Positions 1 to 64,000 of a stretch of DNA of 64,000 nucleotides are shown one piece after another. The translations under genes and the position numbers were made by a program. Source of the DNA: a phage; sequence record PZ179880.1. One strand, written 5' to 3'. Numbering within the stretch: position 1 is the first letter of the stretch; every line of letters begins with the position of its first letter. The notes beneath the pieces were generated by a model, which was not told where the DNA came from, did not search any database, and saw only the letters and a list, made by a program, of their open reading frames with translations.

Positions 1-619
1 TCTGTTTGGTGTTCTAGATCGCTTGTTCAAAGATAATGCTACCGGGAAAGTTCTTGCTTCCCGGGTAGCTGTCGTAATTCTTTTGTTTATAATGGCGATT
101 GTTTGGTATAGGGGAGATAGTTTCTTTGAGTACTATAAGCAATCAAAGTATGAAACATACAGTGAAATTATTGAAAAGGAAAGAAATGCACGCTTTGAAT
201 CTGTCGCCCTGGAACAACTCCAGATAGTTCATATATCATCTGAGGCAGACTTTAGTGCGGTGTATTCTTTCCGCCCTAAAAACTTAAACTATTTTGTTGA
301 TATTATAGCATATGAAGGAAAATTACCTTCAACAATAAGCGAAAAATCACTTGGAGGATATCCTGTTGATAAAACTATGGATGAATATACAGTTCATTTA
401 AATGGACGTCATTATTATTCCGACTCAAAATTTGCTTTTTTACCAACTAAAAAGCCTACTCCCGAAATAAATTACATGTACAGTTGTCCATATTTCAATT
501 TGGATAATATCTATGCTGGAACAATAACCATGTACTGGTATAGAAATGATCATATAAGTAATGACCGCCTTGAATCAATATGTTCTCAGGCGGCCAGAAT
601 ATTAGGAAGGGCTAAATAA
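1..619 (+). CDS. t: Holin t (lysis-inhibition holin), 5' end cut by window start
   Basis: Frame from nt 2 reads LFGVLDRLFKDNATGKVLASR..., matching T4 holin from about residue 13 to the C-terminus (memory); track start at 23 is a TTG. Confidence 0.9.
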   Translation, partial: LFGVLDRLFKDNATGKVLASRVAVVILLFIMAIVWYRGDSFFEYYKQSKYETYSEIIEKERNARFESVALEQLQIVHISSEADFSAVYSFRPKNLNYFVDIIAYEGKLPSTISEKSLGGYPVDKTMDEYTVHLNGRHYYSDSKFAFLPTKKPTPEINYMYSCPYFNLDNIYAGTITMYWYRNDHISNDRLESICSQAARILGRAK

Positions 620-892
620 TTATTTGTTTGTATACATCTCTAGATATCGATATACACCCTCAAAACCCTCGTTGAATTCGTCGATGAGGGTTTTCTTATC
701 TTCTTGAGTTAATTCAGAAACAATTTTACGGAATGAATTCTGATTTAACTTTCTACCTTCATGCGTTACTCCAATCTCATTCAGAAATGCGATAAAATTA
801 GCACGATTCTCAACAATATCTTCTCTGGAAAATTTAATCAAAATAGACGCAACAGTAATAATTTCACGAACTGTATCAATGTTTTTATTCAT
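620..892 (-). CDS. asiA: Anti-sigma70 factor AsiA
   Basis: 90 aa MNKNIDTVREIITVASILIKFSRED... matches T4 AsiA over full length (memory). Confidence 0.95.
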   Translation of the reverse strand: MNKNIDTVREIITVASILIKFSREDIVENRANFIAFLNEIGVTHEGRKLNQNSFRKIVSELTQEDKKTLIDEFNEGFEGVYRYLEMYTNK

Positions 893-904
893 TAACTATA
901 CCAC

Positions 905-1057
905 TCAATTAGTTGACTTTATTATAATATCATCAGACACTTGATTTGTAAACTGGTCTGTGTTATTTTCTTCAAAAATTTTTTCTACGAATTCCTTGAA
1001 CGACTCACGTTCCTGAGCTACATTATGCTCGATTACCTTTTCAAGATTATGACTCAT
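905..1057 (-). CDS. Hypothetical small protein (50 aa), ATGA-coupled to arn stop
   Basis: Hand-translated MSHNLEKVIEHNVAQERESF...; below track cutoff; contains the asiA early promoter. Confidence 0.3.
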   Translation of the reverse strand: MSHNLEKVIEHNVAQERESFKEFVEKIFEENNTDQFTNQVSDDIIIKSTN

Positions 1058-1332
1058 TCAAAATAATCTTCAATTTCGTAATCATGGACATAAATCATTA
1101 TAGTTTTTAATACATCATCAATACTTTTTCCTGGAGCTGGAATTACGTAAAAATATCCTGCTTTTGAGAGGTCTTTATAAGTTCCAACCAAGAAATCATT
1201 ATTCTCGAGATGTAGTTCTTCAACTAATTCATTAACAATTGAGTGGTATAAATTTGGTAGAAGCTTATATAGCTTTTCTAGAATATCAATTTTGATTGTA
1301 TATTGAACCACAGATTGAGAATCAATAATCAT
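1054..1332 (-). CDS. arn: Anti-restriction nuclease Arn (McrBC inhibitor)
   Basis: 92 aa; sequence, length and position between asiA and motA match T4 Arn (memory). Confidence 0.85.
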   Translation of the reverse strand: MIIDSQSVVQYTIKIDILEKLYKLLPNLYHSIVNELVEELHLENNDFLVGTYKDLSKAGYFYVIPAPGKSIDDVLKTIMIYVHDYEIEDYFE

Positions 1333-1415
1333 AGACCTTCCCCTTATGTTTCTGTTTGCGATTAGATTCTTTAAACGCTTTCTTCTTATCCTTATGGACA
1401 GAAGCTTTATTAAAA

Positions 1416-1634
1416 TTATGTTTTGCGACTAAATTGTTCATAGTGCTGAATTACCTCTCTTAAACATTTGCATGTGAATGAAAACTTTTTAGCTACACCA
1501 CATTCAAATATATGTTCTCTTAAATCACGCGTGTCAGTATATCCCATCTCAACAATAAAATGCCGTATTAGATTTTTATCTTTATCGTTGAGGGAATTAA
1601 AATAATCGGATTTTGAATTAATTTCCCTGGCCAA
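1416..1634 (-). CDS. Hypothetical protein (72 aa)
   Basis: Minus-strand ORF in arn-motA interval; co-oriented, compact. Confidence 0.45.
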   Translation of the reverse strand: MAREINSKSDYFNSLNDKDKNLIRHFIVEMGYTDTRDLREHIFECGVAKKFSFTCKCLREVIQHYEQFSRKT

Positions 1635-1914
1635 ATTGAATCACCTTCAGTTGACGTTTTAGTTCTTTTATCATTTCTTCGTTCATCGCAATATAAAGAT
1701 CACGTAAAGCAGGTTTTAGCATTCCATTTATTGGGGAACTAAATGGACATACATAATCTTTTCCTACGAGCTTTTTAGTTAATTCCATATCGCAAAACTG
1801 AAATGCAGGTTCATTAGCATAAATTCCCCAATTAGTTGACATCATTTTATTGGCATATTCCAACGCCTGGATTTGATTAGTAATTCCATCAATTTGAAAC
1901 TTTTTAATATTCAT
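1618..1914 (-). CDS. Hypothetical protein (98 aa)
   Basis: Minus-strand ORF, tightly packed with neighbours. Confidence 0.5.
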   Translation of the reverse strand: MNIKKFQIDGITNQIQALEYANKMMSTNWGIYANEPAFQFCDMELTKKLVGKDYVCPFSSPINGMLKPALRDLYIAMNEEMIKELKRQLKVIQFGQGN

Positions 1915-2375
1915 TAGTAAAGGTCCTCAGAGTAAAGTTCTTTTTCACTACCACCACGTTCAATACGTACTTGTCCAGCGTAAGTTGCAATAATCATTGC
2001 TTCTTCACGTGTCCAATAATTACTATATTGGTCAATAAACCCTTGATCATCATCACAAACTTGCTGAGTAACTAATTGAGGTTTAACTACATCTAAAACT
2101 TCTGCCATATCTTTAGAATAATGACGAGCACCCGGAATAATAAGAGTTCGTCCATCTTTTAATTTAAAACGGTTGGCTGCGCAAACAATTCGTCGTTGAT
2201 ACTTTTGGTTTTCGTCCCAATATGCGGTCTGCCAACAGATTTCAGGAACTTCTTTTAGAATATCTTCTTCTGTGCATTTATAACCATGTGCTTTAAATTT
2301 TTCAACAAGACTTTCTGGAGTTTCACGAGATAAAGGAACATTCAACATTTTTAAACGATTAATAAATGGATTCAT
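1914..2375 (-). CDS. Hypothetical protein (153 aa)
   Basis: Minus-strand ORF, start overlaps upstream stop. Confidence 0.55.
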
Positions 2376-2701
2376 TTAAACCATCCTTTAATACGCTGCC
2401 ACAAAGTTTTCTGCTGAGCTTTGTTAACACCAATTGAGCGAATAACTGGTTGAGATTCCTGGAATTCTTTATAATCAGCAAGGTAAATTTCGTAAGCTGA
2501 ATCTGTAAAGGAACTTATAGCTGCCATGAAATTATTGCGAATACCTACTGGAGCATCTTTACTTTCACGAATAATCATGTATTTACCAGTCTTAATCTTT
2601 ACAATAGTTCCAAGATAAGCTCCGTGGTACCAGATGTCCCATCCCTCTTGAGTGGGTTCTGCACAACGACGAAGTTCATTGATAATTTCTAACTTGTTCA
2701 T
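2372..2701 (-). CDS. Hypothetical protein (109 aa)
   Basis: Minus-strand ORF immediately downstream of motA. Confidence 0.55.
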
Positions 2702-2711
2702 TATTTATTCC

Positions 2712-3347
2712 TCATAGTTCAGATGCTACGGTGATTACAGCTTCAATGTTTTCTGCTGAGCGTTTAATGTCAAGATACACATTACCGTTTTTAGCGATTT
2801 TACATGACATTCCGATATCAATAAATTTCTGAATATGATGTTCCATCATTTTGTATCCAAAAATTCGCATATTTCCATTGTTGTTAATTTCAAAATTACG
2901 AATTCCGTGAGTGCGTTTTTCTAAAATAGCGAGATAGTTACTACGATAAGTTTCAACCTTTTTAAGAACAAATCCATTTTCATCTAAAAGTTTTAACATA
3001 AAGTCTTTATCTTCTTCCATATCAGAAGTAATCTCGCGAGCTTTACGAGTTGCTCGTTTTTTCAGCAGTTCAGGAGCGTTTTCCTGTGCGTATAAAGTTG
3101 CTGCATTTGAAATAATATCCTGAGCTTCACCAGTAATGATTAATCCATCACCAGATTTCTCTACTAGGCCTTTTTTAATCAATACCCCAATATTACTATT
3201 AACTACTGCATTACCTAAATCTGGATGCACCTCACGAACTTCTGCAGCTGCAATGAAATCTTTCTTAGCAATGGTAATTAAAATCGCAGCAGTTTTTTCA
3301 TTCAGAACATCGTTAGAAGCTTTGATGATGTAAGTTACTTTAGACAT
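2712..3347 (-). CDS. motA: Middle-transcription activator MotA
   Basis: 211 aa MSKVTYIIKASNDVLNEKTAAILITIAKKDF... matches T4 MotA (memory). Confidence 0.95.
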   Translation of the reverse strand: MSKVTYIIKASNDVLNEKTAAILITIAKKDFIAAAEVREVHPDLGNAVVNSNIGVLIKKGLVEKSGDGLIITGEAQDIISNAATLYAQENAPELLKKRATRKAREITSDMEEDKDFMLKLLDENGFVLKKVETYRSNYLAILEKRTHGIRNFEINNNGNMRIFGYKMMEHHIQKFIDIGMSCKIAKNGNVYLDIKRSAENIEAVITVASEL

Positions 3348-3388
3348 TTTCTAATCTCCGTAATTCTGTATCAGTAGTTGATAGTTGT

Positions 3389-3417
3389 ATAGTACCACAG
3401 TATGCTTTGGTTGTAAA
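3389..3417 (-). promoter_or_regulatory. T4-type early promoter upstream of motA (-35 TTTACA, 17-bp spacer, -10 TACTAT, TGn, A-rich UP element)
   Basis: Minus-strand reading GTTTACA..N17..TGGTACTAT; UP element revcomp of gttttgtgaaaaaaatttt at 3421-3438. Confidence 0.7.
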
Positions 3418-3440
3418 CCGTTTTGTGAAAAAAATTTTGA

Positions 3441-3470
3441 AATAAAAAAGGGAGAGCCGAGGCTCTCCCT
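3441..3470 (-). terminator. Rho-independent terminator after gene 52 / small ORF
   Basis: GC stem gggagagcc/ggctctccc followed by U-run on minus transcript (plus aataaaaaa). Confidence 0.7.
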
Positions 3471-3477
3471 AAAATTA

Positions 3478-3624
3478 CTACATGACTGTGATAACTGTCA
3501 TGATAACACGTTGAATTCCGAACGCAAGAAGACCTCCTGCTACGGCAGGAACAACACCTAAACCCGCCAGTAAAATGCTACCGGATACTAATGCAGCGCT
3601 TGTAATACCTATGAATGGACTCAT
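3478..3624 (-). CDS. Small hydrophobic membrane protein (48 aa), ATGA-coupled to gene 52 stop
   Basis: Hand-translated MSPFIGITSAALVSGSILLAGLGVVPAVAGG...; below track cutoff. Confidence 0.45.
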   Translation of the reverse strand: MSPFIGITSAALVSGSILLAGLGVVPAVAGGLLAFGIQRVIMTVITVM

Positions 3625-4949
3625 TTGATTTCCTCTAAATCTTTGGTGTATTCTGTAACTACATCAGTAGTTTTCCAATATTCGTTTTCTTCTTTTTTAG
3701 CTTTAGCTTCTTCAGCAAGTTTCTTTGCTTCGTCGGAAGTCATATGAAAAATGTTCATTCCAACTAGTTTATCAACATAAGAAGAATACATCTCAATTTT
3801 AGAAAGTTCTTCGGTCAGTTCTTTACGAGTTTTACCCTGCACCACAATTTCACCTGAAATTACTTTCTTAATGAAATGTGCCTTGGCAAAGGCTAGACGA
3901 AATGCTGATTCAGTTTCTTTGATTTTGTTATCAATTCGTTTTTGGACATAAGTTTTACGAACTTCAACGAAGTCTTTGATTAAATCAACTACGTTGTCGT
4001 AAACTTGCAGCTTTCCTTTCTCATTAATAACGGTAATATTCTGGGAACGACGCTCAATCAACCCGAAGTCTTTCATAATTTTCGCGTGACGTTCTTCTTC
4101 GTTATCGCTCAAAGAGTATTCTTTGCGGAATTTAACTTTAAAGCCAAAGCCATGCTCACCACAAGCATCATCCCATGTAATGAAGCCTTTATCTTCAAGC
4201 GGGTCTAAGATTTTACTCACATAAGTTTCACGATCATACTTATATGGAATCTCAGTGATATGCATTTGGGTTCGTGAAGTAAACTTGTACGTTCCACGAA
4301 TTTCATATTGGCCATCAATTTCAACGACTTCACCACGAAATTCTGGGAATTCTACCTTCGGTTTAGTTACTTTCTTTCCTTGAAGAGCTTGTAGTACAGC
4401 TTTCTTGACAGAAGAAACACTATGAGGAAGAATGTAAGTTGCATAACCAGTTGCAATACCGGAAACACCATTAAGAAGAACAGTAGGAATAATAGGCAAA
4501 TAGAAAGCAGGAGGAATGTGTTCTTTATCTTGATGTACCGGAGCATATTCAGTATCTTTATATACGTTATAGAAATTTTTACTTACACGAGCAAAAATAT
4601 AACGACTTGCCGCTGCTTTTTGAACAGTACGAGAACCAAAGTTTCCTTGACCATCTAACAAAGGAAAGTTATTATTCCAAGTGTTAGCCATCAAAGCCCC
4701 CGCATCTTGTGCGGAGTTTTCGCCATGATGATATCCAAGGTCAGCTACACCACCTGCAATAGAAGCGAGTTTGTGAAACTTATCTTTATTTCCCCGTGCC
4801 AAATCAAGAGCTCGAGCGATAACAAATCGTTGAACTGGCTTAAATCCATCAATCATATTTGGAATAGCACGATTTTCAACCGTGTACATAGCATAAGCCA
4901 ATGCTTCATTATCAATGATACTTTTTAAATCACGATTATTCAGTTGCAT
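3621..4949 (-). CDS. 52: DNA topoisomerase II medium subunit gp52 (GyrA-like)
   Basis: 442 aa; MQLNNRDLKSIIDNEALAYAMYTVENRAIP... matches T4 gp52 (memory). Confidence 0.95.
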   Translation of the reverse strand: MQLNNRDLKSIIDNEALAYAMYTVENRAIPNMIDGFKPVQRFVIARALDLARGNKDKFHKLASIAGGVADLGYHHGENSAQDAGALMANTWNNNFPLLDGQGNFGSRTVQKAAASRYIFARVSKNFYNVYKDTEYAPVHQDKEHIPPAFYLPIIPTVLLNGVSGIATGYATYILPHSVSSVKKAVLQALQGKKVTKPKVEFPEFRGEVVEIDGQYEIRGTYKFTSRTQMHITEIPYKYDRETYVSKILDPLEDKGFITWDDACGEHGFGFKVKFRKEYSLSDNEEERHAKIMKDFGLIERRSQNITVINEKGKLQVYDNVVDLIKDFVEVRKTYVQKRIDNKIKETESAFRLAFAKAHFIKKVISGEIVVQGKTRKELTEELSKIEMYSSYVDKLVGMNIFHMTSDEAKKLAEEAKAKKEENEYWKTTDVVTEYTKDLEEIK

Positions 4950-4953
4950 AAAT

Positions 4954-5094
4954 TTACCATACTAGTGAATGTAGTGCCATAATAACATCAGAAATGAAAA
5001 GCACGACTTGAATTAATCCGAACATTACTCCATAATATAGCGCTATCAATAAAATAGCAAGGGCTACCGAGTAGCCCAAGATTTTCTTAATCAT
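4954..5094 (-). CDS. Small hydrophobic membrane protein (46 aa)
   Basis: Hand-translated MIKKILGYSVALAILLIALYYGVMFGL...; lies between 52 and stp. Confidence 0.4.
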   Translation of the reverse strand: MIKKILGYSVALAILLIALYYGVMFGLIQVVLFISDVIMALHSLVW

Positions 5095-5245
5095 TAGTAG
5101 ATAACAACACAAATGTTAAATATGCACACATACCCTGGGCTAAAGCTTGTGAAAACACACTGCTAGCATCGATACAGATAGTTAAAACACATGCTACTAT
5201 CCAACAAATAAATGAAATAACTCCTAATAATTTTGCAATATTCAT
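5087..5245 (-). CDS. Small hydrophobic membrane protein (52 aa); size and position fit T4 ac but not sequence-verified
   Basis: Hand-translated MNIAKLLGVISFICWIVACVLTICID...; GAGG SD 5 nt upstream. Confidence 0.4.
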   Translation of the reverse strand: MNIAKLLGVISFICWIVACVLTICIDASSVFSQALAQGMCAYLTFVLLSTND

Positions 5246-5252
5246 ATTTTCC

Positions 5253-5333
5253 TCACTGGCGTCCGAAGACGCCTTTAGTTTTAAGATTGTTACGATAGAA
5301 CTGCATCACGTGTTCGTTATGGAAATTACTCAT
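5253..5333 (-). CDS. stp: Stp peptide (26 aa; Stp is known in T4 as a restriction inhibitor and activator of the PrrC anticodon nuclease)
   Basis: Hand-translated [26 protein letters not shown], matching T4 Stp (memory); TAATG overlap with ndd stop. Confidence 0.85.
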
Positions 5334-5788
5334 TAATATGCCTGCAAAACAAATTTAAAGTTATCAGCCAACATACGGTTCATTTCTTCAAGTGTTTGAT
5401 ACTCAGAATGATGATTACGAGTAAACGCTAAAGCTAACTGACCTTTTCCAAATCCCGTCGTCAGAGGTTTCATCTTAGAAGCAGGTAGATAAAATACTGT
5501 GTATGGAACATTGTTATTTGCAATAGTACGCGCGAGCTGGGACCGACGCTGACGAATATGACTTAGAACTGCACTGAATCCTTGCTTAGAACGCTGATTA
5601 CCTACATAAAATCGCGCAGATACACACGGACTATCAAATGGACCACCAAATTTACTCACTAAAAAGTAAAATCCAGGGTTAGATAAAATATCTTTATGCG
5701 GAGTTCCCAAAAACCACTCACCACCCTTGATTGTACCAATAACAGTAGCGCCTGCATTATTCAGATCAGTAACAGTCATGTATTTCAT
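5333..5788 (-). CDS. ndd: Nucleoid disruption protein Ndd
   Basis: 151 aa from [26 protein letters not shown]...; GAGGAAA SD; track ORF extended 16 codons upstream. Confidence 0.9.
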
Positions 5789-5848
5789 ATTAATTTCCTC
5801 TAAATTATTTTCTACTCCAAGGCCACATGAATACACGCGGCCATTAAA

Positions 5849-6064
5849 TTAATCGTCGCAGTCGACGCTCAATTCCCAAAACTCTTCTACGGTATAAGTT
5901 TCAGTATCATTTTCAATACAGAAACGTTCATTACTGTTATTTGCTAAAGTAGCATTAACTGTCATTTTTTCGCTAGTGCTCTTAAGAGGTGAAATACGAA
6001 TTAACTGATCACCATTATCTAAACAGAAAATTTCACCAACTTTTACATCTTTAAAAATTTTCAT
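5849..6064 (-). CDS. Hypothetical protein (71 aa)
   Basis: Minus-strand ORF downstream of ndd. Confidence 0.5.
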   Translation of the reverse strand: MKIFKDVKVGEIFCLDNGDQLIRISPLKSTSEKMTVNATLANNSNERFCIENDTETYTVEEFWELSVDCDD

Positions 6065-6072
6065 AATTCACC

Positions 6073-6180
6073 TCAGGGAGTATAAAATCCAAATGCAGTT
6101 GTTGACCATCCCATCCAATATGGGATATTTGCGCCAATGTAAAATACAAGAATATAAAACCAAATGCTTAGTAAATTCAT
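6073..6180 (-). CDS. Small hydrophobic peptide (35 aa)
   Basis: Hand-translated MNLLSIWFYILVFYIGANIPYWMGW...; start overlaps upstream stop. Confidence 0.3.
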   Translation of the reverse strand: MNLLSIWFYILVFYIGANIPYWMGWSTTAFGFYTP

Positions 6181-6377
6181 TATTTTACACCATTCCAAAT
6201 TGTTTCAACCACAGATTTCAAACCATTTTGGTGAATATCCATTCCGACAACTGCCATCAAATAGATTCCAACCACAACTGAAACCAAGGCGAAAATCAGC
6301 ATGAAAATGAATAAAGCTGGAAAAATATTATCGAAAAACCATTCCATAAATGTAAAAGCACTGCGTTTACGCTTCAT
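6180..6377 (-). CDS. Small membrane protein (65 aa from MKRKRSAF...)
   Basis: Track ORF trimmed to ATG with GAGGAAAA SD; long hydrophobic segment. Confidence 0.45.
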   Translation of the reverse strand: MKRKRSAFTFMEWFFDNIFPALFIFMLIFALVSVVVGIYLMAVVGMDIHQNGLKSVVETIWNGVK

Positions 6378-6384
6378 ATTTTCC

Positions 6385-6498
6385 TCACATAAATCCAAAG
6401 TAAGCGTTTAATACATCAATCATTAAAACAATTGGGAATATACTCAAAACTACTAGTATTATAACTACATTCCATATAGCTTTAACAATCTTTTTCAT
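6385..6498 (-). CDS. Small membrane protein (37 aa, MKKIVKAIWNVVIILVVLSIF...)
   Basis: ATG at 6498 with GGAGG SD, just downstream of the early promoter at 6527-6555; track ORF upstream part lies before the TSS. Confidence 0.4.
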   Translation of the reverse strand: MKKIVKAIWNVVIILVVLSIFPIVLMIDVLNAYFGFM

Positions 6499-6526
6499 TT
6501 TCTGTTCCTCCGTAGTTGATAGGGTA

Positions 6527-6555
6527 ATAATACCACAGAGGAACAGTCTTGTAAA
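6527..6555 (-). promoter_or_regulatory. T4-type early promoter (-35 TTTACA, -10 TATTAT, TGn)
   Basis: Minus-strand GTTTACA..N17..TGGTATTAT; part of 63-bp exact repeat also at 59245-59307. Confidence 0.65.
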
Positions 6556-6563
6556 CAACTTTT

Positions 6564-6662
6564 TTAAAAATATTCGTAATAAATGTGAATGCCAATCACT
6601 ACTGCCGAAACTTGCGCAACCCACCATGCACAAGCAATAAGTACAGAATTCAAAATTTTCAT
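6564..6662 (-). CDS. Small hydrophobic peptide (32 aa)
   Basis: Hand-translated MKILNSVLIACAWWVAQVSAVVIG...; GAGG SD. Confidence 0.3.
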   Translation of the reverse strand: MKILNSVLIACAWWVAQVSAVVIGIHIYYEYF

Positions 6663-6745
6663 AATAACCTCATCACAAAAGTAAATGTTAAACAAATTAA
6701 TGGAATACTAATTAACCAAATAAAACACCACCATAATGAACTCAT
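6659..6745 (-). CDS. Small hydrophobic peptide (28 aa)
   Basis: Hand-translated MSSLWWCFIWLISIPLICLTF...; ATGA overlaps at both ends. Confidence 0.3.
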   Translation of the reverse strand: MSSLWWCFIWLISIPLICLTFTFVMRLL

Positions 6746-7014
6746 AGTTCAATCTCAGCGATTTTCATTTCATTACTATTAATAGCCGCTTTAAGACTAT
6801 CTGAAAGAATTACATTCCAGTGGTCATTCATATGACCATTAACCAAGCGTGTAATTTCTTCGGGAGTTGAAAAATAAGGCGTATCAGACTCCCAATGCGA
6901 TAGTCCCAAGCGAGTATAAATCATACCTTCATCATCGCTAGAATATTCAACTGACACAAACTCATCAGTTATTTTATGTTTAGCGTAATAAAATTTAAAT
7001 TTCATTTTACTCAA
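6742..7014 (-). CDS. Hypothetical protein (90 aa)
   Basis: Minus-strand ORF, start overlaps upstream stop. Confidence 0.5.
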   Translation of the reverse strand: MSKMKFKFYYAKHKITDEFVSVEYSSDDEGMIYTRLGLSHWESDTPYFSTPEEITRLVNGHMNDHWNVILSDSLKAAINSNEMKIAEIEL

Positions 7015-7217
7015 TAATCCGCTAAAAGATCGACGATTGCATCACGAAGACACTTATTCGCAATACGCTTAAGAGCAATTTCAGTTTCTGGAGCATTTTG
7101 AATAATCATTGAATTCAATTCAGCCTCAGCAAACTGAAGTTCTTTAACTAATTCAGCTTTATATTTTCCTTGCCCTTTCTTAGCTTTTGCTCGTTTTAAT
7201 TCAGCTGTAGTAAACAT
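7011..7217 (-). CDS. Hypothetical protein (68 aa from MFTTAELKRAKAKKGQ...)
   Basis: Track ORF trimmed to ATG at 7217 (GGAGA SD), which lies downstream of the promoter at 7252-7280. Confidence 0.45.
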   Translation of the reverse strand: MFTTAELKRAKAKKGQGKYKAELVKELQFAEAELNSMIIQNAPETEIALKRIANKCLRDAIVDLLADY

Positions 7218-7251
7218 TTTATTCTCCAAATCCGTATCAGTTGATAGTTGT

Positions 7252-7280
7252 ATAGTACCACAGTCCTTGTGGTATGTAAA
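7252..7280 (-). promoter_or_regulatory. T4-type early promoter (-35 TTTACA, -10 TACTAT, TGn, UP element)
   Basis: Minus-strand GTTTACA..N17..TGGTACTAT downstream of denB stop. Confidence 0.65.
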
Positions 7281-7297
7281 CTGTTTTGTGAAAATTT

Positions 7298-7855
7298 TTA
7301 AATGGAAAGATACCATCCGTTGTAGTTGCTTTTTCTTACAACCTTACGAAGGTCTTCTCTATCACCGATGAACTTCGGAGTGTACTGGATGACACCTGGA
7401 TGAATTTCTTTAGTGTTGAATATAATTATACAGTCAGCGACTTGATGATTTAGAATGGGCCCTAGATTTATTCCAGAACCGTATGGATACTCTCCGCTGC
7501 ATCCGGTTGTTACCGAAATCCAACGTGAGTCAGTTTGATGTGTTTTGACTTCTACACGAAGCCCGCAGTATTTTGGATGCGCCAGTACATCCCACGCATA
7601 TGTATACGGGTCATTAACATCCTCTTGGCCTTTGTTAACGTACCCGCTTAGCCAATCTGCTACAAAAAATTCTGCGTACACAGCGATACGACATCTTTCA
7701 ATAACTTCTGCTTTATCCTGATTAGGATTTTGTTTTAAAGAGTATCTTGCTGTATCAGCAATTTTGACCTTCATTTCACTAGTCAAATCATTGTTCGATA
7801 GGGTAAATGTCGGAATCTGAAATAGTCTCTGTAAACCCGGATTCGTTTTCTGCAT
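7298..7855 (-). CDS. denB: Endonuclease IV DenB (dC-specific ssDNA endonuclease)
   Basis: 185 aa MQKTNPGLQRLFQIPTFTLSNNDL... matches T4 DenB in sequence and length (memory). Confidence 0.9.
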   Translation of the reverse strand: MQKTNPGLQRLFQIPTFTLSNNDLTSEMKVKIADTARYSLKQNPNQDKAEVIERCRIAVYAEFFVADWLSGYVNKGQEDVNDPYTYAWDVLAHPKYCGLRVEVKTHQTDSRWISVTTGCSGEYPYGSGINLGPILNHQVADCIIIFNTKEIHPGVIQYTPKFIGDREDLRKVVRKSNYNGWYLSI

Positions 7856-8117
7856 TTAGACTTTCCTTTTTACCGCTGAGATAAGCGTTATATACTTTAA
7901 GAGTACCATAATAAATTCTGTCATTTTCATCTAAAGACTCACGGTCGAGTTCATCGAGTTCCTTTTTATCCATGACTATAACATCATTACAGTAAAGAAA
8001 CCCAAGTTTTTCGTGACCAAACTCAAATTTATTGCAGTACACAATATTAGCGTGATGATTTCCGTGTAGATTAATCTCTTTTATGTCGGAATCACCGATA
8101 TTCATACAATAAATCAT
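7788..8117 (-). CDS. Hypothetical protein (109 aa), 3' end overlaps denB start
   Basis: Minus-strand ORF between rIIB and denB. Confidence 0.5.
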   Translation of the reverse strand: MIYCMNIGDSDIKEINLHGNHHANIVYCNKFEFGHEKLGFLYCNDVIVMDKKELDELDRESLDENDRIYYGTLKVYNAYLSGKKESLNAENESGFTETISDSDIYPIEQ

Positions 8118-8136
8118 AATTTCCCTTAAAACAAAA

Positions 8137-8148
8137 GGGCCGAAGCCC
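8137..8148 (-). terminator. Intercistronic GC stem-loop with UUCG tetraloop (terminator / RNA-stability element)
   Basis: plus gggccgaagccc = minus RNA GGGC-UUCG-GCCC, followed by U-rich run. Confidence 0.55.
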
Positions 8149-8153
8149 TTATT

Positions 8154-8348
8154 TTATTTGAATTGTGCAATTCTTTTCTCTAAACAATCTGCGTAAGATT
8201 TCATTGAGATAAATTGTGAAAGCAACAGTTCTTGTTCAACTTCATTAATCGTTAGAAACTTTGTGCTTTCTAAAAATTTGCTCAGTGCATTAATTTTGAG
8301 CATTAATTGATCGTATTCTTCTTTTACTCGTGCTTGATAACCTAACAT
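8154..8348 (-). CDS. Hypothetical protein (64 aa)
   Basis: Minus-strand ORF flanked by two UUCG hairpins. Confidence 0.45.
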   Translation of the reverse strand: MLGYQARVKEEYDQLMLKINALSKFLESTKFLTINEVEQELLLSQFISMKSYADCLEKRIAQFK

Positions 8349-8364
8349 AATTTTCCTTAGTTAA

Positions 8365-8376
8365 GGGCCGAAGCCC
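8365..8376 (-). terminator. Intercistronic UUCG-tetraloop stem-loop just after rIIB stop
   Basis: plus gggccgaagccc. Confidence 0.5.
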
Positions 8377-9315
8377 TTATTTAAATTGTTCAGTAACGTC
8401 TTCAACTACTTCGTATTGACAGGTACGCATTTTAGCATCGTTATAATCAATCGGAATTGATACTACATCACGCGGATGTACTTTAACTTTTACAACTCGA
8501 CTGGTTGAACTGCCAAAGTGACGAATATAAGATTTAGAACACACATGCAGACCACGAGAACAAGTTTGTGTATCATCGTCATTCACACGAGTACGTGGCA
8601 TTTTAACTACTTTACCAGGACTGTTATCAAAGGTATTTGAGTGACAGTCAAAGTAATTGCTGCGAACTACTTTCCAAGCATAGAAGTAACCGTCTTCTGT
8701 AATTTCAATATCGTTTGCTACCAAGAAATCAAAGAGTCGAGATACCGCTTTTTGGCTCGGGTTTTCCAGCAGATTTTCCAAGAACGGAAAATAAAATTCA
8801 AAGTTTTCACCTTTTTCCATCGAATCGAGAATACGATCAACTAAACCAGACCGCAATTCAATATTTTGATAGAACAGGCTTCCACCTTCAATTCGAACAT
8901 CACCGGAAATATATTTTTCAACTGCGCGACGAACATTAATTTTTTGTGCCGCTTCTTCCAATTTATCTGCAACAAGCAGATTAAGAATTTCCTGGAAGTT
9001 TGAATGAGTATTAGGAGTTGCGTTGTAAGTTACGCCATCAACAGTAATTGAAATGAATTTTTTAGATGCATTCCAAATAATGTCAGATTTAGCAACTGAA
9101 GCAATAGCTACATCACTCTTAACTTCAACTGTAATGTCACCGCTAATGGTAACTTTGGAACGCTCAGCTTCTTCAGCATTTTTCAAAACACGACGGATTG
9201 TGTCAACCGATACACCTTGCCAATCAGCCAATTCCTGTTGGGTATAATTACCACTTGAATACAGTTTAACAATTTCAGCTTGTTCGTTTTTGGTCAGGCA
9301 TTTAATATTGTACAT
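8377..9315 (-). CDS. rIIB: rIIB protein
   Basis: 312 aa, same length as T4 rIIB; directly downstream of rIIA as in T4. Confidence 0.95.
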   Translation of the reverse strand: MYNIKCLTKNEQAEIVKLYSSGNYTQQELADWQGVSVDTIRRVLKNAEEAERSKVTISGDITVEVKSDVAIASVAKSDIIWNASKKFISITVDGVTYNATPNTHSNFQEILNLLVADKLEEAAQKINVRRAVEKYISGDVRIEGGSLFYQNIELRSGLVDRILDSMEKGENFEFYFPFLENLLENPSQKAVSRLFDFLVANDIEITEDGYFYAWKVVRSNYFDCHSNTFDNSPGKVVKMPRTRVNDDDTQTCSRGLHVCSKSYIRHFGSSTSRVVKVKVHPRDVVSIPIDYNDAKMRTCQYEVVEDVTEQFK

Positions 9316-9326
9316 AATTTTCCTTA

Positions 9327-11504
9327 TTAGGCCGCAAGGGCCTTCATAGTTTTAGCGATTTGGGAAACTTCATCATCACTTAAAGAGTTGCGATAACCGA
9401 TGAAGTCGGAAACAATACGGAATTTCTTGGTAAACTCAGCAACCATTTTATCACTGTTTTTTGAAGCATTATTTGATAATACATCAAAAAGATTAGTTAC
9501 TGTCCAGATGTCATGACCGATGGTATCTTTTCCACCGTTGAAATATACACCCTGTAATGAACTAACCATATTAGCGAGTCGTGTATATTCTTCAGAAACT
9601 TCATCTACACTGAAGTACTTCATCATAAAATCTAGTTCAGGATACTTGATAATTTTATCAATATATCGTTTAGCTGAACTTGAATAACCTACATACTTAT
9701 CATAATCTACATCATCAAAAGCATCTACATATAAATCACGCAAAGTTTCAAAAATACATTGGCACTGACCGAGTTCTTTTACCTTTTTCTGCAAAAGCGG
9801 ACGAATAACATAAAACTCATTAATGCCAATAAGATTAGCCATACGAATCAAAATATTCATAGATGGATGACAAAGAGATGTAGTACCATCCATAGAGAAA
9901 ATATCAGAACGATGCATATACGCTACATACCCAGTAATTTCATCTGCTTCTGATGTGAGCGTAAATAATTCCTCTTTTTCCCAGCGCCCGTCTTTAATTT
10001 CAAACTTAAATGCTGTAGCAGCTTTAGGACGAGGAGCTTTACTTTTAACTACCTTTGGAATATAGCTTTTAACTAAAGCTTCAATTTCTGACAAATAATG
10101 AATGTTAACTTCATCACTTTCAAACATCGCCATAATATCAGGAAGCAAATCAATCTGCGATTCTACTTCTGGATTAATAAACAGAAGGCGTTCGTTGTGA
10201 TGAATATTCAAAGTGTTATTAAATTCACTATCATCTAACGCATGTGCTAATCCACGGACAATATTAACACGATTTTTAATATTATCAATAACGATATTAA
10301 TTTTTGTTGCATTAATACCAAACAGACGATAACTTGATGCAACGGCTGAAGTTTCATGACTTTGCTTAATGCGCTTCAGTCGAGGGTCAAGATTTACTTC
10401 ATACACAACTCCTGCATTGCATAACTTACTATCAGGTTCAAACATGCTTTGCATCTTCTTATATGACAGATTTTTAGTCGTAAATTTGACTGAATTACTA
10501 ATCATATAATCTCGAGCAGAATACCCCATCTTCATCAATTCACGATATGTATGACGGGGAGATGTGGATTCTTTAAATCGTTTTACATCTTCATTAAATG
10601 CTTTCTCACTGAGTTCTTTAACTCGTTCAATAATATTTTTACGAGTACGATCATCCAGTGAAAGAGCCTCGCGAGATGGAGCAATATCAAGTGAACCCAT
10701 TGGAAACTTAATGTAATTCACTTCATTGCGGATGCTTAACCAGTTACGGTCTCTAATGACACCATCAATAGGATAAACAATACCACCATAGATAGCATAC
10801 AATCCACCACGATCTGGCCAGTATCTTTCTGGATTTACGCCGTAATAATCATCAAAATCCGGAAAATAATCAATTTCGCGGTCAAGACCATTAATGATAG
10901 CCAAATCTTTGAATGGTCGCATGATATAGGAAACTTCATAAGCAAAGTTTCTAAAGTCTTTTTCTTCAACTGGAACTACGATTTCAATACCAGTTTTATC
11001 GTCTGGACCCATTTCTTTTACGAATGTAGGTTTAATCTGCGGACCGTCACCATCCATATAAGCTACATAACCGCGAATTTCACCTTTATGGTACGAAGTA
11101 ATACTAAACGTATCAGTATAACTAAACGGAGATTTAGAACCTAAACCAAATCCACCAATGAAATCGTTAGATTCAGCCTTAGATGAACTGAAGTATGAAT
11201 TATACAACCCAGGAGAATTATCATCACCCTGAATATCAAAATCGCTCATACCCGGACCAAAATCTCGGCAAACAAATCGCGGATCTAATCGTCCTGGAAC
11301 TTGAATGATAAATTTTTCAGGATTTCCATTGAGAGCATGGGCATCAATCATGTTGGTAATCAATTCACGTACTACTGCGCGAATCTTGTTTGTGTACAAA
11401 TCAGATGATAGAATTTTAAATACTTTAGGAGATGCTGTGATGCTAAATGCTTTTGATTTAGAACCATTACCAAGAATTGTTTCTTTTTCAGTGGTGATAA
11501 TCAT
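9327..11504 (-). CDS. rIIA: rIIA protein (GHKL/Bergerat-fold ATPase-like N-terminal domain)
   Basis: 725 aa, same length as T4 rIIA; N-terminal motif [10 protein letters not shown]...GxGxG. Confidence 0.95.
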
Positions 11505-11514
11505 AATTTCCTCA

Positions 11515-11718
11515 TTAATTCATATTGCGTTTAATAACTTCAGCAACTTCTAGTAGTTCATCTTTAGTTGCGGTGTCGGATTGAATTTTATCTCTAATAT
11601 CCTTAAAGCGGTTTTTAAACTCTTCGGCTTCTCCCATATCGAAAAAGCGTTGAATGATTCTATATTCTCGATGAACTGCTTTATCAAAAAGTTCTAAATT
11701 TACTTTATATGATTTCAT
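11515..11718 (-). CDS. Hypothetical protein (67 aa), rIIA.1 position
   Basis: Minus-strand ORF between gene 39 and rIIA, downstream of early promoter. Confidence 0.6.
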
Positions 11719-11743
11719 TTCAATATCCTCATTTACCCAATTA

Positions 11744-11772
11744 ATTATACCACATCCTTGTGGTAAAGTAAA
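11744..11772 (-). promoter_or_regulatory. T4-type early promoter for the rIIA.1-rIIA-rIIB unit (-35 TTTACT, -10 TATAAT, TGn)
   Basis: Minus-strand GTTTACT..N17..TGGTATAAT; spacer holds palindrome CCACA-N4-TGTGG. Confidence 0.7.
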
Positions 11773-13590
11773 CTATTGGCTCATCCATTCTTTACGAAGG
11801 TCAGCGTTATCTCCCATGAGCATTTCAAAAAGCTCTTTCCAGTTCTCAGGAAGTTTAACAACATCATATACTGGGTTTTGAATCATCTCACGATATTCAG
11901 ATTTTTCCAAAGAGCCAAGTCCCTTAATATAACGGATGCTATGTTTAGGTAGAGCATCTTTGGCACTCTCATATTCAGCGACTGTATAAAACCATTCTTG
12001 TTTTTTACCGACCTGAGCGATGATTACAGGAGTTTTGACGAAGCGAATTCTTCCTTGTTCAAACAGTTCTGGCCAATTACTAAAAAATCCGAGCAGAGAA
12101 GGATAAATGCTTCCTAGACCATCATGGTCAGCATCGGTCATAATAGCAATATTATGATAATTCAAGTTTTCGGCTTTTTCACCAAGAACTAATCCAGTGA
12201 TTGCGCAAATATCAAACAGTTCTTTGTTTTTAAGCATATCAGCATATGACATACCCCAACTGTTGAGAACTTTACCACGTAATGGATAACCACCATGAAG
12301 TTCTTTATCACGAACATCAATAAGATATCCGATAGCAGAATCGCCCTCAGTCAAGAAAAGAGTAGTATCAGCATCTTTACCACAAAGATTCGCTTTAATA
12401 TGTTTATGAACCTTAGCTTTAGAAGCCTTTTTAGCTGCTTTAGTTTCTGCTGCTTTTTCTGCCGCCAATTTACGAGCCAAAGCAGCTTCAATAATTGGCA
12501 TTAAAATTGCTTCATTATTTAAAATAGCGCGTGAAATCTTTTTAGCATCAAGCTGAATATGACTACGAATTTCACCAAATGGAGAAGTCAAACGCTCTTT
12601 AGTTTGAGAATCAAATCGCATGTTTTTCATATCACGAACAAACATGACGATAGTCAAACATTCTTTAACACGTGCTTTAGTTACATCAATTTTGAACTTA
12701 CGTTTGATTTGTGGAATAAGGTCTTCACAAATATCATCCATAACACAGTCAATATGATGGCCACCATTCTTAGTATGAATGTTATTGACGTATGTTAATT
12801 GACGAAAACCATCCGGTGAACGACCAACCGCAATAGAACAATTTTCTTGTTCTTGAACGATAGCATGCTCATCATATTGGCGTGCATATTTCTTAAAATT
12901 ACCCTGAACCTTTTTACCATTAAAGGTAAATTGAATATCAGGATAAACTACTGCAAGTGTCTGGAGACGATCCAGTGTAATGTCAAGATAAACCTGAGAC
13001 AGCTCATTAGTTTCAAATGACATAAAATCAGGAATGAAAGTAACACGAGTTCCTTTCCATTTTCCAGGAATATCTTCCCATGATTTATTTTCCATGCCAT
13101 TTGAACAACGAACTACAATATTATTTTGACCGTCGCCAGTTTCACCGACAAACATCACAGAAAAAATGTTAGTTAAACTAGAACCAACACCGTTCATACC
13201 ACCAGTGACGCGTTCTTTGTCATCACCAAAGTTACCACCTGCTTTTGGAATAGTCCAGGCAGCAACAGGACCAGGAATTTCTTCACCAGTAGGTGTTTTA
13301 ACCATTGCCTGTGGAATACCACGACCGTTATCTTCAACTGTTACTTGGTTGTTTTTGATAGTAACATTAATTTTATTTGCGAATTTAAACTTAGTACGAA
13401 TACCTTCATCTACTGAGTTATCGATAATTTCATCAATAAGCTTAACAAGACCAGGTACATACTGAACACTTTCCCATTTACCAAACAGAAAGCGCTCATG
13501 CATTTCATTAGCAGAAGAGCCAATATACATGCCGCTACGCTTTTTGATATGTTCAATATCGCTCAGAATTTTAATTTCATTCTTAATCAT
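11773..13590 (-). CDS. 39: DNA topoisomerase II large subunit gp39 (GyrB-like ATPase), single fused ORF
   Basis: 605 aa from MIKNEIKILSDIEHIKKRSGMYIG...; continuous through the region that T4 splits into genes 39 and 60. Confidence 0.95.
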   Translation of the reverse strand: MIKNEIKILSDIEHIKKRSGMYIGSSANEMHERFLFGKWESVQYVPGLVKLIDEIIDNSVDEGIRTKFKFANKINVTIKNNQVTVEDNGRGIPQAMVKTPTGEEIPGPVAAWTIPKAGGNFGDDKERVTGGMNGVGSSLTNIFSVMFVGETGDGQNNIVVRCSNGMENKSWEDIPGKWKGTRVTFIPDFMSFETNELSQVYLDITLDRLQTLAVVYPDIQFTFNGKKVQGNFKKYARQYDEHAIVQEQENCSIAVGRSPDGFRQLTYVNNIHTKNGGHHIDCVMDDICEDLIPQIKRKFKIDVTKARVKECLTIVMFVRDMKNMRFDSQTKERLTSPFGEIRSHIQLDAKKISRAILNNEAILMPIIEAALARKLAAEKAAETKAAKKASKAKVHKHIKANLCGKDADTTLFLTEGDSAIGYLIDVRDKELHGGYPLRGKVLNSWGMSYADMLKNKELFDICAITGLVLGEKAENLNYHNIAIMTDADHDGLGSIYPSLLGFFSNWPELFEQGRIRFVKTPVIIAQVGKKQEWFYTVAEYESAKDALPKHSIRYIKGLGSLEKSEYREMIQNPVYDVVKLPENWKELFEMLMGDNADLRKEWMSQ

Positions 13591-13643
13591 CACTTATCCT
13601 CGTTTGGTTTCGGGAATATTATACTCCGGTAATCATAAAGCTA

Positions 13644-13659
13644 AAGGCCCGAAGGCCTT
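13644..13659 (-). terminator. Intercistronic UUCG-tetraloop stem-loop upstream of gene 39
   Basis: plus aaggcc-cgaa-ggcctt. Confidence 0.5.
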
Positions 13660-13920
13660 TTATTTAAAACGGATAGTCGAATCCTTGAAGAATAGACCAG
13701 AACATACGGTTCCTTCTACTTTCTGCCCAGTAGGTCCAATAGCACGAAATCCAGTATGTTGGAAATCATTTTCAGAGCAACCGAACCAATTGTATCCAGT
13801 GATTTCAATATTAGTAAAACCGCTTGAAGACAAAACTTTGGTTGCGTTATCAGCATCAGTACATCCTACTAAAGATACTGCTAATACTAATGCCGCGATA
13901 GAACGATTAACATATTTCAT
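13660..13920 (-). CDS. Putative lipoprotein (86 aa)
   Basis: MKYVNRSIAALVLAVSLVGC... signal peptide with lipobox; track start was GTG, first ATG used. Confidence 0.6.
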   Translation of the reverse strand: MKYVNRSIAALVLAVSLVGCTDADNATKVLSSSGFTNIEITGYNWFGCSENDFQHTGFRAIGPTGQKVEGTVCSGLFFKDSTIRFK

Positions 13921-13925
13921 AATTT

Positions 13926-14081
13926 TCACTTAAATTTAATGGCTTGAAGAAGACTAATAACTCTCAAACGACTTCTTTCATCTTTAACCGTAAAAGAAAG
14001 AGGGTCACCAGATTTCATAGTGATAGTGCATTCAAAATCAAAATCTTCGCGAATGCGATATTTCTTACTGATTTTAAACAT
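13926..14081 (-). CDS. Hypothetical small protein (51 aa)
   Basis: Hand-translated MFKISKKYRIREDFDFECTITMK... Confidence 0.3.
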   Translation of the reverse strand: MFKISKKYRIREDFDFECTITMKSGDPLSFTVKDERSRLRVISLLQAIKFK

Positions 14082-14083
14082 AA

Positions 14084-14260
14084 TTACCCTTTAAGTAAGT
14101 CGTAAAATCCACCATTCACATGCTTAGGAGCGGAAACTAACCGAATAGCAATCCGATGACAATCAGGACATACATCAGTATCCCTTTCAGAAATTTTCTT
14201 GATTTTTTCGTATTCTTTTGCGCAGTCTTTGGATTGGCATTTATAATCATAAAGCGGCAT
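14084..14260 (-). CDS. Small zinc-ribbon protein (58 aa)
   Basis: Hand-translated MPLYDYKCQSKDCAKEYEKIKKISERDTDVCPDCHR... with two CxxC pairs. Confidence 0.4.
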   Translation of the reverse strand: MPLYDYKCQSKDCAKEYEKIKKISERDTDVCPDCHRIAIRLVSAPKHVNGGFYDLLKG

Positions 14261-14262
14261 AA

Positions 14263-14676
14263 TTATTCCTTAAAGTGAGCTTTCAACATCTGATACAAAG
14301 ACCATGCCTGTTCATTATTTTCAATAGTAACTTTCATTACAGGGAATTCTGTAAAATCTTCTATTTGTTCTTGCTCTTCCTGCTCTTGCTCTTCGGCTGC
14401 CTGGTATGGATTTTCCACTTCATCAAAGAACTTTGCATCGTCCGCTAAAAGACAAATATAATTTTCATCGCAAATATCTTTATATAAAAATAATGTTCTG
14501 CTAGATGTCATAATTTTAATTGGAGTTTGAAGAGAATCAACATCCAAGATTTTAAAAGGTTGCATATCTAAACGTTGTGCATAAATTTTATTCTCAGTAT
14601 GGTCTTCAATAAAAGCTTCTTGAGCTTGTTTATTTTTAAATTGATACCATTTATTAACTTCAAATTTAATAGCCAT
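14263..14676 (-). CDS. Hypothetical acidic protein (137 aa); position and size fit T4 goF, not sequence-verified
   Basis: Minus-strand ORF with [10 protein letters not shown] acidic tract. Confidence 0.5.
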
Positions 14677-14891
14677 TAATAAATTTCCTTCCAGTAAGTT
14701 GTACCGCCTTCAGTGATTTCACGGAATACACCGTAAATTGGTTGTTTATCACCGACTTTCTCATACACATAAACCGAAGTTAAGTGAGTAAACTTGCTAG
14801 TATGTTCCTTTTGAACTACTACCAAATCTGGATCGAATAATACATCTTCAAATTCGTTATTAGTGCAGTTCTGAACAATTTTACGTTTCAT
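14676..14891 (-). CDS. Hypothetical protein (71 aa); position and size fit T4 cef, not sequence-verified
   Basis: Minus-strand ORF with GAGGAAA SD, downstream of promoter at 15010-15038. Confidence 0.5.
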
Positions 14892-15009
14892 TACAATTTC
14901 CTCATTAATTGAACATTGGAGTGATGCGTTTCAGAAGAGTAGTAGCACCTTTGGCAAATTTTCCATTTTATTCTCCAAGTTGTTTTCTGTATCAGTAGTT
15001 GATATTGAT

Positions 15010-15038
15010 ATAGTACCATAATCAACTACTGATGTATA
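15010..15038 (-). promoter_or_regulatory. Putative T4-type early promoter (weak -35 TATACA, -10 TACTAT, TGn, UP element)
   Basis: Shares the gatattgatatagtacca and ttttatgaaaaaatttt blocks with other early promoters. Confidence 0.45.
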
Positions 15039-15063
15039 TAGTTTTATGAAAAAATTTTAAACT

Positions 15064-15552
15064 TTATGCATAGAGAGCTTTGCTATAGTGTTTAATCCAG
15101 CTTTCAGGAATGACTTTGTATGTTCCTAAAAATACCACATTATACAGCTTAACACCGTCTTCTACCCACTGATCGGTAATGTATGCGCACATAGCACGAG
15201 TATAAACAGCCGCACCATCATCTTTGATAAATTTAAATTCACAAGGAGCAATGAACTTAATAGCCTGACCGAGTTTCCACTTAAAGTCTACACCTACGTG
15301 CGAAGTATCAATCGTTTCAATTCCTTTAGCAGGAACAGCTTTCAAAAACGCAGACTCAAGAAATTTCGCGCGAACATAGCCAAACTGGGGTTTAGACTTT
15401 CCATCTTTAGGAATGATACGCACTTTTACTTCAGAATCTTCATCTTTAACACCATGTTTAAGCTGAATGCTTACAATTTCAACCAATTTTCCTGCTGCTT
15501 TAGAACGGGATTTATCAGATACACGAGCAATTTCACCAATATTAATAATCAT
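15064..15552 (-). CDS. motB: MotB (DNA-binding early protein)
   Basis: 162 aa MIINIGEIARVSDKSRSKAAGKLVEIV...; sequence and length match T4 MotB (memory). Confidence 0.9.
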   Translation of the reverse strand: MIINIGEIARVSDKSRSKAAGKLVEIVSIQLKHGVKDEDSEVKVRIIPKDGKSKPQFGYVRAKFLESAFLKAVPAKGIETIDTSHVGVDFKWKLGQAIKFIAPCEFKFIKDDGAAVYTRAMCAYITDQWVEDGVKLYNVVFLGTYKVIPESWIKHYSKALYA

Positions 15553-15596
15553 AGTTATCTCTCACTTGTTAAAAAGATTTTATACTCCACGGGACC

Positions 15597-15625
15597 ATTA
15601 TACTCTGGTCCCAAGAGTTTGTAAA
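15597..15625 (-). promoter_or_regulatory. T4-type early promoter upstream of motB (-35 TTTACA, -10 TATAAT)
   Basis: Minus-strand GTTTACA..N17..TATAAT; -10 sits in loop of hairpin gggacc..ggtccc. Confidence 0.6.
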
Positions 15626-15628
15626 CTA

Positions 15629-16168
15629 TTAATTCAAAATAGCTACCACTGCACTACGAGGTACTACGCTAAAATCACCTGCATGAACAACGTTCAGAAG
15701 TTCAACACCATCTTCAATCCACTGGTCTGTTACCCAACCACAGACCGAAATAAATGGGGTCTTAATAGCTACTGCACGAGTCAAAAGGTCAGTAGGATCG
15801 CATTCTTGGAAGAGGATAAGCTCTGCTTCAAAAACTATAGTTTTAATTACTTCATCATTATCTAAACGGTGCACTCGAATCACGTAAGCTTTATTCTTAT
15901 CATGCCAATTACTTTTTGAAAAACTTTTAACCACGAACTCGCCTTCACCAAAAACGCTAGTCAATGCTTTATAACCCAAATCTAGTTCAGTAGTTTTAAT
16001 TTCAGTTTCAACCAGTTTGTAGGTTTTGCCGATTTCAATAGCGGTAGTCATAGTAGGTTCCTTAATTTCCAGTGGTTTAACAGGGCATACATAAGTGCTT
16101 ACAACATCAAAATCAATCAGTTTAGCTACCGGATTTGGTGTGTATTCAGGATTATAATTAAATTTCAT
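15629..16168 (-). CDS. MotB paralog (179 aa) sharing MotB C-terminal domain
   Basis: CGWVTDQWIEDGVELLNVVHAGDFSVVPRS aligns with MotB CAYITDQWVEDGVKLYNVVFLGTYKVIPES. Confidence 0.6.
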   Translation of the reverse strand: MKFNYNPEYTPNPVAKLIDFDVVSTYVCPVKPLEIKEPTMTTAIEIGKTYKLVETEIKTTELDLGYKALTSVFGEGEFVVKSFSKSNWHDKNKAYVIRVHRLDNDEVIKTIVFEAELILFQECDPTDLLTRAVAIKTPFISVCGWVTDQWIEDGVELLNVVHAGDFSVVPRSAVVAILN

Positions 16169-16169
16169 A

Positions 16170-16670
16170 TTATCTCATTTCAATAAAATCTACGAGTTCA
16201 GCATGTGATTTGCGGAACATTACTTGGTGCCCGCCAATGATAACTTCATCTTCAGGAACTTCATATACAGCGAGATAAAATCCTTTAGAAGATAATTCTT
16301 CGCGTTCTTCTCGCGTGAACCATCTCATCATATCATATTCGCTAGCGAAAGCAAAATGATAAAGAGCTATAAACCATCCTGGAATATGATATTCTACTCC
16401 AACATAATCTTTCTTGAACTTAGTATTAATTACTATATTAGCGTTTTTAACTAATAGTTTATCTTCGTGTGGTAAAGGAATTCTTTTATTATTATCGCTA
16501 TGATGCATAAAATTAGGTCTATCATAACCTACGTGTAATAACCACTCTTCGCTCCATGAATCTATTATACTCCTGTATGGTGTTATTTGAACACAAAGAT
16601 TTCGACGCATTGTTATAGCATCTTCATAATCAAGAATGCTAAACGATGATTCAACACGATAAATTTTCAT
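16170..16670 (-). CDS. Hypothetical protein (166 aa from MKIYRVESSF...)
   Basis: Track ORF trimmed to ATG at 16670, downstream of promoter at 16698-16726. Confidence 0.5.
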   Translation of the reverse strand: MKIYRVESSFSILDYEDAITMRRNLCVQITPYRSIIDSWSEEWLLHVGYDRPNFMHHSDNNKRIPLPHEDKLLVKNANIVINTKFKKDYVGVEYHIPGWFIALYHFAFASEYDMMRWFTREEREELSSKGFYLAVYEVPEDEVIIGGHQVMFRKSHAELVDFIEMR

Positions 16671-16697
16671 TTTATTATCCTCAGTAGCTATGATGTT

Positions 16698-16726
16698 ATA
16701 ATACCACAACTAACCGAGGAAGTAAA
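16698..16726 (-). promoter_or_regulatory. T4-type early promoter (-35 TTTACT, -10 TATTAT, TGn)
   Basis: Minus-strand GTTTACT..N17..TGGTATTAT just after dexA stop. Confidence 0.6.
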
Positions 16727-16733
16727 CAACTTT

Positions 16734-17417
16734 TTATCGTTTTGTTGGAAGAGATAGAGGATCGCACTCTTCCTCTGACGGAGCATCTTCAAGACCCATA
16801 GCATATCGCAAAGCATACTTCATCATCAGGATGTCTTTCGCACAGTCATGAATAGAATCATGTGCAACGAATCCATCCAAAGTTCCCTTTGGAAGAGGAC
16901 ACGTGGTCATATCACGAACAAGCAGAAGTGCTTCAATTCTGGTACGAATATCACGCTGATTCCAGAATTTACAAGGTTCTAACTTAAATGTGTCAAGCTC
17001 ATTCTCGGAAACGCCGTTAAGACGTTGAATATCGCGAATGAGATCAACTAAAATTGGAAAATCAAACGACATTCCACGGCACCAGCCCTGAGATTTCCAA
17101 GGATCGATATTATGCGCATTGATGTAATCATTAAATTTTGCAATACCATCGATAGTGCTTACATCTTCATTTGATGGTGCAATATTTTTTCGAGCTTCAG
17201 GAGACTGATTTTTCCACCATTCGATAGTGCTTTTAGTAAAAAGACGATGTCCTTTTTGGCTTTTTAAATCAAATTTGATTTTAATGCCGCGTGAAACTAA
17301 TTCATCAAATGTTTCAACTACTTCTGGATTAGGGTCAAAGGCAATAACAGCCAAATCAATAACAGCTGCCTTTTCACCGCTTCCCATTGTTTCAAAATCT
17401 ATAATAAAATCAAACAT
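16734..17417 (-). CDS. dexA: Exonuclease A DexA (DEDDh 3'-5' exonuclease)
   Basis: 227 aa from MFDFIIDFETMG... (exo motif I), matching T4 DexA (memory). Confidence 0.9.
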   Translation of the reverse strand: MFDFIIDFETMGSGEKAAVIDLAVIAFDPNPEVVETFDELVSRGIKIKFDLKSQKGHRLFTKSTIEWWKNQSPEARKNIAPSNEDVSTIDGIAKFNDYINAHNIDPWKSQGWCRGMSFDFPILVDLIRDIQRLNGVSENELDTFKLEPCKFWNQRDIRTRIEALLLVRDMTTCPLPKGTLDGFVAHDSIHDCAKDILMMKYALRYAMGLEDAPSEEECDPLSLPTKR

Positions 17418-17670
17418 TAATAATCGCCTTATAAAGATGGCTAATTTCACCTAAAATATAATCACTGATTGTGACAGTTTTCACTCTACCACAAAAGAAT
17501 TCTAACGCAGTCAAATCTCGTTCAATTTCTTCCAATTGAAGCATTAACTTACTAGACTCAATTTTTACAGTTTCATAATTTTTACTATAAGATATTTCAT
17601 AAATTTCGCTTACTTTATCTTGAAGAAGATAAAACTGATCTTTAGTTATTTCCACGAATAGCTTCCTCAA
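17410..17670 (-). CDS. Hypothetical protein (86 aa)
   Basis: Minus-strand ORF between dda and dexA. Confidence 0.45.
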   Translation of the reverse strand: MRKLFVEITKDQFYLLQDKVSEIYEISYSKNYETVKIESSKLMLQLEEIERDLTALEFFCGRVKTVTISDYILGEISHLYKAIINV

Positions 17671-17902
17671 ATTTAATCAGCAGCTTACAGACACTTTCAT
17701 CTAGCGTAATTACCGTGTCTGTATTACTATGATATGATTGTTTTTCAATTCGTTTAATTGCTAGTATAGTATCACTTATAAGATTAAGCTTATAAAGGAG
17801 CTCAGCTCCTGTTATCATAACACTGAGGTTATCTTGCTTGTCAGTATGCTTCTTTATACCATCTATTAGACGATTTAAATATTTTGAATTGATGTTAATC
17901 AT
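17642..17902 (-). CDS. Hypothetical protein (86 aa)
   Basis: Minus-strand ORF between dda and dexA. Confidence 0.45.
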   Translation of the reverse strand: MININSKYLNRLIDGIKKHTDKQDNLSVMITGAELLYKLNLISDTILAIKRIEKQSYHSNTDTVITLDESVCKLLIKFEEAIRGNN

Positions 17903-17908
17903 ATATCC

Positions 17909-19228
17909 TCACACATAAAACACATCATAACGACCACGAGTGACACCAACATAAAGAAGCTGCTGAGCCAATTCAGCGTCTGCATAATGAATACAAGGCG
18001 TATAGATGAAAGCACGATCTACAGACATGCCCTGAGCTTTGTGGAATGTTGATGCAGGAAGTGCTTTCACTTTACTAAACTGTGATTTAGCATCCCAAAA
18101 ATCACTCCATGGAGCTTTTCCACCTTTATTCCAATTTTTATAAGTTTCTGCCGTTTTACCTAAAAATAAGTTAAACTTATACAGCTCTTCATCAGATGAA
18201 ATTATTTTAATCTTTTCACGATAATATTCATCATCGCCGTAAGTTTCTACTGTTAAATCCCAATGACGAATTAAATATTCTCCAGGAATACCACGAGCTT
18301 TAACAAATGTTGATGTATACTCTGCTTCTATAATACGAACTAATTGTCCGTTATTAAAAATAATTTCTGACACAGGCTTTCCATCAATTTTATATGTTTT
18401 AATTAATGGTTCCTGCATTACAATAATTTCACCGACAATAAAATCTTTATCAGTTTCAAAAATCTTTTTACGAATAATGCTATTTAACTTGTCAACAGAT
18501 TTATTTGTAAATGCCATTACACGATTTTCAAACAAATCATCTAGTGATTTAACGATTGAAAAATAATTTACCATAAAATCGCGTAAAGCGGTATCACCAG
18601 TAAATCCACGTACTCCATGCCCGTCAATAATTTTATCATAAATCCACTTACCGTTACGAACATCAGTAGCTACATCAATAATAGGAGCATTACTGCGTTT
18701 AACTTCGGTGAGTTCACACTGATAAAAATCTTTGTGCGTAAAGAATGGACTGATATAAGCAGTGTTTTCTCCCGGGTCAACAGGTCTAATTTGCTTATTA
18801 TCACCTATTCCAATTATAGTACACCACGGTGGAATAGTTGAAAGCAGAATTTTAAATAGCTTTCTATCATACATTGACACTTCGTCACAGATTAATACTC
18901 TACATTTAGCCAAATCTGGCACTTCTTTTTGCTCAAAAAGAACGTTTTCTTCGTATGTTACTGGGTTAATTTTAAGAATACTGTGAATAGTACTCGCTTC
19001 TTTCCCTGATAGTTTTGAAAGAATCTTTTTAGCTGCATGAGTAGGAGCTGCTAAAATAATGCCAGTTTCGCCTGTAGATATTAAAGCTTCAATGATGAAC
19101 TTAGTAAGAGTAGTCTTACCAGTACCAGCAGGTCCATTAATAGTTACATGATGTTTCTTTTCTTTAATAGCCCTCATAACGATGTTAAAGGCATTTTTCT
19201 GGCCTTCGGTCAAATCATCAAATGTCAT
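17909..19228 (-). CDS. dda: Dda DNA helicase (SF1B)
   Basis: 439 aa; MTFDDLTEGQKNAFNIV... with Walker A GPAGTGKT; matches T4 Dda (memory). Confidence 0.95.
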   Translation of the reverse strand: MTFDDLTEGQKNAFNIVMRAIKEKKHHVTINGPAGTGKTTLTKFIIEALISTGETGIILAAPTHAAKKILSKLSGKEASTIHSILKINPVTYEENVLFEQKEVPDLAKCRVLICDEVSMYDRKLFKILLSTIPPWCTIIGIGDNKQIRPVDPGENTAYISPFFTHKDFYQCELTEVKRSNAPIIDVATDVRNGKWIYDKIIDGHGVRGFTGDTALRDFMVNYFSIVKSLDDLFENRVMAFTNKSVDKLNSIIRKKIFETDKDFIVGEIIVMQEPLIKTYKIDGKPVSEIIFNNGQLVRIIEAEYTSTFVKARGIPGEYLIRHWDLTVETYGDDEYYREKIKIISSDEELYKFNLFLGKTAETYKNWNKGGKAPWSDFWDAKSQFSKVKALPASTFHKAQGMSVDRAFIYTPCIHYADAELAQQLLYVGVTRGRYDVFYV

Positions 19229-19536
19229 CGTAAATTCCCTGCAATTGGTATACTAACAATACGCCCAGTATCTAAAATTCGCCGATATAATCTTTGCGTG
19301 TCTACATCAGGCTTAACATGTTTAACTTCTATTTTATTAAACCAAAACTTACGTGGAGTCTCAACTAATCTCGGAATTCCCATACCTAAAGCTAGTCGAT
19401 ACTGATCTTTAAGAGTGGTAAATACTTTATCAGCAATCTCCCTTTCAAAAAATACAGCAGGGTGGTGTTCATCAAGAGGAACAGGCACTGCAAATCCATC
19501 TTTGTCTCTATACACTATCGCATATACATAAAACAT
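19225..19536 (-). CDS. Hypothetical protein (103 aa)
   Basis: Minus-strand ORF, stop overlaps dda start. Confidence 0.5.
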   Translation of the reverse strand: MFYVYAIVYRDKDGFAVPVPLDEHHPAVFFEREIADKVFTTLKDQYRLALGMGIPRLVETPRKFWFNKIEVKHVKPDVDTQRLYRRILDTGRIVSIPIAGNLR

Positions 19537-19537
19537 A

Positions 19538-20284
19538 TTATCCTCGGATAAGTTTAAAAATTGAACAATTTAGCGGGTATCCTCTTTTTAGTTTAAGTTT
19601 ATCAATAAAAGACAAGTTTTGATACCGCTCTACACCTTGAATAATTTTATCACACATATCATATTGCATTTCTGCTTCTGACAACTTTTTCACAGTTTTC
19701 CAATCAGAGCCTTTAAGAAGAACGTTCAATTTAACAACTTCAGTTCCTTCTGCTATACGAGAACCATCAATACGAGCTTTGAGTGCTACAATCGTTAGCT
19801 TAATATCAGAGGTTTGTTTTGATTTAGAAAGCTGAGAAATGTGCTCAATTCGGTTTTCACGTTTTTTCTGTATAGCTTTAATTTGATTATAAGTCTTTTT
19901 GATTTTAGCCCATTTCTTTTCATCTAAATTTAGTTTATGAACTTTTTTCGCAGATGAACGACCAATTCGCAAAGCAAATAAATCACGCTTTTCAATCAAC
20001 TCTTCTAAAGTATAATCAGAACGAAATGTATTGTACTTTTTCTTTACTGCAATAACATTCCCTTTAATGTATCCAACGTTATTATCAAAACGTTCTAATG
20101 ATAATTTCTCTCCTTCAATACGATTATCAAAAGGTTCTCCCGAGTAAGCGCAAACTTTCTGATCTAAAATGTTCTTAATGTAATTGAAGTCTAAGTTAAA
20201 ATCTTTAGAACGTCTTTTAGCGGATGCCTGAGTGTGCTCTAGACGACGTGTAATTTTACGAATTTGATTTTTAGACAGTTTCAT
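19538..20284 (-). CDS. srd: Srd-like protein (248 aa)
   Basis: Assigned by position between dda and modA and by size; sequence not recalled independently. Confidence 0.55.
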   Translation of the reverse strand: MKLSKNQIRKITRRLEHTQASAKRRSKDFNLDFNYIKNILDQKVCAYSGEPFDNRIEGEKLSLERFDNNVGYIKGNVIAVKKKYNTFRSDYTLEELIEKRDLFALRIGRSSAKKVHKLNLDEKKWAKIKKTYNQIKAIQKKRENRIEHISQLSKSKQTSDIKLTIVALKARIDGSRIAEGTEVVKLNVLLKGSDWKTVKKLSEAEMQYDMCDKIIQGVERYQNLSFIDKLKLKRGYPLNCSIFKLIRG

Positions 20285-20314
20285 ATTTTTCTCACGGACG
20301 GGTTAACTACTTAT

Positions 20315-20343
20315 ACTATAACATTTTTACTTCAGCTTGTAAA
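20315..20343 (-). promoter_or_regulatory. T4-type early promoter upstream of srd (-35 TTTACA, -10 TATAGT, TGn)
   Basis: Minus-strand GTTTACA..N17..TGTTATAGT. Confidence 0.6.
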
Positions 20344-20400
20344 CAACTTTATGAAAAATGCTTTAAAACTTTCATGGTATAATGAATCTAAGTCCTTCCA

Positions 20401-21003
20401 TTATAGATTAAATCCTTCAAAGTCAAGAGTATAGATAGTGTATGTTGAATACTTTTTATATTCATATCTATCAGCAATTCTAAATACACTTCCAGCTGGT
20501 ATCATTACTTCTTGTTCATCTGAAACTAATTCCATATTACGATAGCGATGGCTATCTGGAAACTTAAAACTCGGACTATATTCTTTACAACGTAGAGCTT
20601 TTATAGCATACTCCTGGAAATTGAATACCATAGGAGCTTTGAATTCAAAAATAACTTGTGTGTTATATTCTAAACCGGAAGCAAAGTGTAGAGCTATATT
20701 TTTATCATATGAAGCTGATACGACTTTATCAAATGTAATAATATCAATTCCTTGATTTAATACTTGTTTAGTCTCAGCTGGAACACCTCTCCAAAGAGGT
20801 TTATCGTTTGGAACCAAACGAGATTTGATTATTTCATTTAACCAAGAGTGGTCATCTGGCTTATTAGTAATACAATGAATTAAAAGTTCAATTTCAGATA
20901 AATTAAATCCTTCAGAAAGTAATTCTTCACGAATAGAAGCACGCACCGATGCATCCATTGATTTTATTTTAAAATCTTTTAATTGCATTGCCGAATATTT
21001 CAT
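20401..21003 (-). CDS. modA: ADP-ribosyltransferase ModA
   Basis: 200 aa MKYSAMQLKDFKIKSMDASVRASIREELL... matches T4 ModA (memory). Confidence 0.9.
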   Translation of the reverse strand: MKYSAMQLKDFKIKSMDASVRASIREELLSEGFNLSEIELLIHCITNKPDDHSWLNEIIKSRLVPNDKPLWRGVPAETKQVLNQGIDIITFDKVVSASYDKNIALHFASGLEYNTQVIFEFKAPMVFNFQEYAIKALRCKEYSPSFKFPDSHRYRNMELVSDEQEVMIPAGSVFRIADRYEYKKYSTYTIYTLDFEGFNL

Positions 21004-21623
21004 TCAACTACCTCAATATCATACACTTTAAATGTTCCAAATGAATCGTGTAATTTTTCTTTTGAAATAAAAGTTATTTTATACTTTCCAATTGGAATCA
21101 TCCATTCTTGTTCACGTACAATCATCATTAAGTTATCAGTACGTTCTGAATCTAGCCCATCAGTATCTTCATATGTGTACTTGAACTCAGTATTAGGAGA
21201 AGAAAGTATAATATCGCTGATATGGTCAGAATAATTAAAAGCTTTATCAGTTTTTAAGCGAAGTATTATTTTAGTAAAATATTCAGCATAAGAAAAAGAA
21301 CATGCTGTGAGTAAACTAGTAGTAAATGAATCTACCCTGTTCGTTGAAAACACTTCTCCAACTTGTAAATCTTTAATAAGTTCTTTTGTCGATTTTGATA
21401 TACCACGATATAACTGATAAGGCGATTTAGTTAAATGCTTTTTAATGATTTTATTCAATTGCCGATGAAGAGCTTCATTCTTTTTGGCTTCCATACATTG
21501 CCAAAGAATTGACTGTTCAAAGTCAGTAAATTTTTCACAGACCTTTTTATACATATCATATTGAAAATCAACGCTTTCAGCTTTTATAGATAACTGTTCA
21601 ACATCTGCAAGATTAATAATCAT
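21000..21623 (-). CDS. modB: ADP-ribosyltransferase ModB
   Basis: 207 aa from MIINLADVE... with GGAGG SD; track ORF was 4 codons longer. Confidence 0.85.
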   Translation of the reverse strand: MIINLADVEQLSIKAESVDFQYDMYKKVCEKFTDFEQSILWQCMEAKKNEALHRQLNKIIKKHLTKSPYQLYRGISKSTKELIKDLQVGEVFSTNRVDSFTTSLLTACSFSYAEYFTKIILRLKTDKAFNYSDHISDIILSSPNTEFKYTYEDTDGLDSERTDNLMMIVREQEWMIPIGKYKITFISKEKLHDSFGTFKVYDIEVVE

Positions 21624-21649
21624 GATAGCCTCCATATACTTCAGAAGCT

Positions 21650-21678
21650 ATCATATCATTGTTAGGAAGGAAAGTAAA
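21650..21678 (-). promoter_or_regulatory. T4-type early promoter upstream of modB (-35 TTTACT, -10 TATGAT, TGn)
   Basis: Minus-strand GTTTACT..N17..TGATATGAT. Confidence 0.55.
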
Positions 21679-21690
21679 CAACTTTTTGAA

Positions 21691-21873
21691 TTATTTTGCC
21701 CAGGGAGCCCAGGGCGGAGGGTCAAGATGGTATGAAGCTAGTTCTTCTAGAAGAGCATCTGGGGCTTCAATTCCATAATTCTGTAATACTATACGGTACT
21801 CTTTCTTATAATCACTAGAATCATTCTGGATATTCGTAGAATGATTATCTTCTAACATCTCAAATAAATCCAT
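21691..21873 (-). CDS. Hypothetical protein (60 aa)
   Basis: Minus-strand ORF. Confidence 0.4.
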   Translation of the reverse strand: MDLFEMLEDNHSTNIQNDSSDYKKEYRIVLQNYGIEAPDALLEELASYHLDPPPWAPWAK

Positions 21874-21881
21874 ATTAATTC

Positions 21882-22352
21882 CTAGCGATAAAAACCAAAA
21901 TAACGATTAGTTTCAATAATCTTTCTTTCTTCTTCGGACATTCTCCAGCGTAGTCCAACATCAAAATGAGCCCAGACCATCTTAACAAATGCATTTATAT
22001 CTTTAATATCTTCAATAATGAATGTTTTACTTTTAGAAGGTTGACTCGCTAATTTAACTTTATCGTCTTCAAATAGGTCAAAAAGACCATATTCATGAGC
22101 TCTTTTATAGCCTTTGATAGTTAAAGCCTCAGAAGAAGAAAATGGTGAATCAGTATGCTGCAAAATATCTTCAGTATGCTTTATAATTAGAATAACATCT
22201 TCTGGATATTTTCTTTCTTTTATATCTTTAATTAAAATATCCGGATTTTCTGCTAAAGGAATAATTAATGAACACTTTTTATCAAGTGTATTTACTGATT
22301 TACCTTCTTTAGACATAAATTCTATTGAATAATGTTTTGCTACTTCAATCAT
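21882..22352 (-). CDS. Hypothetical protein (156 aa)
   Basis: Minus-strand ORF. Confidence 0.5.
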
Positions 22353-22509
22353 TCGATTTCCTCTTGCCTACTAATGGACCGTCAGGAATTTTGTTTTCCT
22401 GGATATATTTCTCATTTTCTTCCATCATTTTACTGCCAATTTTAAGAAGCAAATCCAATGCTTCATTTGCTTTAGCCTTGGCCTCTTCTAACGTTATATC
22501 TCTGTTCAT
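22345..22509 (-). CDS. Hypothetical small protein (54 aa)
   Basis: Hand-translated [23 protein letters not shown]...; ATGA-coupled to upstream stop. Confidence 0.3.
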
Positions 22510-22709
22510 GATTTATCCCCATAGATGTCTCTCATCAATTTAAGCGCTGAGCGTTCTAATTTCTTTTCTTTCTCAACGCTAATCATTGATTTCATCCATT
22601 CTTCTGATTCGTTCTGCATTTCTTTATTTGCTTGTTCAACCCAACCATCGTCAAGGTACATTGAGTTTGGTCTATTGAACCATTCAAGTATTTTCTTCAG
22701 AACTTTCAT
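22506..22709 (-). CDS. Hypothetical protein (67 aa)
   Basis: Minus-strand ORF. Confidence 0.4.
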
Positions 22710-23181
22710 TTGTTTTACCTAAAACAACAGTAGGAGCATCGTCAAATTCATGAATTTTTAGCAAATTTGGATGTAAACTATTCCATACAGAAGAAATAAA
22801 ATATGATAAAGCATCTTCACTCGCAATTATAAATTTGTTTCCTTTATCTATTTTCCAGTTATATAATGAATCGTACGAATAGAAAGATAAAGGTTTATCA
22901 TTATATTGTTCTGCGCTAACATTAATGTATTCGGATTTAGTAAATGCTTCAATTGCTCTAAATGGAATATTTGGTACAGTTTCAATAATTCCGATCTTTT
23001 TAAGTTTTATTTCAGCATCTTCTGGAACTGGCATTGAAACGAAATTTTCTACGAGATACATTGGGTCACAATAACCCTTATCAATCATTACTGCTACGGT
23101 AATTGGAACATCTTTAGCAAATGACATGCTATTACTGCTAATATACATTTCAAACAAAATCGCTTCCATAATTTTCCTCAA
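22684..23181 (-). CDS. Hypothetical protein (165 aa)
   Basis: Minus-strand ORF. Confidence 0.5.
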
Positions 23182-23561
23182 TCACAAGATGTAGATGAAC
23201 AACTAGAATCACAAGAACTTCCACATGAATCGCCCGTCCACACATGAACAGGAACATTAGTATCATATGAATCAGAACTAGACTGTGTATTCTGCGTATT
23301 AGATGATGTAGGTGTTGACCAACGCCAAGGATTTTTATAATATTCCTGGGCTTCTTCATAAGTCATAGTAACTGCTTCTACTGTTCCATCTCCCATATAA
23401 ACATATTCAACTACAGTTAAAGGAAGGTAGTCATTTGAAATAGGAACTACACCTTCTCCGGGAGTTGTAGAGAAAAAATCCGTAAAGAAACTTTTAAACC
23501 AATTAAAGATAAACATTACAAAAAGCCTCTTTGAAATTCGACTCTTTGAAATCCACCCCAA
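23178..23561 (-). CDS. Membrane-anchored protein with Cys/Ser-rich C-terminal tail (127 aa)
   Basis: N-terminal hydrophobic segment; C-terminus [18 protein letters not shown]. Confidence 0.5.
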
Positions 23562-23728
23562 TCAGTGTATCGCATTTCAGCATTGAACTCGACTGAACCA
23601 TCTGCATGCATCATGAATGAATGCGTGACGATATCACAATCCCAGCTTTTCATACCCCATTTATCAGAGATAGCTTTATCAAGAACCTTCTGGAGGTCTT
23701 CATTTGGTTTAATCCAGCGATTTAACAT
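23516..23728 (-). CDS. Hypothetical protein (70 aa)
   Basis: GGAGAG SD; downstream of promoter at 23755-23783. Confidence 0.45.
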   Translation of the reverse strand: MLNRWIKPNEDLQKVLDKAISDKWGMKSWDCDIVTHSFMMHADGSVEFNAEMRYTDWGGFQRVEFQRGFL

Positions 23729-23754
23729 AGTGCTCTCCTCTATAAGATAATTTT

Positions 23755-23783
23755 ATTATACCATACTCATTTTGGAAAGTAAA
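23755..23783 (-). promoter_or_regulatory. T4-type early promoter (-35 TTTACT, -10 TATAAT, TGn)
   Basis: Minus-strand GTTTACT..N17..TGGTATAAT. Confidence 0.65.
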
Positions 23784-23793
23784 CCGGTAAAAT

Positions 23794-23819
23794 GAAAAAA
23801 GGACTCCCGAAGGAGTCCT
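23794..23819 (-). terminator. Rho-independent terminator after soc
   Basis: Stem aggactcc/ggagtcct, loop cgaa, then U-run on minus transcript. Confidence 0.7.
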
Positions 23820-23824
23820 TGAAT

Positions 23825-24070
23825 TTATTCACCAGTTACTTTCCACAAATCTTCGTTTGCAGTAATCCATTCAGTACGTTGATTTTCTTCATATACTGTA
23901 GAATATGCTGCTTTTTCTGAAGGGAATATCTGATAATGAGCGCCAGAAATTTTGTGAACGTCAGAATAAAGAGGGAAAGCTACAGAAATTTCCTTTCCTT
24001 CAATTTTCTTATTTCCATCTAATTTTTGCTCAAATGTTTTAATATTAACATAACCGCGAGTACTAGCCAT
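23825..24070 (-). CDS. soc: Small outer capsid protein Soc
   Basis: 81 aa MASTRGYVNIKTFEQKLDGNKKIEGKEISVAFPLY... matches T4 Soc (memory). Confidence 0.95.
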   Translation of the reverse strand: MASTRGYVNIKTFEQKLDGNKKIEGKEISVAFPLYSDVHKISGAHYQIFPSEKAAYSTVYEENQRTEWITANEDLWKVTGE

Positions 24071-24099
24071 GTAATTCTCCTTTATTTAAATTACATGAC

Positions 24100-24107
24100 T
24101 ATTTATA
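24100..24107 (-). promoter_or_regulatory. T4 late promoter (TATAAATA) for soc
   Basis: Minus-strand TATAAATA about 30 nt upstream of soc ATG; GGAG SD. Confidence 0.6.
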
Positions 24108-24291
24108 ATAAATTCTTGTGGAACGTTAAAATACCCAATTTTAGTTAATATAACAACATCACCGTTAATAATTACCGGAGAATAATCGGCTGGAGCATTA
24201 AACTTCCAATGAGCTCTAATATTATATCCATCAGAACCAAATGCTCAACTAGCCGGTCTCCCGGCTTTTTGCCATGCATAAAAATCAAATT

Positions 24292-24492
24292 TCATTTTGA
24301 ATGCTCTATAATTAATTTTAAGGCTTCTTCATGCACCTTACCTAATTGTATATGTCCAGTTTTAATTGTGTAAGCTTTGTGGAGCTGATTAGATAGGAGC
24401 TCGTATGTGAGCTCCTTGTCATAATTTTTAAATAGCTGGTCAATACGTTTCTTGTGGGCTTTCTTAAGTTGACGTTTATTTAAACGAGCCAT
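24292..24492 (-). CDS. Hypothetical basic protein (66 aa)
   Basis: TAATG-coupled to gene 56 stop. Confidence 0.45.
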   Translation of the reverse strand: MARLNKRQLKKAHKKRIDQLFKNYDKELTYELLSNQLHKAYTIKTGHIQLGKVHEEALKLIIEHSK

Positions 24493-25007
24493 TAATAACC
24501 TCGGTCTTGACGAGCGAAGTTTTCAGCATTTTTCAGATAATAAAGTTTAAAGATTTCTTCAGCCGTAAGACCGAGACCTTGGAACATGTTCAGAACGAAA
24601 TGAAGAATATCAATCATTTCGAATTTAATTTCCAACTGGTCTTGTGGAGACAAATCAGTAATCAGAGTTTCACGTCGTTCACCATGTTGAGCTTTCCAAG
24701 GCTTCCATACAGCAGATGCATCTTTTTCACCATTGCTCATACCACCAAGAGAAGTCAATAGTTCGCGGAATTCATCATCAATATAATCTTTCTGATTACG
24801 CAGCCAATCAACAACTTCACCCGCAGTAGCCAAATCATCAGGATGACGGTTATATTCAGGTTTATCTTTAGCTAAACGAACCTGTAGAGATTTCTGCATA
24901 TCAAGCATAACCTGCAGCGGGTCTTTTTCATCACCGAGAATATCCCAGTATTCATTTTGAGCTTTATCAGCGCCTTCGATCAGTTGACTACATTCGTTAA
25001 AGTAAGC
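24492..25007 (-). CDS. 56: dCTP pyrophosphatase gp56 (MazG-like)
   Basis: 171 aa from MAYFNECSQLIEGADKAQNEYWD...; matches T4 gp56 (memory). Confidence 0.9.
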   Translation of the reverse strand, partial: AYFNECSQLIEGADKAQNEYWDILGDEKDPLQVMLDMQKSLQVRLAKDKPEYNRHPDDLATAGEVVDWLRNQKDYIDDEFRELLTSLGGMSNGEKDASAVWKPWKAQHGERRETLITDLSPQDQLEIKFEMIDILHFVLNMFQGLGLTAEEIFKLYYLKNAENFARQDRGY

Positions 25008-25070
25008 CATTATTTTTCCTTTCAATTCATTAATAAGTTAAATAATTATATCATTTGAGTATGTAAGCAA

Positions 25071-26410
<1,340 letters not shown>

Positions 26411-26435
26411 TATATCATCCTCAGCAATTTATTTT

Positions 26436-26464
26436 ATAATACCATAACAAGCTGAGAAAGTAAA
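26436..26464 (-). promoter_or_regulatory. T4-type early promoter upstream of the 186-aa ORF (-35 TTTACT, -10 TATTAT, TGn)
   Basis: Minus-strand GTTTACT..N17..TGGTATTAT. Confidence 0.6.
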
Positions 26465-26509
26465 CAAATTTATGAAATTTGTGATAAATATTAATTTAAA
26501 GGAGGACAT

Positions 26510-26710
26510 ATGGCACAAAAATTAATGGCACTTGTTAATGCCATCAAAGGTAATAAGAAACGTATAGCTTTTACTATTTCTGCTATGGTAGGAATTTTAC
26601 TCTGGAACTTTATTTTATCACCAATTGCAATTGCGCATGGTGTTAATATTCCAGTAGTTACTCTTGATACATTCGTAGATCTAGCATTTGCTTTAGTTGG
26701 GTTAATTTAA
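26510..26710 (+). CDS. Small membrane protein (66 aa) on the plus strand, convergent with gene 61
   Basis: Strong SD AAAGGAGG 6 nt before ATG; two hydrophobic segments; 3' end overlaps gene 61 stop by 4 nt. Confidence 0.4.
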   Translation: MAQKLMALVNAIKGNKKRIAFTISAMVGILLWNFILSPIAIAHGVNIPVVTLDTFVDLAFALVGLI

Positions 26711-27735
26711 ATCTTGGCATATTTAGATAACCGCATTTTAGCCATTAACCCCTGGGCAATATTATTTTTCATATATTCCATAATTTGTTCAGGGGTTGCA
26801 CCTTCCTTTCTAATCATATCATTAACATCTTTTGATTTCCAGGGAGATTTATCCCAAAACATAACCCTTTCTCCTGCATCAACTAATTTAGTCATTCGCT
26901 TGATAGTGTCAGGGTGACGAGGTTCATTATCTAAAACCCACACTCGTCTATCTTTAAATGGAACAACTTCTAGGTCTAATTGACCACCCGTAATAGCTAT
27001 ACCATTTTCAATAAAAAGCGAATCTATAGGTCCTTCTAGAACATATACATCACCATCTTTGACTCGTTCGACTCCATAGATTTTTGTTGCCTCAGGATAA
27101 GCTTTGATGGTGATATATTTTTGAGGAGCATCTTTCTTTAATGCACGTCCTTGAAAAGACTCAGCTTTTCCGTTAGCATTATAAATTGGAATAACAAGAC
27201 GAGGCTCAGGTGTTTCCTTTTTATATGTTCCTGGAGCTATACTATTAACTAATTTAGGCCATTCAGTTGTAAACCAAAGATATTTCCATTTATCCTTTGG
27301 AATACAACGAGCTTTTACATATTTTATAATTGGATGGTCTTCCGCCAATTTATCTAATCTGATGCATGACGGAAGAGATTTAATTATTTTCTTCTCAGGT
27401 TGTTTAGGAAGTTCTTTAGGTTTTTCTACTGGACGACTTTTACCTTTTTCTTTTCTTATTTCAAAGATATACTCACGATATAAATCAGGTTCAAACTCCT
27501 TTAAATATATTCCGATTGGTGCATGATAGTTACAGTTATAACAATGAATATTTCCTTCATTATTATCACCGTAATACCATCCACGGGCTTTATTTTGGTC
27601 GGTTTTTGAATCTCCACAAACAGGGCATCTAAACCTTAATTTAAAAGTTGAACTATTATTTACTTGTGTGAATTTAGGTAAATGAGCTAATGCACGATAT
27701 GCAAACTCATTATCAATCCAAGGTATTGATGACAT
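26707..27735 (-). CDS. 61: DNA primase gp61
   Basis: 342 aa; zinc-binding CPVCGDSKTDQNKARGWYYG...CYNCNYH; matches T4 gp61 (memory). Confidence 0.95.
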   Translation of the reverse strand: MSSIPWIDNEFAYRALAHLPKFTQVNNSSTFKLRFRCPVCGDSKTDQNKARGWYYGDNNEGNIHCYNCNYHAPIGIYLKEFEPDLYREYIFEIRKEKGKSRPVEKPKELPKQPEKKIIKSLPSCIRLDKLAEDHPIIKYVKARCIPKDKWKYLWFTTEWPKLVNSIAPGTYKKETPEPRLVIPIYNANGKAESFQGRALKKDAPQKYITIKAYPEATKIYGVERVKDGDVYVLEGPIDSLFIENGIAITGGQLDLEVVPFKDRRVWVLDNEPRHPDTIKRMTKLVDAGERVMFWDKSPWKSKDVNDMIRKEGATPEQIMEYMKNNIAQGLMAKMRLSKYAKI

Positions 27736-27737
27736 TT

Positions 27738-27902
27738 TTACTCTTCTTTTTCTTTAGATTCCTCTTTTTTCTTTTTAGGAATCTGTTCAGGGCCTTTATT
27801 TACTACAGCACCTGACGTTGTTCCAGTAGAGATATTTTCAGGATTACCACCTGAATCTCCAGCTACCATATCTTCTTTAATAAATTCTTTATATGTTTTC
27901 AT
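27738..27902 (-). CDS. Hypothetical small hydrophilic protein (54 aa)
   Basis: Hand-translated MKTYKEFIKEDMVAGDSGGNPEN...; lysine/glutamate-rich tail. Confidence 0.35.
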   Translation of the reverse strand: MKTYKEFIKEDMVAGDSGGNPENISTGTTSGAVVNKGPEQIPKKKKEESKEKEE

Positions 27903-27903
27903 A

Positions 27904-28260
27904 TTAACCTCTATTCATAAAAGCATTAAAAATTTGGTCATCAATCGATGGAATAGCAATCTTTTCTGCGTCATTTAGCAAATCATTAATTTCATCAGAT
28001 AGCATAACACATGTACCTTTATTTCCTGTAATTGTTACTGCACAATTACGAACGTTTTCTTTATCAAATTTTAGGTTAATATTTTCGTAATGAAAATCCT
28101 TTAATGCCGAATATATTTTTAAAATGAAATTGTCTTTTACTACAATAAAACCGACTTCACTGTTAAAACGCGGCTCATGAAAACTGTAATAAACCTTTTC
28201 ATCTATAAAATCGTATGAAATTTTTTCCATTTTTAAATAAGAAAATTCAGAACTATACAT
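27904..28260 (-). CDS. Hypothetical protein (118 aa), 61.1 position
   Basis: Minus-strand ORF between sp and 61. Confidence 0.5.
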   Translation of the reverse strand: MYSSEFSYLKMEKISYDFIDEKVYYSFHEPRFNSEVGFIVVKDNFILKIYSALKDFHYENINLKFDKENVRNCAVTITGNKGTCVMLSDEINDLLNDAEKIAIPSIDDQIFNAFMNRG

Positions 28261-28272
28261 ATTAACCTCTAA

Positions 28273-28566
28273 TTACTCACCTACCACTTCAGCGATGATA
28301 TTTTTATTATTGAAGTTTTTATCGCAATACAGAACATAATTATACTGCATTACACCACCAGACTTAAGTTGTTTTTGCACTTCAGCTTTCATTTCAGGAC
28401 GATCACGCTCAACGATATTCATAATATCTGCTTCAATCTGAGTTTCAACCTCAGTCTGATCTGCAGTCATAGACCATTCGCACAAATCTTTATCATAACC
28501 TGCCATAGCAGGCTGAGCAGCACAAGAAGCTAAAGCAAAAATTGCAGCAAAAACAAATTTTTTCAT
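28273..28566 (-). CDS. sp: Spackle periplasmic protein Sp
   Basis: 97 aa MKKFVFAAIFALASCAAQPAMA... signal peptide; matches T4 Sp (memory). Confidence 0.9.
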   Translation of the reverse strand: MKKFVFAAIFALASCAAQPAMAGYDKDLCEWSMTADQTEVETQIEADIMNIVERDRPEMKAEVQKQLKSGGVMQYNYVLYCDKNFNNKNIIAEVVGE

Positions 28567-28626
28567 GATAATCTCCTCAGTAGTTTATGTTTATATAATA
28601 TCTCAATTTTCAATAAAAGTAAACAC

Positions 28627-28884
28627 TTATTTTAAAACTTTTGCATAATCACATGTTACAAACTGTTTCTCTAACTTGACGATTTTACGAAAGTATCTTT
28701 TGCATTGACGAATCTGTCGCTTCGTAGGACGCACAGCAAACTTAATAGATTCCACTCGACCAAATGGAGGACTTTCTTCTGCTGAAATATCTAACACCAA
28801 TTCCCACGTATCCGCAATAAGTGCTTTGAATTGTGTATTTTTCCTGATGTTATACGGAGTAGGTTTAAATAAAACCGTATGCAT
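28627..28884 (-). CDS. Hypothetical protein (85 aa) at the 61.4 position next to dmd; possibly the TifA-like ToxIN inhibitor, not sequence-verified
   Basis: Track ORF trimmed to MHTVLFKPTPYNIRK...; assignment by synteny and size only. Confidence 0.45.
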   Translation of the reverse strand: MHTVLFKPTPYNIRKNTQFKALIADTWELVLDISAEESPPFGRVESIKFAVRPTKRQIRQCKRYFRKIVKLEKQFVTCDYAKVLK

Positions 28885-28885
28885 A

Positions 28886-29068
28886 TTACCCTCGCCAATC
28901 AGATTCAAAAACTTTTTTATCATTAACAAATGCTTTAACTAGTGCTTTATTAACTTCAGCATATTGAGTAGTAGCCCATTGAACGTCATCTTTCATCATT
29001 GTGGTCTCTTTAGTAAACATGCTTTCATTCTTAAACCACCCCATAAAAACTACCTTTACCAATTCCAT
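28886..29068 (-). CDS. dmd: Dmd (antitoxin against host RnlA/LsoA RNases)
   Basis: 60 aa MELVKVVFMGWFKNESMFTKE...; matches T4 Dmd in sequence (memory), size and position upstream of 61.4. Confidence 0.85.
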   Translation of the reverse strand: MELVKVVFMGWFKNESMFTKETTMMKDDVQWATTQYAEVNKALVKAFVNDKKVFESDWRG

Positions 29069-29097
29069 AACAATCTCCTCATTTAACCAACAAGACT

Positions 29098-29126
29098 ACT
29101 ATACCATAGTCTTGTCAGCTTGTAAA
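29098..29126 (-). promoter_or_regulatory. T4-type early promoter upstream of dmd (-35 TTTACA, -10 TATAGT, TGn)
   Basis: Minus-strand GTTTACA..N17..TGGTATAGT. Confidence 0.6.
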
Positions 29127-30554
29127 CTAAAATTTTAATTCATTCGCCAAAGCATCTAACTGAGCTCGAGTGGATTCATTTCTTTGATAGCGATTCTGCT
29201 CAGCTTGTATCTGTTGTGAACCTGCTACCTCACTCACTTCAGTTGGAGTAGAATCTTGTTCAATTTCTACCCATTTCTGATTTCCTTTTTGAACACCCAT
29301 CAAAAACTTATTCCATTTATTCTTATCACCATATCGTGATTTGATTTGCTTAATAAGTTGTTGTTCAGCAGCTGCTAACTCCTCGGTTTCAATGACCGCA
29401 AGCATAAAATCAGCTGTTGCTGGAAGACCGGCAGATTCTGCAATATCGCTCATGTTAACATCAGAAGAATCCCAAGCTTGCTTACCAACCTGTGCTGCGG
29501 TCCAAAGAACAGTTTCGGTTTCAACAGCCAGAGCACGCAATTCCTCTGCGATAGCTTTAACAGTTGTGTAACTATTTTCTGAATACACTCTGATGCGGCA
29601 AGATTTACAAATACCTAGATAGTCGACAATAATGATTGTTGGAACAAAATTCTTCTTGAGTTTCAATTCATTTAAAAGAGATCGAAATGTATTAGCGTCT
29701 GCTCCACCAGTAGGATACTGTTTAACGATTAAACGACCGAGAGTAGATTTCTCACGCCATTTTTCCATTTTTCCTTTATACTCAGCGTAAGAAATATGCC
29801 CATCATCAATGTCATCAAGAGAAACATCAAGCATATTAGCGTCAATACGTTTAGCACAGACTTCTTCTGCCATTTCCATGGAAATGTAAAGAACATTATG
29901 TCCGAGCTGCAAATAATCTGCTGCCAATGAACACAATCCTAATGACTTACCAACGTTAACACCAGCCATTAAAACATTCAGTGTTCCAGTTTCAGCTCCA
30001 CCTTTAGTAATTTTATTTAGAATTTTGAGTTTAAATGGAACCTTACGCGCTTTATTCATATAAGATAGCCAACGTGCTTCATAGTCATCCATCCAATCAT
30101 GACCAACGTAACTATCAAATGAAATTGATAATGCTTGACGCATGATGTCAGGAATAGCACCTACATCTGGCATTTTCTTATTTCGTTTTTCCGGAGGAAG
30201 CTCAGCATTAGTTTGAATTTCAATTATTTTAGATGTGGCATTAAACATCGCCCTTTGCTGAACATATTTTTCTGTTTCTTTTACTAACCAGCTGTGGTCT
30301 TCTGGAGAATCGGCTAGTTTTGAAATAAGTGTTTTTACACCAGAATATTCTGTTTCAGTAAATGAACTATTTTCTAATGCAACATTTAACGCATTAATAG
30401 ATGGAACGCTATGGTACTCATTAACATGAGACTTAATTAATTTGAATGTATTTTTAGCTGGACCACTTTCAAAATATTCTGAATCCATATATGGCCAAAC
30501 TTTTGAAAAATAAGCTTGATCAAATATGAGATGAGAAAGAATAATTTCTACCAC
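29127..30554 (-). CDS. 41: Replicative DNA helicase gp41 (DnaB-like)
   Basis: 475 aa, same length as T4 gp41; Walker A GVNVGKS. Confidence 0.95.
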   Translation of the reverse strand: MVEIILSHLIFDQAYFSKVWPYMDSEYFESGPAKNTFKLIKSHVNEYHSVPSINALNVALENSSFTETEYSGVKTLISKLADSPEDHSWLVKETEKYVQQRAMFNATSKIIEIQTNAELPPEKRNKKMPDVGAIPDIMRQALSISFDSYVGHDWMDDYEARWLSYMNKARKVPFKLKILNKITKGGAETGTLNVLMAGVNVGKSLGLCSLAADYLQLGHNVLYISMEMAEEVCAKRIDANMLDVSLDDIDDGHISYAEYKGKMEKWREKSTLGRLIVKQYPTGGADANTFRSLLNELKLKKNFVPTIIIVDYLGICKSCRIRVYSENSYTTVKAIAEELRALAVETETVLWTAAQVGKQAWDSSDVNMSDIAESAGLPATADFMLAVIETEELAAAEQQLIKQIKSRYGDKNKWNKFLMGVQKGNQKWVEIEQDSTPTEVSEVAGSQQIQAEQNRYQRNESTRAQLDALANELKF

Positions 30555-30563
30555 ACTTACTCC

Positions 30564-30908
30564 TTAAAAGAATTTAAATTTTTTCTTTGACCTTTTATTA
30601 AATGCATCTTGCAGTTGCATTGTAATACATTTTTCTACATGAGGAGCTAACTCAGCTTTTCTTTCTTGGTCAAGAACAGCAAAGTCCATTACGACTTTTC
30701 CATCAACCCAATCTAATTTTGTCACATACACAATGTGTGTAGAACCATCTTCTAGTTTAATGACAATCTCCTGGATAACATTTTCCATAGCAGATTTAAT
30801 TATCTTAAGAGATTCATTAAAAAGACGTTCTTTTCTTTCTTCTTCCCCCTCCGAAGAGGGGGATTCGTCGATAATTTCTAGATCTAAATCTAAATCATCT
30901 TTATTCAT
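30564..30908 (-). CDS. 40: gp40 head-assembly protein
   Basis: Position between 41 and uvsX; acidic N-terminus; start set at first ATG (track used GTG at 30926). Confidence 0.6.
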   Translation of the reverse strand: MNKDDLDLDLEIIDESPSSEGEEERKERLFNESLKIIKSAMENVIQEIVIKLEDGSTHIVYVTKLDWVDGKVVMDFAVLDQERKAELAPHVEKCITMQLQDAFNKRSKKKFKFF

Positions 30909-32082
30909 TAAATTCTTCCATATCACTTAACTGATCTAGGTCAGTTTCTAAATCAGCTGCTGATTTGTTTTTACTTTCTGGAGATTTAAATTTTTCAACC
31001 TTTGAGTTAATCAATTCATCAACTTCAGCTTCAACAATTTCATTACTATCAATAGCACCTAACTGATAAGCACGTTTAATAGCATCTCGGAATGGTTGAT
31101 GCTTAAATAAAGGACCCCAGAATGTAGTGCAATTGGTATCTTTTGCACGCCAAGATTTTTCTTCGCGAATCATCTCACCGGTTTCTTCATCAAGAAATTC
31201 ACGGGCATACCAGCCATTTTTAGGTTTTACTACAAATCCTAATTCTAGAGCCATATCTAACAATCCAGAATAAGGATCGATACCACCGTCAAATTTAACA
31301 TCAATAAAGAATTTACTTTTTTCTTTGACGGTACGAGATTTTTCTACATTTAGAACAAATTGATACCCCTGAAGATCAGAACCATCTTTAATTTGACGTT
31401 TACCGATAATGAATACAGTATCAGCCGAATACATTACGCCTGTACCACCTGTCATCACGGTTTTACTAAACATTTCAATTGTTTCAATTGTATGGTTAAC
31501 CGCAACACATGGAATATTTTTAATGCTAAAATAAGGAGTAACAATACGGAATAATGACTTCAGTGATTTAGCACGAGTCATATCTGCCACAGATTTTTCA
31601 TTCAAGGCATCTTCCGTTTCTTTCTTAGAAGCCATATTACCGATTGAGTCGATGAATACAATAACTTTTTCACCGCGCTCAATAGCTTCAAGCTGATTCA
31701 CCATATCAATTTTCAGTTGTTCAACTGACTGAATTGGCGTATGAATTACTCGTTCCGGGTCAACTCCCATGGATCGCAAATAAGCTGGAGTAATACCAAA
31801 TTCGCTATCATAGAATAGACAAACCGCGTCAGGATATTTGTTCAAATATGCCGCAACCATAGTCAAAGACATATTTGATTTAAAGTGTTTAGAAGGCCCT
31901 GCAAAAATAGTTAAACCAGACTGCATACCGCCATCAATCGCACCAGAAATAGCAATATTCAGCATTGGAATTTTTGTACGGATTACATCCTTTTCATTAA
32001 AGAATTTAGATGTAGTCAGTTCAGCAGTCATTTTAGAAGTGGAAGCTTTAATCAAACGGGATTTTAAATCTGCAATAGACAT
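30901..32082 (-). CDS. uvsX: UvsX recombinase (RecA-like)
   Basis: 393 aa MSIADLKSRLIKASTSK... near-identical to T4 UvsX (memory); Walker A GPSKHFKS. Confidence 0.95.
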   Translation of the reverse strand: MSIADLKSRLIKASTSKMTAELTTSKFFNEKDVIRTKIPMLNIAISGAIDGGMQSGLTIFAGPSKHFKSNMSLTMVAAYLNKYPDAVCLFYDSEFGITPAYLRSMGVDPERVIHTPIQSVEQLKIDMVNQLEAIERGEKVIVFIDSIGNMASKKETEDALNEKSVADMTRAKSLKSLFRIVTPYFSIKNIPCVAVNHTIETIEMFSKTVMTGGTGVMYSADTVFIIGKRQIKDGSDLQGYQFVLNVEKSRTVKEKSKFFIDVKFDGGIDPYSGLLDMALELGFVVKPKNGWYAREFLDEETGEMIREEKSWRAKDTNCTTFWGPLFKHQPFRDAIKRAYQLGAIDSNEIVEAEVDELINSKVEKFKSPESKNKSAADLETDLDQLSDMEEFNE

Positions 32083-32159
32083 TCATTTTTTCCATAGGCA
32101 TCATTATATTTTCCTCACTGGTTAAAGATAGAGTAATTATAACACAATAAATTTAGGCA

Positions 32160-33002
32160 TTAATCAACTGCTATCGGATGAATAGCATTAAACTTATGAA
32201 ATGCTTCTGATTTTTCTTTGCGCGAAACACACATGCGAAGAACCTTTAATGGCTCGTCTTCTTCACCCAACGATTTTCGTTTTTCGATATTAGAAGTTTT
32301 CCAACGAGCTTGCTCTGGAAACTCTCTATTGATTTGCTCAAGCGCTCTATTATGTTTAGAATTACTACGAATTGAACTGCACCCGCCAGGAGCTTGTGCT
32401 TTTCCAGATACAACCAGATATTTGAACAAGGCCAAATGCGGATAACCTTGATTAATTAAATTGAGAAATGCATACATATCTTCGCATAAATCAATTTTTC
32501 CATACCCAATTTGTTCTGTTGTAAGTTTTCCAAGGTCATACCATGTATTCGTGAATCCATATGAATTTTCACGATAATTACCCCAAGATGAAGTAATTTT
32601 AAAAATAGGTAGACGAGCATGGCCATGATAATACCCGCAATCCATGGCATCTTCAACGTATTGAATTAATTCATAGAACTGTTCACGGGTTAATTGATTA
32701 ATTTTATCTACGCAGCGACGATCATCTTTCTTTCGCATTGAACTCATACGAATAGTAGTATCATCATCGATCATCCAAATTCGCTGACCTGCATACATAT
32801 CAGTAATTGCTTTACGAGTTCCAGCAATTCCATTAACATCATCAGGAATAGTTATAATTTTAGCTCTAGACCCATAAGCGTCATAATAAGCTTTTTCTTC
32901 GTGTTTACGTACTACAATATGAGGTTCATAATCAGATGGAAACATATCAAGGGCAGAAACTGCCCCTACGCGTTGATAGCTTGGAATTACGAATTGAATC
33001 AT
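32160..33002 (-). CDS. GT-A fold glycosyltransferase at the beta-gt locus; likely the T2/T6-type beta-glucosyl-HMC alpha-glucosyltransferase
   Basis: 280 aa from first ATG (track start GTG); DxD motif WMIDDDTTI; ATGA-coupled to gene 42 stop. Confidence 0.6.
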   Translation of the reverse strand: MIQFVIPSYQRVGAVSALDMFPSDYEPHIVVRKHEEKAYYDAYGSRAKIITIPDDVNGIAGTRKAITDMYAGQRIWMIDDDTTIRMSSMRKKDDRRCVDKINQLTREQFYELIQYVEDAMDCGYYHGHARLPIFKITSSWGNYRENSYGFTNTWYDLGKLTTEQIGYGKIDLCEDMYAFLNLINQGYPHLALFKYLVVSGKAQAPGGCSSIRSNSKHNRALEQINREFPEQARWKTSNIEKRKSLGEEDEPLKVLRMCVSRKEKSEAFHKFNAIHPIAVD

Positions 33003-33739
33003 TTCCACTCACCGTTATAATCTTTTTTCGCAATATGAGTTTCGCCAGTTTTCCACCAATGGTCAACCAAGTAAAAATGACGGGAATACACATGAAGACT
33101 TCCGACATTCCATATAATGGAACCCGCTTTATACTGGCGAGTTGAATCACCTGCATTCAAATCAGATACTAATTTATCTAGTACGTATTTTTGCCACGCA
33201 TAATCATTGCGGAATCCGAAGACCACGTCATTTGAGCGCATGTTAACTACTGCATTGACTTTCTTATCACGAATCAGATACTGTACTGTATTCGTACACA
33301 TGAAATCTGACATACCATCTTTATTGTAGTCAAACTGCATGGATGGACGAGTATAAATCATGATACCACGCCGAGAATCAGGATTTTGACCAAGTTCAGC
33401 TAAACACATATCATACTGGGCATAGTTATCTTCTGACCAAATAGCCCAACCATAATTCGAGTTAATTTCGCCTTTAGAAGATGCTACCTGCTGCCAAATC
33501 TTTGGTGTTTCACCTGGAATATCTTTAACAAACAAGCTCTTAGATTTATACCATTCAAGTTCGCGCTGAATGTATTCATCATTAAGAGCACCAAAAATAA
33601 ACGGTTCATCTGCTACAAATGATGCGCCAATAATTTCAATAGTTTTAACACCAGTTTTATCAACTACGAAATCTTTTTCTTTTAATGCAAGCCCCAAATG
33701 AAGACGGATTTCTTCAACTGTCATAGAGTCATTAATCAT
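32999..33739 (-). CDS. 42: dCMP hydroxymethylase gp42
   Basis: 246 aa MINDSMTVEEIRLHLGLALKEKDFVVDKTG... matches T4 gp42 (memory). Confidence 0.95.
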   Translation of the reverse strand: MINDSMTVEEIRLHLGLALKEKDFVVDKTGVKTIEIIGASFVADEPFIFGALNDEYIQRELEWYKSKSLFVKDIPGETPKIWQQVASSKGEINSNYGWAIWSEDNYAQYDMCLAELGQNPDSRRGIMIYTRPSMQFDYNKDGMSDFMCTNTVQYLIRDKKVNAVVNMRSNDVVFGFRNDYAWQKYVLDKLVSDLNAGDSTRQYKAGSIIWNVGSLHVYSRHFYLVDHWWKTGETHIAKKDYNGEWK

Positions 33740-33746
33740 TTAAACC

Positions 33747-33896
33747 TCAATTGATACATTCATATTTAACTTGTAACAGTAATAAACTCCACCCTATAAT
33801 AAGCGTTGGAATCATAAGAGGAACCGTTACACTATAGTATATACTTATTATAATCATCAAGATTAAAAGCAACACTGCTATAATTTTGCTTTTCAT
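33747..33896 (-). CDS. Small hydrophobic membrane protein (49 aa), ATGA-coupled to imm stop
   Basis: Hand-translated MKSKIIAVLLLILMIIISIYYSVTVPLMIP... Confidence 0.35.
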   Translation of the reverse strand: MKSKIIAVLLLILMIIISIYYSVTVPLMIPTLIIGWSLLLLQVKYECIN

Positions 33897-34144
33897 TCCT
33901 TCTCTCTGATGATAATTACTTGGTTTTGCTGTGCAGATTTTTTAGTTTCACCCGCAATTGACCAAATAAATGTAATAAACCAACCAATAATTGACCAGTT
34001 AAACAGTAAAGATGTGAAAAAGATTCCTACTGTCGATTTTGACCCACGCATCAAGGCGATGAACCATGGAAGCATGTATATAATAATAGCCAACACGCCT
34101 GAAACTAAAACCATAAAAATTGAACCTGCTACTAAAGTTTCCAT
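33893..34144 (-). CDS. imm: Superinfection immunity protein Imm
   Basis: 83 aa METLVAGSIFMVLVSGVLAIIIYMLPWF... matches T4 Imm (memory). Confidence 0.9.
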   Translation of the reverse strand: METLVAGSIFMVLVSGVLAIIIYMLPWFIALMRGSKSTVGIFFTSLLFNWSIIGWFITFIWSIAGETKKSAQQNQVIIIREKE

Positions 34145-34151
34145 GTTTTCC

Positions 34152-34544
34152 TCACTTAGTCAAATTTTTTACACATGAATTATAAGAATTCACTACATAC
34201 TCCATCGGAGCATTTTTACCAGTACGCCATTGGTAATTATTAGCCCAATTAGCCCAAAGTTCAGCGCAGTAATTTTCAATTTTTTCTTCGCGTGTAATTA
34301 CATCCGAATTACGATATGCTTGAGCAGATTCATCTGGACGAATAGCTTCGTCAAAATTCGCCTGCATTTGTTCTACTGTCTGTTTTGGAGCTTCTTTATA
34401 ACACTTGACATTAGGATTATAAAATTTGCTTGAACAGTTTACAATTTTTCCTACATCAGACTGATTTACTACCGGTCCTTGAGCTACACAACCAGTAAGA
34501 CCTAATGCAATAACCAAAATAGCGATTTTCATTTCATTCTCCAA
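34152..34544 (-). CDS. Putative secreted/lipoprotein (130 aa), imm.1 position
   Basis: Signal peptide with LTGC lipobox; downstream of promoter at 34570-34598. Confidence 0.6.
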   Translation of the reverse strand: MENEMKIAILVIALGLTGCVAQGPVVNQSDVGKIVNCSSKFYNPNVKCYKEAPKQTVEQMQANFDEAIRPDESAQAYRNSDVITREEKIENYCAELWANWANNYQWRTGKNAPMEYVVNSYNSCVKNLTK

Positions 34545-34569
34545 ATCCGTATCAGTAGTTGATAGTTGT

Positions 34570-34598
34570 ATAGTACCATGGAAGAACAGGGATGTAAA
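34570..34598 (-). promoter_or_regulatory. T4-type early promoter upstream of the imm.1-imm-42 unit (-35 TTTACA, -10 TACTAT, TGn)
   Basis: Minus-strand GTTTACA..N17..TGGTACTAT; near-identical to promoters at 3389 and 7252. Confidence 0.7.
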
Positions 34599-34679
34599 CA
34601 GTTTTGTGAAAAAAATTTTAGGGAATCCAAAGGGTCCAGAATCATCTCTTTTTCATAAGTATAGATTTATATTACTTGT

Positions 34680-34703
34680 ATGAAAAAGGGACCTGGAGGT
34701 CCC
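34680..34703 (-). terminator. Rho-independent terminator after gene 43
   Basis: Perfect stem gggacc/ggtccc, loop tgga, then U-run on minus transcript; 14 nt past gp43 stop. Confidence 0.7.
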
Positions 34704-34716
34704 TAGATTTATTCTA

Positions 34717-37413
34717 TCAGCCAAACAGGAAGTCTAACGAAGCTTTTTCTTCATAGTCCATACCTGCCGATTCACACATACCCGCAAGCGGTTTAACAAA
34801 CGATTTTTGGAACAAAGTTGAGTAGTCAATCCAAGCCAGTACATCAGAACGAATTTCTTTTGGAAGTTCCGTACCCGATGGCCAAGCAATGCACTTGTCA
34901 CCAAATGGATTTCCCTCACGTAATGGAAGAACCATTACCTTATTTCCATCCAAAATTGGAGCTACACCTAAACCACTAACAGCTCGACGATAAGTTAGCA
35001 CACCGCGAATGTGGAACGGGCATTTAAATCCTGGCCAACCTTTATCATCATATTTCGCTATATCATTCGCAGTTTTTACTTCAGCAATAACTTTATAGTC
35101 AAGTTGACGATATTCTTTCTCAAAGTTCTTGTAGTATTCTTGGACAGACTCTTCGCCTTCCTGAAGAATACGACGAATACTTTCTTCGAGAGCTTCTTGT
35201 ACTGCTTTTGGTGTTGAACTCTGCTGAGTTTCCATACCCATGATTTTTAGATGTGGTTCAGCAAATCGCTTATCTTCCATATCATAAACGTTTAGAGCAT
35301 AACGTTTTTTCGCTTTCCAAAATCCACCAACACCCTTTGAACCAAGCGGAGGACAAGAAATAGCTTCACGGTCCATATGCATCAGATGCTCGCGGTTATT
35401 CATATAATCACATAACTCACGATATGCAACATCAATCATAGGTTCCATCTTTTTCTTACCGAACTGATTCATGAATTCAACTAAATCATTTTGTTCTTTA
35501 AAGCGGTCAAGACCTACTTTTTCAATTACTTTATCTACACAAACATATACCGAATCAGTATCACCTGCTGCGATGAAATCTTCACCATCAGTTCCACATA
35601 CTTTATTCAGATATTCATTAATTTTACGAGCAATCCACTGAATACCAACTTGACCAAAAATTGTGATAGCAGTAGCATTTCGCAAATCATAATAGCGGAA
35701 ATGAATGTTACCAAGAGCACCATAAAGACTGTTAATAAGAATTTTACGGTTCAGCTGATTTGTGTTAGCAAGTGTAGCTGCTTTTTCACATTCTTCGATC
35801 AGACTATTAAGAACAGATTCGGTGTAATTCGATAATTCATTTAAGAAATCATCATTGAACTTAACATATCGTTCAACTTCTGGTTTAGTTGAGCAAGACC
35901 CTGCGCCTTTCATAATAATCTTTTTAATAGCTTCGGCATTCATTTCTTCAGCGAACATTTTCTTTTTCCAATCTTTACGCTGGAAAAATACTTTAGCGAT
36001 TTCCTTTGGAATGATACCTTCTTGATGCTTATCGTACATCCATCCATTCGGGGAACAAGAGTACTCATCACTTGGCTTAGGAGCGGTTCCTGCGATATAT
36101 TCATGAATTGGATGAACTTTAAACTGTCCACGAATAGTTTCAGGACTAATGTTAACCTGACGAATAATGCTAGGATACAGAGACGTCAAGTCAAAACTCA
36201 TAATGTATCGACGAGCAATCGGTTTAGGTTCAAATACAAACGCACCTGGAAAACTCTGTTTAACGTGCGAACCTTGTTGAGGAATAACCTTATGTTCACC
36301 TTTCAATGAGTTAAAAATAATAGCATCCCAAGTTTTAATAGGACTCATTACACCAGAAAAAGGCATTTTAGCGTAATAAGACATACTTAAAACTAGATCG
36401 ATAAACCCACGAATTTTATCAATTGCTTGAACTGATTCTACGTCAATGATGTTATAGCTAATGTATCGTTGATGATTAGTCTCACGAAGTTTATTAATAG
36501 GACCATCATACGGTAATTTACCTTTTTTGGTTTCATGTTGAGCAACTGATTCCAAAGAGAATGATGGCAAATTAGTAAATGCGAATTTCTTGTACAAATC
36601 TAAATAATCAAGAATAGATACGCCATCAATAGAATAAATTTCTTTGCTACCGTACATATTTTGAATTAGTTTAGATTTTACTCGACCGATTGGAGAGAAG
36701 CGTTTCATACTACGTTCACCGAGAACCATTTTAACACGATTCATGATATACGGAACGTCAAATCCCTCAATATTCCAACCGGTAAAAATAGCAGGTCGTT
36801 TCTGTTCCCAGAGATTAATATATTCCATGAGCATATCACGCTCATTATCAAATGGCATATAAATTACTCGGTCAAGAATTTCTTGAGGAACTTCATCACC
36901 ACCTTCACAGTCAAGCTTAGCAGCTAACTTTGCATCCCATTTTGATACTGAACCGTACATTGAATTCAACAAATCAAAGACGTAAAAACGGTCGTCAATT
37001 GAATCATAATGAGTGATAGCATCAATTTCATATTCTGCTTTCATTGGGTCAGGAAATTTATCGCCAGTAACCTCAATGTCACAGTTAGCTACACGAACAA
37101 ATTTTCGGTCATAAACAATTTCTGAACCATATGTATCACTGATATAAGCGAGTTTAAAATCGTTCATACCGAGAGCTTCGAGACCGATGTCTTCCATTCG
37201 TTTCATCCAATCTCGGGCATCTTTCATTGATGGAAATTTTTGAGGAGCGCAGTTTTTACCGTAAATGTCTTTGTATTTTGATTCTTCCTTACAATGTCTA
37301 AACATAGTCGGAAGATATTCTACTTCACGAGTACGTTCCTTTCCATTTTCATCAATATAACGTTCAACAATATTATTTCCGACTGTTTCGATAGAGATAT
37401 AAAATTCTTTCAT
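34717..37413 (-). CDS. 43: DNA polymerase gp43 (family B, 3'-5' exonuclease proofreading)
   Basis: 898 aa, same length as T4 gp43; exo motif FDIE, pol motifs SLYGALG and DTDS. Confidence 0.97.
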   Translation of the reverse strand: MKEFYISIETVGNNIVERYIDENGKERTREVEYLPTMFRHCKEESKYKDIYGKNCAPQKFPSMKDARDWMKRMEDIGLEALGMNDFKLAYISDTYGSEIVYDRKFVRVANCDIEVTGDKFPDPMKAEYEIDAITHYDSIDDRFYVFDLLNSMYGSVSKWDAKLAAKLDCEGGDEVPQEILDRVIYMPFDNERDMLMEYINLWEQKRPAIFTGWNIEGFDVPYIMNRVKMVLGERSMKRFSPIGRVKSKLIQNMYGSKEIYSIDGVSILDYLDLYKKFAFTNLPSFSLESVAQHETKKGKLPYDGPINKLRETNHQRYISYNIIDVESVQAIDKIRGFIDLVLSMSYYAKMPFSGVMSPIKTWDAIIFNSLKGEHKVIPQQGSHVKQSFPGAFVFEPKPIARRYIMSFDLTSLYPSIIRQVNISPETIRGQFKVHPIHEYIAGTAPKPSDEYSCSPNGWMYDKHQEGIIPKEIAKVFFQRKDWKKKMFAEEMNAEAIKKIIMKGAGSCSTKPEVERYVKFNDDFLNELSNYTESVLNSLIEECEKAATLANTNQLNRKILINSLYGALGNIHFRYYDLRNATAITIFGQVGIQWIARKINEYLNKVCGTDGEDFIAAGDTDSVYVCVDKVIEKVGLDRFKEQNDLVEFMNQFGKKKMEPMIDVAYRELCDYMNNREHLMHMDREAISCPPLGSKGVGGFWKAKKRYALNVYDMEDKRFAEPHLKIMGMETQQSSTPKAVQEALEESIRRILQEGEESVQEYYKNFEKEYRQLDYKVIAEVKTANDIAKYDDKGWPGFKCPFHIRGVLTYRRAVSGLGVAPILDGNKVMVLPLREGNPFGDKCIAWPSGTELPKEIRSDVLAWIDYSTLFQKSFVKPLAGMCESAGMDYEEKASLDFLFG

Positions 37414-37473
37414 AGATATTCCTTAGTTTATAGCCCGAGTTATTAGGCTCTTGATATATTATACTCCAAATAA

Positions 37474-37488
37474 GGGGCCGAAGCCCCC
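37474..37488 (-). terminator. Intercistronic GC stem-loop between regA and 43
   Basis: plus ggggc-cgaag-ccccc. Confidence 0.5.
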
Positions 37489-37492
37489 TTGC

Positions 37493-37861
37493 TTAATTAC
37501 CAATCGTATATTTGGGAACGAGTTTCCATTCATGTTTTTGCTTAAAAGAAATAACTCGGAAGTTATTAGTTAAATCTTTCATAAAAGTTCTTTGACCGGG
37601 AGCGATTTCAATCAGTCCCCAATCTTCTAACAGCCATGCAATCGAATCACGACGAACTTCATCTTCTTCTGTCATTTCAACCTGGCGACCATCCATACGA
37701 AGCATTTCTTTAAAATGAACGATATAGTATAGTCCTTTTTTCTGGAGAATATGACAGGATTGATACAGAACTTTATCTTTATTATTAGCAATTCCCATAC
37801 GAGTCAAAGTTTCTTTTACTTTCAGAAAATCTTCAGGTTTTTTAAGAGTAATTTCAATCAT
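37493..37861 (-). CDS. regA: Translational repressor RegA
   Basis: 122 aa MIEITLKKPEDFLKVKETLTRMGIANNKDKVLYQSCHIL... matches T4 RegA (memory). Confidence 0.9.
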   Translation of the reverse strand: MIEITLKKPEDFLKVKETLTRMGIANNKDKVLYQSCHILQKKGLYYIVHFKEMLRMDGRQVEMTEEDEVRRDSIAWLLEDWGLIEIAPGQRTFMKDLTNNFRVISFKQKHEWKLVPKYTIGN

Positions 37862-37862
37862 T

Positions 37863-38426
37863 TTACCATTCCAATGCTAGTTTTTTGAGTTGTTTCTGTT
37901 CTTTTACGTTCTTAGTCACTTCTTTCAAAAAATCATCCGTGACTAAACCTTTTAGTTCTTTTAATACTAAAGGAAGTTTTCCATTTTTAGTAAGAATTGA
38001 TTTATAGTTAATTGCATCATTTGTATTAACTTGATACCGCTTAGCAAGTAACTTAATAATCAATACTTCGGTAGAATCTTCAACCAGTTTTGCCCATTTA
38101 CCATATCTTTTACCCCGAGGAACAGCAGCCATCAGATAATTAAAATGGGCTTCATCACTTAAACCTGATCCAATTAAATTCATAGCATATACAGCTGGCA
38201 TGCATTCAGGAAATTGTGATAATGCATTCTCAACCATGTATTTTGAATAATCTTTTTGAGCAATAGAGCATTTAGTTTTATTATTAATAGCTCCAATTAT
38301 TTCAAAAAATTCATTTTCAGCTTTTTCTTTAAAAGAATCAGCAGCGGATTGGACAGCTGTCCAATCTTTTGAATACCAAGCAACTTGATGCTCGTTTAAT
38401 TGAATATCATCTTCAAATAAGCTCAT
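37863..38426 (-). CDS. 62: Clamp-loader subunit gp62
   Basis: 187 aa from [22 protein letters not shown]...; track ORF was 7 codons longer. Confidence 0.9.
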
Positions 38427-38427
38427 A

Positions 38428-39387
38428 TCACTTCCACTGCATTTCACATGCCAATTGAATGAAAAGATATGCTAAATGTAATTCAGTATTAGCCGCAATT
38501 CCATGATACTGGTTATTTTCACCAACAATTTCATACATACGAATAATACTTTGCGGAGTTACGCGTGTATAGATTTCTTCGGCAAGTTTACCTACGAACC
38601 ACGAATAATCAGCTGCATATTTTGGTGCTAAAGCTCTGAGCTGTTTAACATCTTTATTTTTGAGAGACTCAAGAACATCATCAATAGCACCACGATCGTT
38701 AGTAACCAGTGATAAAATACCAGCATCCAAAACACCTTTAGATGAATAACTATCGAGCTCACCAATAGTTTTACGAAAATCAGGAAAATTCTTTTTAACC
38801 AAAGCTGCTACAACTTTCATATCAGCTATAGCAATTCCTTCATGCTTACAGATTTCAGTCAATCGACGAATCATCTGCTTCATCATTTCAATTTTATCTT
38901 CATCGGTCGGTTGACCGAACGTAATAACTCGGCAGCGTGACTGAAGTGGTTTAATAATACCATCAATATTATTAGCAGTAATAATAATACTACAGTTTGA
39001 ACTATAAGCTTCCATAAAGGAACGAAGATGTCGCTGAGACTCTGCTAATCCTGAGCGGTCAAATTCATCAATAACGATTACTTTTTGACGACCATCAAAT
39101 GAAGCGGCGCTGGCAAAATTAGTCAAAGGACCGCGAACGAAATCAATTTTACAATCTGATCCATTCACAAACATCATATCAGCATTTACATCATGACACA
39201 ATGCTTTTGCTACAGTTGTTTTACCTGTTCCTGGAGAAGGAGAATGAAGAATAATATGTGGAATCTTACCTTTACTTGTAATAGATTTAAAGGTTTCTTT
39301 ATCAAAGGCGGGAAGAATACATTCATCGATAGTAGATGGACGATATTTCTGTTCAAGAATGTGTTCTTTTTCATTTACGGTAATCAT
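38428..39387 (-). CDS. 44: Clamp-loader subunit gp44 (AAA+)
   Basis: 319 aa from [17 protein letters not shown]...; Walker A GTGKTT. Confidence 0.9.
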
Positions 39388-39422
39388 AATTTCCTCATTC
39401 AAGTTTTAGTGTAAATTATAAA

Positions 39423-39434
39423 GGGCCGAAGCCC
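39423..39434 (-). terminator. Intercistronic UUCG-tetraloop stem-loop between 45 and 44
   Basis: plus gggccgaagccc. Confidence 0.5.
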
Positions 39435-39438
39435 TTTA

Positions 39439-40125
39439 TTAAAAATCGTGGGTAGAATCAGCTTCAAGAGCTACCACATAATTCGCGTGTTCACCTTCAA
39501 ATTTAGCAGCACCTTGTTTACCTTTTGCCCAGAGCAGAAGTTTATAATTTCCTGGTTGCATTTTCATATTTGCCATATTGATAATGAAATTAAATGTATT
39601 TTCACCATCATAATCACCAAGAGTCAAAGAATATTTAACACGGGTCAAAGCAGAATCTTCTACTTTATTAAAACCGTTAATTACGATTTTACCTTCTTTT
39701 ACTGTGATAGCAATTGTATCAATCTGCAGACCGCGAGATACACGCAACAGCTGTTGAAGGTCTTCAGCTTTAATTTCAGTAACAACAGATGCTACCGGGA
39801 ATGGAATTGGTTTATTAGGAGCAACTACTGTACTCGGATCGGCTGCTGGCCAAAAAATTGTTGAGCGGGCATCAGCAATTTTAATATTTCCATCTTCTGA
39901 CTGGGAAATTTCTGCATCATCATTAACTAGAGACAGAATACCGAGAAAACCGTTCAAATCGTAAATCGCTACATCAAAATCAATAGTGTCAGAAATATTT
40001 GCTTCTGCATAAGTTGTACCATTAACTGCGCGAGTCATAATAAATTGACCAGATTTAAGCATAATACCGGAGTTAATAGTAGCGAAATTTTTAAGCAGAG
40101 CAGTAGTATCTTTAGACAGTTTCAT
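39439..40125 (-). CDS. 45: Sliding clamp gp45
   Basis: 228 aa MKLSKDTTALLKNFATINSGIMLKSGQFIM... matches T4 gp45 (memory). Confidence 0.95.
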   Translation of the reverse strand: MKLSKDTTALLKNFATINSGIMLKSGQFIMTRAVNGTTYAEANISDTIDFDVAIYDLNGFLGILSLVNDDAEISQSEDGNIKIADARSTIFWPAADPSTVVAPNKPIPFPVASVVTEIKAEDLQQLLRVSRGLQIDTIAITVKEGKIVINGFNKVEDSALTRVKYSLTLGDYDGENTFNFIINMANMKMQPGNYKLLLWAKGKQGAAKFEGEHANYVVALEADSTHDF

Positions 40126-40180
40126 GTAATTTCCTTCAATTCAAATGAGATTTAATTTTATAACTAATTTAATAAAGCAA

Positions 40181-40570
40181 TTAACGATTAAAATCAGCAG
40201 CAATTGTTTCCGCAACAATTTGAGCAGCAACAATTAGACGTTCATCTGCATTGCCGCAATATTCATCTTCAAGGCGTTCACCACATGAAGTCATAATAAA
40301 TTTAGCACCGGCGTTTAGAGATTCTGTAGTATGTTTGCGCATTAGTTCAATCCATTTATTACTTACTTCACGATCGATAGCTTCATAATACGCATGACGA
40401 GCAGGTGCAGATTTAATTTTGCTCTGAATAACTTCCATTGCGTTATTAGAAAGAGACAAAACCCATGCTCGACGAATTTTATTTTGGTTTTGTGGATTTG
40501 ATTCAGAACGCACGTGTTTTGGCTGAATATCTTTTACATCAACAGTATAATTCACAGTAATTTTAGTCAT
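40181..40570 (-). CDS. rpbA: RNA polymerase-binding protein RpbA
   Basis: 129 aa; assigned by position upstream of 45 and length. Confidence 0.65.
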
Positions 40571-40579
40571 AATACACCT

Positions 40580-40768
40580 TTAGTCATAATAATCAGTAAC
40601 AGTCCAAGCTTCATTTCTGTTGGACATTATTTTCGTATATTCTGATTTAAATGCATTCTTAAGCATAGATTCAGTAACTATATGCTCTTCATTAGAAAAA
40701 TTATTTCTCAGAATATATCGTTTTATTTCAGGAATAGTTAATAGATGCTGTCCAGTTGAATATTCCAT
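40580..40768 (-). CDS. Hypothetical protein (62 aa)
   Basis: Minus-strand ORF between 46 and rpbA. Confidence 0.45.
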   Translation of the reverse strand: MEYSTGQHLLTIPEIKRYILRNNFSNEEHIVTESMLKNAFKSEYTKIMSNRNEAWTVTDYYD

Positions 40769-40823
40769 GTTTTTCCTCCATAGAGATTATACTCTAATAA
40801 ATTAAAGCATAATCTCTTATAAA

Positions 40824-42506
40824 TTAAACCATTACAGTAAATCGACCAACTTTCTTCATTTGAAGATGCTGACCATATTCTTGCGGGTCATGGTCTTTAT
40901 GCGAAATTATAAAAACATTAGTGTTTTTCATTGAATTTATAATATTAGCTACACCTTTAATACCTTCGGCATCAAATGACCCATCAAACACTTCATCAAG
41001 AATTAATGTACTAATACTAACACCAGATACGATAGAAGCAATATCACGCCAAGTAAATAAAAGAGCAATATCAATTCGTGCCTTTTCACCTTCACTAAAT
41101 GAAGCATAACTAAAATCTTCACGACCACGGGATTTAATTGTCTCATTAAATTCTTCATCTAATGTAAACACATAATCCGCTTCCATTATTTTAAGATAAT
41201 GGTTAATCTGCTTATTAAATAATGGAATGTACTTTTTAATAATAGCACCTTTAATACCAGAATCTTTGAGCATATCAGTCAAAATTCCTCGGTGGTATTT
41301 TTCCATTACTAAATTAGTTTTTGTCTTAACAATTTTATCAAGTTCTTCTTGAAGCAATGCTATTTCATCAGCATGGTCAATAAACTCGGATGATGCTTTT
41401 TCTATAGCTGCTTTAACTTTTTTAGCTTTATCTACCGTCGTGATTAAGGATTGCTTTTTATTGCGAATATCATTTGCCAACGACTGCTGGGTTTTAATAT
41501 TATCTCGGTATTCATCAACAAGAACTTTTAAATTATCACGGTGTGTTGAAAGCTGTTCAAACGAATGCGTACATTCAGAAACTTTATCTTTAATTTTAGA
41601 AACAACTTTATCACCGGAACTTAATTGTGACAAACAGGTTGGACATAATCCACCTTCGTGATACATATTAATGACTTTATTATACGAGTCAATTTTTGAT
41701 TTAATTAAAACTGCTTCTTGACCGATTTTATTAAATGCATCAGTCGGGTCTTCATCTAAAACAATATTAACTAATCTTTCATTAGCTTCTTCTATTTCCG
41801 ATTTTAGCGTTCTAGCTTCTTTTGCCAAATCATCATACATATTTTGAAGACGAGTAAGGTTGTCACCCGTTAATTTTTTCTGGCGTTCAACGTTATCATT
41901 ATATATTTTAATTTGTTGGATAATACTATCTTTTTTAACGTCAAGCACTTGGTTTTGTGAATTTAATTCACGTATTAGTGCTTTATTAAGCTTATCCATT
42001 TCAGCTAATGTTCCTACCTCAAGCAGGTCTTCCACAAGCTTTCTTCGCGCAGGGGTCGACAAACCCATGAAAGGGGTATACCCTGCTGTACCAAGGACAA
42101 CAATCTGCTTGAAACTGGCATATGACATTCCGATAAGCTGTTCAAATTCTGCTTGGAAATCTTTACTGCTGGCAGATTCATTAAGACGTGTACCGTTAAC
42201 GGTGATTTCGAAAACGTTTGGTTTTTGTCCTCTTTTGATATAGTACTTTTTCTCATCATATTCCATCCACAGTTCAACTAAAAGTTCTTTCTTATTTGTG
42301 CTGTTTATTAATTGGCCTTTCTTTACATCACGAAATGGCTTGCCAAAAAGCCCAAATGTGATGGCTTCTAACATAGTAGACTTACCACCGCCATTTCGTC
42401 CAGTAATAAGAGTTTTTTGAACCTTATCTAATTGAATGTCAATAGGATTTCCACCTACTGACATTATATTTTGATATCTAACTCGGTTTAGTTTAAAATT
42501 CTTCAC
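40824..42506 (-). CDS. 46: Recombination nuclease subunit gp46 (Rad50/SbcC-like ATPase)
   Basis: 560 aa; Walker A GRNGGGKST, coiled-coil middle, signature SFSEGE; same length as T4 gp46. Confidence 0.95.
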   Translation of the reverse strand: MKNFKLNRVRYQNIMSVGGNPIDIQLDKVQKTLITGRNGGGKSTMLEAITFGLFGKPFRDVKKGQLINSTNKKELLVELWMEYDEKKYYIKRGQKPNVFEITVNGTRLNESASSKDFQAEFEQLIGMSYASFKQIVVLGTAGYTPFMGLSTPARRKLVEDLLEVGTLAEMDKLNKALIRELNSQNQVLDVKKDSIIQQIKIYNDNVERQKKLTGDNLTRLQNMYDDLAKEARTLKSEIEEANERLVNIVLDEDPTDAFNKIGQEAVLIKSKIDSYNKVINMYHEGGLCPTCLSQLSSGDKVVSKIKDKVSECTHSFEQLSTHRDNLKVLVDEYRDNIKTQQSLANDIRNKKQSLITTVDKAKKVKAAIEKASSEFIDHADEIALLQEELDKIVKTKTNLVMEKYHRGILTDMLKDSGIKGAIIKKYIPLFNKQINHYLKIMEADYVFTLDEEFNETIKSRGREDFSYASFSEGEKARIDIALLFTWRDIASIVSGVSISTLILDEVFDGSFDAEGIKGVANIINSMKNTNVFIISHKDHDPQEYGQHLQMKKVGRFTVMV

Positions 42507-42718
42507 AAAAGATTCCTTTTAATGTATCTTTTAGACCATTCTATCATATCATCATAATCTAAAAAGTATTCATCAAATTCAGCCATGCAAACAACGCCTT
42601 GTGCTGTTTTTGATGTAATATAAATTATTCCAACATATCTAGAATCTTCTTCGGTATAATCAATGTTTGCTATGAATTCATCATTAATGTCAAATGTCGA
42701 AAACTTCACAGTATGCAT
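42503..42718 (-). CDS. Hypothetical protein (71 aa)
   Basis: Track ORF trimmed to internal ATG; between 47 and 46. Confidence 0.4.
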   Translation of the reverse strand: MHTVKFSTFDINDEFIANIDYTEEDSRYVGIIYITSKTAQGVVCMAEFDEYFLDYDDMIEWSKRYIKRNLL

Positions 42719-42953
42719 CCTTAATACAAGATACGGCCATATCTCGCAATGATTTAGGTGTGTCATTATCTAAAATGTTGAAGTTAAAAGATACAGCCCA
42801 GTCAGTGCAGACCGTGACCTTTTTAATACAATTATCTTCAACCTCTAGCGGTTCAAACCAATATTCAATAATTTCTTTATGCCCAATATCATCTTTTACT
42901 TCGCATTCAAAATGCTGACTCATCATAACATTTTTAAATTCATCAAAAGTCAT
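42690..42953 (-). CDS. Hypothetical protein (87 aa)
   Basis: Minus-strand ORF, start overlaps gene 47 stop. Confidence 0.45.
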   Translation of the reverse strand: MTFDEFKNVMMSQHFECEVKDDIGHKEIIEYWFEPLEVEDNCIKKVTVCTDWAVSFNFNILDNDTPKSLRDMAVSCIKDAYCEVFDI

Positions 42954-43969
42954 TGTGTTGCCTCTACATATAACTGATTTGCATATTGAATAAGTGCTTC
43001 ACGGTCAGAATCAGTGATGTCTGGAATTGCATTAATGTATTCTTCCATCAACGTCTGAAGAGATTGAACTTCAACTTCTTCACTGTCATCTGACTCGACA
43101 GAGTTATCAATCTTTGACACAACTCGTAATGAATGCACAACTTTTTCTAGTTCAGATTCGAACTTCGTTAGATTTTTGTCTACTTCAGTTACTATAACAC
43201 GTACTGATAGATTTGTAAAATCTTTATAGTCAATTTTTCCTTTAAATGGATAATGAATTCTACGATGCCAGGTAGTGTTGTTTGGAATAAATTCCATTCG
43301 TTCTGTTTCTGTATCAAACATCCAGAACCCACGAGGGTCATTCTCGTCACCTGCAGTTAGTGTCCATGGTGTCCCAATATATCTGACGTTAGCAGCCTCA
43401 GAGATAGTATGGAAGTGACCAGACCACACCTCTTTATAAGTCTTAAGGAAATCAGGTTCAAGACCGTGAGATTTCATTCCTTTATAAAAATAAAATCCAT
43501 TCAGTTCCCAGTGACCGACGCAAAAAGAAGCAGATGAAGTTTTGATGTGCTCAAGAATTTCACCAGTATTTTCTTCACACATCCAAGGAATTAAATCAAT
43601 TAAACATCCGTCAAAATCTACTGTAGTAGGCTTATCATATACTTTAACATTAGGATATTTAGCCAAAAGCTCAGTAGAGGCATTTGGAGTTAAAGTATTT
43701 TTAAAGTGCATATCATGGTTTCCTACAACAGTATGTAGGGTAATACCAGCATCATCAAGCATTTGAACTATTTCACGAGCGAACTCCATAGTTTTATGCG
43801 TGATTGCTTTTCGCACATCAAAAATATCGCCGTATTGAATCCATGTAGTAATTCCATTTTTCTTAGAATATTCTATTGCTTGTTTAATTCCATCCAACTG
43901 AATGGATTGAACCCACTCATCATCGGCTTTAACGCCTAAATGCCAATCACCTAAATTTAAAATTTTCAT
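42950..43969 (-). CDS. 47: Recombination nuclease subunit gp47 (Mre11/SbcD-like phosphoesterase)
   Basis: 339 aa; metallophosphatase motifs DWHLG, GDIFD, GNHD; same length as T4 gp47. Confidence 0.95.
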   Translation of the reverse strand: MKILNLGDWHLGVKADDEWVQSIQLDGIKQAIEYSKKNGITTWIQYGDIFDVRKAITHKTMEFAREIVQMLDDAGITLHTVVGNHDMHFKNTLTPNASTELLAKYPNVKVYDKPTTVDFDGCLIDLIPWMCEENTGEILEHIKTSSASFCVGHWELNGFYFYKGMKSHGLEPDFLKTYKEVWSGHFHTISEAANVRYIGTPWTLTAGDENDPRGFWMFDTETERMEFIPNNTTWHRRIHYPFKGKIDYKDFTNLSVRVIVTEVDKNLTKFESELEKVVHSLRVVSKIDNSVESDDSEEVEVQSLQTLMEEYINAIPDITDSDREALIQYANQLYVEATQ

Positions 43970-44106
43970 ATATCAAGAACCGTCATTGAAATGCAAAATA
44001 AAATTATTGAAATAAACCCATCTGGCGTGCTAAAGAAACCAATCCAGCATGCTCTAGTGAATAGATAAAATGCAAGAAAAAGTATCACATATCCAAGAAA
44101 TATCAT
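43966..44106 (-). CDS. Small hydrophobic membrane protein (46 aa), ATGA-coupled to gene 47 start
   Basis: Hand-translated MIFLGYVILFLAFYLFTRACWIGFF...; GGAG SD. Confidence 0.35.
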   Translation of the reverse strand: MIFLGYVILFLAFYLFTRACWIGFFSTPDGFISIILFCISMTVLDI

Positions 44107-44132
44107 TATATCAAACTCCGTATAAAGCTAAA

Positions 44133-44144
44133 GGGCCGAAGCCC
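44133..44144 (-). terminator. Intercistronic UUCG-tetraloop stem-loop after alpha-gt
   Basis: plus gggccgaagccc, 2 nt past alpha-gt stop. Confidence 0.5.
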
Positions 44145-44145
44145 T

Positions 44146-45348
44146 TTATTTTGTAATAATGTCAAACTGTTCTTTAAAGCAGAAGCTTGAATCTTGATGC
44201 TGATACAAAAATTCATATGCTTTTTCTCGCTCACGGTCATAAAGAGCTCGGTCAGATGACAGTTCTTTAATACGTTCAAACGTTGATTCCATATCATTTT
44301 CATCAAACCAAATGATACCGCTATCATGCGAGGTCAAAGGAGTATTATCAACACGGAATTTTAAATTTTCGCCAGTAGATTTCCAAAATACCGGAATTGT
44401 TCCACATGCACCAAGCTCGAGATGAGTATATTCTAAAGAACGTTGTAGATATTTTTTGTCCAACTTACTCAGCTGATAACCAAATCCGGATTTACTCATG
44501 CGTTCAAGCATTTCGCTATTTACATAACGGTCAAGAATTTGCGTTGGCAAATTAGGAGCAATTTTAATTTGGTCTACTTGATGAAGACGATAATACTCGT
44601 ATGGAATTCCTTTTTCTTTAATAGGAATGAACGCTGGAGAACGTTCCAGACCTTCCATAATAGTACTTAGTCCTGCAGGTTTAAGATGTTTTTCATGAAA
44701 ATCAAACATCTGATAAAAACCTTTCCATGTAGTCGTACGACCAATCCAACGGTTGATATTCATGTTAATTTCAGAAACATCTTTCCAGTAGGTTGATCTA
44801 ACCTTCGCAATATCCATAGGAGGCTGAAAGTTATATACTGTCGGCGCTTCTTCAATATCATCAAACAAAGAAACTGTTTCAGGATACCATTCTTTCATCA
44901 GAACTTTATTAAAATCGCCATTATCAGAATGACTAAAAATAACATCAGCTCGACGAACAGTTTCTTCTAATCCCAAATTTCGGCGCAAAGAAAGAGAAGA
45001 ATGGTCATGTTGATAAACTACAACACGAACCGAAGGTTTAATGTTATCAATAATTTTTTTATAGTTATTAATAGTGTCTTCTTCAACTGAAGTAGCAGGA
45101 ACTGAATTGATAATTAGAATATCACAATCATTTACCAGCTTAAGTGTTTTATCGTATTCTTTTGCCAATAAAACCGGAATTGAAAATGATTTATAATCAT
45201 GCGCACAATTACGAGTAAATGATTTATCTTTAGCATAAACCAAAGTTACTTCATGACCATTTTTAATAAACCAATCACGCTGCTCAAGAGAAAATTTAGT
45301 TACACCGCAACCTTCAAGACCTCGAGCCATAAAAATACATACTTTCAT
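44146..45348 (-). CDS. a-gt: DNA alpha-glucosyltransferase
   Basis: 400 aa; MKVCIFMARGLEGCGVTKFSLEQRDWFIKNGHEV... near-identical to T4 alpha-gt (memory). Confidence 0.95.
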   Translation of the reverse strand: MKVCIFMARGLEGCGVTKFSLEQRDWFIKNGHEVTLVYAKDKSFTRNCAHDYKSFSIPVLLAKEYDKTLKLVNDCDILIINSVPATSVEEDTINNYKKIIDNIKPSVRVVVYQHDHSSLSLRRNLGLEETVRRADVIFSHSDNGDFNKVLMKEWYPETVSLFDDIEEAPTVYNFQPPMDIAKVRSTYWKDVSEINMNINRWIGRTTTWKGFYQMFDFHEKHLKPAGLSTIMEGLERSPAFIPIKEKGIPYEYYRLHQVDQIKIAPNLPTQILDRYVNSEMLERMSKSGFGYQLSKLDKKYLQRSLEYTHLELGACGTIPVFWKSTGENLKFRVDNTPLTSHDSGIIWFDENDMESTFERIKELSSDRALYDREREKAYEFLYQHQDSSFCFKEQFDIITK

Positions 45349-45401
45349 TTAATATCCTCTTTGTTTTGGTTTATTTTACCAAAAATTTATAAAGCAATAT
45401 A

Positions 45402-45415
45402 GGAGCCGAAGCTCC
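45402..45415 (-). terminator. Intercistronic stem-loop upstream of alpha-gt
   Basis: plus ggagc-cgaa-gctcc. Confidence 0.45.
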
Positions 45416-45588
45416 TATCCACATAATACGCCATACAGAGGCTCGTTAGAACTTTTAAATTTTATGCGCTTATATTTTATAGTTCCTTCTGCTTTAGCTT
45501 TATCATGAGACTCTTTAAAGCGTCTCATCATTTCCTCTTTAGAGGAACGAATTTTATTATAATCTATTTCAGAAGTCTGGGTGTTCAT
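45415..45588 (-). CDS. Hypothetical small protein (57 aa)
   Basis: Hand-translated MNTQTSEIDYNKIRSSKEEMMRRFKESHDK... Confidence 0.3.
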   Translation of the reverse strand: MNTQTSEIDYNKIRSSKEEMMRRFKESHDKAKAEGTIKYKRIKFKSSNEPLYGVLCG

Positions 45589-45591
45589 CTT

Positions 45592-45798
45592 TCATAGTTT
45601 CCACCATTTTTTGACTTGATAGGAATCAACCCACACTTTCATATTAGGGTCTGCTCTTACAATAGGAGGATTAACTTCTTTAATTGAACTATCATGGTAT
45701 TCTTTTTCAGAAATTTTCACACAAAGATGACCATTTAAAGATTCAGTAAATCCTGCATTAATTTTAAGACGCTTGAATTTTACGTGTGTAAGCATCAA
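45592..45798 (-). CDS. Hypothetical protein (68 aa)
   Basis: Minus-strand ORF downstream of gene 55. Confidence 0.4.
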   Translation of the reverse strand: MMLTHVKFKRLKINAGFTESLNGHLCVKISEKEYHDSSIKEVNPPIVRADPNMKVWVDSYQVKKWWKL

Positions 45799-46081
45799 TC
45801 ATATCCTCAATCTGCGATCTAGTAGTCTTCCAAAGAATACTGATGAGTTCATCGTTATATGGCTGTTTCAGAATATCCCGACTTTTCTTGATAGCATATT
45901 CGTATTGAGCAAAATTATTGTTTTCAGCTGCGATCTGAGCGTGCTTATAAAGACGATTCAGTTCGCGTTTGTTTTTAGACAATAACTTATTTGCTTTTCT
46001 TTCTGCTTCAAGACGGTTCTTTTCTTCAATAGAAGAAATAAGCTTTTCCACTTCATCATTAATTTCGGGTTTATCAGTCAT
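45764..46081 (-). CDS. Hypothetical protein (105 aa)
   Basis: Minus-strand ORF downstream of gene 55. Confidence 0.5.
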   Translation of the reverse strand: MTDKPEINDEVEKLISSIEEKNRLEAERKANKLLSKNKRELNRLYKHAQIAAENNNFAQYEYAIKKSRDILKQPYNDELISILWKTTRSQIEDMIDAYTRKIQAS

Positions 46082-46082
46082 A

Positions 46083-46301
46083 TTATTTCTCTAATATAAA
46101 ATAAAAATCATCATCTGTTAAATGATACCGATAGTTTAATTCTACACCATTAGATTTAAAAGCGGTATCATACGGATTTTCTGGATCAATATCAATGTCA
46201 AGAGCTAAAACTTCCCTGAGATACATTTTAAGTAAATAGGGAATAGCTTCAACTTCAGGTATTTCTTCTAAGAATCCGGAGAGGTTAATCGTTAGCCTCA
46301 T
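46083..46301 (-). CDS. Hypothetical protein (72 aa)
   Basis: Minus-strand ORF, overlaps gene 55 3' end. Confidence 0.45.
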
Positions 46302-46842
46302 ATAAAAAATCCAAACTAGGAGAATCGTCTACAACACTTTTCTTTTCAGCCCCCGGTGTTCTATAGGTTGATTCTTCGTAATGCGTCATTTTATCGTAGA
46401 TGTCTTGAATAAAAGTTTCATCTACTAACGCAACCATATCGTCGTCACGACTGTCATAGACATTGTGAACGAAGTAACTGTATTTCTTTGCAACTTCCTT
46501 ACGTTCTTTTTTAATACGTTGGACGAATGCATTAAAACAAGCTTGAGTTATATATGCATGTGGGTTTTTATATTTCGTTTCATCAAAATTATGAAGCCCC
46601 TTAATAGAAGCTTCTATACCATCTGCAATCATTTCTTGTTTCCAGGATTGGGTGTATCCTGAAAAGTTGAAACGTTTAGATAAGCCTTCTGCAATAAGCA
46701 TAATGGCTAATCCGATGGTATCATTCTGACGAACTACTTTATTTGGGTCTTTATTATTTGCTAATTCTGTTTTCCAATCAATAATAGCTTGTAAAAGCTC
46801 TTTATTGTTTACGTAATTATATTTAGGCTTAGTTTCTGACAT
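46285..46842 (-). CDS. 55: Late sigma factor gp55
   Basis: 185 aa from [32 protein letters not shown]...; matches T4 gp55 (memory). Confidence 0.9.
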
Positions 46843-46920
46843 TTTCACCTCTTAGCTCAATTCATAGATCTATTATATCATAATATTTGAAGATCTATCT
46901 TAAAGCATAGAGGATATCAG

Positions 46921-47190
46921 TTATCTAAGTAAACAGTATGCTTGGAACACTTTCTCCATCATCTTTTTAAATTCATGAATATCTATGTAATGACTAGTTA
47001 AATCAGCATGATATAAAAAGTCTAAAAACTTTTCATGTGTGCTAACATATTCGCTTTCATTTAATTCAGAAACATGGCTTTCCCAATATCCAACACCAGT
47101 CTTATTTGGGAAAAATGAAATTTTCATGTATTGGTCAACATAGAAAATTCCATAATTTTCAATAGTAATAGAAATATTAATAAATTTCAT
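46921..47190 (-). CDS. Hypothetical protein (89 aa)
   Basis: Minus-strand ORF. Confidence 0.45.
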   Translation of the reverse strand: MKFINISITIENYGIFYVDQYMKISFFPNKTGVGYWESHVSELNESEYVSTHEKFLDFLYHADLTSHYIDIHEFKKMMEKVFQAYCLLR

Positions 47191-47402
47191 ACATTCATCA
47201 ACTTAGCCGCTTCGAGAGCTGCATCTAATGAATCAAATTGATCGACATATTCAATTAATTCGCCATAATTAGCATATAACCACCATTGGCTAAATTCATA
47301 CTCAAGGATGAATCCGTTTCCTTCAATTTGAGTTAAACCAATGCCATTTGTATTTACTTCATATCCGGCAAGACGTAAATCGTTAATAAGAGCTTCGTTC
47401 AT
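47187..47402 (-). CDS. Hypothetical protein (71 aa)
   Basis: Minus-strand ORF. Confidence 0.45.
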   Translation of the reverse strand: MNEALINDLRLAGYEVNTNGIGLTQIEGNGFILEYEFSQWWLYANYGELIEYVDQFDSLDAALEAAKLMNV

Positions 47403-47404
47403 AA

Positions 47405-47731
47405 TTATACCTTAGTAATTTTCAGGTCTGCAAATTTTTTCTTACGTTGATTTTTCATGCGACGAATAGTTTTATCGGAAATTTCATGCTTTTGATAAGC
47501 TTTAGATTCTACACCAAAAGCTTTAACATCAAATTCTGACAAGATATATTGAACCAACAATTCACGGACAGTATTGCGTCCAATCTTCTGATCATTCTGT
47601 TTCATCGTCTGATGAAGCTCTTTTTCCCATTTATCCAAAATTTGAGGAGTTACAATATCGCCTTTTTCTAGCAAAGAAACTACTTTATCATATGCGTAAG
47701 AATTGATGGCGTTTTTAATTTGAATAGTCAT
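47405..47731 (-). CDS. Hypothetical protein (108 aa), basic C-terminus
   Basis: Minus-strand ORF; C-terminal RRMKNQRKKKFADLK. Confidence 0.5.
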   Translation of the reverse strand: MTIQIKNAINSYAYDKVVSLLEKGDIVTPQILDKWEKELHQTMKQNDQKIGRNTVRELLVQYILSEFDVKAFGVESKAYQKHEISDKTIRRMKNQRKKKFADLKITKV

Positions 47732-47771
47732 ACATTATCCTCAATTACGTTAAAATTTTATTATCCAAAAA

Positions 47772-47783
47772 GGGCCGAAGCCC
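47772..47783 (-). terminator. Intercistronic UUCG-tetraloop stem-loop followed by U-run
   Basis: plus gggccgaagccc preceded by ccaaaaa. Confidence 0.55.
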
Positions 47784-47984
47784 TTAGCTAAACTTTTTGG
47801 CACCCTTCCAGCCTTCGTACATCATTGCGACTGACAATGACAAAGCTCCTTCACATGCTGCATACTTATTATTCCAGAACCAATTTAGAAAAACTTCATC
47901 CTCAATACCATTGTGTTTCATGTTCTGGAAAAATTTGGCGCGTTCTTCAGCAATTCGCTGCGATAATTTAGATTCAGGATTCAT
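47784..47984 (-). CDS. Hypothetical protein (66 aa)
   Basis: Minus-strand ORF. Confidence 0.4.
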   Translation of the reverse strand: MNPESKLSQRIAEERAKFFQNMKHNGIEDEVFLNWFWNNKYAACEGALSLSVAMMYEGWKGAKKFS

Positions 47985-48125
47985 TTAAATTTCCCAATTA
48001 CCATTTTCATCAATAAATTTAATCCAGTCATTTACTGACCATTTAGTTGTATCGCCTTTTGGAGTAGCATTTAAAGTATATAGCCCCCTTGCTTAAAAAG
48101 CATTCGTTTGATATTCATATTTTCC

Positions 48126-48464
48126 TCAGCTGTAACGATAGCACTCGTTTGATTTACGTTTAGCAACTCGTTGAGAAATATTATAATCAAAATCATCGTC
48201 AATGTAAACTGATTTTTTCAACTTTCTTACTTCACCACGTAATTGACGATTCAATTCATTCTTAACCTCTGAATCAACACCTCGCATACGTCGCCATTTA
48301 TCTGAGCGAAAAATGTTTTCAACCATATCTTTATGACTTACACCATCAGGAGCTTTACGCTTTCCGAAATAGTCATAATCACGTACTTTTAAATCTTTAC
48401 GACGATACGTTTTACCCATGGAGTTTAATTTCCTTAGCAACTGAACTAAATACAGCACGGTCAC
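48126..48464 (-). CDS. Hypothetical basic protein (112 aa)
   Basis: Minus-strand ORF, Arg/Lys-rich. Confidence 0.45.
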   Translation of the reverse strand: MTVLYLVQLLRKLNSMGKTYRRKDLKVRDYDYFGKRKAPDGVSHKDMVENIFRSDKWRRMRGVDSEVKNELNRQLRGEVRKLKKSVYIDDDFDYNISQRVAKRKSNECYRYS

Positions 48465-48594
48465 AAATCATCTGTTTATGTAACTTAAGTATAAGATAAT
48501 AAACTTCAAAACCGTTTACGTAAGTAACACGAACAACATTACCATTAATAAAATAATATTGTCCCTTTTTAATTTCTTTATCAACCACAACCAT
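48412..48594 (-). CDS. Hypothetical protein (60 aa)
   Basis: Downstream of promoter at 48625-48653. Confidence 0.4.
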   Translation of the reverse strand: MVVVDKEIKKGQYYFINGNVVRVTYVNGFEVYYLILKLHKQMICDRAVFSSVAKEIKLHG

Positions 48595-48624
48595 ATCAAA
48601 TCCTCAAAGGCAATTCATATGTTA

Positions 48625-48653
48625 ATAATACCATAGTTTGAACTTCTTGTAAA
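48625..48653 (-). promoter_or_regulatory. T4-type early promoter (-35 TTTACA, -10 TATTAT, TGn, UP element)
   Basis: Minus-strand GTTTACA..N17..TGGTATTAT. Confidence 0.65.
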
Positions 48654-48735
48654 CAACTTTGTGAAAATTATTTTAGGGAATGATAAGAAGGGAACGATAG
48701 CTTAGAATGGTAATATACAGAATGTGAGAAAGAAA

Positions 48736-48749
48736 GGCCCAGAGGGCCC
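48736..48749 (-). terminator. Intercistronic GC stem-loop after nrdH (weaker)
   Basis: plus ggccc-aga-gggcc. Confidence 0.35.
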
Positions 48750-48752
48750 GTC

Positions 48753-49061
48753 TTAGTCTTCTATGATATCTCTATCATATCCAAGTGAAATGAGAGTTTC
48801 TTTGAAGTGTTTAATGTTCTTTTGTCTAGAATCATTAATGAAAATGACTGGATAACGAATGTTAAGAGATGTGAATCCAGCGCGTTTAGCAAGAGATACA
48901 ATCAGTGGACGATCATACTCAATCTTACCGTTATTTGTAAGAACTTTATAGAAAGTAAAAGGAGCATTGAGCTCCTTTAGAAGTTTTGTAACTGATTGAC
49001 ATCCAGGACAACGACCTACTTCATCTGGAATTCCATAGACTTCAATCTTGTTCTGTTTCAC
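48753..49061 (-). CDS. nrdH: Glutaredoxin-like protein NrdH
   Basis: 102 aa with CPGC active-site motif; position next to nrdG as in T4. Confidence 0.8.
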   Translation of the reverse strand: MKQNKIEVYGIPDEVGRCPGCQSVTKLLKELNAPFTFYKVLTNNGKIEYDRPLIVSLAKRAGFTSLNIRYPVIFINDSRQKNIKHFKETLISLGYDRDIIED

Positions 49062-49063
49062 AA

Positions 49064-49300
49064 CTATTCCTTACTAAGAGCAGCATTCAGCGTGTTAGTA
49101 ATTTTATCCAGACGCTCATTGAACTCGCTAGAAGATAGTCCTTTTTCTGGAGAAATTAAGCTAATCACGAAAAATATAGCAATAAAAGGAATAAGAAAAA
49201 TAGCACCAACTGCCATAAACAAAAAGAACGTTACAGTTGTAAGAAAATCAGCTAAACCTTTACGAAATTTATACATATTTACCCTTAATTGATTAACCAA
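49064..49300 (-). CDS. Small membrane protein (78 aa)
   Basis: Long hydrophobic segment FFLFMAVGAIFLIPFIAIFFVISLI. Confidence 0.45.
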   Translation of the reverse strand: MVNQLRVNMYKFRKGLADFLTTVTFFLFMAVGAIFLIPFIAIFFVISLISPEKGLSSSEFNERLDKITNTLNAALSKE

Positions 49301-49390
49301 GCATTGATAAGTACTAAACTATACTGCGAATAAAATTCTGGACCAAAATGAAAAATCATATCATTTATAGTATCAATAATATAATTCAGT

Positions 49391-49861
49391 TTAATCATGT
49401 TTCCACACCCCATCGGTATTTGACCAAAGTCGCTGATTATCTGAACCTCGCCACAGCTTTTTGGTCGGAAGATTTTTCTCATACTTCCCATCAATAATAA
49501 CATCAACATATTTAAGCATTTCTAGTTGTTTAATATCTTCAAACTTGTACCCTGTCCACAACCAAATGCTTTTATTTGGATAAAGATTTTTTACTGTTTG
49601 AACAATGCAATGAACAACATCTCGGTTATCAGGATAAAGAGGGTCTCCTCCAGTTATAGTTAATCCTTCTATATAATCATTATTCAAACATTCAATTAAT
49701 TGTTCTAGTGTTTCACCAGTGAATGGAACGCCATTTCTAGCATTCCATGTTGATTTATTATAACACCCTTCACATTTATGCAAACACCCCGTAACGAAAA
49801 GAACGACCCTGCATCCAGGGCCATTCACAAAATCACAGGGATAAAATCTATCGTAATTCAT
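49391..49861 (-). CDS. nrdG: Anaerobic ribonucleotide reductase activase NrdG (radical SAM)
   Basis: 156 aa; CxxxCxxC motif CLHKCEGCYN; same length as T4 NrdG. Confidence 0.95.
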   Translation of the reverse strand: MNYDRFYPCDFVNGPGCRVVLFVTGCLHKCEGCYNKSTWNARNGVPFTGETLEQLIECLNNDYIEGLTITGGDPLYPDNRDVVHCIVQTVKNLYPNKSIWLWTGYKFEDIKQLEMLKYVDVIIDGKYEKNLPTKKLWRGSDNQRLWSNTDGVWKHD

Positions 49862-51675
49862 TGGTGTTTAACCCTATGCATGATTTCTTTATTTTTGCCA
49901 AGATTAAATCCGCGCTCGTTCGGATTTCCCAAATAACCGCAAGTTCTTCTTATTGTGTTCATCTTTTTAGGATCAGTTTCTCCACAAATAGAACAAACAA
50001 ACCCGTTTTCAGTAGGAGTCATTTCATGGGTACTTCCACACGTAAAACATTTATCTACTGGCATGTTAACACCAAAATAATCTAAATGTTGTGCAGCATA
50101 ATCCCAGACAGCCTCAAGACCTTTTAGGTTATTTTTCATATCAGGAAGTTCAACATAAGAAATGTGACCACCTGTCGCAATGAAATGATATGGGGCTTCG
50201 CGAGAAATCTTTTCAAACGGAGTAATATTTTCTTCTACTGAAACATGGAAACTGTTAGTGTACCATCCTTTATCGGTAACATCTTTTACACTTCCATATT
50301 TTTTTGTATCAAGTTTACAGAAGCGATAACAAAGGTTTTCAGCAGGAGTCGAATACAAACTAAAAGCAAACCCAGTTCTTTCAGCCCACTGTTTAAGACG
50401 AGCATTCATTTTAGTTAAAATTTCTTGTCCAATATCACGACCGACAAGAATATTCAATTCATGAATACCAATGTATCCTAAAGACACTGAACTTCTACCG
50501 TTTTTAAATAACTCAATTATGTCGTCATCAGGTTTAAGACGAACCCCGAATGCACCTTCTTGGTAAAGAATAGGAGCAACAGTCGCTTTAACTCCTTTTA
50601 AGGAACTAATTCTACACATCAAAGCTTCAAAACATAAATCCATTCGCTCATTGAACAATTCAGTAAATTTCTGTTCATTGAACTGTGTTCCAATATAAGA
50701 ATCCAACGCAATACGAGGAAGATTCAGTGTTACAACACCAAGATTATTACGTCCATCAAGAATTTCATTACCGGTTGAATCTTTCCACGCGCTCAAGAAA
50801 CTGCGGCAACCCATTGGAGAAACAGGAATAGATGAGCCGGTGATAGCTTTATTGTTCTTAGCTGAAATAATATCAGGATACATCCTTTTGCTTGCACACT
50901 CTAGAGCAAGCTGCTTAATATCATAGTTCGGATCGTCTTTATAAAGATTAACACCTTCTTCAACGAACATAACAAGCTTAGGGAAAATAGGAGTTATCCC
51001 ATCACGACCGAGACCTTTAATACGATTTTTCAGAATTGCTTTCTGAATCATTCGTTCAGTCCAGTCAGTTCCCGTACCAAATGTAATTGTTACAAAAGGA
51101 GTCTGTCCGTTTGAACTAAAGAGAGTATTTACTTCATATTCATAAGCTTGGAATGCATCGTATACATCTTTTTCTGTTTTAGATTGAGCATAATTTAACG
51201 CATCAGCGATTTGCCATTTTTCTGCATCCTCAATATGTTTTGCATAGGTGCGTTTAACATAAGGAGAAAGTACTTTATCTACATTAGCAAAAGTCGTTCC
51301 GCCATATTGATGGGAAGCAACTTGCGCAGTAATTTGTGCCATAATTGCAGTAGCAACGCCAATTGATTTAGGAGTTTCAATCTGCGCATTACCAAGCTTA
51401 AATCCGTTCTCAAGCATTCCTTTTAAATCTACTAAACAGCAATTAGTAAATGGAAGAGCAGGGGAATAATCAATATCATGAAAATGAATAATTCCGCTTT
51501 CATGCGCTTTCATAATAAAAGACGGGACCATATTTTTGGCAATGTGTTTAGACACAATACCAGCCATAAGGTCCCGTTGAGTTGGAAAAACACGAGAATC
51601 TTTATTAGCATTCTCGTTCAAAAGGTCTTTATTAGTTTTATGAATCAATCCTTCAATTTCTTTTTCAATTGTCAT
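49858..51675 (-). CDS. nrdD: Anaerobic ribonucleoside-triphosphate reductase NrdD, intronless
   Basis: 605 aa continuous ORF; C-terminal Zn site CFTCGS...CSICGE and glycyl-radical region; same length as T4 NrdD. Confidence 0.95.
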   Translation of the reverse strand: MTIEKEIEGLIHKTNKDLLNENANKDSRVFPTQRDLMAGIVSKHIAKNMVPSFIMKAHESGIIHFHDIDYSPALPFTNCCLVDLKGMLENGFKLGNAQIETPKSIGVATAIMAQITAQVASHQYGGTTFANVDKVLSPYVKRTYAKHIEDAEKWQIADALNYAQSKTEKDVYDAFQAYEYEVNTLFSSNGQTPFVTITFGTGTDWTERMIQKAILKNRIKGLGRDGITPIFPKLVMFVEEGVNLYKDDPNYDIKQLALECASKRMYPDIISAKNNKAITGSSIPVSPMGCRSFLSAWKDSTGNEILDGRNNLGVVTLNLPRIALDSYIGTQFNEQKFTELFNERMDLCFEALMCRISSLKGVKATVAPILYQEGAFGVRLKPDDDIIELFKNGRSSVSLGYIGIHELNILVGRDIGQEILTKMNARLKQWAERTGFAFSLYSTPAENLCYRFCKLDTKKYGSVKDVTDKGWYTNSFHVSVEENITPFEKISREAPYHFIATGGHISYVELPDMKNNLKGLEAVWDYAAQHLDYFGVNMPVDKCFTCGSTHEMTPTENGFVCSICGETDPKKMNTIRRTCGYLGNPNERGFNLGKNKEIMHRVKHQ

Positions 51676-52145
51676 TTTAAACTCTTTCTAAGCTGCTTCT
51701 TAAATGAAGCTATTAATTGTGTTTTAGTGTCAGATTCATTATATTCAAATCCTCTTTGAAGCATCTCGGCCATCATTTCCTCTTTTCCTAAACGAGAAAA
51801 TTCCTTTGATTTATCTCCAACAAAGTTAGGGTGAATATTATTTTGGGTGTAATCGGATTTTAAATAAGTAAGTAAATTTTCTAACCATTCAAGATAATCA
51901 ACACCTTGTCCCTTTAAGCCAGAACGATTAAATTTATGCTTCATTTGACCTTCTGCGGCATTGCATAGATTACAAAGCAATCCACGTACCTTTCCTGCTT
52001 TTGGTCCATTTAATTCATGGTCATGATCAAGATGATTAGCTTGAACATCAGGATTTAGTTCTCGTTGGCAAATTAAGCATTTACCGTTTTGCGCATCATA
52101 AAATTTCTGTTTTTCTTCTTTATATAATTTGCCAGTCAATAACAT
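51672..52145 (-). CDS. 49: Endonuclease VII gp49 (Holliday junction resolvase)
   Basis: 157 aa MLLTGKLYKEEKQKFYDAQNGKCLICQREL... matches T4 endo VII over full length (memory). Confidence 0.95.
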   Translation of the reverse strand: MLLTGKLYKEEKQKFYDAQNGKCLICQRELNPDVQANHLDHDHELNGPKAGKVRGLLCNLCNAAEGQMKHKFNRSGLKGQGVDYLEWLENLLTYLKSDYTQNNIHPNFVGDKSKEFSRLGKEEMMAEMLQRGFEYNESDTKTQLIASFKKQLRKSLK

Positions 52146-52187
52146 AATAAAACCCTTACCTTAAATAGATAAGGGTATTTATTATTT

Positions 52188-52364
52188 TTAAGTATTGTAA
52201 AACATTCGATGCAATCGTTTATACTGTCGAATCATCTTTTTAGTAGGACGAGAATAGGTTCCTACGCAAGTGGTCATATGAGGGTCCGTAGAATGTCCTT
52301 TAATAAAAAGTTTCCAAACCTTACCGCCATTTAACTTTTCAGTATAAACCAATTCGGTTTTCAT
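52188..52364 (-). CDS. Small ORF (58 aa) whose C-terminus is a paralog of the Pin C-terminus
   Basis: Ends KKMIRQYKRLHRMFYNT vs Pin QKIRQYKRLHQMFYNT; lies within a 45-50 bp direct repeat. Confidence 0.4.
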   Translation of the reverse strand: MKTELVYTEKLNGGKVWKLFIKGHSTDPHMTTCVGTYSRPTKKMIRQYKRLHRMFYNT

Positions 52365-52400
52365 TAAAATGTCCTGTCAGAAAAAGAATTTTGAGTTTTT

Positions 52401-52886
52401 TCAAGTATTGTAAAACATTTGATGCAATCGCTTATATTGCCGAATCTTTTGGTCAGAAAAAGAAATTTGAGTTTCAAGCCATTCAATGTACTCTGCGGCA
52501 GCTTGCATCAGGTTACCTTCATAGCCATCGTTATTTTCTTGCGCAGCTAATTTAGCTAATGCGTATGAAATACGTTCACCTTGAAAAGCGGCTTTAGGCT
52601 TCTGAACATCTTGGCTAGTTCTCTCTACAACTTCTTCAATTTCGCCATTTTCAACGGATTCAGTATTCCACAAACACCAGTATGTAATTGGCTTATCATA
52701 GATGTTAATAATCTTTCCGTCGGAAAGTTCAATTTCAATAATTCCAGTATCAGGTTCTATATCATCTTCGCATTCTTTTGCAAGTTCACGAACTTTAAAG
52801 ACAATACCTGCACTAAGTTCAGGCCAGTAATTACACAGCCCTTTATCAGCACGATTAATTCTAAACCACTTATCTACTGTAATCAT
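52401..52886 (-). CDS. pin: Pin (inhibitor of host Lon protease)
   Basis: 161 aa from MITVDKWFRINRADKGLCNYWPEL...; matches T4 Pin (memory); GGAG SD. Confidence 0.8.
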   Translation of the reverse strand: MITVDKWFRINRADKGLCNYWPELSAGIVFKVRELAKECEDDIEPDTGIIEIELSDGKIINIYDKPITYWCLWNTESVENGEIEEVVERTSQDVQKPKAAFQGERISYALAKLAAQENNDGYEGNLMQAAAEYIEWLETQISFSDQKIRQYKRLHQMFYNT

Positions 52887-52926
52887 GTCCCATCTCCATA
52901 TCAATTATGTCATTTATTGTAGGTTC

Positions 52927-52955
52927 ATTATATACTGTTTCTTCATCAGTGTAAA
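52927..52955 (-). promoter_or_regulatory. T4-type early promoter upstream of pin (-35 TTTACA, -10 TATAAT)
   Basis: Minus-strand GTTTACA..N17..TATAAT. Confidence 0.55.
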
Positions 52956-53008
52956 CCGGTTCTTCCGGCTCTGGCTCCACAGTTTCCCATCTAACCGCCC
53001 ACCAAGGT

Positions 53009-53218
53009 TTAACCCCGAAGCTTATTAAGTTCTTCATAATCAATCCAGGATTCTAGTCCTGATGGCAAATCAGATTCAATTTCCCAAAGAAGTTCTTCAA
53101 TTTTATGAAGACGATCTAATTCTTCAGCTGGAATAGTAACCATTGATGGAGTTCTTGCTACATTAATATCGTAAATCATATTTACCCCAGTTTGACCATA
53201 CAATCGCCGTATTTCCAC
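53009..53218 (-). CDS. Hypothetical protein (69 aa)
   Basis: Minus-strand ORF. Confidence 0.4.
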   Translation of the reverse strand: MEIRRLYGQTGVNMIYDINVARTPSMVTIPAEELDRLHKIEELLWEIESDLPSGLESWIDYEELNKLRG

Positions 53219-53397
53219 TTAGAAATAGACTTTTCACCATTAGAATAATAAACTTCAAGTTTAGCACGATTATTTTTAATTTGAATAACCTTGGCTGTCA
53301 TCAAAGTTCCATACCCATAATAAACTGCAACTTCATCACCTACATATACCGCGCTTCCGCGGTAATCATGAATATAGTCAGTTCCTTCGAGCATCAT
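53182..53397 (-). CDS. Hypothetical protein (71 aa)
   Basis: Minus-strand ORF downstream of nrdC. Confidence 0.4.
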   Translation of the reverse strand: MMLEGTDYIHDYRGSAVYVGDEVAVYYGYGTLMTAKVIQIKNNRAKLEVYYSNGEKSISKWKYGDCMVKLG

Positions 53398-53657
53398 TTA
53401 AAATATTCTCGCAGTTGGTCAAATCCACCAATATGACTTCCATCAGGAGCAAATACCTGGGGCATTGTCAAGCCGATTTGAGTATCACGACCTAGTTTAG
53501 TCAGAAGCTCAGCAATTTTCTCATCATCAAAAACACCTTTTTCCGGCATAATGTTGATAAATTCAAACGGCTGTTTCTTCACGGTCAAAAGACGTTTTGC
53601 ATTATCGCAATACACACATTTATGAATGTTGCTATCATAACCATATACTTTAAACAT
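53394..53657 (-). CDS. nrdC: Thioredoxin NrdC
   Basis: 87 aa with CVYC active site; sequence and length match T4 NrdC (memory). Confidence 0.9.
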   Translation of the reverse strand: MFKVYGYDSNIHKCVYCDNAKRLLTVKKQPFEFINIMPEKGVFDDEKIAELLTKLGRDTQIGLTMPQVFAPDGSHIGGFDQLREYFK

Positions 53658-53658
53658 A

Positions 53659-53901
53659 TTATTCCTTAATTCCTAGTACTTGTTTAAAAGTCTCGTCGTA
53701 ATCAAGACTTTGGCCCGTTTGTTCTTTATGTTTGTATATAATATCACTTACTTCTGATAGCATATTTTTATATGAACGAGTTAAAGCAGATTTAAGCACG
53801 CTGTATCTATCAGGAAATTTACCATGTTCATTATAATAAGCTATTGCTAATTCACGGACTGCCTTTTCAGCAGCCTCCATATATTCTTTACGCTTGGTCA
53901 T
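53659..53901 (-). CDS. Hypothetical protein (80 aa)
   Basis: Minus-strand ORF. Confidence 0.5.
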
Positions 53902-53903
53902 TT

Positions 53904-54293
53904 TTAATCCAAAATATTATTAGGCATTGGTTGAACACTCACAAGTTCTTTAAAGAACTCAGTAGAGTCAGGCAATTTAACCATTTCCGGAGCATGCTTA
54001 CTGAATTTATGTTTACATTGACGGCATTTATATTCAAGCTCTGGTTTACGCCAGTTAATCAATTGAACTTGTTCAGTACCGCATTCAGGGCAATTAGGAA
54101 CGTTTTTAGAAGCTCTTTCACGTCGTTCAACCATAGCCATAATAGCATCCCATGCTGGAGGTTTAAAATCTAAATCGTCGCAGCCGTGAATCTTTCCACG
54201 CATTTCCATATCATCTTCCTCACCAGCCATAATAATTTTAATTAAACTGGAATTACTTGAAGCTGCAATGTCTTCTAATAAACGCTTTTTCAT
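53904..54293 (-). CDS. Zinc-ribbon protein (129 aa)
   Basis: CPECG...CRQCKHK pair of CxxC motifs. Confidence 0.5.
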
Positions 54294-55216
54294 TTCAATA
54301 CCTCAATAGCATTACGTAAACCATTTGCTTTGGCGGTTAAAGCCTTAAGAACTTTAGTATGCTCTTCAATCTGTTTTTCAACTTCAATCAAACGGGCACT
54401 GAGATATTCGCGTTCTTCTTTCATAGTATCATTTCCATGATTGGATTTTGGTGTAGGTTTAAATTCACTAGGGTCCTTTAATTTAATAACAAATTTAGTT
54501 TCAAACAGCGAAAGACCATAATTCGTATTATCATCAAAGGATTTGACTACATCCATATCAGATAATAACACGCGTAAATTATAAGCCAAAGAACTAATAG
54601 TTTCATTGTGTTTATTAGCTTCGCGTGGTTTCATATACGGAAGATTTTTATATATCTCGTGCGGAGCACAAATGATAATTGACAATTCAAATTGCCCATT
54701 CTGGGACGATGGAGTGAATTTAGCCGTAACCCAGTCTTTTACATTCACATTAATAGTACGGTTATCACCATGACAAAACAGTCTACGAGAATGCTTAAAA
54801 AGCATATTCACGTTATTATTGAATTCGTGTGAAAATTCACTAGCAAATTTTTCTTTACTATCTTTAGAAAACCATTCTTCTAAATAAGTTCTTTTCACGT
54901 CGTTAATAATATTAAATGTAACAACACTAGCATTTGATACATTAGTCTCAATGTAGCTTGGATACATAAATTTTTTAACATTATTAACAGCTATCACAGA
55001 AGATAGTAATCGGGAACGTTTGAACCACTCGAGCAAAGAACCAAGAGAATGTGAATACGCATTTTGTGTATCTTTACAAATATGGTTTTCCCATCCAATA
55101 TAGTCTAAAAAATCACGAAGAATATTATTGATTACTGCTCTGTGTCCTATCTGATAATTACGATGTTTAGTAATAAGACTGTCAAAATAATCAATATAAT
55201 GTTTACGAGTTTTCAT
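54290..55216 (-). CDS. Hypothetical protein (308 aa), coiled-coil C-terminus; paralog family member A
   Basis: N-terminus MKTRKHYIDYFDSLI and ...SRLLS motif shared with the next gene; C-terminal heptad-like region. Confidence 0.6.
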   Translation of the reverse strand: MKTRKHYIDYFDSLITKHRNYQIGHRAVINNILRDFLDYIGWENHICKDTQNAYSHSLGSLLEWFKRSRLLSSVIAVNNVKKFMYPSYIETNVSNASVVTFNIINDVKRTYLEEWFSKDSKEKFASEFSHEFNNNVNMLFKHSRRLFCHGDNRTINVNVKDWVTAKFTPSSQNGQFELSIIICAPHEIYKNLPYMKPREANKHNETISSLAYNLRVLLSDMDVVKSFDDNTNYGLSLFETKFVIKLKDPSEFKPTPKSNHGNDTMKEEREYLSARLIEVEKQIEEHTKVLKALTAKANGLRNAIEVLK

Positions 55217-55268
55217 GTTCTTCTCACTTGGTTAATGATTTATACTCCGAGCCATCCTTGGCTTTAAA

Positions 55269-56270
55269 TTACTTAATTAACTGTAAAGCTTGTTCCAGAC
55301 GATCAAGACGATTAACAGATTCTTCCCAAATCCTTTTAGCCTGCTCATATTCTTTCTGCGCTTTATTAGAAATTTCTAGAACTTCTTTATAAGCTTTTTC
55401 TAGTGCAATAACTTCTGGACGAATTTCTATCGGTTCAGGTGAATCATCAAGACATTCCATTAGTTCCTCAAGGGTAGTTTCTTCTTTAGGAGTATTCACA
55501 ATTTCATCACATTTTTGTTGGTAAATTTCTTTATCAGTAGGTGAATAAGCACATTTCACTTCACGAAGGCTAATTACGAGTTTATATCCTTCCCAACCGC
55601 ATATATTCTTAAAAGGATATGTATGAATATTTTCTACTGTTTCCATACAAAGTAATGCGGTCACTAATTGACGAGTTATAGTGCTAGCAATTGAGAAAAA
55701 TTTATTAATATTCTTTTGGTTAGTTTCTGGTGTAAAAAATCCATAATTCACAAAAATAGATACTTTATTTTTATCAAGTTCATATTCTTTTATGATAATC
55801 ATATCAGAAGCCAAAGGATGAATTTGACGATAATCGCCATAACATAATTTAGAAGCTGATTTTAGAATCTGTCCTTTGAAAAGTCTGAAATTACTAATCC
55901 AACGACGAGTAAAAATATTCTCAGGGTCTTCTTTATTATTAAGATGATAAGAATTAACATCACCGAACCAATTATATCCTACTACATCTTTGGTTCGTTT
56001 AATTTCTTTCCCAAAATTACCAAGAATATCCCGATTAACCAAATATGAAAGAAGACGAGACTCTTTAAAGGTTTTCTTGATAACATCTTTATCTACACGG
56101 CTAGAAATTTTACGAATTTCATGAATAAATTTAGTAGAAGAAACAATACTTGCATCAACACTATTGAGCCATTGATTGATAATAGAAAGAACGCTATTTT
56201 GGCCAAACATCGGTATAGCTTTATCATCAATAACGCTATTGAATGATTTGATATATTCGTTACGAGTCAA
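55269..56270 (-). CDS. Hypothetical protein (333 aa), coiled-coil C-terminus; paralog family member B
   Basis: N-terminus MTRNEYIKSFNSVI, ...ESRLLS motif; own early promoter. Confidence 0.6.
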   Translation of the reverse strand: MTRNEYIKSFNSVIDDKAIPMFGQNSVLSIINQWLNSVDASIVSSTKFIHEIRKISSRVDKDVIKKTFKESRLLSYLVNRDILGNFGKEIKRTKDVVGYNWFGDVNSYHLNNKEDPENIFTRRWISNFRLFKGQILKSASKLCYGDYRQIHPLASDMIIIKEYELDKNKVSIFVNYGFFTPETNQKNINKFFSIASTITRQLVTALLCMETVENIHTYPFKNICGWEGYKLVISLREVKCAYSPTDKEIYQQKCDEIVNTPKEETTLEELMECLDDSPEPIEIRPEVIALEKAYKEVLEISNKAQKEYEQAKRIWEESVNRLDRLEQALQLIK

Positions 56271-56296
56271 TAATCTCCTCAGTAGAAAGTAAGAAC

Positions 56297-56325
56297 ATTA
56301 TACCACATCCTTGTGGCAAAGTAAA
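56297..56325 (-). promoter_or_regulatory. T4-type early promoter (-35 TTTACT, -10 TATAAT, TGn)
   Basis: Minus-strand GTTTACT..N17..TGGTATAAT; spacer CCACA-N4-TGTGG identical to the promoter at 11744. Confidence 0.65.
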
Positions 56326-57354
56326 CTAGTTCAGTGCATTTAGTGCATTGTTCAGTTTAGAACGTTGCTTTGTCAGATTTTGAACCCTTGACTGAGCTTG
56401 TTCTAACGCCTTTTCAGCTTCTAGCATTTCATTGGTCGCTTTAACGAGTTCATCATCTACTGCCTTAAGAGACTTTTCAATCGCATCAGCGTGCCATTTT
56501 TCTACAGGTTTAAAATTTGAATTTTCAGTAGGAAGAAAACTCACTTTATTAAGTTTACATGCATCTATGTTACTTGAACTGTACATCCAACATTTAGGAT
56601 CGTTTGATAAGTAATTGGATAAATTTAAATTTAAGGTATCTTGCACTTCCTGCTTTTTCTCTTGAACAATTTCATCCTTTCTCAAAAATTCATATTTAAA
56701 TGAAACGATCATATCAAGTTCATATGTTGTTGTATGTTCCCAATTTCGCTCAAAACGAGGTAAAATCTTAGATTGAACAGCAGCAACAACATCCATATAC
56801 TTAAATGCTTCTGTCAGCTGTGATTTAAGACATTCACAAATTGAAAGAGAATTTTTAGTATTAGGCTTAAAGCTAATTCGTGCAGTTCTATTATTTTCTT
56901 TTAACGGTCTTACTTCCATCTGAAGAGTATAACCATCAAATTTCAGGTTCTTTAAGTTAATATCAGAGCCTTTTAATCGACTAGCAGTAGACAAAATTTG
57001 CTTTAATTGTTTACGGAATAGAGCAATAAATCTCCATTCAATACGATAATGATTTGGATTGAAAAATCCAGATGATAAATCGACCTTACTTTGACCAACG
57101 CCTTGAACAATCAAAGGATTTTTATAATCAATAGTTTTACAGAAATCGGTGAGCTGTTCACGAGCAGTCATTTGTGTAATATACCCTGCTTTACTAAAAT
57201 TACGCACCCATTCACTGCTATTCGTATACTTAAAGTGATGAATAACACGATTAACTTTATCAGGGTCTAAATTATTTTCACACAAAAATGTCATAACATC
57301 ACGAGTATAGCTGGCATTACGAACCATATCTTCAATTTGAGAACGAGTTTTCAT
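56326..57354 (-). CDS. Hypothetical protein (342 aa), coiled-coil C-terminus; family member C
   Basis: N-terminus MKTRSQIEDMV; C-terminal LEAEKALEQAQSRVQNLTKQRSKL. Confidence 0.6.
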   Translation of the reverse strand: MKTRSQIEDMVRNASYTRDVMTFLCENNLDPDKVNRVIHHFKYTNSSEWVRNFSKAGYITQMTAREQLTDFCKTIDYKNPLIVQGVGQSKVDLSSGFFNPNHYRIEWRFIALFRKQLKQILSTASRLKGSDINLKNLKFDGYTLQMEVRPLKENNRTARISFKPNTKNSLSICECLKSQLTEAFKYMDVVAAVQSKILPRFERNWEHTTTYELDMIVSFKYEFLRKDEIVQEKKQEVQDTLNLNLSNYLSNDPKCWMYSSSNIDACKLNKVSFLPTENSNFKPVEKWHADAIEKSLKAVDDELVKATNEMLEAEKALEQAQSRVQNLTKQRSKLNNALNALN

Positions 57355-57362
57355 GGTGTTCC

Positions 57363-58265
57363 TTAAGATTTAAGTAAATCAACGATTTTAATTAATTTTT
57401 CACGCTCAGATTTAGCTTTACTACTCAATCCAGATAGTCTGAAAATTTCATCATCATATTGCTGAATAGAAATATTTAGCTCTTCAATCTGCTTATTAAA
57501 ATAAGCAATTTGTTCAGAATGTTTTTCATTACTGCGAACTGGTACAGGTTTTGTAGGTAATTTAGTTGAACTGGATTCATCTGGGCGATAAATTAAAATG
57601 CAATTTGAACCAATCGGACATTTAGCACCAGACACATATTCTAATGTTCCGGCTTCTTTTAAAACTTCAAAAGCTAAACAGAGATGATGCCCCATATTAA
57701 CATAATCTGTAGAGCGAGCTCTGATGTAATAATCATCTCCACGAGTACTAAATTTAAAGCATTTAAGGTCTTCTGTATTATTGGTCTTAAAAATCATTTG
57801 TTTATCTAGACCTTTAGCTAATCGAGCGCCTAATGCTAATAATCGTCGTTGATTTTCCCACAAATCCGCAATCATTTGGTCAAATGATAATTTCGGCATT
57901 AGTCGACCATAAAGGTCATATCCTTTATTATAATTGCGAAGGATTTCACTCGCATTAATACGAGACAACGCTCCAATTTTATTAAGGGCTTTCATGATGC
58001 GATTAGATAAACCCATTCCAGATCCGTTTGTTCGTTGCAAATGTTTATCTAATCCAAACCCAATATCAACTTTAAATTTATCTAAAATTTCAGCATGAAC
58101 ATCTCTGTCAATAACATTCAAATCCAAAGTTGGGTTAAATCTATGAAAAAATTTATCTGGCTCTCCACGACGAAGTACAGTCCATTCATTTAATTTTTTA
58201 TTAACTAAAGATTTAATTACTGCATTGACATTATTAATTACTACTGACATATTTTCCTCACTCAA
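57363..58265 (-). CDS. Hypothetical protein (300 aa), coiled-coil C-terminus; family member D
   Basis: C-terminal NKQIEELNISIQQYDDEIFRLSGLSSKAKSEREKL. Confidence 0.6.
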   Translation of the reverse strand: MSEENMSVVINNVNAVIKSLVNKKLNEWTVLRRGEPDKFFHRFNPTLDLNVIDRDVHAEILDKFKVDIGFGLDKHLQRTNGSGMGLSNRIMKALNKIGALSRINASEILRNYNKGYDLYGRLMPKLSFDQMIADLWENQRRLLALGARLAKGLDKQMIFKTNNTEDLKCFKFSTRGDDYYIRARSTDYVNMGHHLCLAFEVLKEAGTLEYVSGAKCPIGSNCILIYRPDESSSTKLPTKPVPVRSNEKHSEQIAYFNKQIEELNISIQQYDDEIFRLSGLSSKAKSEREKLIKIVDLLKS

Positions 58266-58666
58266 TTTTCAATTTTACTAAATATACAGAATAAGATGGA
58301 ACAGACTATATAAGCACCACACACAGATTGAACTAATACCATTCCAAAGAACCAAACAATATTATCAAACAATGTCTGTTTTACGTCGAAAGGACGTAAA
58401 CTTACAGTAATATTATCACCTTTTTCTATTGAAGAATACATCTCTGGGGAAATATATTCACTAAATCTATAACCGTCTTTGAGTTCATATACAGCAATAA
58501 ACGATAAACTAGACCCCTTTCCTTGAGTTCCTGTAAAGGTATTAACTACAGTAACATCATAATCTTTATAATGCATATAATCATTAATAGCATAATAACC
58601 ATATGCAATTATTATACATAAACAACATATCAATAAATTCAATCTTTTAATTATCAACTGTTTCAT
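58262..58666 (-). CDS. Membrane protein (134 aa) with N- and C-terminal hydrophobic segments
   Basis: LLICCLCIIIAYGYYAI and IVWFFGMVLVQSVCGAYIVCSILFCIF. Confidence 0.5.
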   Translation of the reverse strand: MKQLIIKRLNLLICCLCIIIAYGYYAINDYMHYKDYDVTVVNTFTGTQGKGSSLSFIAVYELKDGYRFSEYISPEMYSSIEKGDNITVSLRPFDVKQTLFDNIVWFFGMVLVQSVCGAYIVCSILFCIFSKIEN

Positions 58667-58721
58667 AATAATCTCAATTAAAAGGGCTTAGAACCATTAT
58701 ACCATCCTTGGTATAAAGCGG

Positions 58722-59249
58722 TTATGCGAGTACCGTCTTTAACCGTTCTTCAAACTTCCGAAGAGTATTTTGGCGTTCAGCTCTTTGCTTTTTGTAAGTT
58801 TCAATACGCTCTGAAATGAGAGTGTATCGTTCATTTACTGATTCTTTCATAAAATCAGGAATTTCACGAGAAGCTTTAATCTCATCAAATTTATCAATAA
58901 CAGCTTGCTCTTCAGCAATTAAGTTATCATACATCAAAATATCTTTCTTGATGAACTCAATATCTTCTTGAGTTACACGAGATAATTTAGATGCTTTATC
59001 CTTTTTGTACTGTTCATTAGTATCACGAGACCAGTGTAATGTACGATTTTTATTCGTATTCTTGTAAATTTCTACAATACCAATCTCATCGATAATAACG
59101 ATCCAATTCCAACGGGATTTGTAAATTTGTCCTCCATCAACCGTGATTTCACCTCCGATTGAGATGTCATTAAAGAACTTGCTTTGTGCTTCAGATTTAA
59201 ATTTACCATCGTTATAATTTACTAAGTTGAAAATATCTTTAGCGTTCAT
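58722..59249 (-). CDS. Hypothetical protein (175 aa)
   Basis: ATG and GGAGG SD lie inside the 63-bp promoter repeat. Confidence 0.55.
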   Translation of the reverse strand: MNAKDIFNLVNYNDGKFKSEAQSKFFNDISIGGEITVDGGQIYKSRWNWIVIIDEIGIVEIYKNTNKNRTLHWSRDTNEQYKKDKASKLSRVTQEDIEFIKKDILMYDNLIAEEQAVIDKFDEIKASREIPDFMKESVNERYTLISERIETYKKQRAERQNTLRKFEERLKTVLA

Positions 59250-59277
59250 TTTCTGTTCCTCCGTAGTTGATAGGGTA

Positions 59278-59306
59278 ATAATACCACAGAGGAACAGTCT
59301 TGTAAA
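59278..59306 (-). promoter_or_regulatory. T4-type early promoter (-35 TTTACA, -10 TATTAT, TGn); exact copy of the one at 6527-6555
   Basis: 63-bp perfect repeat 59245-59307 = 6494-6556. Confidence 0.65.
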
Positions 59307-59309
59307 CCA

Positions 59310-59624
59310 CTAAAAGAAACTTCTTTCACAATTTTTTCCACTGAACCATGCACTTACCGCTTTCTTGGTCTCAGGAGCAGTGTTATCCATAAACCATTCA
59401 AAGGCAGCCTTTTTGTGATTCTGGAGGGCTTCTCGGGCTTTAATCTGCTCACGGTCTATTAACACTAACATATGAGCCTTTCTTGTCACCATGGGCTTCT
59501 TATGATTTTTTGAATACTCCCAGTCATTTGTCCATCGCATTGTCGTTGCGAACTTAAATACTGCTTCTTTAATTTTAGTTTCGTAAATTTCACGAGCCTT
59601 TGAGTATAACATCATTACCTCCAT
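59310..59624 (-). CDS. Hypothetical protein (104 aa)
   Basis: Minus-strand ORF. Confidence 0.5.
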   Translation of the reverse strand: MEVMMLYSKAREIYETKIKEAVFKFATTMRWTNDWEYSKNHKKPMVTRKAHMLVLIDREQIKAREALQNHKKAAFEWFMDNTAPETKKAVSAWFSGKNCERSFF

Positions 59625-59713
59625 TCACCAGTTTAATTCTAGTTATCTTTTTAATGGCAGTCCATATAATCTATTTCTGAACTGCCTTTTTGTCATAGAA
59701 GTCCTCTTATGAA

Positions 59714-60682
59714 TTATTTCAGAAGAGTAACCTCAGCAATTTCTTCCCAACCGTTTTTGTCGGTCATAATAAAGTCAGCAAGATAAAGAGCAGTACGCAG
59801 TGAAACATTGCGTAAACGATTAACATTAACTTTCATCCATGATAATGCTTTATAAGTTTCTTCATCAGAAAGACCGCGCTTTTGCATCATGTCAGTTGAA
59901 AGAATAACATCTTCAACCCTGACCATAATTTCTTCATTAGTGTGAACACCCAAATCCAAATAAACCGAGCGGGACACTAATGCTTGTAAATGTGGAGCAA
60001 GTTTAGTACCACGGTCTAATTCGCGGTCAATGTCAACGTTTGTGATAAAAACAATCGTTCCTTTAAATTCAAACTCACGCTCAATGCCTTTTTCTTCTAA
60101 GTAAGAAGATGCGGTGCTCCAGCAGACTTTACGGGTCTCTCCAGTGTCCAGAGCAGCTTTCAGAAGATTAAGAATGTCCATATCAGAGAAAACATCCACA
60201 TCATCAATCAAAAGGACAGAATTCTCTTCACGATTATTCCAAAGCTGCTCATAAAGACCAATACCAGAGATTTTACCATTAATGCTTTTATATTCAATGT
60301 ATCCAATATCATTTGCTTTATTTAAAGCTTTATCTAAAGAATACGTTTTACCAATACCTGCTGCGCCAGAGATAATTAATGAACGAATATTTCCATTAAT
60401 AATACCATTCGTCATCATTCCCATAACATTAAATCTTTTATTAATGCGGGTTTTCATATCTTCATACGATTCTTTAATTTCTTCAACTTTTACACCATCA
60501 TATGAAATATCTGATTTGTAAACCCAAACACCGCGACGTTTACCGTCAATTTCAACAAAAACTTTACCATCTCCTTGTGCATCTACCGGAGCATTATCTG
60601 GGAACCATTCGCCTAAGAGCTCAAAAGTTCCAGAGATTTCTTTACCGAAGTAGATACCCTTATTGATAGTTACAGTTTTCAT
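59714..60682 (-). CDS. P-loop NTPase (AAA-like ATPase), 322 aa
   Basis: Walker A GAAGIGKT, Walker B VLLIDDVD; start set at MKTVTINK with GGAGA SD. Confidence 0.65.
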   Translation of the reverse strand: MKTVTINKGIYFGKEISGTFELLGEWFPDNAPVDAQGDGKVFVEIDGKRRGVWVYKSDISYDGVKVEEIKESYEDMKTRINKRFNVMGMMTNGIINGNIRSLIISGAAGIGKTYSLDKALNKANDIGYIEYKSINGKISGIGLYEQLWNNREENSVLLIDDVDVFSDMDILNLLKAALDTGETRKVCWSTASSYLEEKGIEREFEFKGTIVFITNVDIDRELDRGTKLAPHLQALVSRSVYLDLGVHTNEEIMVRVEDVILSTDMMQKRGLSDEETYKALSWMKVNVNRLRNVSLRTALYLADFIMTDKNGWEEIAEVTLLK

Positions 60683-60718
60683 TTTATTCTCCAATTTTAC
60701 ATTTGTTTTGATAGGGTA

Positions 60719-60747
60719 ATAGTATCACACTACTACCCTGCTGTAAA
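60719..60747 (-). promoter_or_regulatory. T4-type early promoter upstream of the ATPase gene (-35 TTTACA, -10 TACTAT, TGn)
   Basis: Minus-strand GTTTACA..N17..TGATACTAT. Confidence 0.6.
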
Positions 60748-60751
60748 CAAT

Positions 60752-61015
60752 TTATTTTAATGTTTGCCAAATTTTTACTGCTTCGCGACGAGATACTTCT
60801 ACGGCGCCAAGTTCTATAGCTTTTTGGCGTCGCCGAGCGTGTAAGTCATAATGTTTAATGCGTTTATCTTGAAACCAAGAACGTTTCATTCCTATTGCTT
60901 CTGCCATTTCATGAAGCTCTTCAATATCTCCATCAGTGAACATATGACAATTTTTAGTTGGATGACCGCGAAGTTTCCATCCATGATTCATTAAAACATC
61001 TACGTAAACTGTCAT
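60752..61015 (-). CDS. Hypothetical protein (87 aa), possibly DUF4031-like
   Basis: MTVYVDVLMNHGWKLRGHP...HYDL pattern; family assignment from memory, low certainty. Confidence 0.45.
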   Translation of the reverse strand: MTVYVDVLMNHGWKLRGHPTKNCHMFTDGDIEELHEMAEAIGMKRSWFQDKRIKHYDLHARRRQKAIELGAVEVSRREAVKIWQTLK

Positions 61016-61161
61016 TGATTCTGCTCCAAATATGTTTCTATAATTTTCTGAGCGAGATAAACTGCATTATCTTCAGTTGCATCTTCTAAGAAACTTTCAA
61101 AACACTCTGAAATTTCTTCTGTGTCAATCAACTTTTTTACTTCAATTGGTGTAATTTTCAT
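61012..61161 (-). CDS. Hypothetical small acidic protein (49 aa)
   Basis: Track ORF trimmed to MKITPIEVKK..., the first ATG downstream of the promoter at 61199-61227. Confidence 0.35.
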   Translation of the reverse strand: MKITPIEVKKLIDTEEISECFESFLEDATEDNAVYLAQKIIETYLEQNQ

Positions 61162-61198
61162 TTTGTTTTTCCGTTTAAGTGTTTGTTTTGATAGTTGT

Positions 61199-61227
61199 AT
61201 AGTACCATAAAGCTTTATGCTTGTAAA
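61199..61227 (-). promoter_or_regulatory. T4-type early promoter (-35 TTTACA, -10 TACTAT, TGn, UP element)
   Basis: Minus-strand GTTTACA..N17..TGGTACTAT. Confidence 0.65.
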
Positions 61228-61250
61228 CAATTTTGTGAAAAATTTTTGAA

Positions 61251-61276
61251 ATAAAAAAGGGAGCCCGAAGGCTCCC
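61251..61276 (-). terminator. Rho-independent terminator after the nucleotidyltransferase-like gene
   Basis: Stem gggagcc/ggctccc, loop cgaa, then U-run on minus transcript. Confidence 0.7.
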
Positions 61277-61278
61277 TA

Positions 61279-62292
61279 TCATTTATAATAACTTCGGTGG
61301 TTTTCAAGATAAACCCTCTCAAGGAAGTCATCCCAAAAACCCATGTCTACTTTTTGCTGCATACCGTTCTTAGAAGCTTCAGTAGATGCTGCTTCTACTT
61401 GATCGACCACATCTTCCAAAAACTCTTGAACCGTTTTAAATGGATGTTTACCCAACTTCACGTCGAGAATAAATGGAGCATCTTGGAGTGGATAAACCAA
61501 GTCACCAGTTTTGTAAATTTCCAATAGTTGGAGTCCACCACGGCAAGCATGACTCAGAGCTTTCCAGTCAATACCTTCATTGGCTTCGGCCTTACGAGCA
61601 CGTTCACCGTATTCAGCATCTAATTTGTTCAGTGACTGCTTAAGCTCAATAAGAGAAAGCGTTGTCTGATATTTACGACCCAACACTGTGTAGAACGTCT
61701 GTGGGCCTGTTTTCTCATGATTATGGAACACCCATTCACAGAATTCGTTTTCTGGAAGACGATGCTTAATATCTTCAACTTTAGTACGACGCTGCTTAAT
61801 GGAACCGTCTTCTTGGTAATCAACCCATTGCTCAGGGATTTGATTAACTACTTTCAATACATCACGTAATGCAGCCAAACGAGAACCCTTAACGCCGTAT
61901 TTAGAAGCTTGCTTACGGACATATCCTAAATAGGATTTCATGTTAGTCGTATAAAAACGAGAACGGTTGTCTTGAATAAACTTCCACACATCAGGCAAAT
62001 CAGATTTAACCACTAGTTCAGGTGGAGTGTGAAGCATATCTAACGCTACAGTTTCACCATCTGCTGCTAATTTAAAGAAATACTTAAGACTATACAATTC
62101 GTGGTCAATATCATCTTTAGTGTTTTTAGATGATGTGTTGTTAGTGTTTTTACTCATGTGCTCTTTAACATTTCCGATAAGAATATCACGAGCAGGAGGA
62201 ACAAAGATTTCTTTAAAATCTACATCAGATTCTGGGGTAGAAGTTCCATAAAGATGACTACCAAAATAGCTTTTCATTACTGTTTTCATCAT
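61279..62292 (-). CDS. Predicted nucleotidyltransferase-fold protein (Pol-beta superfamily signature), 337 aa
   Basis: N-terminal GSHLYGTSTPESDVDF = hG[GS]-x(9-13)-DxD pattern, plus downstream acidic DMLH. Confidence 0.55.
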   Translation of the reverse strand: MMKTVMKSYFGSHLYGTSTPESDVDFKEIFVPPARDILIGNVKEHMSKNTNNTSSKNTKDDIDHELYSLKYFFKLAADGETVALDMLHTPPELVVKSDLPDVWKFIQDNRSRFYTTNMKSYLGYVRKQASKYGVKGSRLAALRDVLKVVNQIPEQWVDYQEDGSIKQRRTKVEDIKHRLPENEFCEWVFHNHEKTGPQTFYTVLGRKYQTTLSLIELKQSLNKLDAEYGERARKAEANEGIDWKALSHACRGGLQLLEIYKTGDLVYPLQDAPFILDVKLGKHPFKTVQEFLEDVVDQVEAASTEASKNGMQQKVDMGFWDDFLERVYLENHRSYYK

Positions 62293-62750
62293 TCAGCCTT
62301 ATATTCAATAACAGGACATACTTTAGCTTTACGAGCTTTTAAAAATTCGACGATAATCGATTTCTTGGGTTGAATAGGAGGTAAACCTTTATACGCCCTA
62401 TCAATATTTTCTACGTGTAAAGCATAATCCTTTTTCCATTTATAATCTTTATATTTTTCACGCAAATGCGCAGGAATAACAAATGAACCGATAATAAGTA
62501 AAACAAGCAAAATGGCAAGTATAAATGCTGATGGAATAAGAGTCCATAAACTACCAAAAATAAGCCATTTCTGTATGATTTCTGCACAGATGATAGTTAG
62601 ACCTACGAGTATAGTACATCCGAAAAAAGAAACGAAAAATGTAGGGATAACAATAGACCAAAAGTATGCGCATAGTGTCTTAGGTCGTTTCCATTCGTCG
62701 TTAAACATTTTAAATAATTTATAGTGCCAAGAGCTTTCATTAATAATCAT
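62289..62750 (-). CDS. Polytopic membrane protein (153 aa)
   Basis: At least three hydrophobic segments. Confidence 0.55.
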   Translation of the reverse strand: MIINESSWHYKLFKMFNDEWKRPKTLCAYFWSIVIPTFFVSFFGCTILVGLTIICAEIIQKWLIFGSLWTLIPSAFILAILLVLLIIGSFVIPAHLREKYKDYKWKKDYALHVENIDRAYKGLPPIQPKKSIIVEFLKARKAKVCPVIEYKAE

Positions 62751-62752
62751 AA

Positions 62753-63274
62753 TTATCCTTTCATTGAAGGTGTAACAGTTGTTAAATACTTAATCATAGC
62801 TTCAGCTTCTGATTTTGATAATGAAATTTCTTCATTGTTTTGACGAATAGAAATAAAATCCGGATGACGGTCACCACCAGCTTTTAAAACACACATATAA
62901 GTATCAGTTTCATCTTCAATATCTGAAATGATTGAAGCAGTTCCACACGAATGTGGTTTTTGATAAATCAATACAGCTTTTCTTCCACCATTTGACTGTT
63001 CATAAACTTTTAATACATCAAACAAATCACTTCTTTTATCAATAGCTAAAATGTTATTTTCATCTTCAATGTTAAATCCTTCGGATACTTCATAAAGTGT
63101 CACCCATAAATCACCTATATCGATAGTAGCATTTTCCTTTCCATGACTTTCAAGAGCATGACAAATTTTCTTAATTTCGTCATAACTCATTTTAATAATA
63201 TCATCTCCTTGAATAAGGAAGATGTCATTTTTAAATTCAACACGAATTAAACCGCTTCCACTTGAAATAAACAT
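62753..63274 (-). CDS. Hypothetical protein (173 aa); paralog of the next gene
   Basis: C-terminus SKSEAEAMIKYLTTVTPSM resembles neighbour TKDEAIALKTYLDSVIPTM. Confidence 0.55.
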   Translation of the reverse strand: MFISSGSGLIRVEFKNDIFLIQGDDIIKMSYDEIKKICHALESHGKENATIDIGDLWVTLYEVSEGFNIEDENNILAIDKRSDLFDVLKVYEQSNGGRKAVLIYQKPHSCGTASIISDIEDETDTYMCVLKAGGDRHPDFISIRQNNEEISLSKSEAEAMIKYLTTVTPSMKG

Positions 63275-63280
63275 ATTTCC

Positions 63281-63835
63281 TCACTTTGAAATCATAGTTG
63301 GAATGACAGAATCAAGATAAGTCTTTAACGCAATAGCTTCGTCTTTGGTAAATGTGACAATATGTGATCGAAAATCGTCAATTTGGCGAATAGTTAAGAC
63401 ATCTCCCTCTTCATAACATTTTGATACATTTAAAAGAGTTTCATCATTCTGATTGCAAGCGTTAGTAATAATAGCATTGCAATTTTTGAGCCATTTTAAA
63501 CTATGTTTTCTTTCATTAGAATAATAAAAATATTTAATCTTAGCTATAAAACTATCCCAATGGATAACTGATAAACACATTGACTCACTTTTAATATTAA
63601 ATCCTGGGCATGAAGAATAAAAATGAATTTTGTGCTCATCATTGATGCTTACTATTTTATCAGTATAAGGATATTCAATTTGGGTTAAATGAATGATTTC
63701 ACTAGGCGTAAAATATAGCATATCGTCTTCTTGCGTCAAACGATACATGTTATTTACTTTTTCTATAGCCAATTCACCAAAAAGCGGACTAACTTCTAAT
63801 ACTAATCGTTTCATATTAATCCTTTTTATTGGCAT
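63281..63835 (-). CDS. Hypothetical protein (184 aa); paralog of the previous gene
   Basis: Shared C-terminal motif with the 62753-63274 product. Confidence 0.55.
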   Translation of the reverse strand: MPIKRINMKRLVLEVSPLFGELAIEKVNNMYRLTQEDDMLYFTPSEIIHLTQIEYPYTDKIVSINDEHKIHFYSSCPGFNIKSESMCLSVIHWDSFIAKIKYFYYSNERKHSLKWLKNCNAIITNACNQNDETLLNVSKCYEEGDVLTIRQIDDFRSHIVTFTKDEAIALKTYLDSVIPTMISK

Positions 63836-64000
63836 GAATTTGTTCTAAAATTTTAGAGTATTCCTTTGTATCAGATTTACGTACAATCGATACACTATAA
63901 GGCATACTATCGGTATCTTTTATAAAGCGTTCCAAATGACACTCTAACAAAATTTCTGGGTTATAAATCGTGTACATCAAATTACCTGTTGCTCCACGAT
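63826..64000 (-). CDS. Hypothetical protein, 3' part only (N-terminus beyond window end)
   Basis: Open frame from window edge ending ...ILEQIHANKKD; overlaps next start by 10 nt. Confidence 0.35.

Follow-up and report, generated by a model that had tools for sequence, protein, structure and literature searches.

A conserved acidic Ser/Cys tail in the T4-like early protein Mrh.1: sequence evidence for selection and a possible metal-chelating role

The product of the early gene mrh.1 of T4-like phages ends in a short acidic peptide, rich in Ser and Cys, which comparisons across two phage families suggest is maintained for its amino acid sequence. A thiol-dependent effector peptide is the best inference as to what this tail might be, and metal binding is favoured as its chemistry ahead of redox exchange; the most probable reading, to which we would assign a probability of about 0.4, is one in which the N-terminus of Mrh.1 docks the protein and the thiol tail chelates a soft metal. 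T4 is the best-studied phage, and dozens of its early genes, mrh.1 among them, are still without a function. The present analysis turns what was an anonymous DUF into a sharply defined object, a non-globular protein of about 110 residues carrying a selected, acidic-ended peptide with two Cys. If it is true that the tail is a thiol-based effector, it would represent a small tool for host takeover of a new kind and would point to a conserved enterobacterial target.

Identity and genetic context of the gene

The DNA studied here (the window, that is, the whole stretch of 64,000 nucleotides that was analysed) belongs to a Tequatrovirus (T4-like) genome, and the open reading frame of interest is the ortholog of the T4 early gene mrh.1. 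It matches Pfam DUF7206 (PF23836) over the entire profile (positions 1-107 of 107) with E = 5e-28 and 98.2 bits against a cut-off of 25.6, and the PHROG profile phrog_2031 with E = 1.3e-33; a gene named mrh.1 occupies the syntenic position in the T4 and RB32 records. The window protein is ~98% identical to T4 Mrh.1 (T4p027, NP_049642.1), with which it shares the tail and the position between mrh.2 and mrh, while it differs by one Thr fewer, one T/A change and otherwise nothing of substance. Membership in DUF7206 says nothing on mechanism, as this family carries no assigned function. Although the gene itself was already catalogued, the conservation and the portability of its tail appear to be undescribed, and a literature search on mrh.1 and DUF7206 retrieved no relevant paper.

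An exhaustive phmmer search of 1.84 billion representatives returned only about nine true relatives, together with one spurious match, a eukaryotic repeat protein (P0015). At E ≤ 1, the PADLOC-DB HMMs for anti-phage defence and counter-defence gave no match for Mrh.1, Mrh.2 or three distant members of the family, and a profile search of the PDB with Mrh.1 gave no match below E = 0.15.

An earlier note on this DNA had described a 127-residue ORF on the minus strand (23178..23561). The ORF and its tail exist, but the start had been misplaced: the TTG at 23561 sits inside the upstream mrh.2, and translation really begins at the ATG at 23516-23514. That the protein has 112 residues (acidic, pI about 4) follows from this ATG with its Shine-Dalgarno sequence, from the length of the annotated mrh.1 CDS (339-342 nt in all deposited records), from the Pfam and PHROG profiles, which begin at residue 18 of the 127-residue version, and from the N-termini of the homologs, every one of which reads M-[IF]-x-W-[LF]-K. 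The ATG overlaps the stop codon of mrh.2 (TAATG), implying translational coupling of the two genes, and start-stop overlaps between mrh.2 and mrh.1 are also present in JS10, CIP9 and a Klebsiella phage. In the window soc is followed by a putative terminator, a putative promoter and the early operon mrh.2-mrh.1-mrh (Table 1), with the promoter-like site, of early sigma70 type, upstream of mrh.2; the order soc - mrh.2 - mrh.1 - mrh is found also in distant Tevenvirinae genera. ORFs that overlap mrh.1, one in another frame (23150..23359, minus strand) and several on the plus strand, found no support; the antisense-frame product is seen only as a frameshift artefact in the records of ERS-1 and Bas43. 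In T4, mrh.1 (14,685-15,026) lies within the deletion delta12 (map units 16,280-3,778), a region reported to be dispensable (PMC6070864).

Table 1. Features of the mrh.1 locus and segments of the Mrh.1 protein, in window coordinates.
Feature	Coordinates	Strand	Basis or remark
mrh ortholog (T4_MRH family)	22684..23169	-	SD GAGGAAA overlaps mrh.1 stop codon
mrh.1 ortholog CDS, 112 aa + TGA stop	23178..23516	-	DUF7206 / phrog_2031, synteny
Residues 93-112, conserved acidic Ser/Cys tail	23181..23240	-	Family alignments, codon turnover
Residues 62-92, variable disordered linker (predicted), Ser/Thr/Asn/Gln-rich	23241..23333	-	pLDDT below 50, alignments
Residues 34-61, predicted beta-hairpin + short helix	23334..23417	-	AF2 strands 34-40, 46-52, helix 53-61, pLDDT about 80
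Residues 1-15, predicted aromatic amphipathic N-terminal helix	23472..23516	-	AF2 helix 3-15, pLDDT about 60
Shine-Dalgarno AGAGG, 9 nt upstream of ATG	23526..23530	-	Read from coding strand
mrh.2 ortholog, 70 aa (related loci: Pfam Phage_T4_Y01J)	23516..23728	-	Upstream, translationally coupled gene
Sigma70-type promoter-like site TTTACT-17-TATAAT, extended TG	23755..23783	-	10/12; consensus match only
Intrinsic-terminator-like hairpin + T-run	23799..23820	-	Directly after soc

Organization of the protein and membrane association

Two AF2 runs, with MSAs of ~70 sequences, yielded a pLDDT of 59 and pTM values of 0.28 and 0.19. Residues 34-61 are the sole part of Mrh.1 that was modelled confidently, while the tail has a pLDDT of less than 50 in the model of the window protein itself and of about 50 in the other one. 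Mrh.1 is thus predicted by these models to be essentially non-globular, with a disordered, flexible tail; predicted disorder of this kind is uninformative about ligand binding. All matches in a Foldseek search of the PDB with the AF2 model had E>1, a result without meaning for a model that is largely disordered. The conserved elements outside the tail are an N-terminal core, M-I-x-W-L-K-N-L-F, with K8 and F15 invariant, and the motif EY-x-Y-x-GDG-x-x-EEV of the hairpin, in which Y40, G42, G44, E47 and V49 are invariant. In other genera the linker contains a helix of basic character along with a short hydrophobic segment, D-T-T-P-I-V-V-A-A-A-V-S-S-W.

The protein had been described as held in the membrane by a hydrophobic N-terminal anchor. 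This description is not supported. With a TM segment defined as ~19 or more residues having a Kyte-Doolittle mean of at least 1.6, the best 19-residue window scores 0.84, or 1.19 in the 127-residue version, and none of 117 family members reaches 1.6 (the highest value is 1.09); the 15 extra residues behind the hydrophobic look of the longer version are not translated. Reading the sequence directly, we found neither a signal peptide nor a lipobox, as the first Cys is residue 98 and the N-terminus of the family, MIxWLKNLFK-x-x-PGEG, lacks an h-region. The N-terminus extends for only about 10 residues (MIxWLKNLFK) ahead of a Pro-Gly-Glu-Gly turn, and is therefore too short for a TM helix or for the h-region of a signal peptide; what it offers is an amphipathic helix of 11-15 residues only. 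On these grounds it is very improbable that Mrh.1 is an integral protein, anchored N-terminally, with its Cys tail lipid-modified or disulfide-bonded outside the cytoplasm, even though the N-terminus is rich in Phe, Trp and Ile, an amphipathic helix is predicted there, and a short hydrophobic stretch, TPIVVAAAVSSW, precedes the tail in many members. Lipid modification of the tail, which had also been suggested, is not supported, and we know of no bacterial precedent for it at a C-terminal ...SCD.

The Eisenberg hydrophobic moment of the N-terminal helix is 0.4-0.8, which is above 92-99% of shuffles in most lineages and not significant in two. From its amphipathicity alone, this helix could mediate at most a peripheral membrane association. 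The moments of its 11 residues match the range computed for the C-terminal MTS of MinD and FtsA. There is no sequence homology to these membrane-targeting elements or to inhibitor helices such as those of lambda CIII, and the Mrh.1 helix is N-terminal.

Composition and conservation of the tail

Five Cys at regular spacing had been reported for the tail in the window. The tail is real; it contains four Cys, at positions 98, 102, 106 and 111 (offsets of 4, 4 and 5), in the C-x3-C-x3-C-x4-C pattern of the Tequatrovirus type. As much as 85% of the last 20 residues are S, G, D or C. Given the Cys frequency of the window (1.36%), the probability of at least four Cys in 18 residues is about 9e-5, and no other ORF of 40 or more residues in the window has a C[DE] end: the tail is far beyond chance. 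An origin from a tandem repeat was rejected, as no repeat was detected in the tail DNA.

The family set, drawn from many T4-like genera, consisted of 117 cluster representatives of full length. The tail ends in C-[D/E/N] in all of them (CD in 113), most often as [G/S]-S-C-D-S...S-C-D-COOH, and exactly two Cys occur within the last 30 residues in 113 of the 117, with no Cys elsewhere in 108. Regular Cys spacing is therefore not a property of the homologs at large, which have only two Cys, C-x3-C-x3-C being peculiar to the Tequatrovirus type. The family-wide pair probably corresponds to C102 (context SSCDS) and the penultimate C111, whereas C98 and C106 are extras of this type, present in every Tequatrovirus-type cluster or record examined (P0001, with 515 members, P0002-P0004, Sf23 and SfPhi01). 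The offset between the two conserved Cys ranges from 5 to 11, by way of Gly/Ser spacers, which would suit a flexible chelate loop more than a rigid epitope. Ser makes up 43% of the tail and a single-base change converts Cys to Ser, but replacement of either of the two Cys is never seen, which suggests that thiol chemistry is what matters, and not size or hydrogen bonding. At the nucleotide level there is synonymous turnover throughout the tail (Ser TCN/AGY, Cys TGT/TGC, Asp GAT/GAC, stop TAA/TGA), and the DNA downstream of it is unrelated between genera. We take these patterns to mean that the tail is under selection at the protein level, and is not a drifting low-complexity sequence.

The earlier note had made its case depend on the tail being neither lost nor frameshifted in close relatives. 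Only two of ~500 Tequatrovirus records (ERS-1 and Bas43) carry 1-nt indels, and in both the tail DNA downstream is still intact; the view that the tail is unusual and functionally significant agrees with its being kept in close as well as in the most distant relatives. Conceivably such a tail could be low-complexity sequence without a function, which has persisted by chance, through mutational bias or because a nucleotide signal overlaps it: its composition is extreme, the mrh.1 stop codon overlaps the Shine-Dalgarno sequence of mrh, the gene is reported to be non-essential (PMC6070864), and two records are frameshifted. We regard this as extremely improbable, because the peptide persists despite synonymous turnover and differing downstream genes, the Cys positions and the terminal C-[D/E/N] are invariant (117/117), there is no tandem repeat, and the module is common to an unrelated phage family. 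The invariant Cys, the codon turnover and the Grimontviridae module described below would already suffice to consider it largely refuted.

The same module in Grimontviridae podophages

The C-terminal ~48 residues of Mrh.1 recur on small proteins of Grimontviridae: gp041 of Salmonella phage 7-11 (YP_004782416.1, phrog_29294), gp056 of SE131, pSal-SNUABM-01_045, WHS68295.1 of PKM.Lu.22.1, and P0127. The C-terminal halves of these carriers match DUF7206 with Pfam E values of 2e-5 to 1e-3, and alignment of the Mrh.1 family to the Grimontviridae module with hhalign gives a probability of 96.8% and E = 2e-10. Both groups share a basic segment followed by a short hydrophobic one, GDS/YDSG and then SCDS(G/S)n-SCD-COOH; the Grimontviridae carriers are also small proteins, encoded in an early DNA-metabolism gene block by phages of Enterobacterales. 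In contrast, their N-terminus, C-x2-C-x(3-4)-H-x8-C, is unrelated to that of Mrh.1 and zinc-knuckle-like, with weak, sub-threshold matches to Zn_ribbon_3 and rubredoxin-like profiles; the neighbour genes are unrelated, and so is the virus family, which comprises podophages with an ECF sigma factor. As judged from these comparisons, the C-terminal module is autonomous. A two-gene module formed by Mrh.1 and Mrh.2 was also considered, and was rejected since the genes upstream of the Grimontviridae carriers are unrelated.

A tentative extension, possible rather than likely, is that the tail (~25-48 residues, ...GDS-YDSGS-SCDS-(S/G)n-SCD-COOH) might be a so far undescribed, portable thiol-dependent effector peptide, grafted by T4-like myophages and 7-11-like podophages onto varied small N-terminal carriers and directed at a conserved host target. 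The modes of action considered for such a peptide were those of a metal-directed thiol-carboxylate warhead, of a redox or glutathione mimic, and of a substrate of modification. A search with a profile of the tail only gave a single match, at E = 0.23 (the profile is low in information), which proved to be real and corresponds to P0127. C-terminal matches were also obtained to phrog_17348, phrog_22612 and phrog_22391. At the DNA level, a degenerate tail pattern had six chance matches, all outside ORFs, while the specific pattern for YDSGSCDS...CD-stop identified only a single contig in IMG/VR, from a Winklervirus, and, in bacterial genomes, one chance match. These DNA-pattern searches disclosed no host-encoded or additional tail carrier, which is weak evidence because the patterns fix some codons.

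Being portable between unrelated N-termini, the tail resembles a SLiM, and it may instead be a peptide that is modified or recognised: a SLiM with modified Cys, Ser or Tyr, a RiPP-like core on a leader, or a segment that docks in a groove of a partner. In the RiPP-like variant, heterocyclisation, lanthionine or thioether formation would be carried out by a host or phage enzyme. The layout of Mrh.1, in which a conserved N-terminal part and a variable linker lead to a Cys/Ser/Gly-rich C-terminus, is superficially like that of the precursors of microcin B17 (McbA), lanthipeptides and thiopeptides, with the difference that Mrh.1 would be a precursor of ~100 residues with a long disordered linker. 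Residues 94-108 match the FxLD lanthipeptide precursors (NCBIfam TIGR04363) with E = 0.034, although the 14.2 bits of this match fall short of the cut-off of 30; all NCBIfam matches to Mrh.1 are sub-threshold and composition-driven. This reading is quite unlikely in our view: over ~15 loci from two phage families no gene for a cyclodehydratase, a lanthipeptide synthetase or a radical-SAM enzyme is annotated beside that of the carrier, the two families have different neighbours there (Soc, Mrh-like proteins, Mod ADP-ribosyltransferases, or DNA ligase and exonuclease), and the variable Cys-Cys spacing speaks against a rigid docking epitope.

Possible chemistry of the tail

In the metal-binding reading that we favour, the N-terminal elements would dock the protein or determine its location, for instance on a partner or at the inner surface of the membrane, and the C-terminal peptide would be the working end, acting via thiol chemistry. 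Its two thiolates, together with nearby carboxylates, would act as chelators of a soft metal ion, Zn or Fe for instance. The chelated ion might belong to Mrh.1 itself, as a metal or a cluster that two chains might share; alternatively, it might be the metal of a host metalloprotein, into which the flexible tail would insert a thiol-carboxylate ligand. In the Tequatrovirus type, window included, the two added Cys would give a four-thiolate site within one chain.

Some observations do not sit easily with metal binding. Two Cys per chain fall short of a classical tetrahedral site unless Asp ligands, dimerisation or a partner's metal contribute, and metal alone does not explain why the Ser, Tyr and Asp that surround the Cys (YDSGS) are so strongly conserved; the same data also fit redox exchange or covalent modification of Cys. 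No match of the tail to known metal-binding motifs or families was found in Pfam, PDB profiles, NCBIfam or with Foldseek, and the paired C-x2-C or C/H of zinc ribbons and zinc knuckles has no counterpart in the T4-like family, where C-x2-C is absent. A comparison can be drawn with the C-terminal tail of SlyD and with metallothioneins, which are likewise disordered, acidic and Cys-containing, the T4 type having four Cys in 14 residues. The tail of Mrh.1 differs from these in being without C-x-C, CC, C-x2-C or His, and in having only two Cys family-wide.

The Cys pair might otherwise serve as a dithiol/disulfide couple engaged in exchange with thioredoxin, glutaredoxin or enzymes that depend on glutathione. 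Both a glutaredoxin and an RNR are encoded by T4 itself, and invariant Cys joined by a loop of variable length are compatible with an intramolecular disulfide. There is also a generic likeness to the tails of class Ia RNR as read from genomes (E. coli NrdA, ...SIQDDGCESGACKI; T4 NrdA, ...TPKADDCAACKL), which are acidic and flexible with a Cys pair near the carboxyl end; C-[DE]-S-G is common to E. coli NrdA (C-E-S-G) and the Mrh.1 family (C-D-S-G). However, RNR tails end in C-K-[IL] with Cys offsets of 3-5, and the Mrh.1 family in C-[DE] with offsets of 5-11, so that the defining RNR pattern, C-x(2-4)-C followed by K-[I/L]-COOH at the end of an RNR alpha subunit (GCESGACKI-stop in E. coli, DDCAACKL-stop in T4), is absent from Mrh.1 (SCDS...SCD-stop). 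The NrdA tail, moreover, belongs to a large enzyme and that of Mrh.1 to a non-globular protein of ~100 residues, a comparison that would hold as analogy only. In addition, the two extra Cys of the T4 type are not obviously useful to a simple dithiol couple, and none of the loci examined has a gene for a thioredoxin-fold partner close by. We consider redox exchange unlikely, and mimicry of an RNR tail was rejected, the resemblance to real NrdA sequences being only generic. As for the roles that a redox tail could play, it might act as a substrate, decoy or trap, in the manner of the class Ia RNR shuttle tail or of a glutathione mimic; the latter idea draws on the ...Cys-Asp-COOH end, in which a thiol is flanked by two carboxylates.

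The C-terminal tail of Mrh.1

The flagged ORF belongs to a Tequatrovirus genome; the 1.6 kb around it shares 99.3% identity with Escherichia phage a51, and at least 80% of this region is covered by 354 phage records, whose hosts are nearly all Escherichia, Shigella, Yersinia and related enterobacteria. The minus-strand gene order (gene 56, two small ORFs, soc, mrh.2, the flagged ORF, mrh, srh, modA.4, modA.3) is the one annotated in T4 (NC_000866) and RB32, whose gene at the flagged position is mrh.1 (in T4, T4p027, 'Mrh.1 hypothetical protein'). The encoded protein differs from T4 Mrh.1 by one missing Thr and one T/A change, the tails being identical, and matches both Pfam DUF7206 (98 bits; cut-off 25.6) and phrog_2031. 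ORF and family are already catalogued under these names, so the object is not new and is nothing out of the ordinary in a T4-like genome.

The earlier note had drawn attention to an unusual tail with five regularly spaced Cys. The tail (residues 93-112) is indeed unusual: this is the sole ORF in the window that ends in C[DE], its last 20 residues are 85% S/G/D/C, and the probability of at least four Cys in 18 residues is about 9e-5. The Cys are, however, four (residues 98, 102, 106 and 111), and the tail DNA contains no tandem repeat. Among 117 full-length representatives of family clusters, the protein ends in CD in 113 cases, CE in 2 and CN in 2; the last 30 residues contain exactly two Cys in 113, the remainder of the protein contains none in 108, and in 102 the first conserved Cys lies in an SSCDS or GSCDS context. 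The Cys-Cys offset ranges from 5 to 11 and is mostly 7 or 9. Across the family the last 20 residues consist of 43% Ser, 17% Asp, 16% Gly, 10% Cys and 8% Tyr, with a mean net charge of -3.4, and a Lys or Arg within the last 25 residues occurs in only 1 of the 117. Codon comparison at ten loci reveals synonymous turnover (TCN/AGY for Ser, TGT/TGC, GAT/GAC, TAA/TGA) and the DNA downstream of mrh.1 is unrelated between these loci, which places the constraint on the peptide and not on a nucleotide signal that overlaps it. Purifying selection acts at the protein level on this C-terminal peptide, whose two Cys are irreplaceable and whose end is acidic.

The four-Cys form is specific to the Tequatrovirus type (clusters P0001-P0004, Sf23, SfPhi01). 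Judged by the SSCDS context and the offset of 9, the family-wide pair would be C102 and C111, with C98 and C106 as lineage-specific additions. In MAFFT alignments the equivalent residue is C102 in some and C106 in others. Other genera have SSYSSYDSGS in the matching region, with Tyr or Ser at the positions of the extra Cys.

Absence or frameshift of the tail in close relatives was the refuting condition set by the earlier note; the tail is kept, 476 of 502 records aligning in one frame over residues 1-93, with residues beyond 93 masked by the BLAST low-complexity filter. Two exceptions, ERS-1 (L032, PP337211.1, 'UNVERIFIED_ORG') and Bas43 TadeuszReichstein (L033:447-814, MZ501106.1), have a single-base indel in mid-gene and intact tail DNA downstream, reflecting either recent inactivation of a dispensable gene or sequencing error. 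In Bas43 the annotators called two ORFs from the split mrh.1; the only differences there are one TGT-to-TGC change, which is synonymous, and a change at a Val upstream.

The tail on unrelated carriers

A tail-only profile search gave a single weak match (P0127, E=0.23), a protein with an N-terminus unlike Mrh.1 (CSNCG...H...C) and the same ending, ...SYDSPSCDSGSSFSGSCD before the stop. The contig that encodes it shares about 87% identity with Salmonella phages 7-11 and SE131 (Grimontviridae, Moazamivirus); these podophages carry an ECF sigma factor and are not related to T4. Other carriers end in ...SDSYSSCDSSSSFSGSCD (7-11 gp041, SE131 gp056, pSal-SNUABM-01_045) or ...IATSTTITTSGDSYDSGSSSCDSGSSSSCD (PKM.Lu.22.1 WHS68295), again before the stop. 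The Pfam DUF7206 HMM matches the C-terminal halves of the carriers (E=1e-3, except for PKM.Lu.22.1 with E=2e-5 and 25.5 bits), and hhalign matches the family profile to the PKM.Lu.22.1 protein with a probability of 96.8% (E=2e-10) over 46 columns, an alignment that extends beyond the low-complexity tip into the basic and hydrophobic stretches that precede it. The carriers share with Mrh.1 a C-terminal module of ~48 residues that terminates in ...SCDS...SCD; their N-termini (C-x2-C-x(3-4)-H-x8-C) bear a weak likeness to zinc-ribbon or rubredoxin knuckles, and the genes upstream are unrelated to mrh.2. The carrier is always the second ORF after DNA ligase, a slot which in the Crifsvirus relatives GAP52 and ECO319P1 holds an unrelated acidic 70-aa protein, and this architecture is rare (6 + 2 phage records). 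Unexpectedly, the tail module is portable, being reused modularly in a second phage family. In PHROG scans the C-terminal part of 7-11 gp041 and P0127 matches the C-termini of the unannotated phrog_17348, 22612 and 22391 (best E=6.5e-7), which may be further carrier architectures.

No paper mentioning mrh.1 or DUF7206 was found in a literature search, and both the invariance of the two-Cys acidic C-terminus across the family and its presence on unrelated Grimontviridae carriers appear to be undescribed. By itself the tail is no surprise; it is a clean lead, cheap to test, on an early gene that is one of many orphans in T4.

Possible functions of the tail

In so Ser-rich a tail a Cys-to-Ser exchange takes a single-base change, yet it is never seen at the two conserved positions, from which we infer that the function needs thiol chemistry. 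We rank first the reading that the tail Cys coordinate a metal, to which, as a whole statement, we assign a confidence of about 0.4; the metal could belong to Mrh.1 itself, perhaps shared among chains, or to a host metalloprotein. Thiolates flanked by carboxylates in a flexible Gly/Ser loop would make a good chelator, the variable Cys spacing suits a chelate loop more than a rigid epitope, and the T4 lineage gained and kept two extra Cys, for a set of four thiolates. The penultimate Cys next to the terminal Asp also presents a thiol together with carboxylates, as is classical for zinc binding. A redox tail exchanging with thioredoxin or glutaredoxin is doubtful, as real NrdA tails resemble that of Mrh.1 in a generic way only. 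A peptide that is modified, for example a RiPP-like core, or that docks to a partner is unlikely: genes for modifying enzymes were not found nearby in about 15 loci from two phage families, and the NCBIfam match is sub-threshold. That the tail is functionless low complexity is hardly tenable in the light of the invariant Cys and C-terminus, the synonymous codon turnover and the hhalign match to the PKM.Lu.22.1 protein. A σ32 link of the neighbours mrh and srh is speculative, as are ideas of FtsH or RNase E as a target.

Family and protein architecture

An exhaustive phmmer search of 1.84 billion representatives yielded no more than about nine true relatives, and a profile search 157 clusters, all DUF7206, whose source names and sampled contigs are all T4-like phage. 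By tblastn the family occurs in Tequatro-, Mosig-, Dhaka-, Winkler- and Kanagawavirus and in Klebsiella, Enterobacter, Erwinia and Kosakonia T4-likes, with conserved synteny (soc - mrh.2 (Y01J) - DUF7206 - small ORFs - Mrh-like - Mod). The middle of the proteins is hypervariable; the conserved elements are an N-terminal helix (K8, F15), an EY-x-Y-x-GDG-x-x-EEV motif and the tail. P0003 (Escherichia phage 235Ecol030PP, 164 aa), compared with L012:1501-1818 (JS10) and window 23241-23333, is a mosaic of T4-type N-terminus, four-Cys tail and a Dhakavirus-type middle of ~50 residues (EKAGNVGAGALPLNSKKLKEHL...IDTAPIITATAVSSW), so that the short T4-type linker looks like a deletion derivative, or else the gene recombines within its disordered middle.

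AlphaFold2 runs on the window protein and a Dhakavirus-type member (MSAs of ~70 sequences) gave a mean pLDDT of 59 and pTM of 0.28 and 0.19. The pLDDT was ~80 only for a hairpin and short helix and ~60 for the N-terminal helix; the linker was of low confidence in both models, and the tail scored <50 in the window model and ~50 in the second. Foldseek against the PDB gave no match with E<1 and a PDB sequence profile search no match. Mrh.1 is predicted to be essentially non-globular.

The N-terminus, previously read as a hydrophobic anchor, is an amphipathic helix of 11-15 residues (Eisenberg muH 0.4-0.8, above 92-99% of shuffles in most lineages); similar muH values were computed for the membrane-targeting sequences of MinD and FtsA. 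The best 19-residue Kyte-Doolittle window scores 0.84, and all 117 family members stay below 1.6, a hydropathy that contradicts a true membrane anchor or lipid modification of the tail and makes either very unlikely. Of the earlier note, the importance of the tail and the plausibility of metal binding stand, while the anchor and the five Cys were wrong.

Gene start, expression signals and neighbourhood

The length of 127 residues first attributed to the protein came from a TTG start within mrh.2. Translation starts instead at the ATG at 23516, which shares bases with the stop codon of mrh.2 (TAATG) and is preceded by AGAGG at a distance of 9 nt; deposited mrh.1 CDSs measure 339-342 nt, every homolog begins M-[IF]-x-W-[LF]-K, and Mrh.1 of the window has 112 residues (12.5 kDa, pI about 4). 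P0009 (ENA, 150 aa, 647-bp contig) is a chimeric predicted protein in which a eukaryote-like N-terminal part is joined to the untranslated frame upstream of mrh.1, the same frame that inflated the ORF; it is very likely an assembly artefact.

Features of the window and loci of the tail carriers
Feature	Position	Strand	Remarks
gene 56 dCTPase	24492-25025	-	
soc	23825-24070	-	
terminator-like hairpin	23820-23799	-	directly after soc; 9-bp stem, 5 GC pairs, T-run; called strong
sigma70-like promoter site	23783-23755	-	TTTACT-17-TATAAT, extended TG, upstream of mrh.2; called strong
mrh.2	23516-23728	-	directly upstream of mrh.1
mrh	22684-23169	-	downstream of mrh.1
7-11 gp041	L016:1201-1440		
further carriers	L017:1201-1440; L018:1201-1443		
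PKM.Lu.22.1 carrier	L027:5449-5703		
P0127 carrier	L014:5001-5216		

The soc-mrh.2 gap of 96 nt holds first the hairpin and then the extended -10 sigma70-like site, an order that would insulate soc from an early mrh.2-mrh.1-mrh unit. The start/stop overlap of mrh.2 and mrh.1 recurs in other genera and the mrh.1 stop codon is part of the mrh SD; together with the promoter-like site and the hairpin, these overlaps mark an early-type operon. By T4 genome coordinates mrh.1 falls within the delta12 region (map units 16,280-3,778), reported dispensable (PMC6070864). In the Winklervirus loci L008 (Erwinia phage Vettismorki) and L011 (Kosakonia phage Kc304) the DUF7206 gene lies right after soc with no mrh.2 homolog, which suggests that Mrh.1 is not strictly dependent on a translationally coupled partner.

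Between gene 56 and soc, window 24172-24492 (-) has two small ORFs, a hydrophobic one of 38 aa and one of 66 aa, an arrangement shared with phages 107 and a51; this slot holds the segF homing endonuclease in T4, is empty in RB32, and is variable and prone to homing endonucleases. The T4_MRH family has two paralogs here, mrh and modA.3 (21882-22352 (-)), ~300 bp apart and flanking srh and modA.4; related genera have one or two copies in differing arrangements.

Follow-up and report, generated by a model that had tools for sequence, protein, structure and literature searches.

The interval at 24086-24295 of the 64-kb window (the whole phage stretch analysed, 64,000 nucleotides long) lies in a stretch (24071-24295) where a first-pass annotation saw no convincing ORF, and is identified here, by homology of its sequence, as soc.1, a T2-type accessory gene with one premature stop. 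Near its 5' end lies a GC-rich hairpin whose pairing covaries among T-even phages. We put at about 0.85 the probability of the combined reading, i.e., that the interval is a nonsense-inactivated soc.1 and that the GC-rich stem within it is seemingly selected, most likely acting in the sense transcript.

The soc.1 locus

The minus strand carries every large ORF near 24071-24295. The features referred to below are as follows:

23825-24070, minus strand: soc, an 81-aa ORF corresponding to Soc
24064-24101, minus strand: a stem-loop of 14 bp in which the soc AUG is paired and which flanks the soc Shine-Dalgarno sequence; the 5' arm starts within the late promoter and the 3' end of soc.1
24086-24295, minus strand: the soc.1 frame, 69 codons plus TAA with a single in-frame stop (from translation, PF24197, PHROG 5773 and the ime09 alignment)
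24100-24107, minus strand: the soc late promoter TATAAATA, inside soc.1 codons 63-66
24245-24247, minus strand: the premature opal TGA at codon 17, which is CGA (Arg) in intact alleles
24251-24266, no strand assigned: a hairpin with a perfect 6-bp stem and a 4-nt loop (AGCCGG-GAGA-CCGGCU on the sense strand, AGCCGG-UCUC-CCGGCU on the plus strand)
24267-24270, plus strand: a TTTT run, the complement of the Gln-Lys codons CAA AAA
24292-24492, minus strand: soc.2, 66 aa (from the ORF list and PHROG 5782; annotated in ime09 and T2)
24492-25010/25025, minus strand: gene 56 (dCTPase)
25071-25850, minus strand: dam

The program-made ORF list has no ORF longer than 40 aa in 24071-24295, and ORF finders report nothing in 24086-24295 because the TGA interrupts soc.1. 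The minus-strand frame that opens with the ATG at 24295 translates as MKFDFYAWQKAGRPAS, a stop, AFGSDGYNIRAHWKFNAPADYSPVIINGDVVILTKIGYFNVPQEFIINSHVI and a final stop, that is, 69 codons with one internal TGA at codon 17. When this codon is restored to Arg, the product matches the Pfam family PF24197 (DUF7422) with 155.9 bits (cutoff 27) and an E-value of 2.9e-46, residues 1-69 aligning with profile positions 1-69 of 69, and it also matches PHROG 5773. It shares 67 of 69 residues (97% identity, codon 17 counted as different) with the annotated Soc.1 of ime09.

The genomic setting is that of soc.1 as well. Megablast with 23700-24600 retrieved 557 phage records, almost all of them Escherichia, Shigella or Yersinia T-even phages. 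The homologous stretch of ime09 is annotated as soc, soc.1, soc.2 and gp56, and the T2 record AF374619 has the order 56, soc.2, soc.1, late promoter, soc; the place and orientation of the frame in the window agree with those of the annotated soc.1 in ime09, T2 and CC31. As a member of the family should, the DUF7422 match shares its strand with soc, which it immediately precedes, and comes after 56 or soc.2, whereas the uninterrupted frame of a functional member is broken by the TGA. Compared with soc.1 of T2 and ime09, the window gene has the same place between soc.2 and soc, the same strand, the same length, the same ATGA overlap with soc.2 and the same embedding of the soc late promoter in its 3' end, but has TGA instead of CGA at codon 17, and no full-length product is expected from it. 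The overlap is formed by the soc.1 ATG (24295-24293) and the soc.2 TGA stop, and soc.2 and soc.1 may be translationally coupled through it.

Several statements of the first-pass annotation change with this identification. It had placed the interval between soc and gene 56, while the upstream neighbour is in fact soc.2, gene 56 starting only beyond it. It had also said that a conserved ORF in relatives would speak against its reading, and an intact soc.1 is present in about 150 records besides T2 and ime09. Its suggestion of a segF-less remnant is half right: segF is missing and a T2-type soc.2-soc.1 pair sits where it would be, but a pair of genes is no remnant. The T4 record has the order soc, segF, 56, and according to PMC5931544, which cites Belle et al. 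2002, the place held by segF in T4 is filled in T2 by soc.1 and soc.2. The window likewise has soc.2-soc.1 in the slot downstream of gene 56 that the homing endonuclease gene segF occupies in T4.

In other phages soc.1 is, to judge from its substitution pattern, a real protein under purifying selection (pairwise dN/dS 0.07-0.45, with dS saturated between genera). A search of 5.8 billion proteins showed the Soc.1 family to be small, with 11 clusters, all DUF7422, and confined to T-even-like enterobacterial phages (Tequatrovirus, Mosigvirus, Karamvirus, COW86c-like and Moon-like); in the relatives checked, soc.1 always lies just upstream of soc. A PDB profile search with Soc.1 returned nothing below an E-value of 0.5, i.e., no solved relative, and the AlphaFold2 model from a 6-sequence alignment is of low confidence (pLDDT 62.6). 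Database labels such as "head protein" and "small outer capsid protein soc.1" look like name propagation. A protein of 121 aa in PG7-type Karamvirus has Soc.1 as its N-terminal half and an extra, helical-looking part at the C-terminus, and one 121-aa database protein (P0007) has Soc.1 at its C-terminus; the domain is evidently modular. Broken versions other than the TGA allele also occur: the 2001 T2 record AF374619 has a 40-aa "ORF soc.1" with a 1-nt gap relative to recent T2 genomes, and further cases are the UNVERIFIED ERS-1 genome and three database proteins with frameshifts. Sequencing errors may explain some of these, and genuine decay others.

The soc late promoter is where the first-pass annotation put it, on the minus strand at 24100-24107, and is also annotated at the equivalent place in AF374619. 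It is the sole copy of TATAAATA on either strand of the 64-kb window, with 11.4 expected; the motif is strongly avoided in this early region. The stem-loop at 24064-24101 folds with -14.8 kcal/mol (z -3.8), and none of 200 shuffles was as stable. Macdonald, Kutter and Mosig reportedly described in 1984 that the stem keeps soc from being translated from early read-through transcripts, while late transcripts start inside the stem. As it embeds the late promoter and the 5' arm of the stem-loop masking the soc ribosome-binding site, the 3' DNA of soc.1 has roles beyond coding. Downstream of soc, at 23750-23820, there is a strong two-way hairpin, AAGGACUCC-UUCG-GGAGUCCUU, with U6 on the gene strand, directly followed by an early-promoter-like TTTACT-17-TATAAT with an upstream TG. 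This arrangement resembles the promoter/stem-loop modules (PeSLs) that Comeau et al. are said to have described for T4-like phages in 2014.

The proposal that the interval may be a replication origin, as a non-coding counterpart of T4 oriA, draws on a review that places oriA "near soc" in T4 (PMC3016281), and it fails on location. The T4 record has oriA at 16763, a position that falls within gene 56, at its 5' end, and is about 1.2 kb away from soc; its equivalent in the window is about 24990, some 700 bp upstream of 24086-24295 and outside it. The interval is moreover coding in relatives, and no iterons or repeat structure were seen in it, so we regard an origin here as extremely improbable.

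The opal allele at codon 17

The altered base is the A at 24247 on the plus strand, and a single C-to-T transition accounts for the change of CGA to TGA. Its distribution was examined by megablast with two allele-specific 55-mers (T and C versions), in which each 28-base seed spans the variable base. TGA was found in 23 phage records, or about 20 genomes after RefSeq/GenBank duplicates are dropped, and CGA in 148. Phages with the TGA allele include ZN18, a51, 107, DCP2, ES19/21, ECO07P4/5, the CHD/G3 series, HP3 and YUEEL01/TOPO13, and they represent several hosts and countries. Relative to the window soc.1, the other TGA alleles have 1-4 substitutions and no indels, and the metagenome contig L076 is identical to it except for one synonymous site and the C at codon 17. 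The soc.1 of YUEEL01 is a recombinant, with a window-like 5' half including the TGA and an ime09-like 3' half, and the allele has therefore circulated long enough to have recombined.

The simplest reading is that of a young loss-of-function allele, which the intact state of the remaining 52 codons fits. A C-to-T transition in this phage lineage would have turned Arg17 into an opal stop, and ribosomes coupled from soc.2 would start at the ATGA and stop after 16 codons. Inspection of the sequence found no in-frame ATG, GTG or TTG downstream of the TGA.

We rejected decoding of the TGA as selenocysteine or by suppression. None of the 11 tRNAs in the cluster of phage 107, which has the TGA allele, carries the anticodon TCA, the 64-kb window has no tRNA genes, and no significant fold that could act as a stimulatory structure was found 3' of the UGA (z -1.78), the GC-rich hairpin being 5' of it.

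Soc.1 might still be made at a low level by leaky reading of the opal codon, with Trp at position 17, in which case the gene would be tuned down and not dead. Among the stop codons of E. coli, UGA is the most leaky, and residue 17 varies across the family (R, K or P). The spread of the allele over some 20 genomes from several countries and hosts, and its having outlived recombination in YUEEL01 without a second lesion, would also suit such a gene. The TGA alleles diverge too little, however, for secondary lesions to be expected, and the tRNA and folding results just given count against leaky decoding as well, which makes it an unlikely explanation beside a young null allele.

The nonsense allele has left its mark on annotation. 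In GenBank records of phages with the TGA allele, the stretch is either left empty or filled by a 35-38-aa ORF called in another frame. In a51 an out-of-frame ORF over the soc.1 pseudogene (a51_141, 1073-1180 of the retrieved stretch) is a "hypothetical protein", and in phage 107 one in the same place (Phage107_028, 1073-1189 of the retrieved stretch) is a "putative transmembrane protein". Such calls across soc.1 are very likely spurious.

Two further observations concern the bases at and beside the stop. On the minus strand at 24221-24248, the same C-to-T change turns TCGAGC into TTGAGC, 16 nt upstream of a perfect TATAAT, and the resulting sigma-70-like site scores 10/12 and is directed towards soc; it may mean nothing, as promoter-like sites are common here (66 found, 47 expected). 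In HP3, HP3.1 and HP3.2 the codon before the stop is TTT (Phe), where it is AGT (Ser) elsewhere, i.e., two adjacent base changes beside the TGA. HP3 (NC_041919.1) is a 168-kb T4-like phage, and "Rosemountvirus" in its RefSeq taxonomy line looks misassigned.

A covarying stem-loop in codons 10-15

The hairpin noticed in the first-pass annotation, AGCCGG-TCTC-CCGGCT, is present with a perfect 6-bp stem, but lies at 24251-24266 and not at 24253-24272. The TTTTT said to follow it is a run of only four T, the fifth T belonging to the stem as its last base. Read on the sense strand, the hairpin is A-GCC-GGG-AGA-CCG-GCU, from the third base of Lys10 through Ala11, Gly12, Arg13 and Pro14 to Ala15, and thus encodes Lys-Ala-Gly-Arg-Pro-Ala, codons 10-15 of soc.1. 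Four of the six stem pairs are dictated by the peptide (Ala GCN, Gly GGN, Pro CCN), and the remaining two join synonymous third positions, Ala11 with Pro14 (the inner variable pair) and Lys10 with Ala15 (the outer). Perfect 6-bp GC-rich hairpins are frequent over the window as a whole, with 35 found and 3.7 expected from Markov simulations, and many of them have CGAA/UUCG loops.

We compared 28 distinct full-length soc.1 sequences with 23 distinct 5' ends, drawn from a background of 243 matching GenBank records. The following types occur:

Tequatrovirus (main) and Mosigvirus: AAA GCC GGG AGA CCG GCT; outer pair A-T, inner variable pair C-G
fPS-65/GiZh group and PG7 group: AAA GCT GGG AGA CCA GCT; outer A-T, inner variable T-A
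CC31/RZH group: AAG GCC GGN CGN CCG GCC; outer G-C, inner variable C-G
COW86c/P0004: AAG GCT GGG AGA CCA GCC; outer G-C, inner variable T-A
P0005: AAA GCT GGA CGA CCA GCA; outer A·A (pair lost), inner variable T-A
Moon (peptide NKDGRPT): no hairpin

Both third-position pairs thus covary across Tequatro-, Mosig- and Karamvirus-type phages, in all four combinations. Among the 23 distinct sequences, 97.1% of stem cells are paired, the variable pairs being AU in 15 and GC in 6 at one place and CG in 12 and UA in 10 at the other; 16 cells changed on both sides and none on one side only. The covariation score was reached in none of 500 shuffles, slid controls collapse, and RNAalifold predicts this helix alone. 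The four combinations are intermingled on an NJ tree from which the hairpin codons were left out, and parsimony requires at least 4-5 compensated double changes. An Rfam 15 scan gave no match at the hairpin at E-values up to 1 and two chance-level hits overall. Compensatory changes of the kind expected in a conserved cis-acting RNA are present, in an element without a counterpart among the curated families there. The hairpin is probably a selected stem-loop, a conclusion drawn from comparison of two pairs and few events in recombining phages.

It may be argued that the hairpin has no function and is a by-product of the A-G-R-P-A peptide, joined by chance or linked inheritance at two third positions. 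This reading gains from the codon pattern GCN GGN ... CCN GCN, which by itself imposes four of the six pairs, from the loss of the outer pair in the P0005 lineage and from the absence of a hairpin in the Moon type, whose peptide differs; T-even phages also recombine, and their haplotypes are not independent. The covarying pairs are nested, however, and recombination alone therefore cannot give all four combinations. Both pairs are kept in 21 of the 23 sequences despite saturated dS between genera, and the hairpin codons are not frozen, as their synonymous sites differ between genera as often as those in the rest of the gene. With the codon usage of the window, the chance of both pairs being Watson-Crick is 0.148 per independent draw, and the G-C pairs are made with codons that are rare in the window (GCC, 7%; GGG, 7%; CCG, 15%). 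Unrelated genes encoding WQKAGxPA, found in pattern scans of IMG/VR (57 matches, mostly such genes, hence a rough control) and of metagenomes (2 matches), do not keep the pairing. A hairpin without function thus appears doubtful, and a selected stem-loop is the reading followed below.

A proposed sense RNA element and comparison with known hairpins

The first-pass annotation took the hairpin and its T run as a possible terminator of plus-strand transcripts, and an intrinsic terminator of antisense RNA against soc.1, soc.2 and gene 56 has some points in its favour. A perfect GC-rich stem is followed by four T, the plus-strand fold has -14.5 kcal/mol (z -3.8), a plus-strand sigma-70-like site is present upstream, at 23722-23751, and the hairpin is one of only four terminator-like hairpins on the plus strand of the 64-kb window, which is more than chance (0.16 expected from Markov simulations). 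On the whole this reading is poorly supported. The stem itself is suitable; a U tract of about five or more is usual, and four T follow the stem here. The hairpin is absent from a terminator scan of the window. The run is accounted for by CAA AAA, the preferred Gln-Lys codons, and is not conserved with the stem in relatives: it is degraded to TTCTG or TTTCTG in the CC31, PG7, COW86c and P0005 types, although these retain the stem (P0005 without its outer pair). When the outer pair switches from A-T to G-C, this by itself shortens the run. Nor does the 64-kb window contain any plus-strand copy of the late-promoter consensus TATAAATA.

A further hint comes from intermediates of the inner pair. 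The wobble variant GCT...CCG occurs in ECO78 (Tequatrovirus) and PNJ-6 (Mosigvirus), and would be a tolerated U·G in the sense strand but a C·A mismatch in the antisense strand, while the reciprocal GCC...CCA was not found in 30-mer searches, which need near-exact matches and give lower bounds for variant counts. The resulting 2 versus 0, statistically non-significant, points to an RNA element of the sense strand over an antisense terminator. No wobble or mismatch intermediates at the outer pair or in a TAC-flank background were found in the same searches. With these results together, termination of antisense transcripts seems quite unlikely.

The stem would then most likely act in the sense (early/middle) transcript, where it has neither a U tract nor a recognised motif. 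As a guess, it could hinder decay of the transcript or direct its processing downstream of gene 56 and soc.2. Visual inspection of the conserved 5' part of soc.1 revealed no MotA-type middle promoter. The GAUUU found 20 nt upstream of the hairpin fits the RNase E-type motif RAUUW, but is dictated by Asp-Phe codons and was given no weight.

Two hairpins offer themselves for comparison. In T4, a 6-bp GC-rich tetraloop hairpin, GACGCC-GAAA-GGCGUC, is located at T4 16218-16233, about 40-55 nt past the end of gene 56 and just inside segF, within its first 20 codons. Its sequence is unrelated, and it is terminator-like with UUUU on the sense strand, in contrast to the soc.1 hairpin with its T run on the antisense strand only; presumably it is the "56/segF" terminator mentioned in PMC5931544. 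By analogy, a structure shortly downstream of gene 56 may be a recurring need. The soc terminator at 23799-23820 resembles the soc.1 hairpin in being a short, GC-rich, perfect stem with a tetraloop, but differs from it in lying between genes, in its 9 pairs and UUCG loop, and in having U6 on the gene strand; the soc.1 hairpin, of 6 pairs, is followed by four T on the opposite strand alone and sits within coding sequence. We tentatively suggest, at somewhat less than even odds, that the stem in codons 10-15 is an undescribed cis-acting RNA element of at least three T-even genera, acting in the sense transcript downstream of the essential dCTPase gene 56 (e.g., as a 3' decay barrier or processing signal) and paralleling the segF hairpin of T4 at the same distance.

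The inactivated soc.1 is an ordinary recent pseudogene of a known accessory gene, and the TGA allele shows that soc.1 is dispensable in nature. The main value of the finding lies in annotation, as about 20 deposited genomes show the soc.1 nonsense allele as an empty stretch or a spurious ORF. The covarying intragenic stem-loop is the point of real interest, a modest one: it is a small, clean example of probable selection on nucleic-acid structure inside phage coding sequence. It also provides a handle on the processing or stability of transcripts downstream of gene 56 in T2-type phages, for which the well-studied T4 sequence, with segF in this place, gives no guide.

Follow-up and report, generated by a model that had tools for sequence, protein, structure and literature searches.

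Gene order and sequence features of the locus

The DNA analysed here is a stretch of 64,000 nucleotides of phage sequence (record PZ179880.1), which we call the window. Around the locus described, the minus strand carries in order the genes for gp56 dCTPase, dam, an extra 186-aa gene and primase gene 61, while a small ORF encoding 66 aa occupies the plus strand. The dam product has 259 aa and matches Pfam MethyltransfD12 (E=6.5e-51). Over 25800-26800, Yersinia phage ZN18 and Escherichia phage a51 show 100% identity to the window, and about 500 Tequatrovirus records reach 90% or more. The features of the locus are the following:

26464 to 26436, minus strand: early-type sigma-70 promoter (GTTTAC-17-TGgTATTAT), predicted to serve the 186-aa gene and dam
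26483-26490, plus strand: late-promoter-like box GATAAATA, ending 19 nt before the ATG, with G at -13
26496..26498, plus strand: predicted transcription start, 6-8 nt past the box, from the -13 to -6 definition (PMC1524935)
26498-26505, plus strand: Shine-Dalgarno (SD) element AAAGGAGG, 4 nt (ACAT) from the ATG of the 66-aa ORF
26510..26710, plus strand: 66-aa ORF with ATG start, encoding a small hydrophobic protein (phrog_2024, subfamily a)
26522..26547, minus strand: hairpin followed by a U-run (UUUUUGU), within codons 5-13 of the ORF
26707..26710: tail-to-tail overlap of the 66-aa ORF and gene 61, with both stop codons within 4 nt
26707..27735, minus strand: primase gene 61 (342 aa), whose stop overlaps that of the 66-aa ORF

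Both the plus-strand ORF of 66 aa starting at an ATG and the overlap of 4 nt between its stop codon and that of gene 61 had been described in the initial annotation of this DNA, and we recovered them at 26510..26710 and at the end of gene 61 (26707, minus strand). The ribosome-binding site proposed there is also present, as AAAGGAGG at 26498-26505, but its spacer is 4 nt (ACAT) and not the 6 nt that had been given; a 6-nt spacer is what T4 has. Ahead of all first-copy orthologs there is a GGAGG or AAGGAG element. It had further been claimed that, holin gene t aside, this is the only plus-strand ORF of the window with a convincing ribosome-binding site. Among the plus-strand ATG ORFs of at least 40 aa in the window it is indeed the only one with a 7-nt SD match; the part of the claim that concerns t does not stand, as the window begins within this gene and its start and ribosome-binding site fall outside. 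The sole other plus-strand ATG ORF of this size with a 5-nt SD match encodes 69 aa (32936-33145); its element is weak (GAGGT, spacing 10) and it looks like an antisense chance ORF.

The 186-aa gene (25850-26410, minus strand), located between dam and the 66-aa ORF, is absent from T4. It gave weak matches to restriction enzymes (Pfam DpnII, E=0.0045, below the cut-off; PADLOC REase_II, E=9e-5), matches phrog_8706 and bears the name 'putative DpnII restriction endonuclease' in phage Shinka. The gene of the GATC methylase Dam would have a GATC-type nuclease-like gene as its direct neighbour. Out of 504 matching records, 146 cover at least 80% of the 1-kb query containing this gene.

Conservation, subfamilies and selection

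By tblastn, the 66-aa ORF was found in 693 phage records; in 687 of these the match covers 80% or more of the ORF. Identity is 89% or more in about 500 records and 44-56% in about 190, the latter from Mosigvirus and Gaprivervirus. The ORF adjoins the primase gene in every record inspected, and it lies on the plus strand, tail-to-tail with gene 61, in the window, T4, RB69, ST0, VR25, JS98, Marfa and a metagenomic relative (L024). The 4-nt overlap with gene 61 recurs in T4, RB69, JS98, the second copy of VR25 (VR25b) and Marfa, and amounts to 14 nt in L024.

A profile search gathered 104 protein clusters, mostly of 65-66 aa with a few truncated or longer members, that cover Tequatrovirus, Mosigvirus, Gaprivervirus, Dhakavirus and T4-like phages of Klebsiella; Klebsiella phages Marfa, Potts1 and pzk-kv8 and Yersinia phage P8 are among them. 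The clusters fall into two subfamilies, one (a) with T4, RB69 and copy 1 of VR25 and the other (b) with JS98, copy 2 of VR25 and Marfa, which share about 25% identity and a common protein motif. Four residues of the family alignment (W32, N33, P38 and G44) never vary, and three more (P48, V50 and G64) hardly do. The Gaprivervirus VR25 has both subfamilies in tandem (L006 2495-2692 and 2701-2901). Its second copy has its own ribosome-binding site of GGTGGA type and no separate ATAAATA box, therefore the two copies are probably co-transcribed. In the Krischvirus RB49 no family member was found at the syntenic site, where genes 56 and 61 abut, which indicates that the family is not universal in T4-like phages.

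Selection was evaluated in four phylogenetically separate close pairs, in which pN/pS ranges from 0.15 to 0.42 and the differences concentrate at third codon positions. The pooled pairs contain 51 nonsynonymous and 67 synonymous differences, against a neutral expectation of 76% nonsynonymous (binomial p=4.6e-14). Between genera synonymous sites are saturated and dN is about 0.46, with 46-56% amino-acid identity and the length of the protein kept. These patterns indicate that the 66-aa ORF is a real protein-coding gene under purifying selection. Conservation and Ka/Ks across T-even genomes had been named beforehand among the ways to check the ORF, and the reading frame, intact over at least 80% of its length in 687 of 693 records, and the pN/pS values given above both speak for it.

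Database and annotation status

The gene is already catalogued. The protein matches the phrog_2024 HMM of PHROGs v4 (E=1.6e-31, 108.9 bits, residues 3-66 against positions 2-65 of 65), as do all 36 relatives sampled, and in RB69 the gene is RB69ORF029w, with the same position and strand beside the primase gene; further copies stand in hundreds of records as hypothetical proteins. The 66-aa ORF is thus a direct member of phrog_2024, a family of no known function from which it shows no difference. All clusters are named 'hypothetical' except one 'Holin' (UniRef) and one 'DNA packaging ATPase', and several records label the product 'putative membrane protein'.

In the T4 reference records (NC_000866, AF158101) the ortholog is intact yet unannotated at 17738..17938 on the plus strand (L004 3239-3439), and the same occurs in JS98 (NC_010105), at 15343..15543 on the plus strand (L019 3344-3544). 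A search of the literature on T4 Ribo-seq, transcription start sites and CRISPRi, and for the RB69 ORF name, returned no characterisation of the gene, nor does the locus appear in the HIDEN-SEQ and CRISPRi-ART papers. CRISPRi-ART targets were limited to annotated CDSs (PMC11879866). Since the T4 reference omits the gene, genome-wide screens based on annotation could not have caught it.

A probable late-type promoter ahead of the ORF

T4 late promoters consist of a TATAAATA box at -13 to -6 and lack a -35 element (PMC2988020, PMC1524935). Position -13 is the least conserved of the box: in T4 it is occupied by A at 9 of 50 sites, and relatives have either A or T there (PMC2988020, PMC1524935). 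A G at this position is a rarer variant than A (PMC2988020). The presence of a motif resembling a late promoter about 20 nt upstream of the ORF had been noted from the start, and it is borne out by GATAAATA, which ends 19 nt before the ATG. An A/T-rich stretch, TTAATTT, follows directly 3' of this box, as expected of a T4-type late promoter.

A NATAAATA box begins 24-30 nt ahead of the ATG in every first-copy ortholog. The base at -13 is G in T4 and the window, C in VR25 and TH40, T in Marfa, and A in RB69, ST0, JS98, L010 (a second Tequatrovirus upstream context) and L024, and these variants match those described at late promoters of T4 relatives (PMC2988020, PMC1524935). In Klebsiella phage Marfa the ortholog is preceded by a perfect TATAAATA. 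When seven lineages are aligned on the box, the ATAAATA core is 100% identical, whereas pairwise identity drops to 26% in the 20 nt upstream and to 34% in the 20 nt downstream. Box, SD element and ORF are kept as one module although what lies upstream differs: the neighbour is the 186-aa gene in the window, dam in T4, a 93-aa gene in Marfa, and gene 56 in each of RB69, JS98 and VR25.

The heptamer itself is scarce. Counting both strands, the 64-kb window contains four copies of ATAAATA against 40.5 +/- 6.9 expected from dinucleotide-preserving shuffles, a depletion of about 10-fold that suggests selection against stray late promoters in the early/middle region. On the plus strand of the window the heptamer occurs just once, before the 66-aa ORF. 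Two other copies belong to a TATAAATA located 29 nt before soc and to a AATAAATA located 33 nt before gene 49; soc and gene 49 are known late-promoter genes. The remaining copy, a AATAAATA at 2701-2708 (minus strand), straddles the end of a 211-aa motA-like ORF, directly beside the start codon (ATG) of a following 109-aa ORF; it may be a late promoter, or it may merely reflect constraint from coding sequence or a ribosome-binding site. The late units of soc and gene 49 and the putative one of the 66-aa ORF have in common the ATAAATA core, the A/T-rich stretch, a short leader and an SD element, and they differ in the distance from box to ATG, which at 19 nt is shorter at the 66-aa ORF. Compared with these and other T4 late units, the 66-aa ORF has the rarer G at -13 and stands as a lone small gene, tail-to-tail with its neighbour, within an early/middle region.

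From the predicted start the leader would be very short (12-14 nt; about 10-16 nt overall), and the SD element is unpaired in the predicted RNA fold of the transcript 5' end. In the portion searched of the late-promoter prediction for RB69 by Nolan et al., no site was listed at the locus of the ORF. In the same phage, a predicted middle promoter of gene 56 (Pm:16038) abuts the AATAAATA box. Considering that the core is identical in seven lineages while its flanks are at chance level, and that the heptamer is depleted in the window, a T4-type, gp55-dependent late promoter ahead of the 66-aa ORF is strongly supported at the level of sequence. The proposal of a translated small membrane protein made from a late-type promoter finds strong comparative backing in purifying selection, conservation of the box and depletion of the heptamer.

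Divergent predicted promoters and a minus-strand hairpin

The early promoter at 26436-26464, which had been recognised earlier, was confirmed on the minus strand as GTTTAC-17-TGgTATTAT, and in phage JB75 a promoter is annotated at the equivalent place. This promoter, directed leftward, lies 18 nt upstream of the late box, which is directed rightward, so that both stand back-to-back and diverge. The earlier idea that plus-strand transcription is antisense to the early promoter is thus wrong, given that the RNA never crosses it. Plus-strand RNA from the predicted late promoter would instead be antisense to gene 61 and to the gene 61 3' end. No plus-strand terminator-like site was found downstream of the ORF up to position 28000 in the window, nor in RB69 or Marfa. 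With both stop codons overlapping and no such terminator seen, a late RNA would have to run antisense into gene 61.

On the minus strand, a hairpin followed by a U-run is encoded within the ORF at 26522-26547, about 160 nt past the gene 61 stop. It has a dG of -12.4 kcal/mol (z=-3.8), none of 200 shuffles folds as well, and it is strand-specific, the G-U pairs being those of the minus strand. Gene 61 transcripts might use it as an intrinsic terminator; if these end at 26547-26522 they would overlap the ORF, and no dedicated sRNA was found. A hairpin of this type was not detected in RB69 or Marfa. It is accordingly either specific to a lineage or due to chance, and it does not explain the conservation of the ORF.

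Predicted protein and topology

The 66-aa protein is hydrophobic, as had been anticipated, with a GRAVY of 1.21 and Kyte-Doolittle values (19-residue windows) above 1.6 over approximately residues 18-45 and in windows 45-63, 47-65 and 48-66. AlphaFold2, run on a 36-sequence alignment, gave a model with a mean pLDDT of 79 and helices at 2-13, 16-42 and 52-63, with a loop at 43-51. Positive charges (K4, K13, K16, K17, R18) precede the long helix, and D53 and D57 lie toward the C-terminus, which reads DLAFALVGLI; D57 is the last charged residue, and the same lack of charge is seen in both subfamilies. The tryptic peptide IAFTISAMVGILLWNFILSPIAIAHGVNIPVVTLDTFVDLAFALVGLI is hard to detect by mass spectrometry.

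In the model the protein probably comprises one long transmembrane helix with the invariant Trp-Asn pair at mid-membrane, followed by a short C-terminal hydrophobic helix. Two transmembrane segments had been predicted initially; AlphaFold2 gives one long helix (16-42) and a short one (52-63), so that this prediction holds only in part. With a second helix of just about 12 residues, a two-pass hairpin is less favoured, though possible. The most economical topology would be an N-in protein with a single span, whose C-terminal helix sits at the outer face or dips into it. A polar Asn in a membrane helix often drives helix-helix association, and the Trp-Asn pair suggests, on the basis of the model, that the protein acts in this way, with itself or with a membrane partner. 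Cleavage by signal peptidase after P38-IAIA42 was considered and rejected: with about 24 residues the hydrophobic core is long, and RB69 and subfamily b do not preserve the AXA-like motif.

Searches for a function gave no match for the protein in Pfam, NCBIfam or PADLOC, and only noise (E>=0.5) in a sequence profile search against PDB. Foldseek against BFVD returned its own ortholog and two unnamed 63-aa phage proteins (E about 0.2), nothing else, and no Rfam family was found at the locus. With phmmer, 1.84 billion representatives yielded members of the family and, in addition, three long repeat proteins (P0032, P0036 and P0037), whose matches were judged spurious, being short hydrophobic motifs added up across many repeats. 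The core 'LLWNF..SP.A.A.GV' resembles a PQQ/beta-propeller-like repeat of P0037 (1255 aa), 'ALLWNFTTG...SSPAVANGVVY', a likeness that we judge to be a chance similarity inflated by repeats.

Discussion

We propose that the 66-aa ORF is a genuine coding gene that forms a late transcription unit by itself, on the strand opposite to the early/middle genes around it, a reading to which we assign a probability of about 0.8. Early and middle transcripts of T4 are all of one polarity while late ones are of either polarity (PMC2988020), and the early/middle polarity corresponds to the minus strand of the window. Late in infection, host RNA polymerase with the phage late sigma gp55, together with gp33 and the gp45 clamp, would start about 6 nt past GATAAATA, and the very short leader with its strong, unpaired SD element would allow the 66-aa product to be made. 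This product would enter the inner membrane, where, according to the predicted topology, the amphipathic N-terminal helix (residues 2-13), which is positively charged and has KKR after it at 16-18, would stay cytoplasmic, helix 16-42 would span the membrane, and after a short loop with conserved Gly and Pro the C-terminal helix 52-63 would sit at the periplasmic face or re-enter it. The Trp-Asn pair in the middle of the long helix would mediate helix-helix association, with another copy of the protein or with a different membrane protein. Our best guess for its role, held with low confidence, is that of a non-catalytic modulator acting in a late membrane event, with the timing or inhibition of lysis and membrane-bound prohead assembly as candidates. 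As a side effect, late antisense RNA may secondarily dampen primase mRNA.

A different possibility is that the RNA is the main product, a late antisense transcript to the 3' part of gene 61 that shuts down the primase, with the ORF being incidental. The 4-nt tail-to-tail overlap kept in T4, RB69, JS98, VR25b and Marfa is in line with it, as is the lack of a plus-strand terminator-like site after the ORF in the window, RB69 and Marfa, and T4 has sites where both strands are transcribed, each at a different time (PMC2988020). However, an incidental ORF would not give pN/pS values of 0.15-0.42 (p=5e-14), nor would it preserve a nearly constant length of 65-66 aa, the invariant W-N, P and G residues and a strong SD element across genera whose synonymous sites are saturated. 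We consider this reading unlikely. Antisense action on primase mRNA may exist, yet only in a secondary role; selection at the protein level means that it cannot be the main function.

It is also conceivable, with a still smaller likelihood, that the gene encodes a pore former similar to holins or type I toxins, which the overlapping gene 61 transcript silences earlier in infection. A small hydrophobic protein with putative late expression and an invariant polar Asn in its membrane helix would fit such a role, one ortholog has a UniProt entry named 'Holin', and gene 61 transcripts ending at 26547-26522 would cover nearly the whole ORF in antisense. Holins and antiholins (class II S21-like; T and RI of T4) are likewise small inner-membrane proteins with a polar residue in a membrane helix, and late expression would be shared as well. 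Consistent with a holin, the protein has at least one predicted transmembrane domain (helix 16-42, hydropathy above 1.6). In contrast to holins, a charged hydrophilic C-terminal domain is lacking in both subfamilies, the protein ending in ...ALVGLI. Primase, the 186-aa REase-like gene and dam surround the ORF, with no adjacent endolysin or spanin gene and no linkage to lysis genes, and neither sequence nor fold matches a named holin. Moreover, T4 already has holin T, whose gene lies at the start of the window, and no experimental support was found for the name 'Holin'. Type I toxins (Hok, Ldr, TisB) share with the 66-aa protein the tiny hydrophobic product and, should gene 61 transcripts reach as far as the hairpin, would share an mRNA overlapped by a convergent transcript; they differ in that the overlapping RNA at this locus would be primase mRNA and not a dedicated sRNA, and no family match was obtained beyond Pfam Ldr_toxin in one of 36 members (E=0.1).

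That the ORF arose by chance and is conserved through constraint on the other strand (the gene 61 3' UTR or terminator, or the promoters of dam or 56) could draw on the strong minus-strand hairpin inside it and on the predicted middle promoter of RB69 gene 56 (Pm:16038) next to the AATAAATA box, but RB69 and Marfa keep the ORF without the hairpin, substitutions are codon-structured, and two subfamilies and the VR25 tandem pair maintain the protein motif at about 25% identity, so this reading is effectively refuted by selection and the conserved motif and hardly credible.

Returning to the late membrane protein that we favour, a stronger version of it would be a late-acting T-even membrane factor with an infection phenotype, whose mRNA doubles as an antisense silencer of the primase. 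We regard this version as rather improbable; if true, the protein could, for example, join with holin T or antiholin RI to tune the timing or inhibition of lysis, or serve as a membrane anchor for prohead assembly.

The biology is ordinary, that of a small hypothetical membrane protein behind a standard phage promoter, and the finding is useful as a correction of annotation with modest novelty. Few genomes have been studied as closely as that of T4, and still a conserved ORF under selection is missing from its reference records, and annotation-led screens and proteomic or transcriptomic analyses skip it in this phage. Furthermore, the gene may serve as a simple test case for non-consensus late promoters (G, A or C at -13) in vivo. 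With its annotation T4 would gain one more late gene, among the very few on the plus strand in the early/middle region.

Follow-up and report, generated by a model that had tools for sequence, protein, structure and literature searches.

Which glucosyltransferase sits between uvsX and gene 42 in the phage studied here, at the position where T4 has segA and b-gt, and what would it contribute to the modification of the virion DNA? We analyzed this locus in a window of 64 kb (the whole stretch of DNA under study), which belongs to a Tequatrovirus and shares ~98% identity across 24 kb with phages including ECO07P4 and YUEEL01. A preliminary interpretation made from the letters alone (the sequence-only reading) had placed at this beta-gt locus a 280-aa GT-A glycosyltransferase with a DxD motif, assigned it to the T2/T6 beta-glucosyl-HMC-alpha-glucosyltransferase class and predicted the resulting sugar pattern of the DNA. 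Our analysis leads to the conclusion, to which we assign a probability of about 0.93, that the ORF encodes the T2/T6-type beta-glucosyl-HMC-alpha-glucosyltransferase (ba-gt/ggt, referred to here as ggt), the enzyme adding the second glucose on glucosylated phage DNA. It is an already known and annotated gene in its usual place, and nothing reported here changes the current understanding of it.

The ORF is real and lies on the minus strand, which had previously been left unstated. In the ORF listing it extends over 32160..33008, encoding 282 aa from a GTG, with an internal ATG at 33002 that gives 280 aa. The GTG start at 33008 was set aside: T2, EL, Solly, QOTSP and NR1 are all annotated as starting ggt at the ATG, which creates a 4-nt ATGA overlap of the ggt start codon with the stop codon of gene 42; because the same overlap is annotated in these relatives, the start was taken as 33002 (Table 1). 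This overlap also suggests that ggt may be translationally coupled to the upstream gene 42. The product begins with MIQFVIPSYQR, includes WMIDDDTTI and ends in PIAVD. The ORF is present in 479 phage records, 475 of which match 80% or more of its length, with nucleotide identities of 90-99%. Compared with six relatives, ggt shows 28-32 synonymous and 4-9 non-synonymous codon differences, an excess that, judged from the codons, is the signature of purifying selection and marks ggt as a genuine gene and not a frame left open by chance. A scan of the region 30800-34200 for promoters and terminators yielded 15 promoter-like (16.6 expected) and one terminator-like element (1.3 expected), not above shuffled sequence. 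The gene order uvsX-ggt-42 is the same in the window, T2, T6 and five phages of the Durham collection. With segA and b-gt filling this interval in T4, the earlier placement of the ORF at the beta-gt locus was right.

Table 1. Positions in the 64-kb window of ggt, its motifs, its neighbors and further genes of the hmC pathway.
Feature	Position	Strand	Remarks
ba-gt / ggt CDS (280 aa + stop)	32160..33002	minus	T2/T6-type glucosyl-DNA beta-glucosyltransferase, Pfam TAGT family; from ORF, T2/T6 identity, PF20691, PHROG 842
IPSYQR motif, residues 6-11	32970..32987	minus	after first beta-strand; R11 codon 32970-32972; I6, P7, R11 conserved
WMIDDDTTI segment, residues 76-84	32751..32777	minus	DDD = residues 79-81 at 32760-32768, codons GATGATGAT
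E174-D175	32478..32483	minus	D175 100% conserved in 152 sequences
ATGA overlap, ggt start codon / gene 42 stop codon	32999..33002	minus	read from sequence
uvsX recombinase, downstream neighbor of ggt	30901..32082	minus	99.5% identical to T2 UvsX
gene 42, dCMP hydroxymethylase (hmC precursor)	32999..33739	minus	98.4% identical to T2 gp42; likewise annotated in relatives' records
probable gene 56 dCTPase, 172 aa, same hmC pathway	24492..25010	minus	70.9% ungapped identity to annotated dCTP pyrophosphatase of phage EL
alpha-gt, DNA alpha-glucosyltransferase, 400 aa, T2-type allele	44146..45348	minus	PF11440, PHROG 2888

The family assignment of ggt is carried by close homology. Its sequence shares 97.9% identity with the T2 ba-gt/ggt (beta-glucosyl-HMC-alpha-glucosyltransferase) over 280 aa and 97.1% with that of T6 across 280 codons, and it matches PHROG 842, which represents the same enzyme, at 2e-88 with residues 1-275 covered. 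These values bear out the proposed class, and the closest homologs are the T2/T6 enzymes rather than T4 beta-gt or a non-DNA glycosyltransferase. We take the enzyme to be glucosyl-DNA beta-glucosyltransferase, EC 2.4.1.28. When compared with the consensus of related sequences, the window allele carries four private substitutions (T23S, E33K, R92K and V101I), all of them conservative and located at family-variable positions. In Pfam, ggt matches PF20691 (TAGT) with 38.3 bits (gathering cut-off 27.5), residues 3-207 aligning to profile positions 2-205 of 205. TAGT denotes TET-associated glycosyltransferases, most of which adjoin TET/JBP dioxygenases and are presumed to act on 5hmC itself. With this family ggt has in common the full-length profile match and the conserved IPSYxR, DDD, ED and GG..R positions; unlike most of its members, ggt occurs without a TET enzyme, hmC arising via gp42 at the nucleotide level, and its acceptor is the sugar already on the base. 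The T2/T6 ba-gt has been equated with PF20691 TAGT before, with gentiobiosyl-methylcytosine as its product (PMC13216743).

A profile search over 1.84 billion representative proteins returned 2280 clusters at E <= 0.001, and residue conservation was scored in an alignment of 152 divergent relatives from among these. The aspartate triplet is strongly conserved (D79 99%, D80 100%, D81 96%), as are D175 (100%), R11 (99%), I6 (98%) and P7 (93%) as well as G206 (99%), G207 (100%) and R212 (97%). Searching solved structures by sequence recovered no relative of ggt, the sole match being spurious (E = 0.75), and the fold was therefore assigned from a predicted model (AlphaFold, AF2), built after aligning ten full-length relatives, in all of which the DDD is invariant. 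The model, a single Rossmann-like alpha/beta/alpha domain, has a mean pLDDT of 81.3 and a pTM of 0.83, with low-confidence loops at residues 132-149 and 202-206, and places the DDD after strand E74-77. Foldseek returned 92 matches in the PDB at E <= 0.001; all matches listed are glycosyltransferases, and the named families among them all belong to GT-A/GT2 (RmlT, WrtF, the chondroitin polymerase K4CP, TarP, TarS, SpsA and SunS). The similarity is moderate, with E-values of ~4e-6 to 1e-4, probability 1.00, query-normalized TM scores of 0.39-0.52 and 9-15% identity. The modeled fold and the conserved triplet support the earlier call of a GT-A, DxD-type glycosyltransferase. By analogy, the DDD would bind metal and the nucleotide sugar, and general knowledge of GT2 enzymes points to a role of IPSYQR in nucleotide binding. 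As a beta product is formed from UDP-alpha-glucose, ggt must be an inverting enzyme, which fits with most of the best structural matches of the model being inverting enzymes, and D175 is a candidate for the catalytic base of such an inverting GT-A enzyme.

T4 beta-gt occupies the same genomic slot and, like ggt, uses UDP-glucose as donor and forms a beta linkage, but it has a GT-B fold and, unlike ggt, acts on bare 5hmC. At 351 aa it is also the longer of the two, as had been pointed out. We found no detectable similarity between ggt and T4 beta-gt (NP_049658.1), the forced global alignment reaching 14% identity and the best blastp hit E = 3.3 over 8 residues, and no Pfam match of ggt to any beta-gt family. 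A tblastn search for a beta-gt homolog across the whole 64-kb window, outside of which the rest of the genome lies, likewise found none (E > 1). Homology of ggt to T4 beta-gt was rejected on the grounds that the ORF shows no similarity to it and that the window holds no homolog; to our knowledge, no beta-gt or other such glycosyltransferase is known at another position in the genus. While ggt is found in 479 phage records, a T4-type beta-gt is found in 29, so that within the genus the ggt arrangement is the common one and the T4 arrangement the rare one. For annotation, the window phage is to be assigned the common DNA sugar pattern of the T2/T6 type and not that of the T4 type.

The description of ggt as lying next to a T4-like alpha-gt is correct in part only. 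A genuine alpha-gt is encoded in the window, matching the AGT profile PF11440 over positions 1-355 of 355 (E = 1.8e-237, 787.6 bits) and PHROG 2888 at 6.8e-223, but it is 11 kb away, with genes 43, regA, 62, 44, 45, 46 and 47 intervening. Two alpha-gt alleles that are ~8-9% apart can be distinguished, one of the T2 type and the other of a type shared by T4 and T6, whose proteins are 98.8% identical. The window protein shares 99.5% identity with T2 and 100% with both Solly and QOTSP, versus 91.5% with T4 and 91.8% with T6, which by these identities makes it the T2 allele and not the T4/T6 allele. Alpha-gt would supply ggt with its acceptor, alpha-glucosyl-hmC. The dam gene of the window is identical to T2 dam.

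Related phages with measured DNA composition allow this gene pair to be translated into an expected sugar pattern. In wild Tequatrovirus phages carrying alpha-gt and a TAGT gene syntenic to T4 beta-gt, HPLC-MS detected 5hmdC, alpha-glucosyl-hmdC and alpha-gentiobiosyl-hmdC and no beta-glucosyl form (PMC13390438). From this Durham collection we compared Solly, QOTSP, NR1, EL and BGP with the window, leaving out Geo, TB37, CP, Some and EH2. The DNA of Solly, QOTSP and NR1 consists of ~1/3 5hmC and ~2/3 gentiobiosyl-hmC with a trace of alpha-glucosyl-hmC, while EL and BGP show a ratio of ~1:2:2 of 5hmC, alpha-glucosyl- and gentiobiosyl-hmC (PMC13390438). Solly, QOTSP and NR1 share the synteny of the window and are 99.8-100% identical to it in alpha-gt and 98.2-98.6% in ggt (four or five amino acid differences); NR1 differs in lacking dam in the interval from the dCTPase gene to gene 61, where the window has it. 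EL and BGP carry a T4/T6-type alpha-gt allele (91.8-92.0%) and a distinct ggt variant with six substitutions (96.8%). The identities in alpha-gt and ggt place the window in the genotype class of Solly, QOTSP and NR1, and on this genotype these three are the best experimental proxies for the window phage DNA. By analogy with them, the virion DNA of the window phage is predicted to carry ~1/3 bare 5hmC, ~2/3 gentiobiosyl-hmC and little alpha-glucosyl-hmC, resembling T6 and not T2. Measurements of three phages, all in a single paper, underlie this quantitative prediction, and T2, with nearly the same two genes, was reported at only 5% gentiobiosyl-hmC.

We propose the following pathway for the window phage. 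The products of genes 42 and 56 would channel dCMP into hydroxymethyl-dCTP, 5hmC would enter the DNA by replication, and alpha-gt would attach glucose in alpha linkage to some two-thirds to three-quarters of the 5hmC; to this first glucose ggt would then add a second one from UDP-glucose in beta-1,6 linkage, yielding gentiobiosyl-hmC. Since the locus holds no T4-type beta-gt, 5hmC beyond the reach of alpha-gt should stay bare. The last catalytic step is supported by genetics in T6, where deletion of ba-gt leaves only alpha-glucosyl-hmC (PMC11078745), gentiobiosyl-hmC being converted to alpha-glucosyl-hmC at an unchanged total modified fraction (PMC11078745; bioRxiv 10.64898/2026.02.25.707755). 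Together with the LC-MS results on phages sharing the window's genotype, this supports by analogy the reaction of UDP-glucose with alpha-glucosyl-hmC DNA to beta-1,6-glucosyl-alpha-glucosyl-hmC. The sequence of the window allele suggests that it, too, would be active. The combination of alpha-glucosyl and gentiobiosyl hmC expected by the sequence-only reading agrees with the mass spectrometry of relatives, in which beta-glucosyl-hmC is missing (PMC13390438), and with the T6 deletion (PMC11078745), but should be supplemented by ~25-33% of unglucosylated 5hmC.

The T2 and T6 enzymes differ from the window allele at several residues. T2 ggt (AYD82639.1, MH751506) likewise has 280 aa and lies between uvsX and gene 42, with the same ATGA overlap and a 99.5% identical alpha-gt as its partner; it has H11 and S251 in place of R and P in the window, which in turn carries its private S23, K33, K92 and I101. 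All T2 records have H11, while 151 of the 152 family members have arginine at position 11, and of 682 matching records only 8, each from the T2 lineage, contain the N-terminal 40-mer with H11. The T6 ba-gt (MH550421, AP018814), on which the genetic test was performed (PMC11078745), occupies the same locus, differs from the window allele in having N40, G55 and H106 and is paired with a T4-type alpha-gt allele (98.8% identical to T4, 91.8% to the window). Two T6 records show ggt lesions, one having an amber codon at codon 10 and the other a DDD-to-DD deletion. Window ggt is intact at Q10, R11 and the DDD, the three sites altered in T2/T6 stocks.

Several other readings of the locus were weighed against this assignment. 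As ggt sits exactly in the T4 beta-gt slot and belongs to a Pfam family named after enzymes found beside TET/JBP dioxygenases and thought to glycosylate 5hmC directly, it might be a primary DNA glycosyltransferase acting on bare 5hmC and functionally replacing T4 beta-gt. This is very improbable, given that wild Tequatrovirus phages with ggt contain no beta-glucosyl-hmC and keep ~1/3 of their 5hmC bare (PMC13390438), that loss of ba-gt in T6 shifts gentiobiosyl- to alpha-glucosyl-hmC with the total modified fraction constant (PMC11078745; bioRxiv 10.64898/2026.02.25.707755), and that 97-98% identity to the T2/T6 enzymes makes another acceptor very unlikely. Even less credible, to the point of being virtually negligible, is a glycosyltransferase with a non-DNA target such as the host envelope or a protein. 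The solved structures nearest to the ggt model are indeed wall-teichoic-acid and polysaccharide GT2 enzymes, but the resemblance is one of fold at 12-15% identity, the DNA function of the T6 ortholog is genetically demonstrated (PMC11078745), and ggt is embedded with gene 42 of hmC synthesis, its translation apparently being coupled to that of this gene.

A further alternative retains the T2/T6-type assignment but holds that ggt is weak or inactive in the window phage, as it seems to be in some laboratory stocks, which would leave the window phage DNA T2-like and mostly mono-alpha-glucosylated. T2 itself, whose alpha-gt is 99.5% and whose ggt is 97.9% identical to those of the window, has only ~5% gentiobiosyl-hmC (PMC11078745), the two T6 records carry lesions in ggt (the amber codon 10 and DDD-to-DD), and the window allele has its four private substitutions. 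These, however, are conservative changes at family-variable positions; Q10, R11 and the DDD are intact, synonymous changes far exceed non-synonymous ones, and gentiobiosylation reaches ~2/3 in the three phages of this genotype whose DNA was measured (PMC13390438). A weak or inactive enzyme is hence very unlikely, and an active T2/T6-type ggt producing gentiobiosyl-hmC remains the preferred reading.

The sugar pattern does bear on the susceptibility of the phage to restriction, as had been suggested, although this is already documented in the literature. Gentiobiosyl-hmC resists the Brig1 glycosylase in vitro, which requires mono-alpha-glucosyl-hmC, and cannot be stripped by the BapA glucosidase, while GmrSD-family enzymes still cut DNA modified in this way (PMC11078745; PMC13216743; PMC13390438; bioRxiv 10.64898/2026.02.25.707755). 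T6 lacking ba-gt is more sensitive to Brig1 (PMC11078745) and its DNA becomes a substrate of BapA (bioRxiv 10.64898/2026.02.25.707755). Bare 5hmC matters at least as much as the sugar pattern, as phages retaining it are attacked by the 5hmC glycosylase Brig3 (bioRxiv 10.64898/2026.02.25.707755).

The only mildly new point concerns the old difference between T2 and T6, for which the substitution at a nearly invariant residue of the T2 enzyme may offer a simple and testable account. T2 ggt and Solly ggt differ by R11H and P251S only, and their alpha-gt proteins are 99.5% identical; gentiobiosyl-hmC nevertheless amounts to ~5% in T2 (PMC11078745) versus ~67% in Solly (PMC13390438), values that stem from measurements of different eras and methods. 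The alpha-gt allele as determinant of the ratio of mono- to di-glucosylated hmC finds no support, since T2 (5% gentiobiosyl) has the T2 type just as Solly, QOTSP and NR1 (~67%) do, and T6 (72%) has the T4/T6 type, as do EL and BGP (~40%) (PMC13390438). We tentatively suggest, at somewhat below even odds and on correlative grounds, that in T-even phages the ba-gt allele and not the alpha-gt allele sets this ratio, and that the ~5% gentiobiosyl-hmC of T2 results from a hypomorphic R11H private to the T2 laboratory lineage, with P251S perhaps contributing. If true, the window phage, combining the T2 alpha-gt allele with a ba-gt intact at R11, would be a natural test case, expected to have T6-like, mostly gentiobiosylated DNA. 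More generally, a purely correlative pattern suggests that laboratory lineages tend to carry weakened ggt alleles.

We compared the beta-glucosyl-HMC-alpha-glucosyltransferase gene (ba-gt, or ggt) of the window with the copies of T2, T6 and five of the measured Durham phages. At residue 11 the T2 enzyme carries a histidine, while arginine occupies this position in the window, in T6, in these five Durham phages (Solly, QOTSP, NR1, EL and BGP) and in 151 of 152 family members. The 40-residue N-terminus bearing H11 was found in 8 of 682 records, all of the T2 lineage. Furthermore, R11H and P251S are the sole differences between the ggt products of Solly and T2, the latter having H11 and S251. The DNA of phage Solly contains about two-thirds gentiobiosyl-hmC, that of T2 about 5%. 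The rarity of H11, in combination with there being just two differences from Solly, makes R11H a candidate, on sequence comparison, for the cause of the low gentiobiosyl content of T2.

Positions of the features compared, in the window or in the named phage record
Feature	Location	Strand	Remark
T2 ba-gt with H11	MH751506 (L001:7286-8128); AP018813 (L002:7283-8125)		codon 11 = window 32970-32972
T6 ba-gt copies	MH550421 (L003:2138-2980); AP018814 (L005:1635-2474)		lesion in each
GC-rich hairpin, 9 bp, TAGGGGCAG TTT CTGCCCTTG	window 32948-32968	(-)	within ba-gt codons 12-18
Dam DNA adenine methyltransferase, 259 aa	window 25071-25850	(-)	100% identity to T2 Dam
Intergenic gap, 176 nt	window 43970-44145	(-)	between gene 47 and alpha-gt

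The DNA alpha-glucosyltransferase gene, alpha-gt, occurs as two alleles that diverge by about 8-9% at the protein level, one shared by T2, Solly, QOTSP, NR1 and the window (44146-45348), the other by T4, T6, EL and BGP. Among T2, T6 and the five Durham phages, the ratio of mono- to diglucosylated hmC showed no correspondence with the alpha-gt allele. The differences between the alleles are concentrated at residues 47-118 and 221-298, a clustering suggestive of a mosaic or of a patch acquired by recombination. The gap between gene 47 and alpha-gt has the same length in T2 and T6 as in the window, whereas in T4, EL, Solly, BGP and QOTSP a small ORF, 47.1 (141 nt), is annotated there. In the window the gap opens with the GC-rich hairpin AGGGCTTCGGCCCTTT, which has the appearance of a terminator following alpha-gt.

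Each of the two T6 records shows a lesion in ba-gt. In MH550421 codon 10 reads TAG (amber) in place of CAG, for which reason the annotated CDS begins at Met20 and spans 261 aa, while in AP018814 an in-frame loss of 3 nt within the GATGATGAT run reduces the conserved DDD to DD, leaving 279 aa. These lesions could be genuine stock mutations or else sequencing errors. The hairpin within ba-gt lies about 35 nt downstream of the start codon. Two phage records, fPS-2 (Yersinia) and ECML-123-2, list a 'terminator' feature somewhere under the match to ba-gt codons 1-40. A single site of this kind in the terminator scan does not exceed chance expectation.

Amongst the Durham phages, dam is confined to the EL/BGP/Geo group (PMC13390438); NR1, unlike the window, has no dam in the stretch from the dCTPase gene to gene 61.

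Between ba-gt and uvsX the window has, as do T2 and T6, a spacer of just 77 nt (window 32083-32159), where T4 instead harbors the GIY-YIG homing endonuclease gene segA (L004:3571-4236). The alternative genes, T4-type b-gt and ba-gt, adjoin a homing-endonuclease insertion site. In KM607002 (RB55) and KM607003 (RB59), a gene 100% identical to T4-type b-gt is named 'beta-glucosyl-HMC-alpha-glucosyl-transferase'. This label is an annotation mix-up and could mislead surveys of b-gt versus ba-gt that rely on names.
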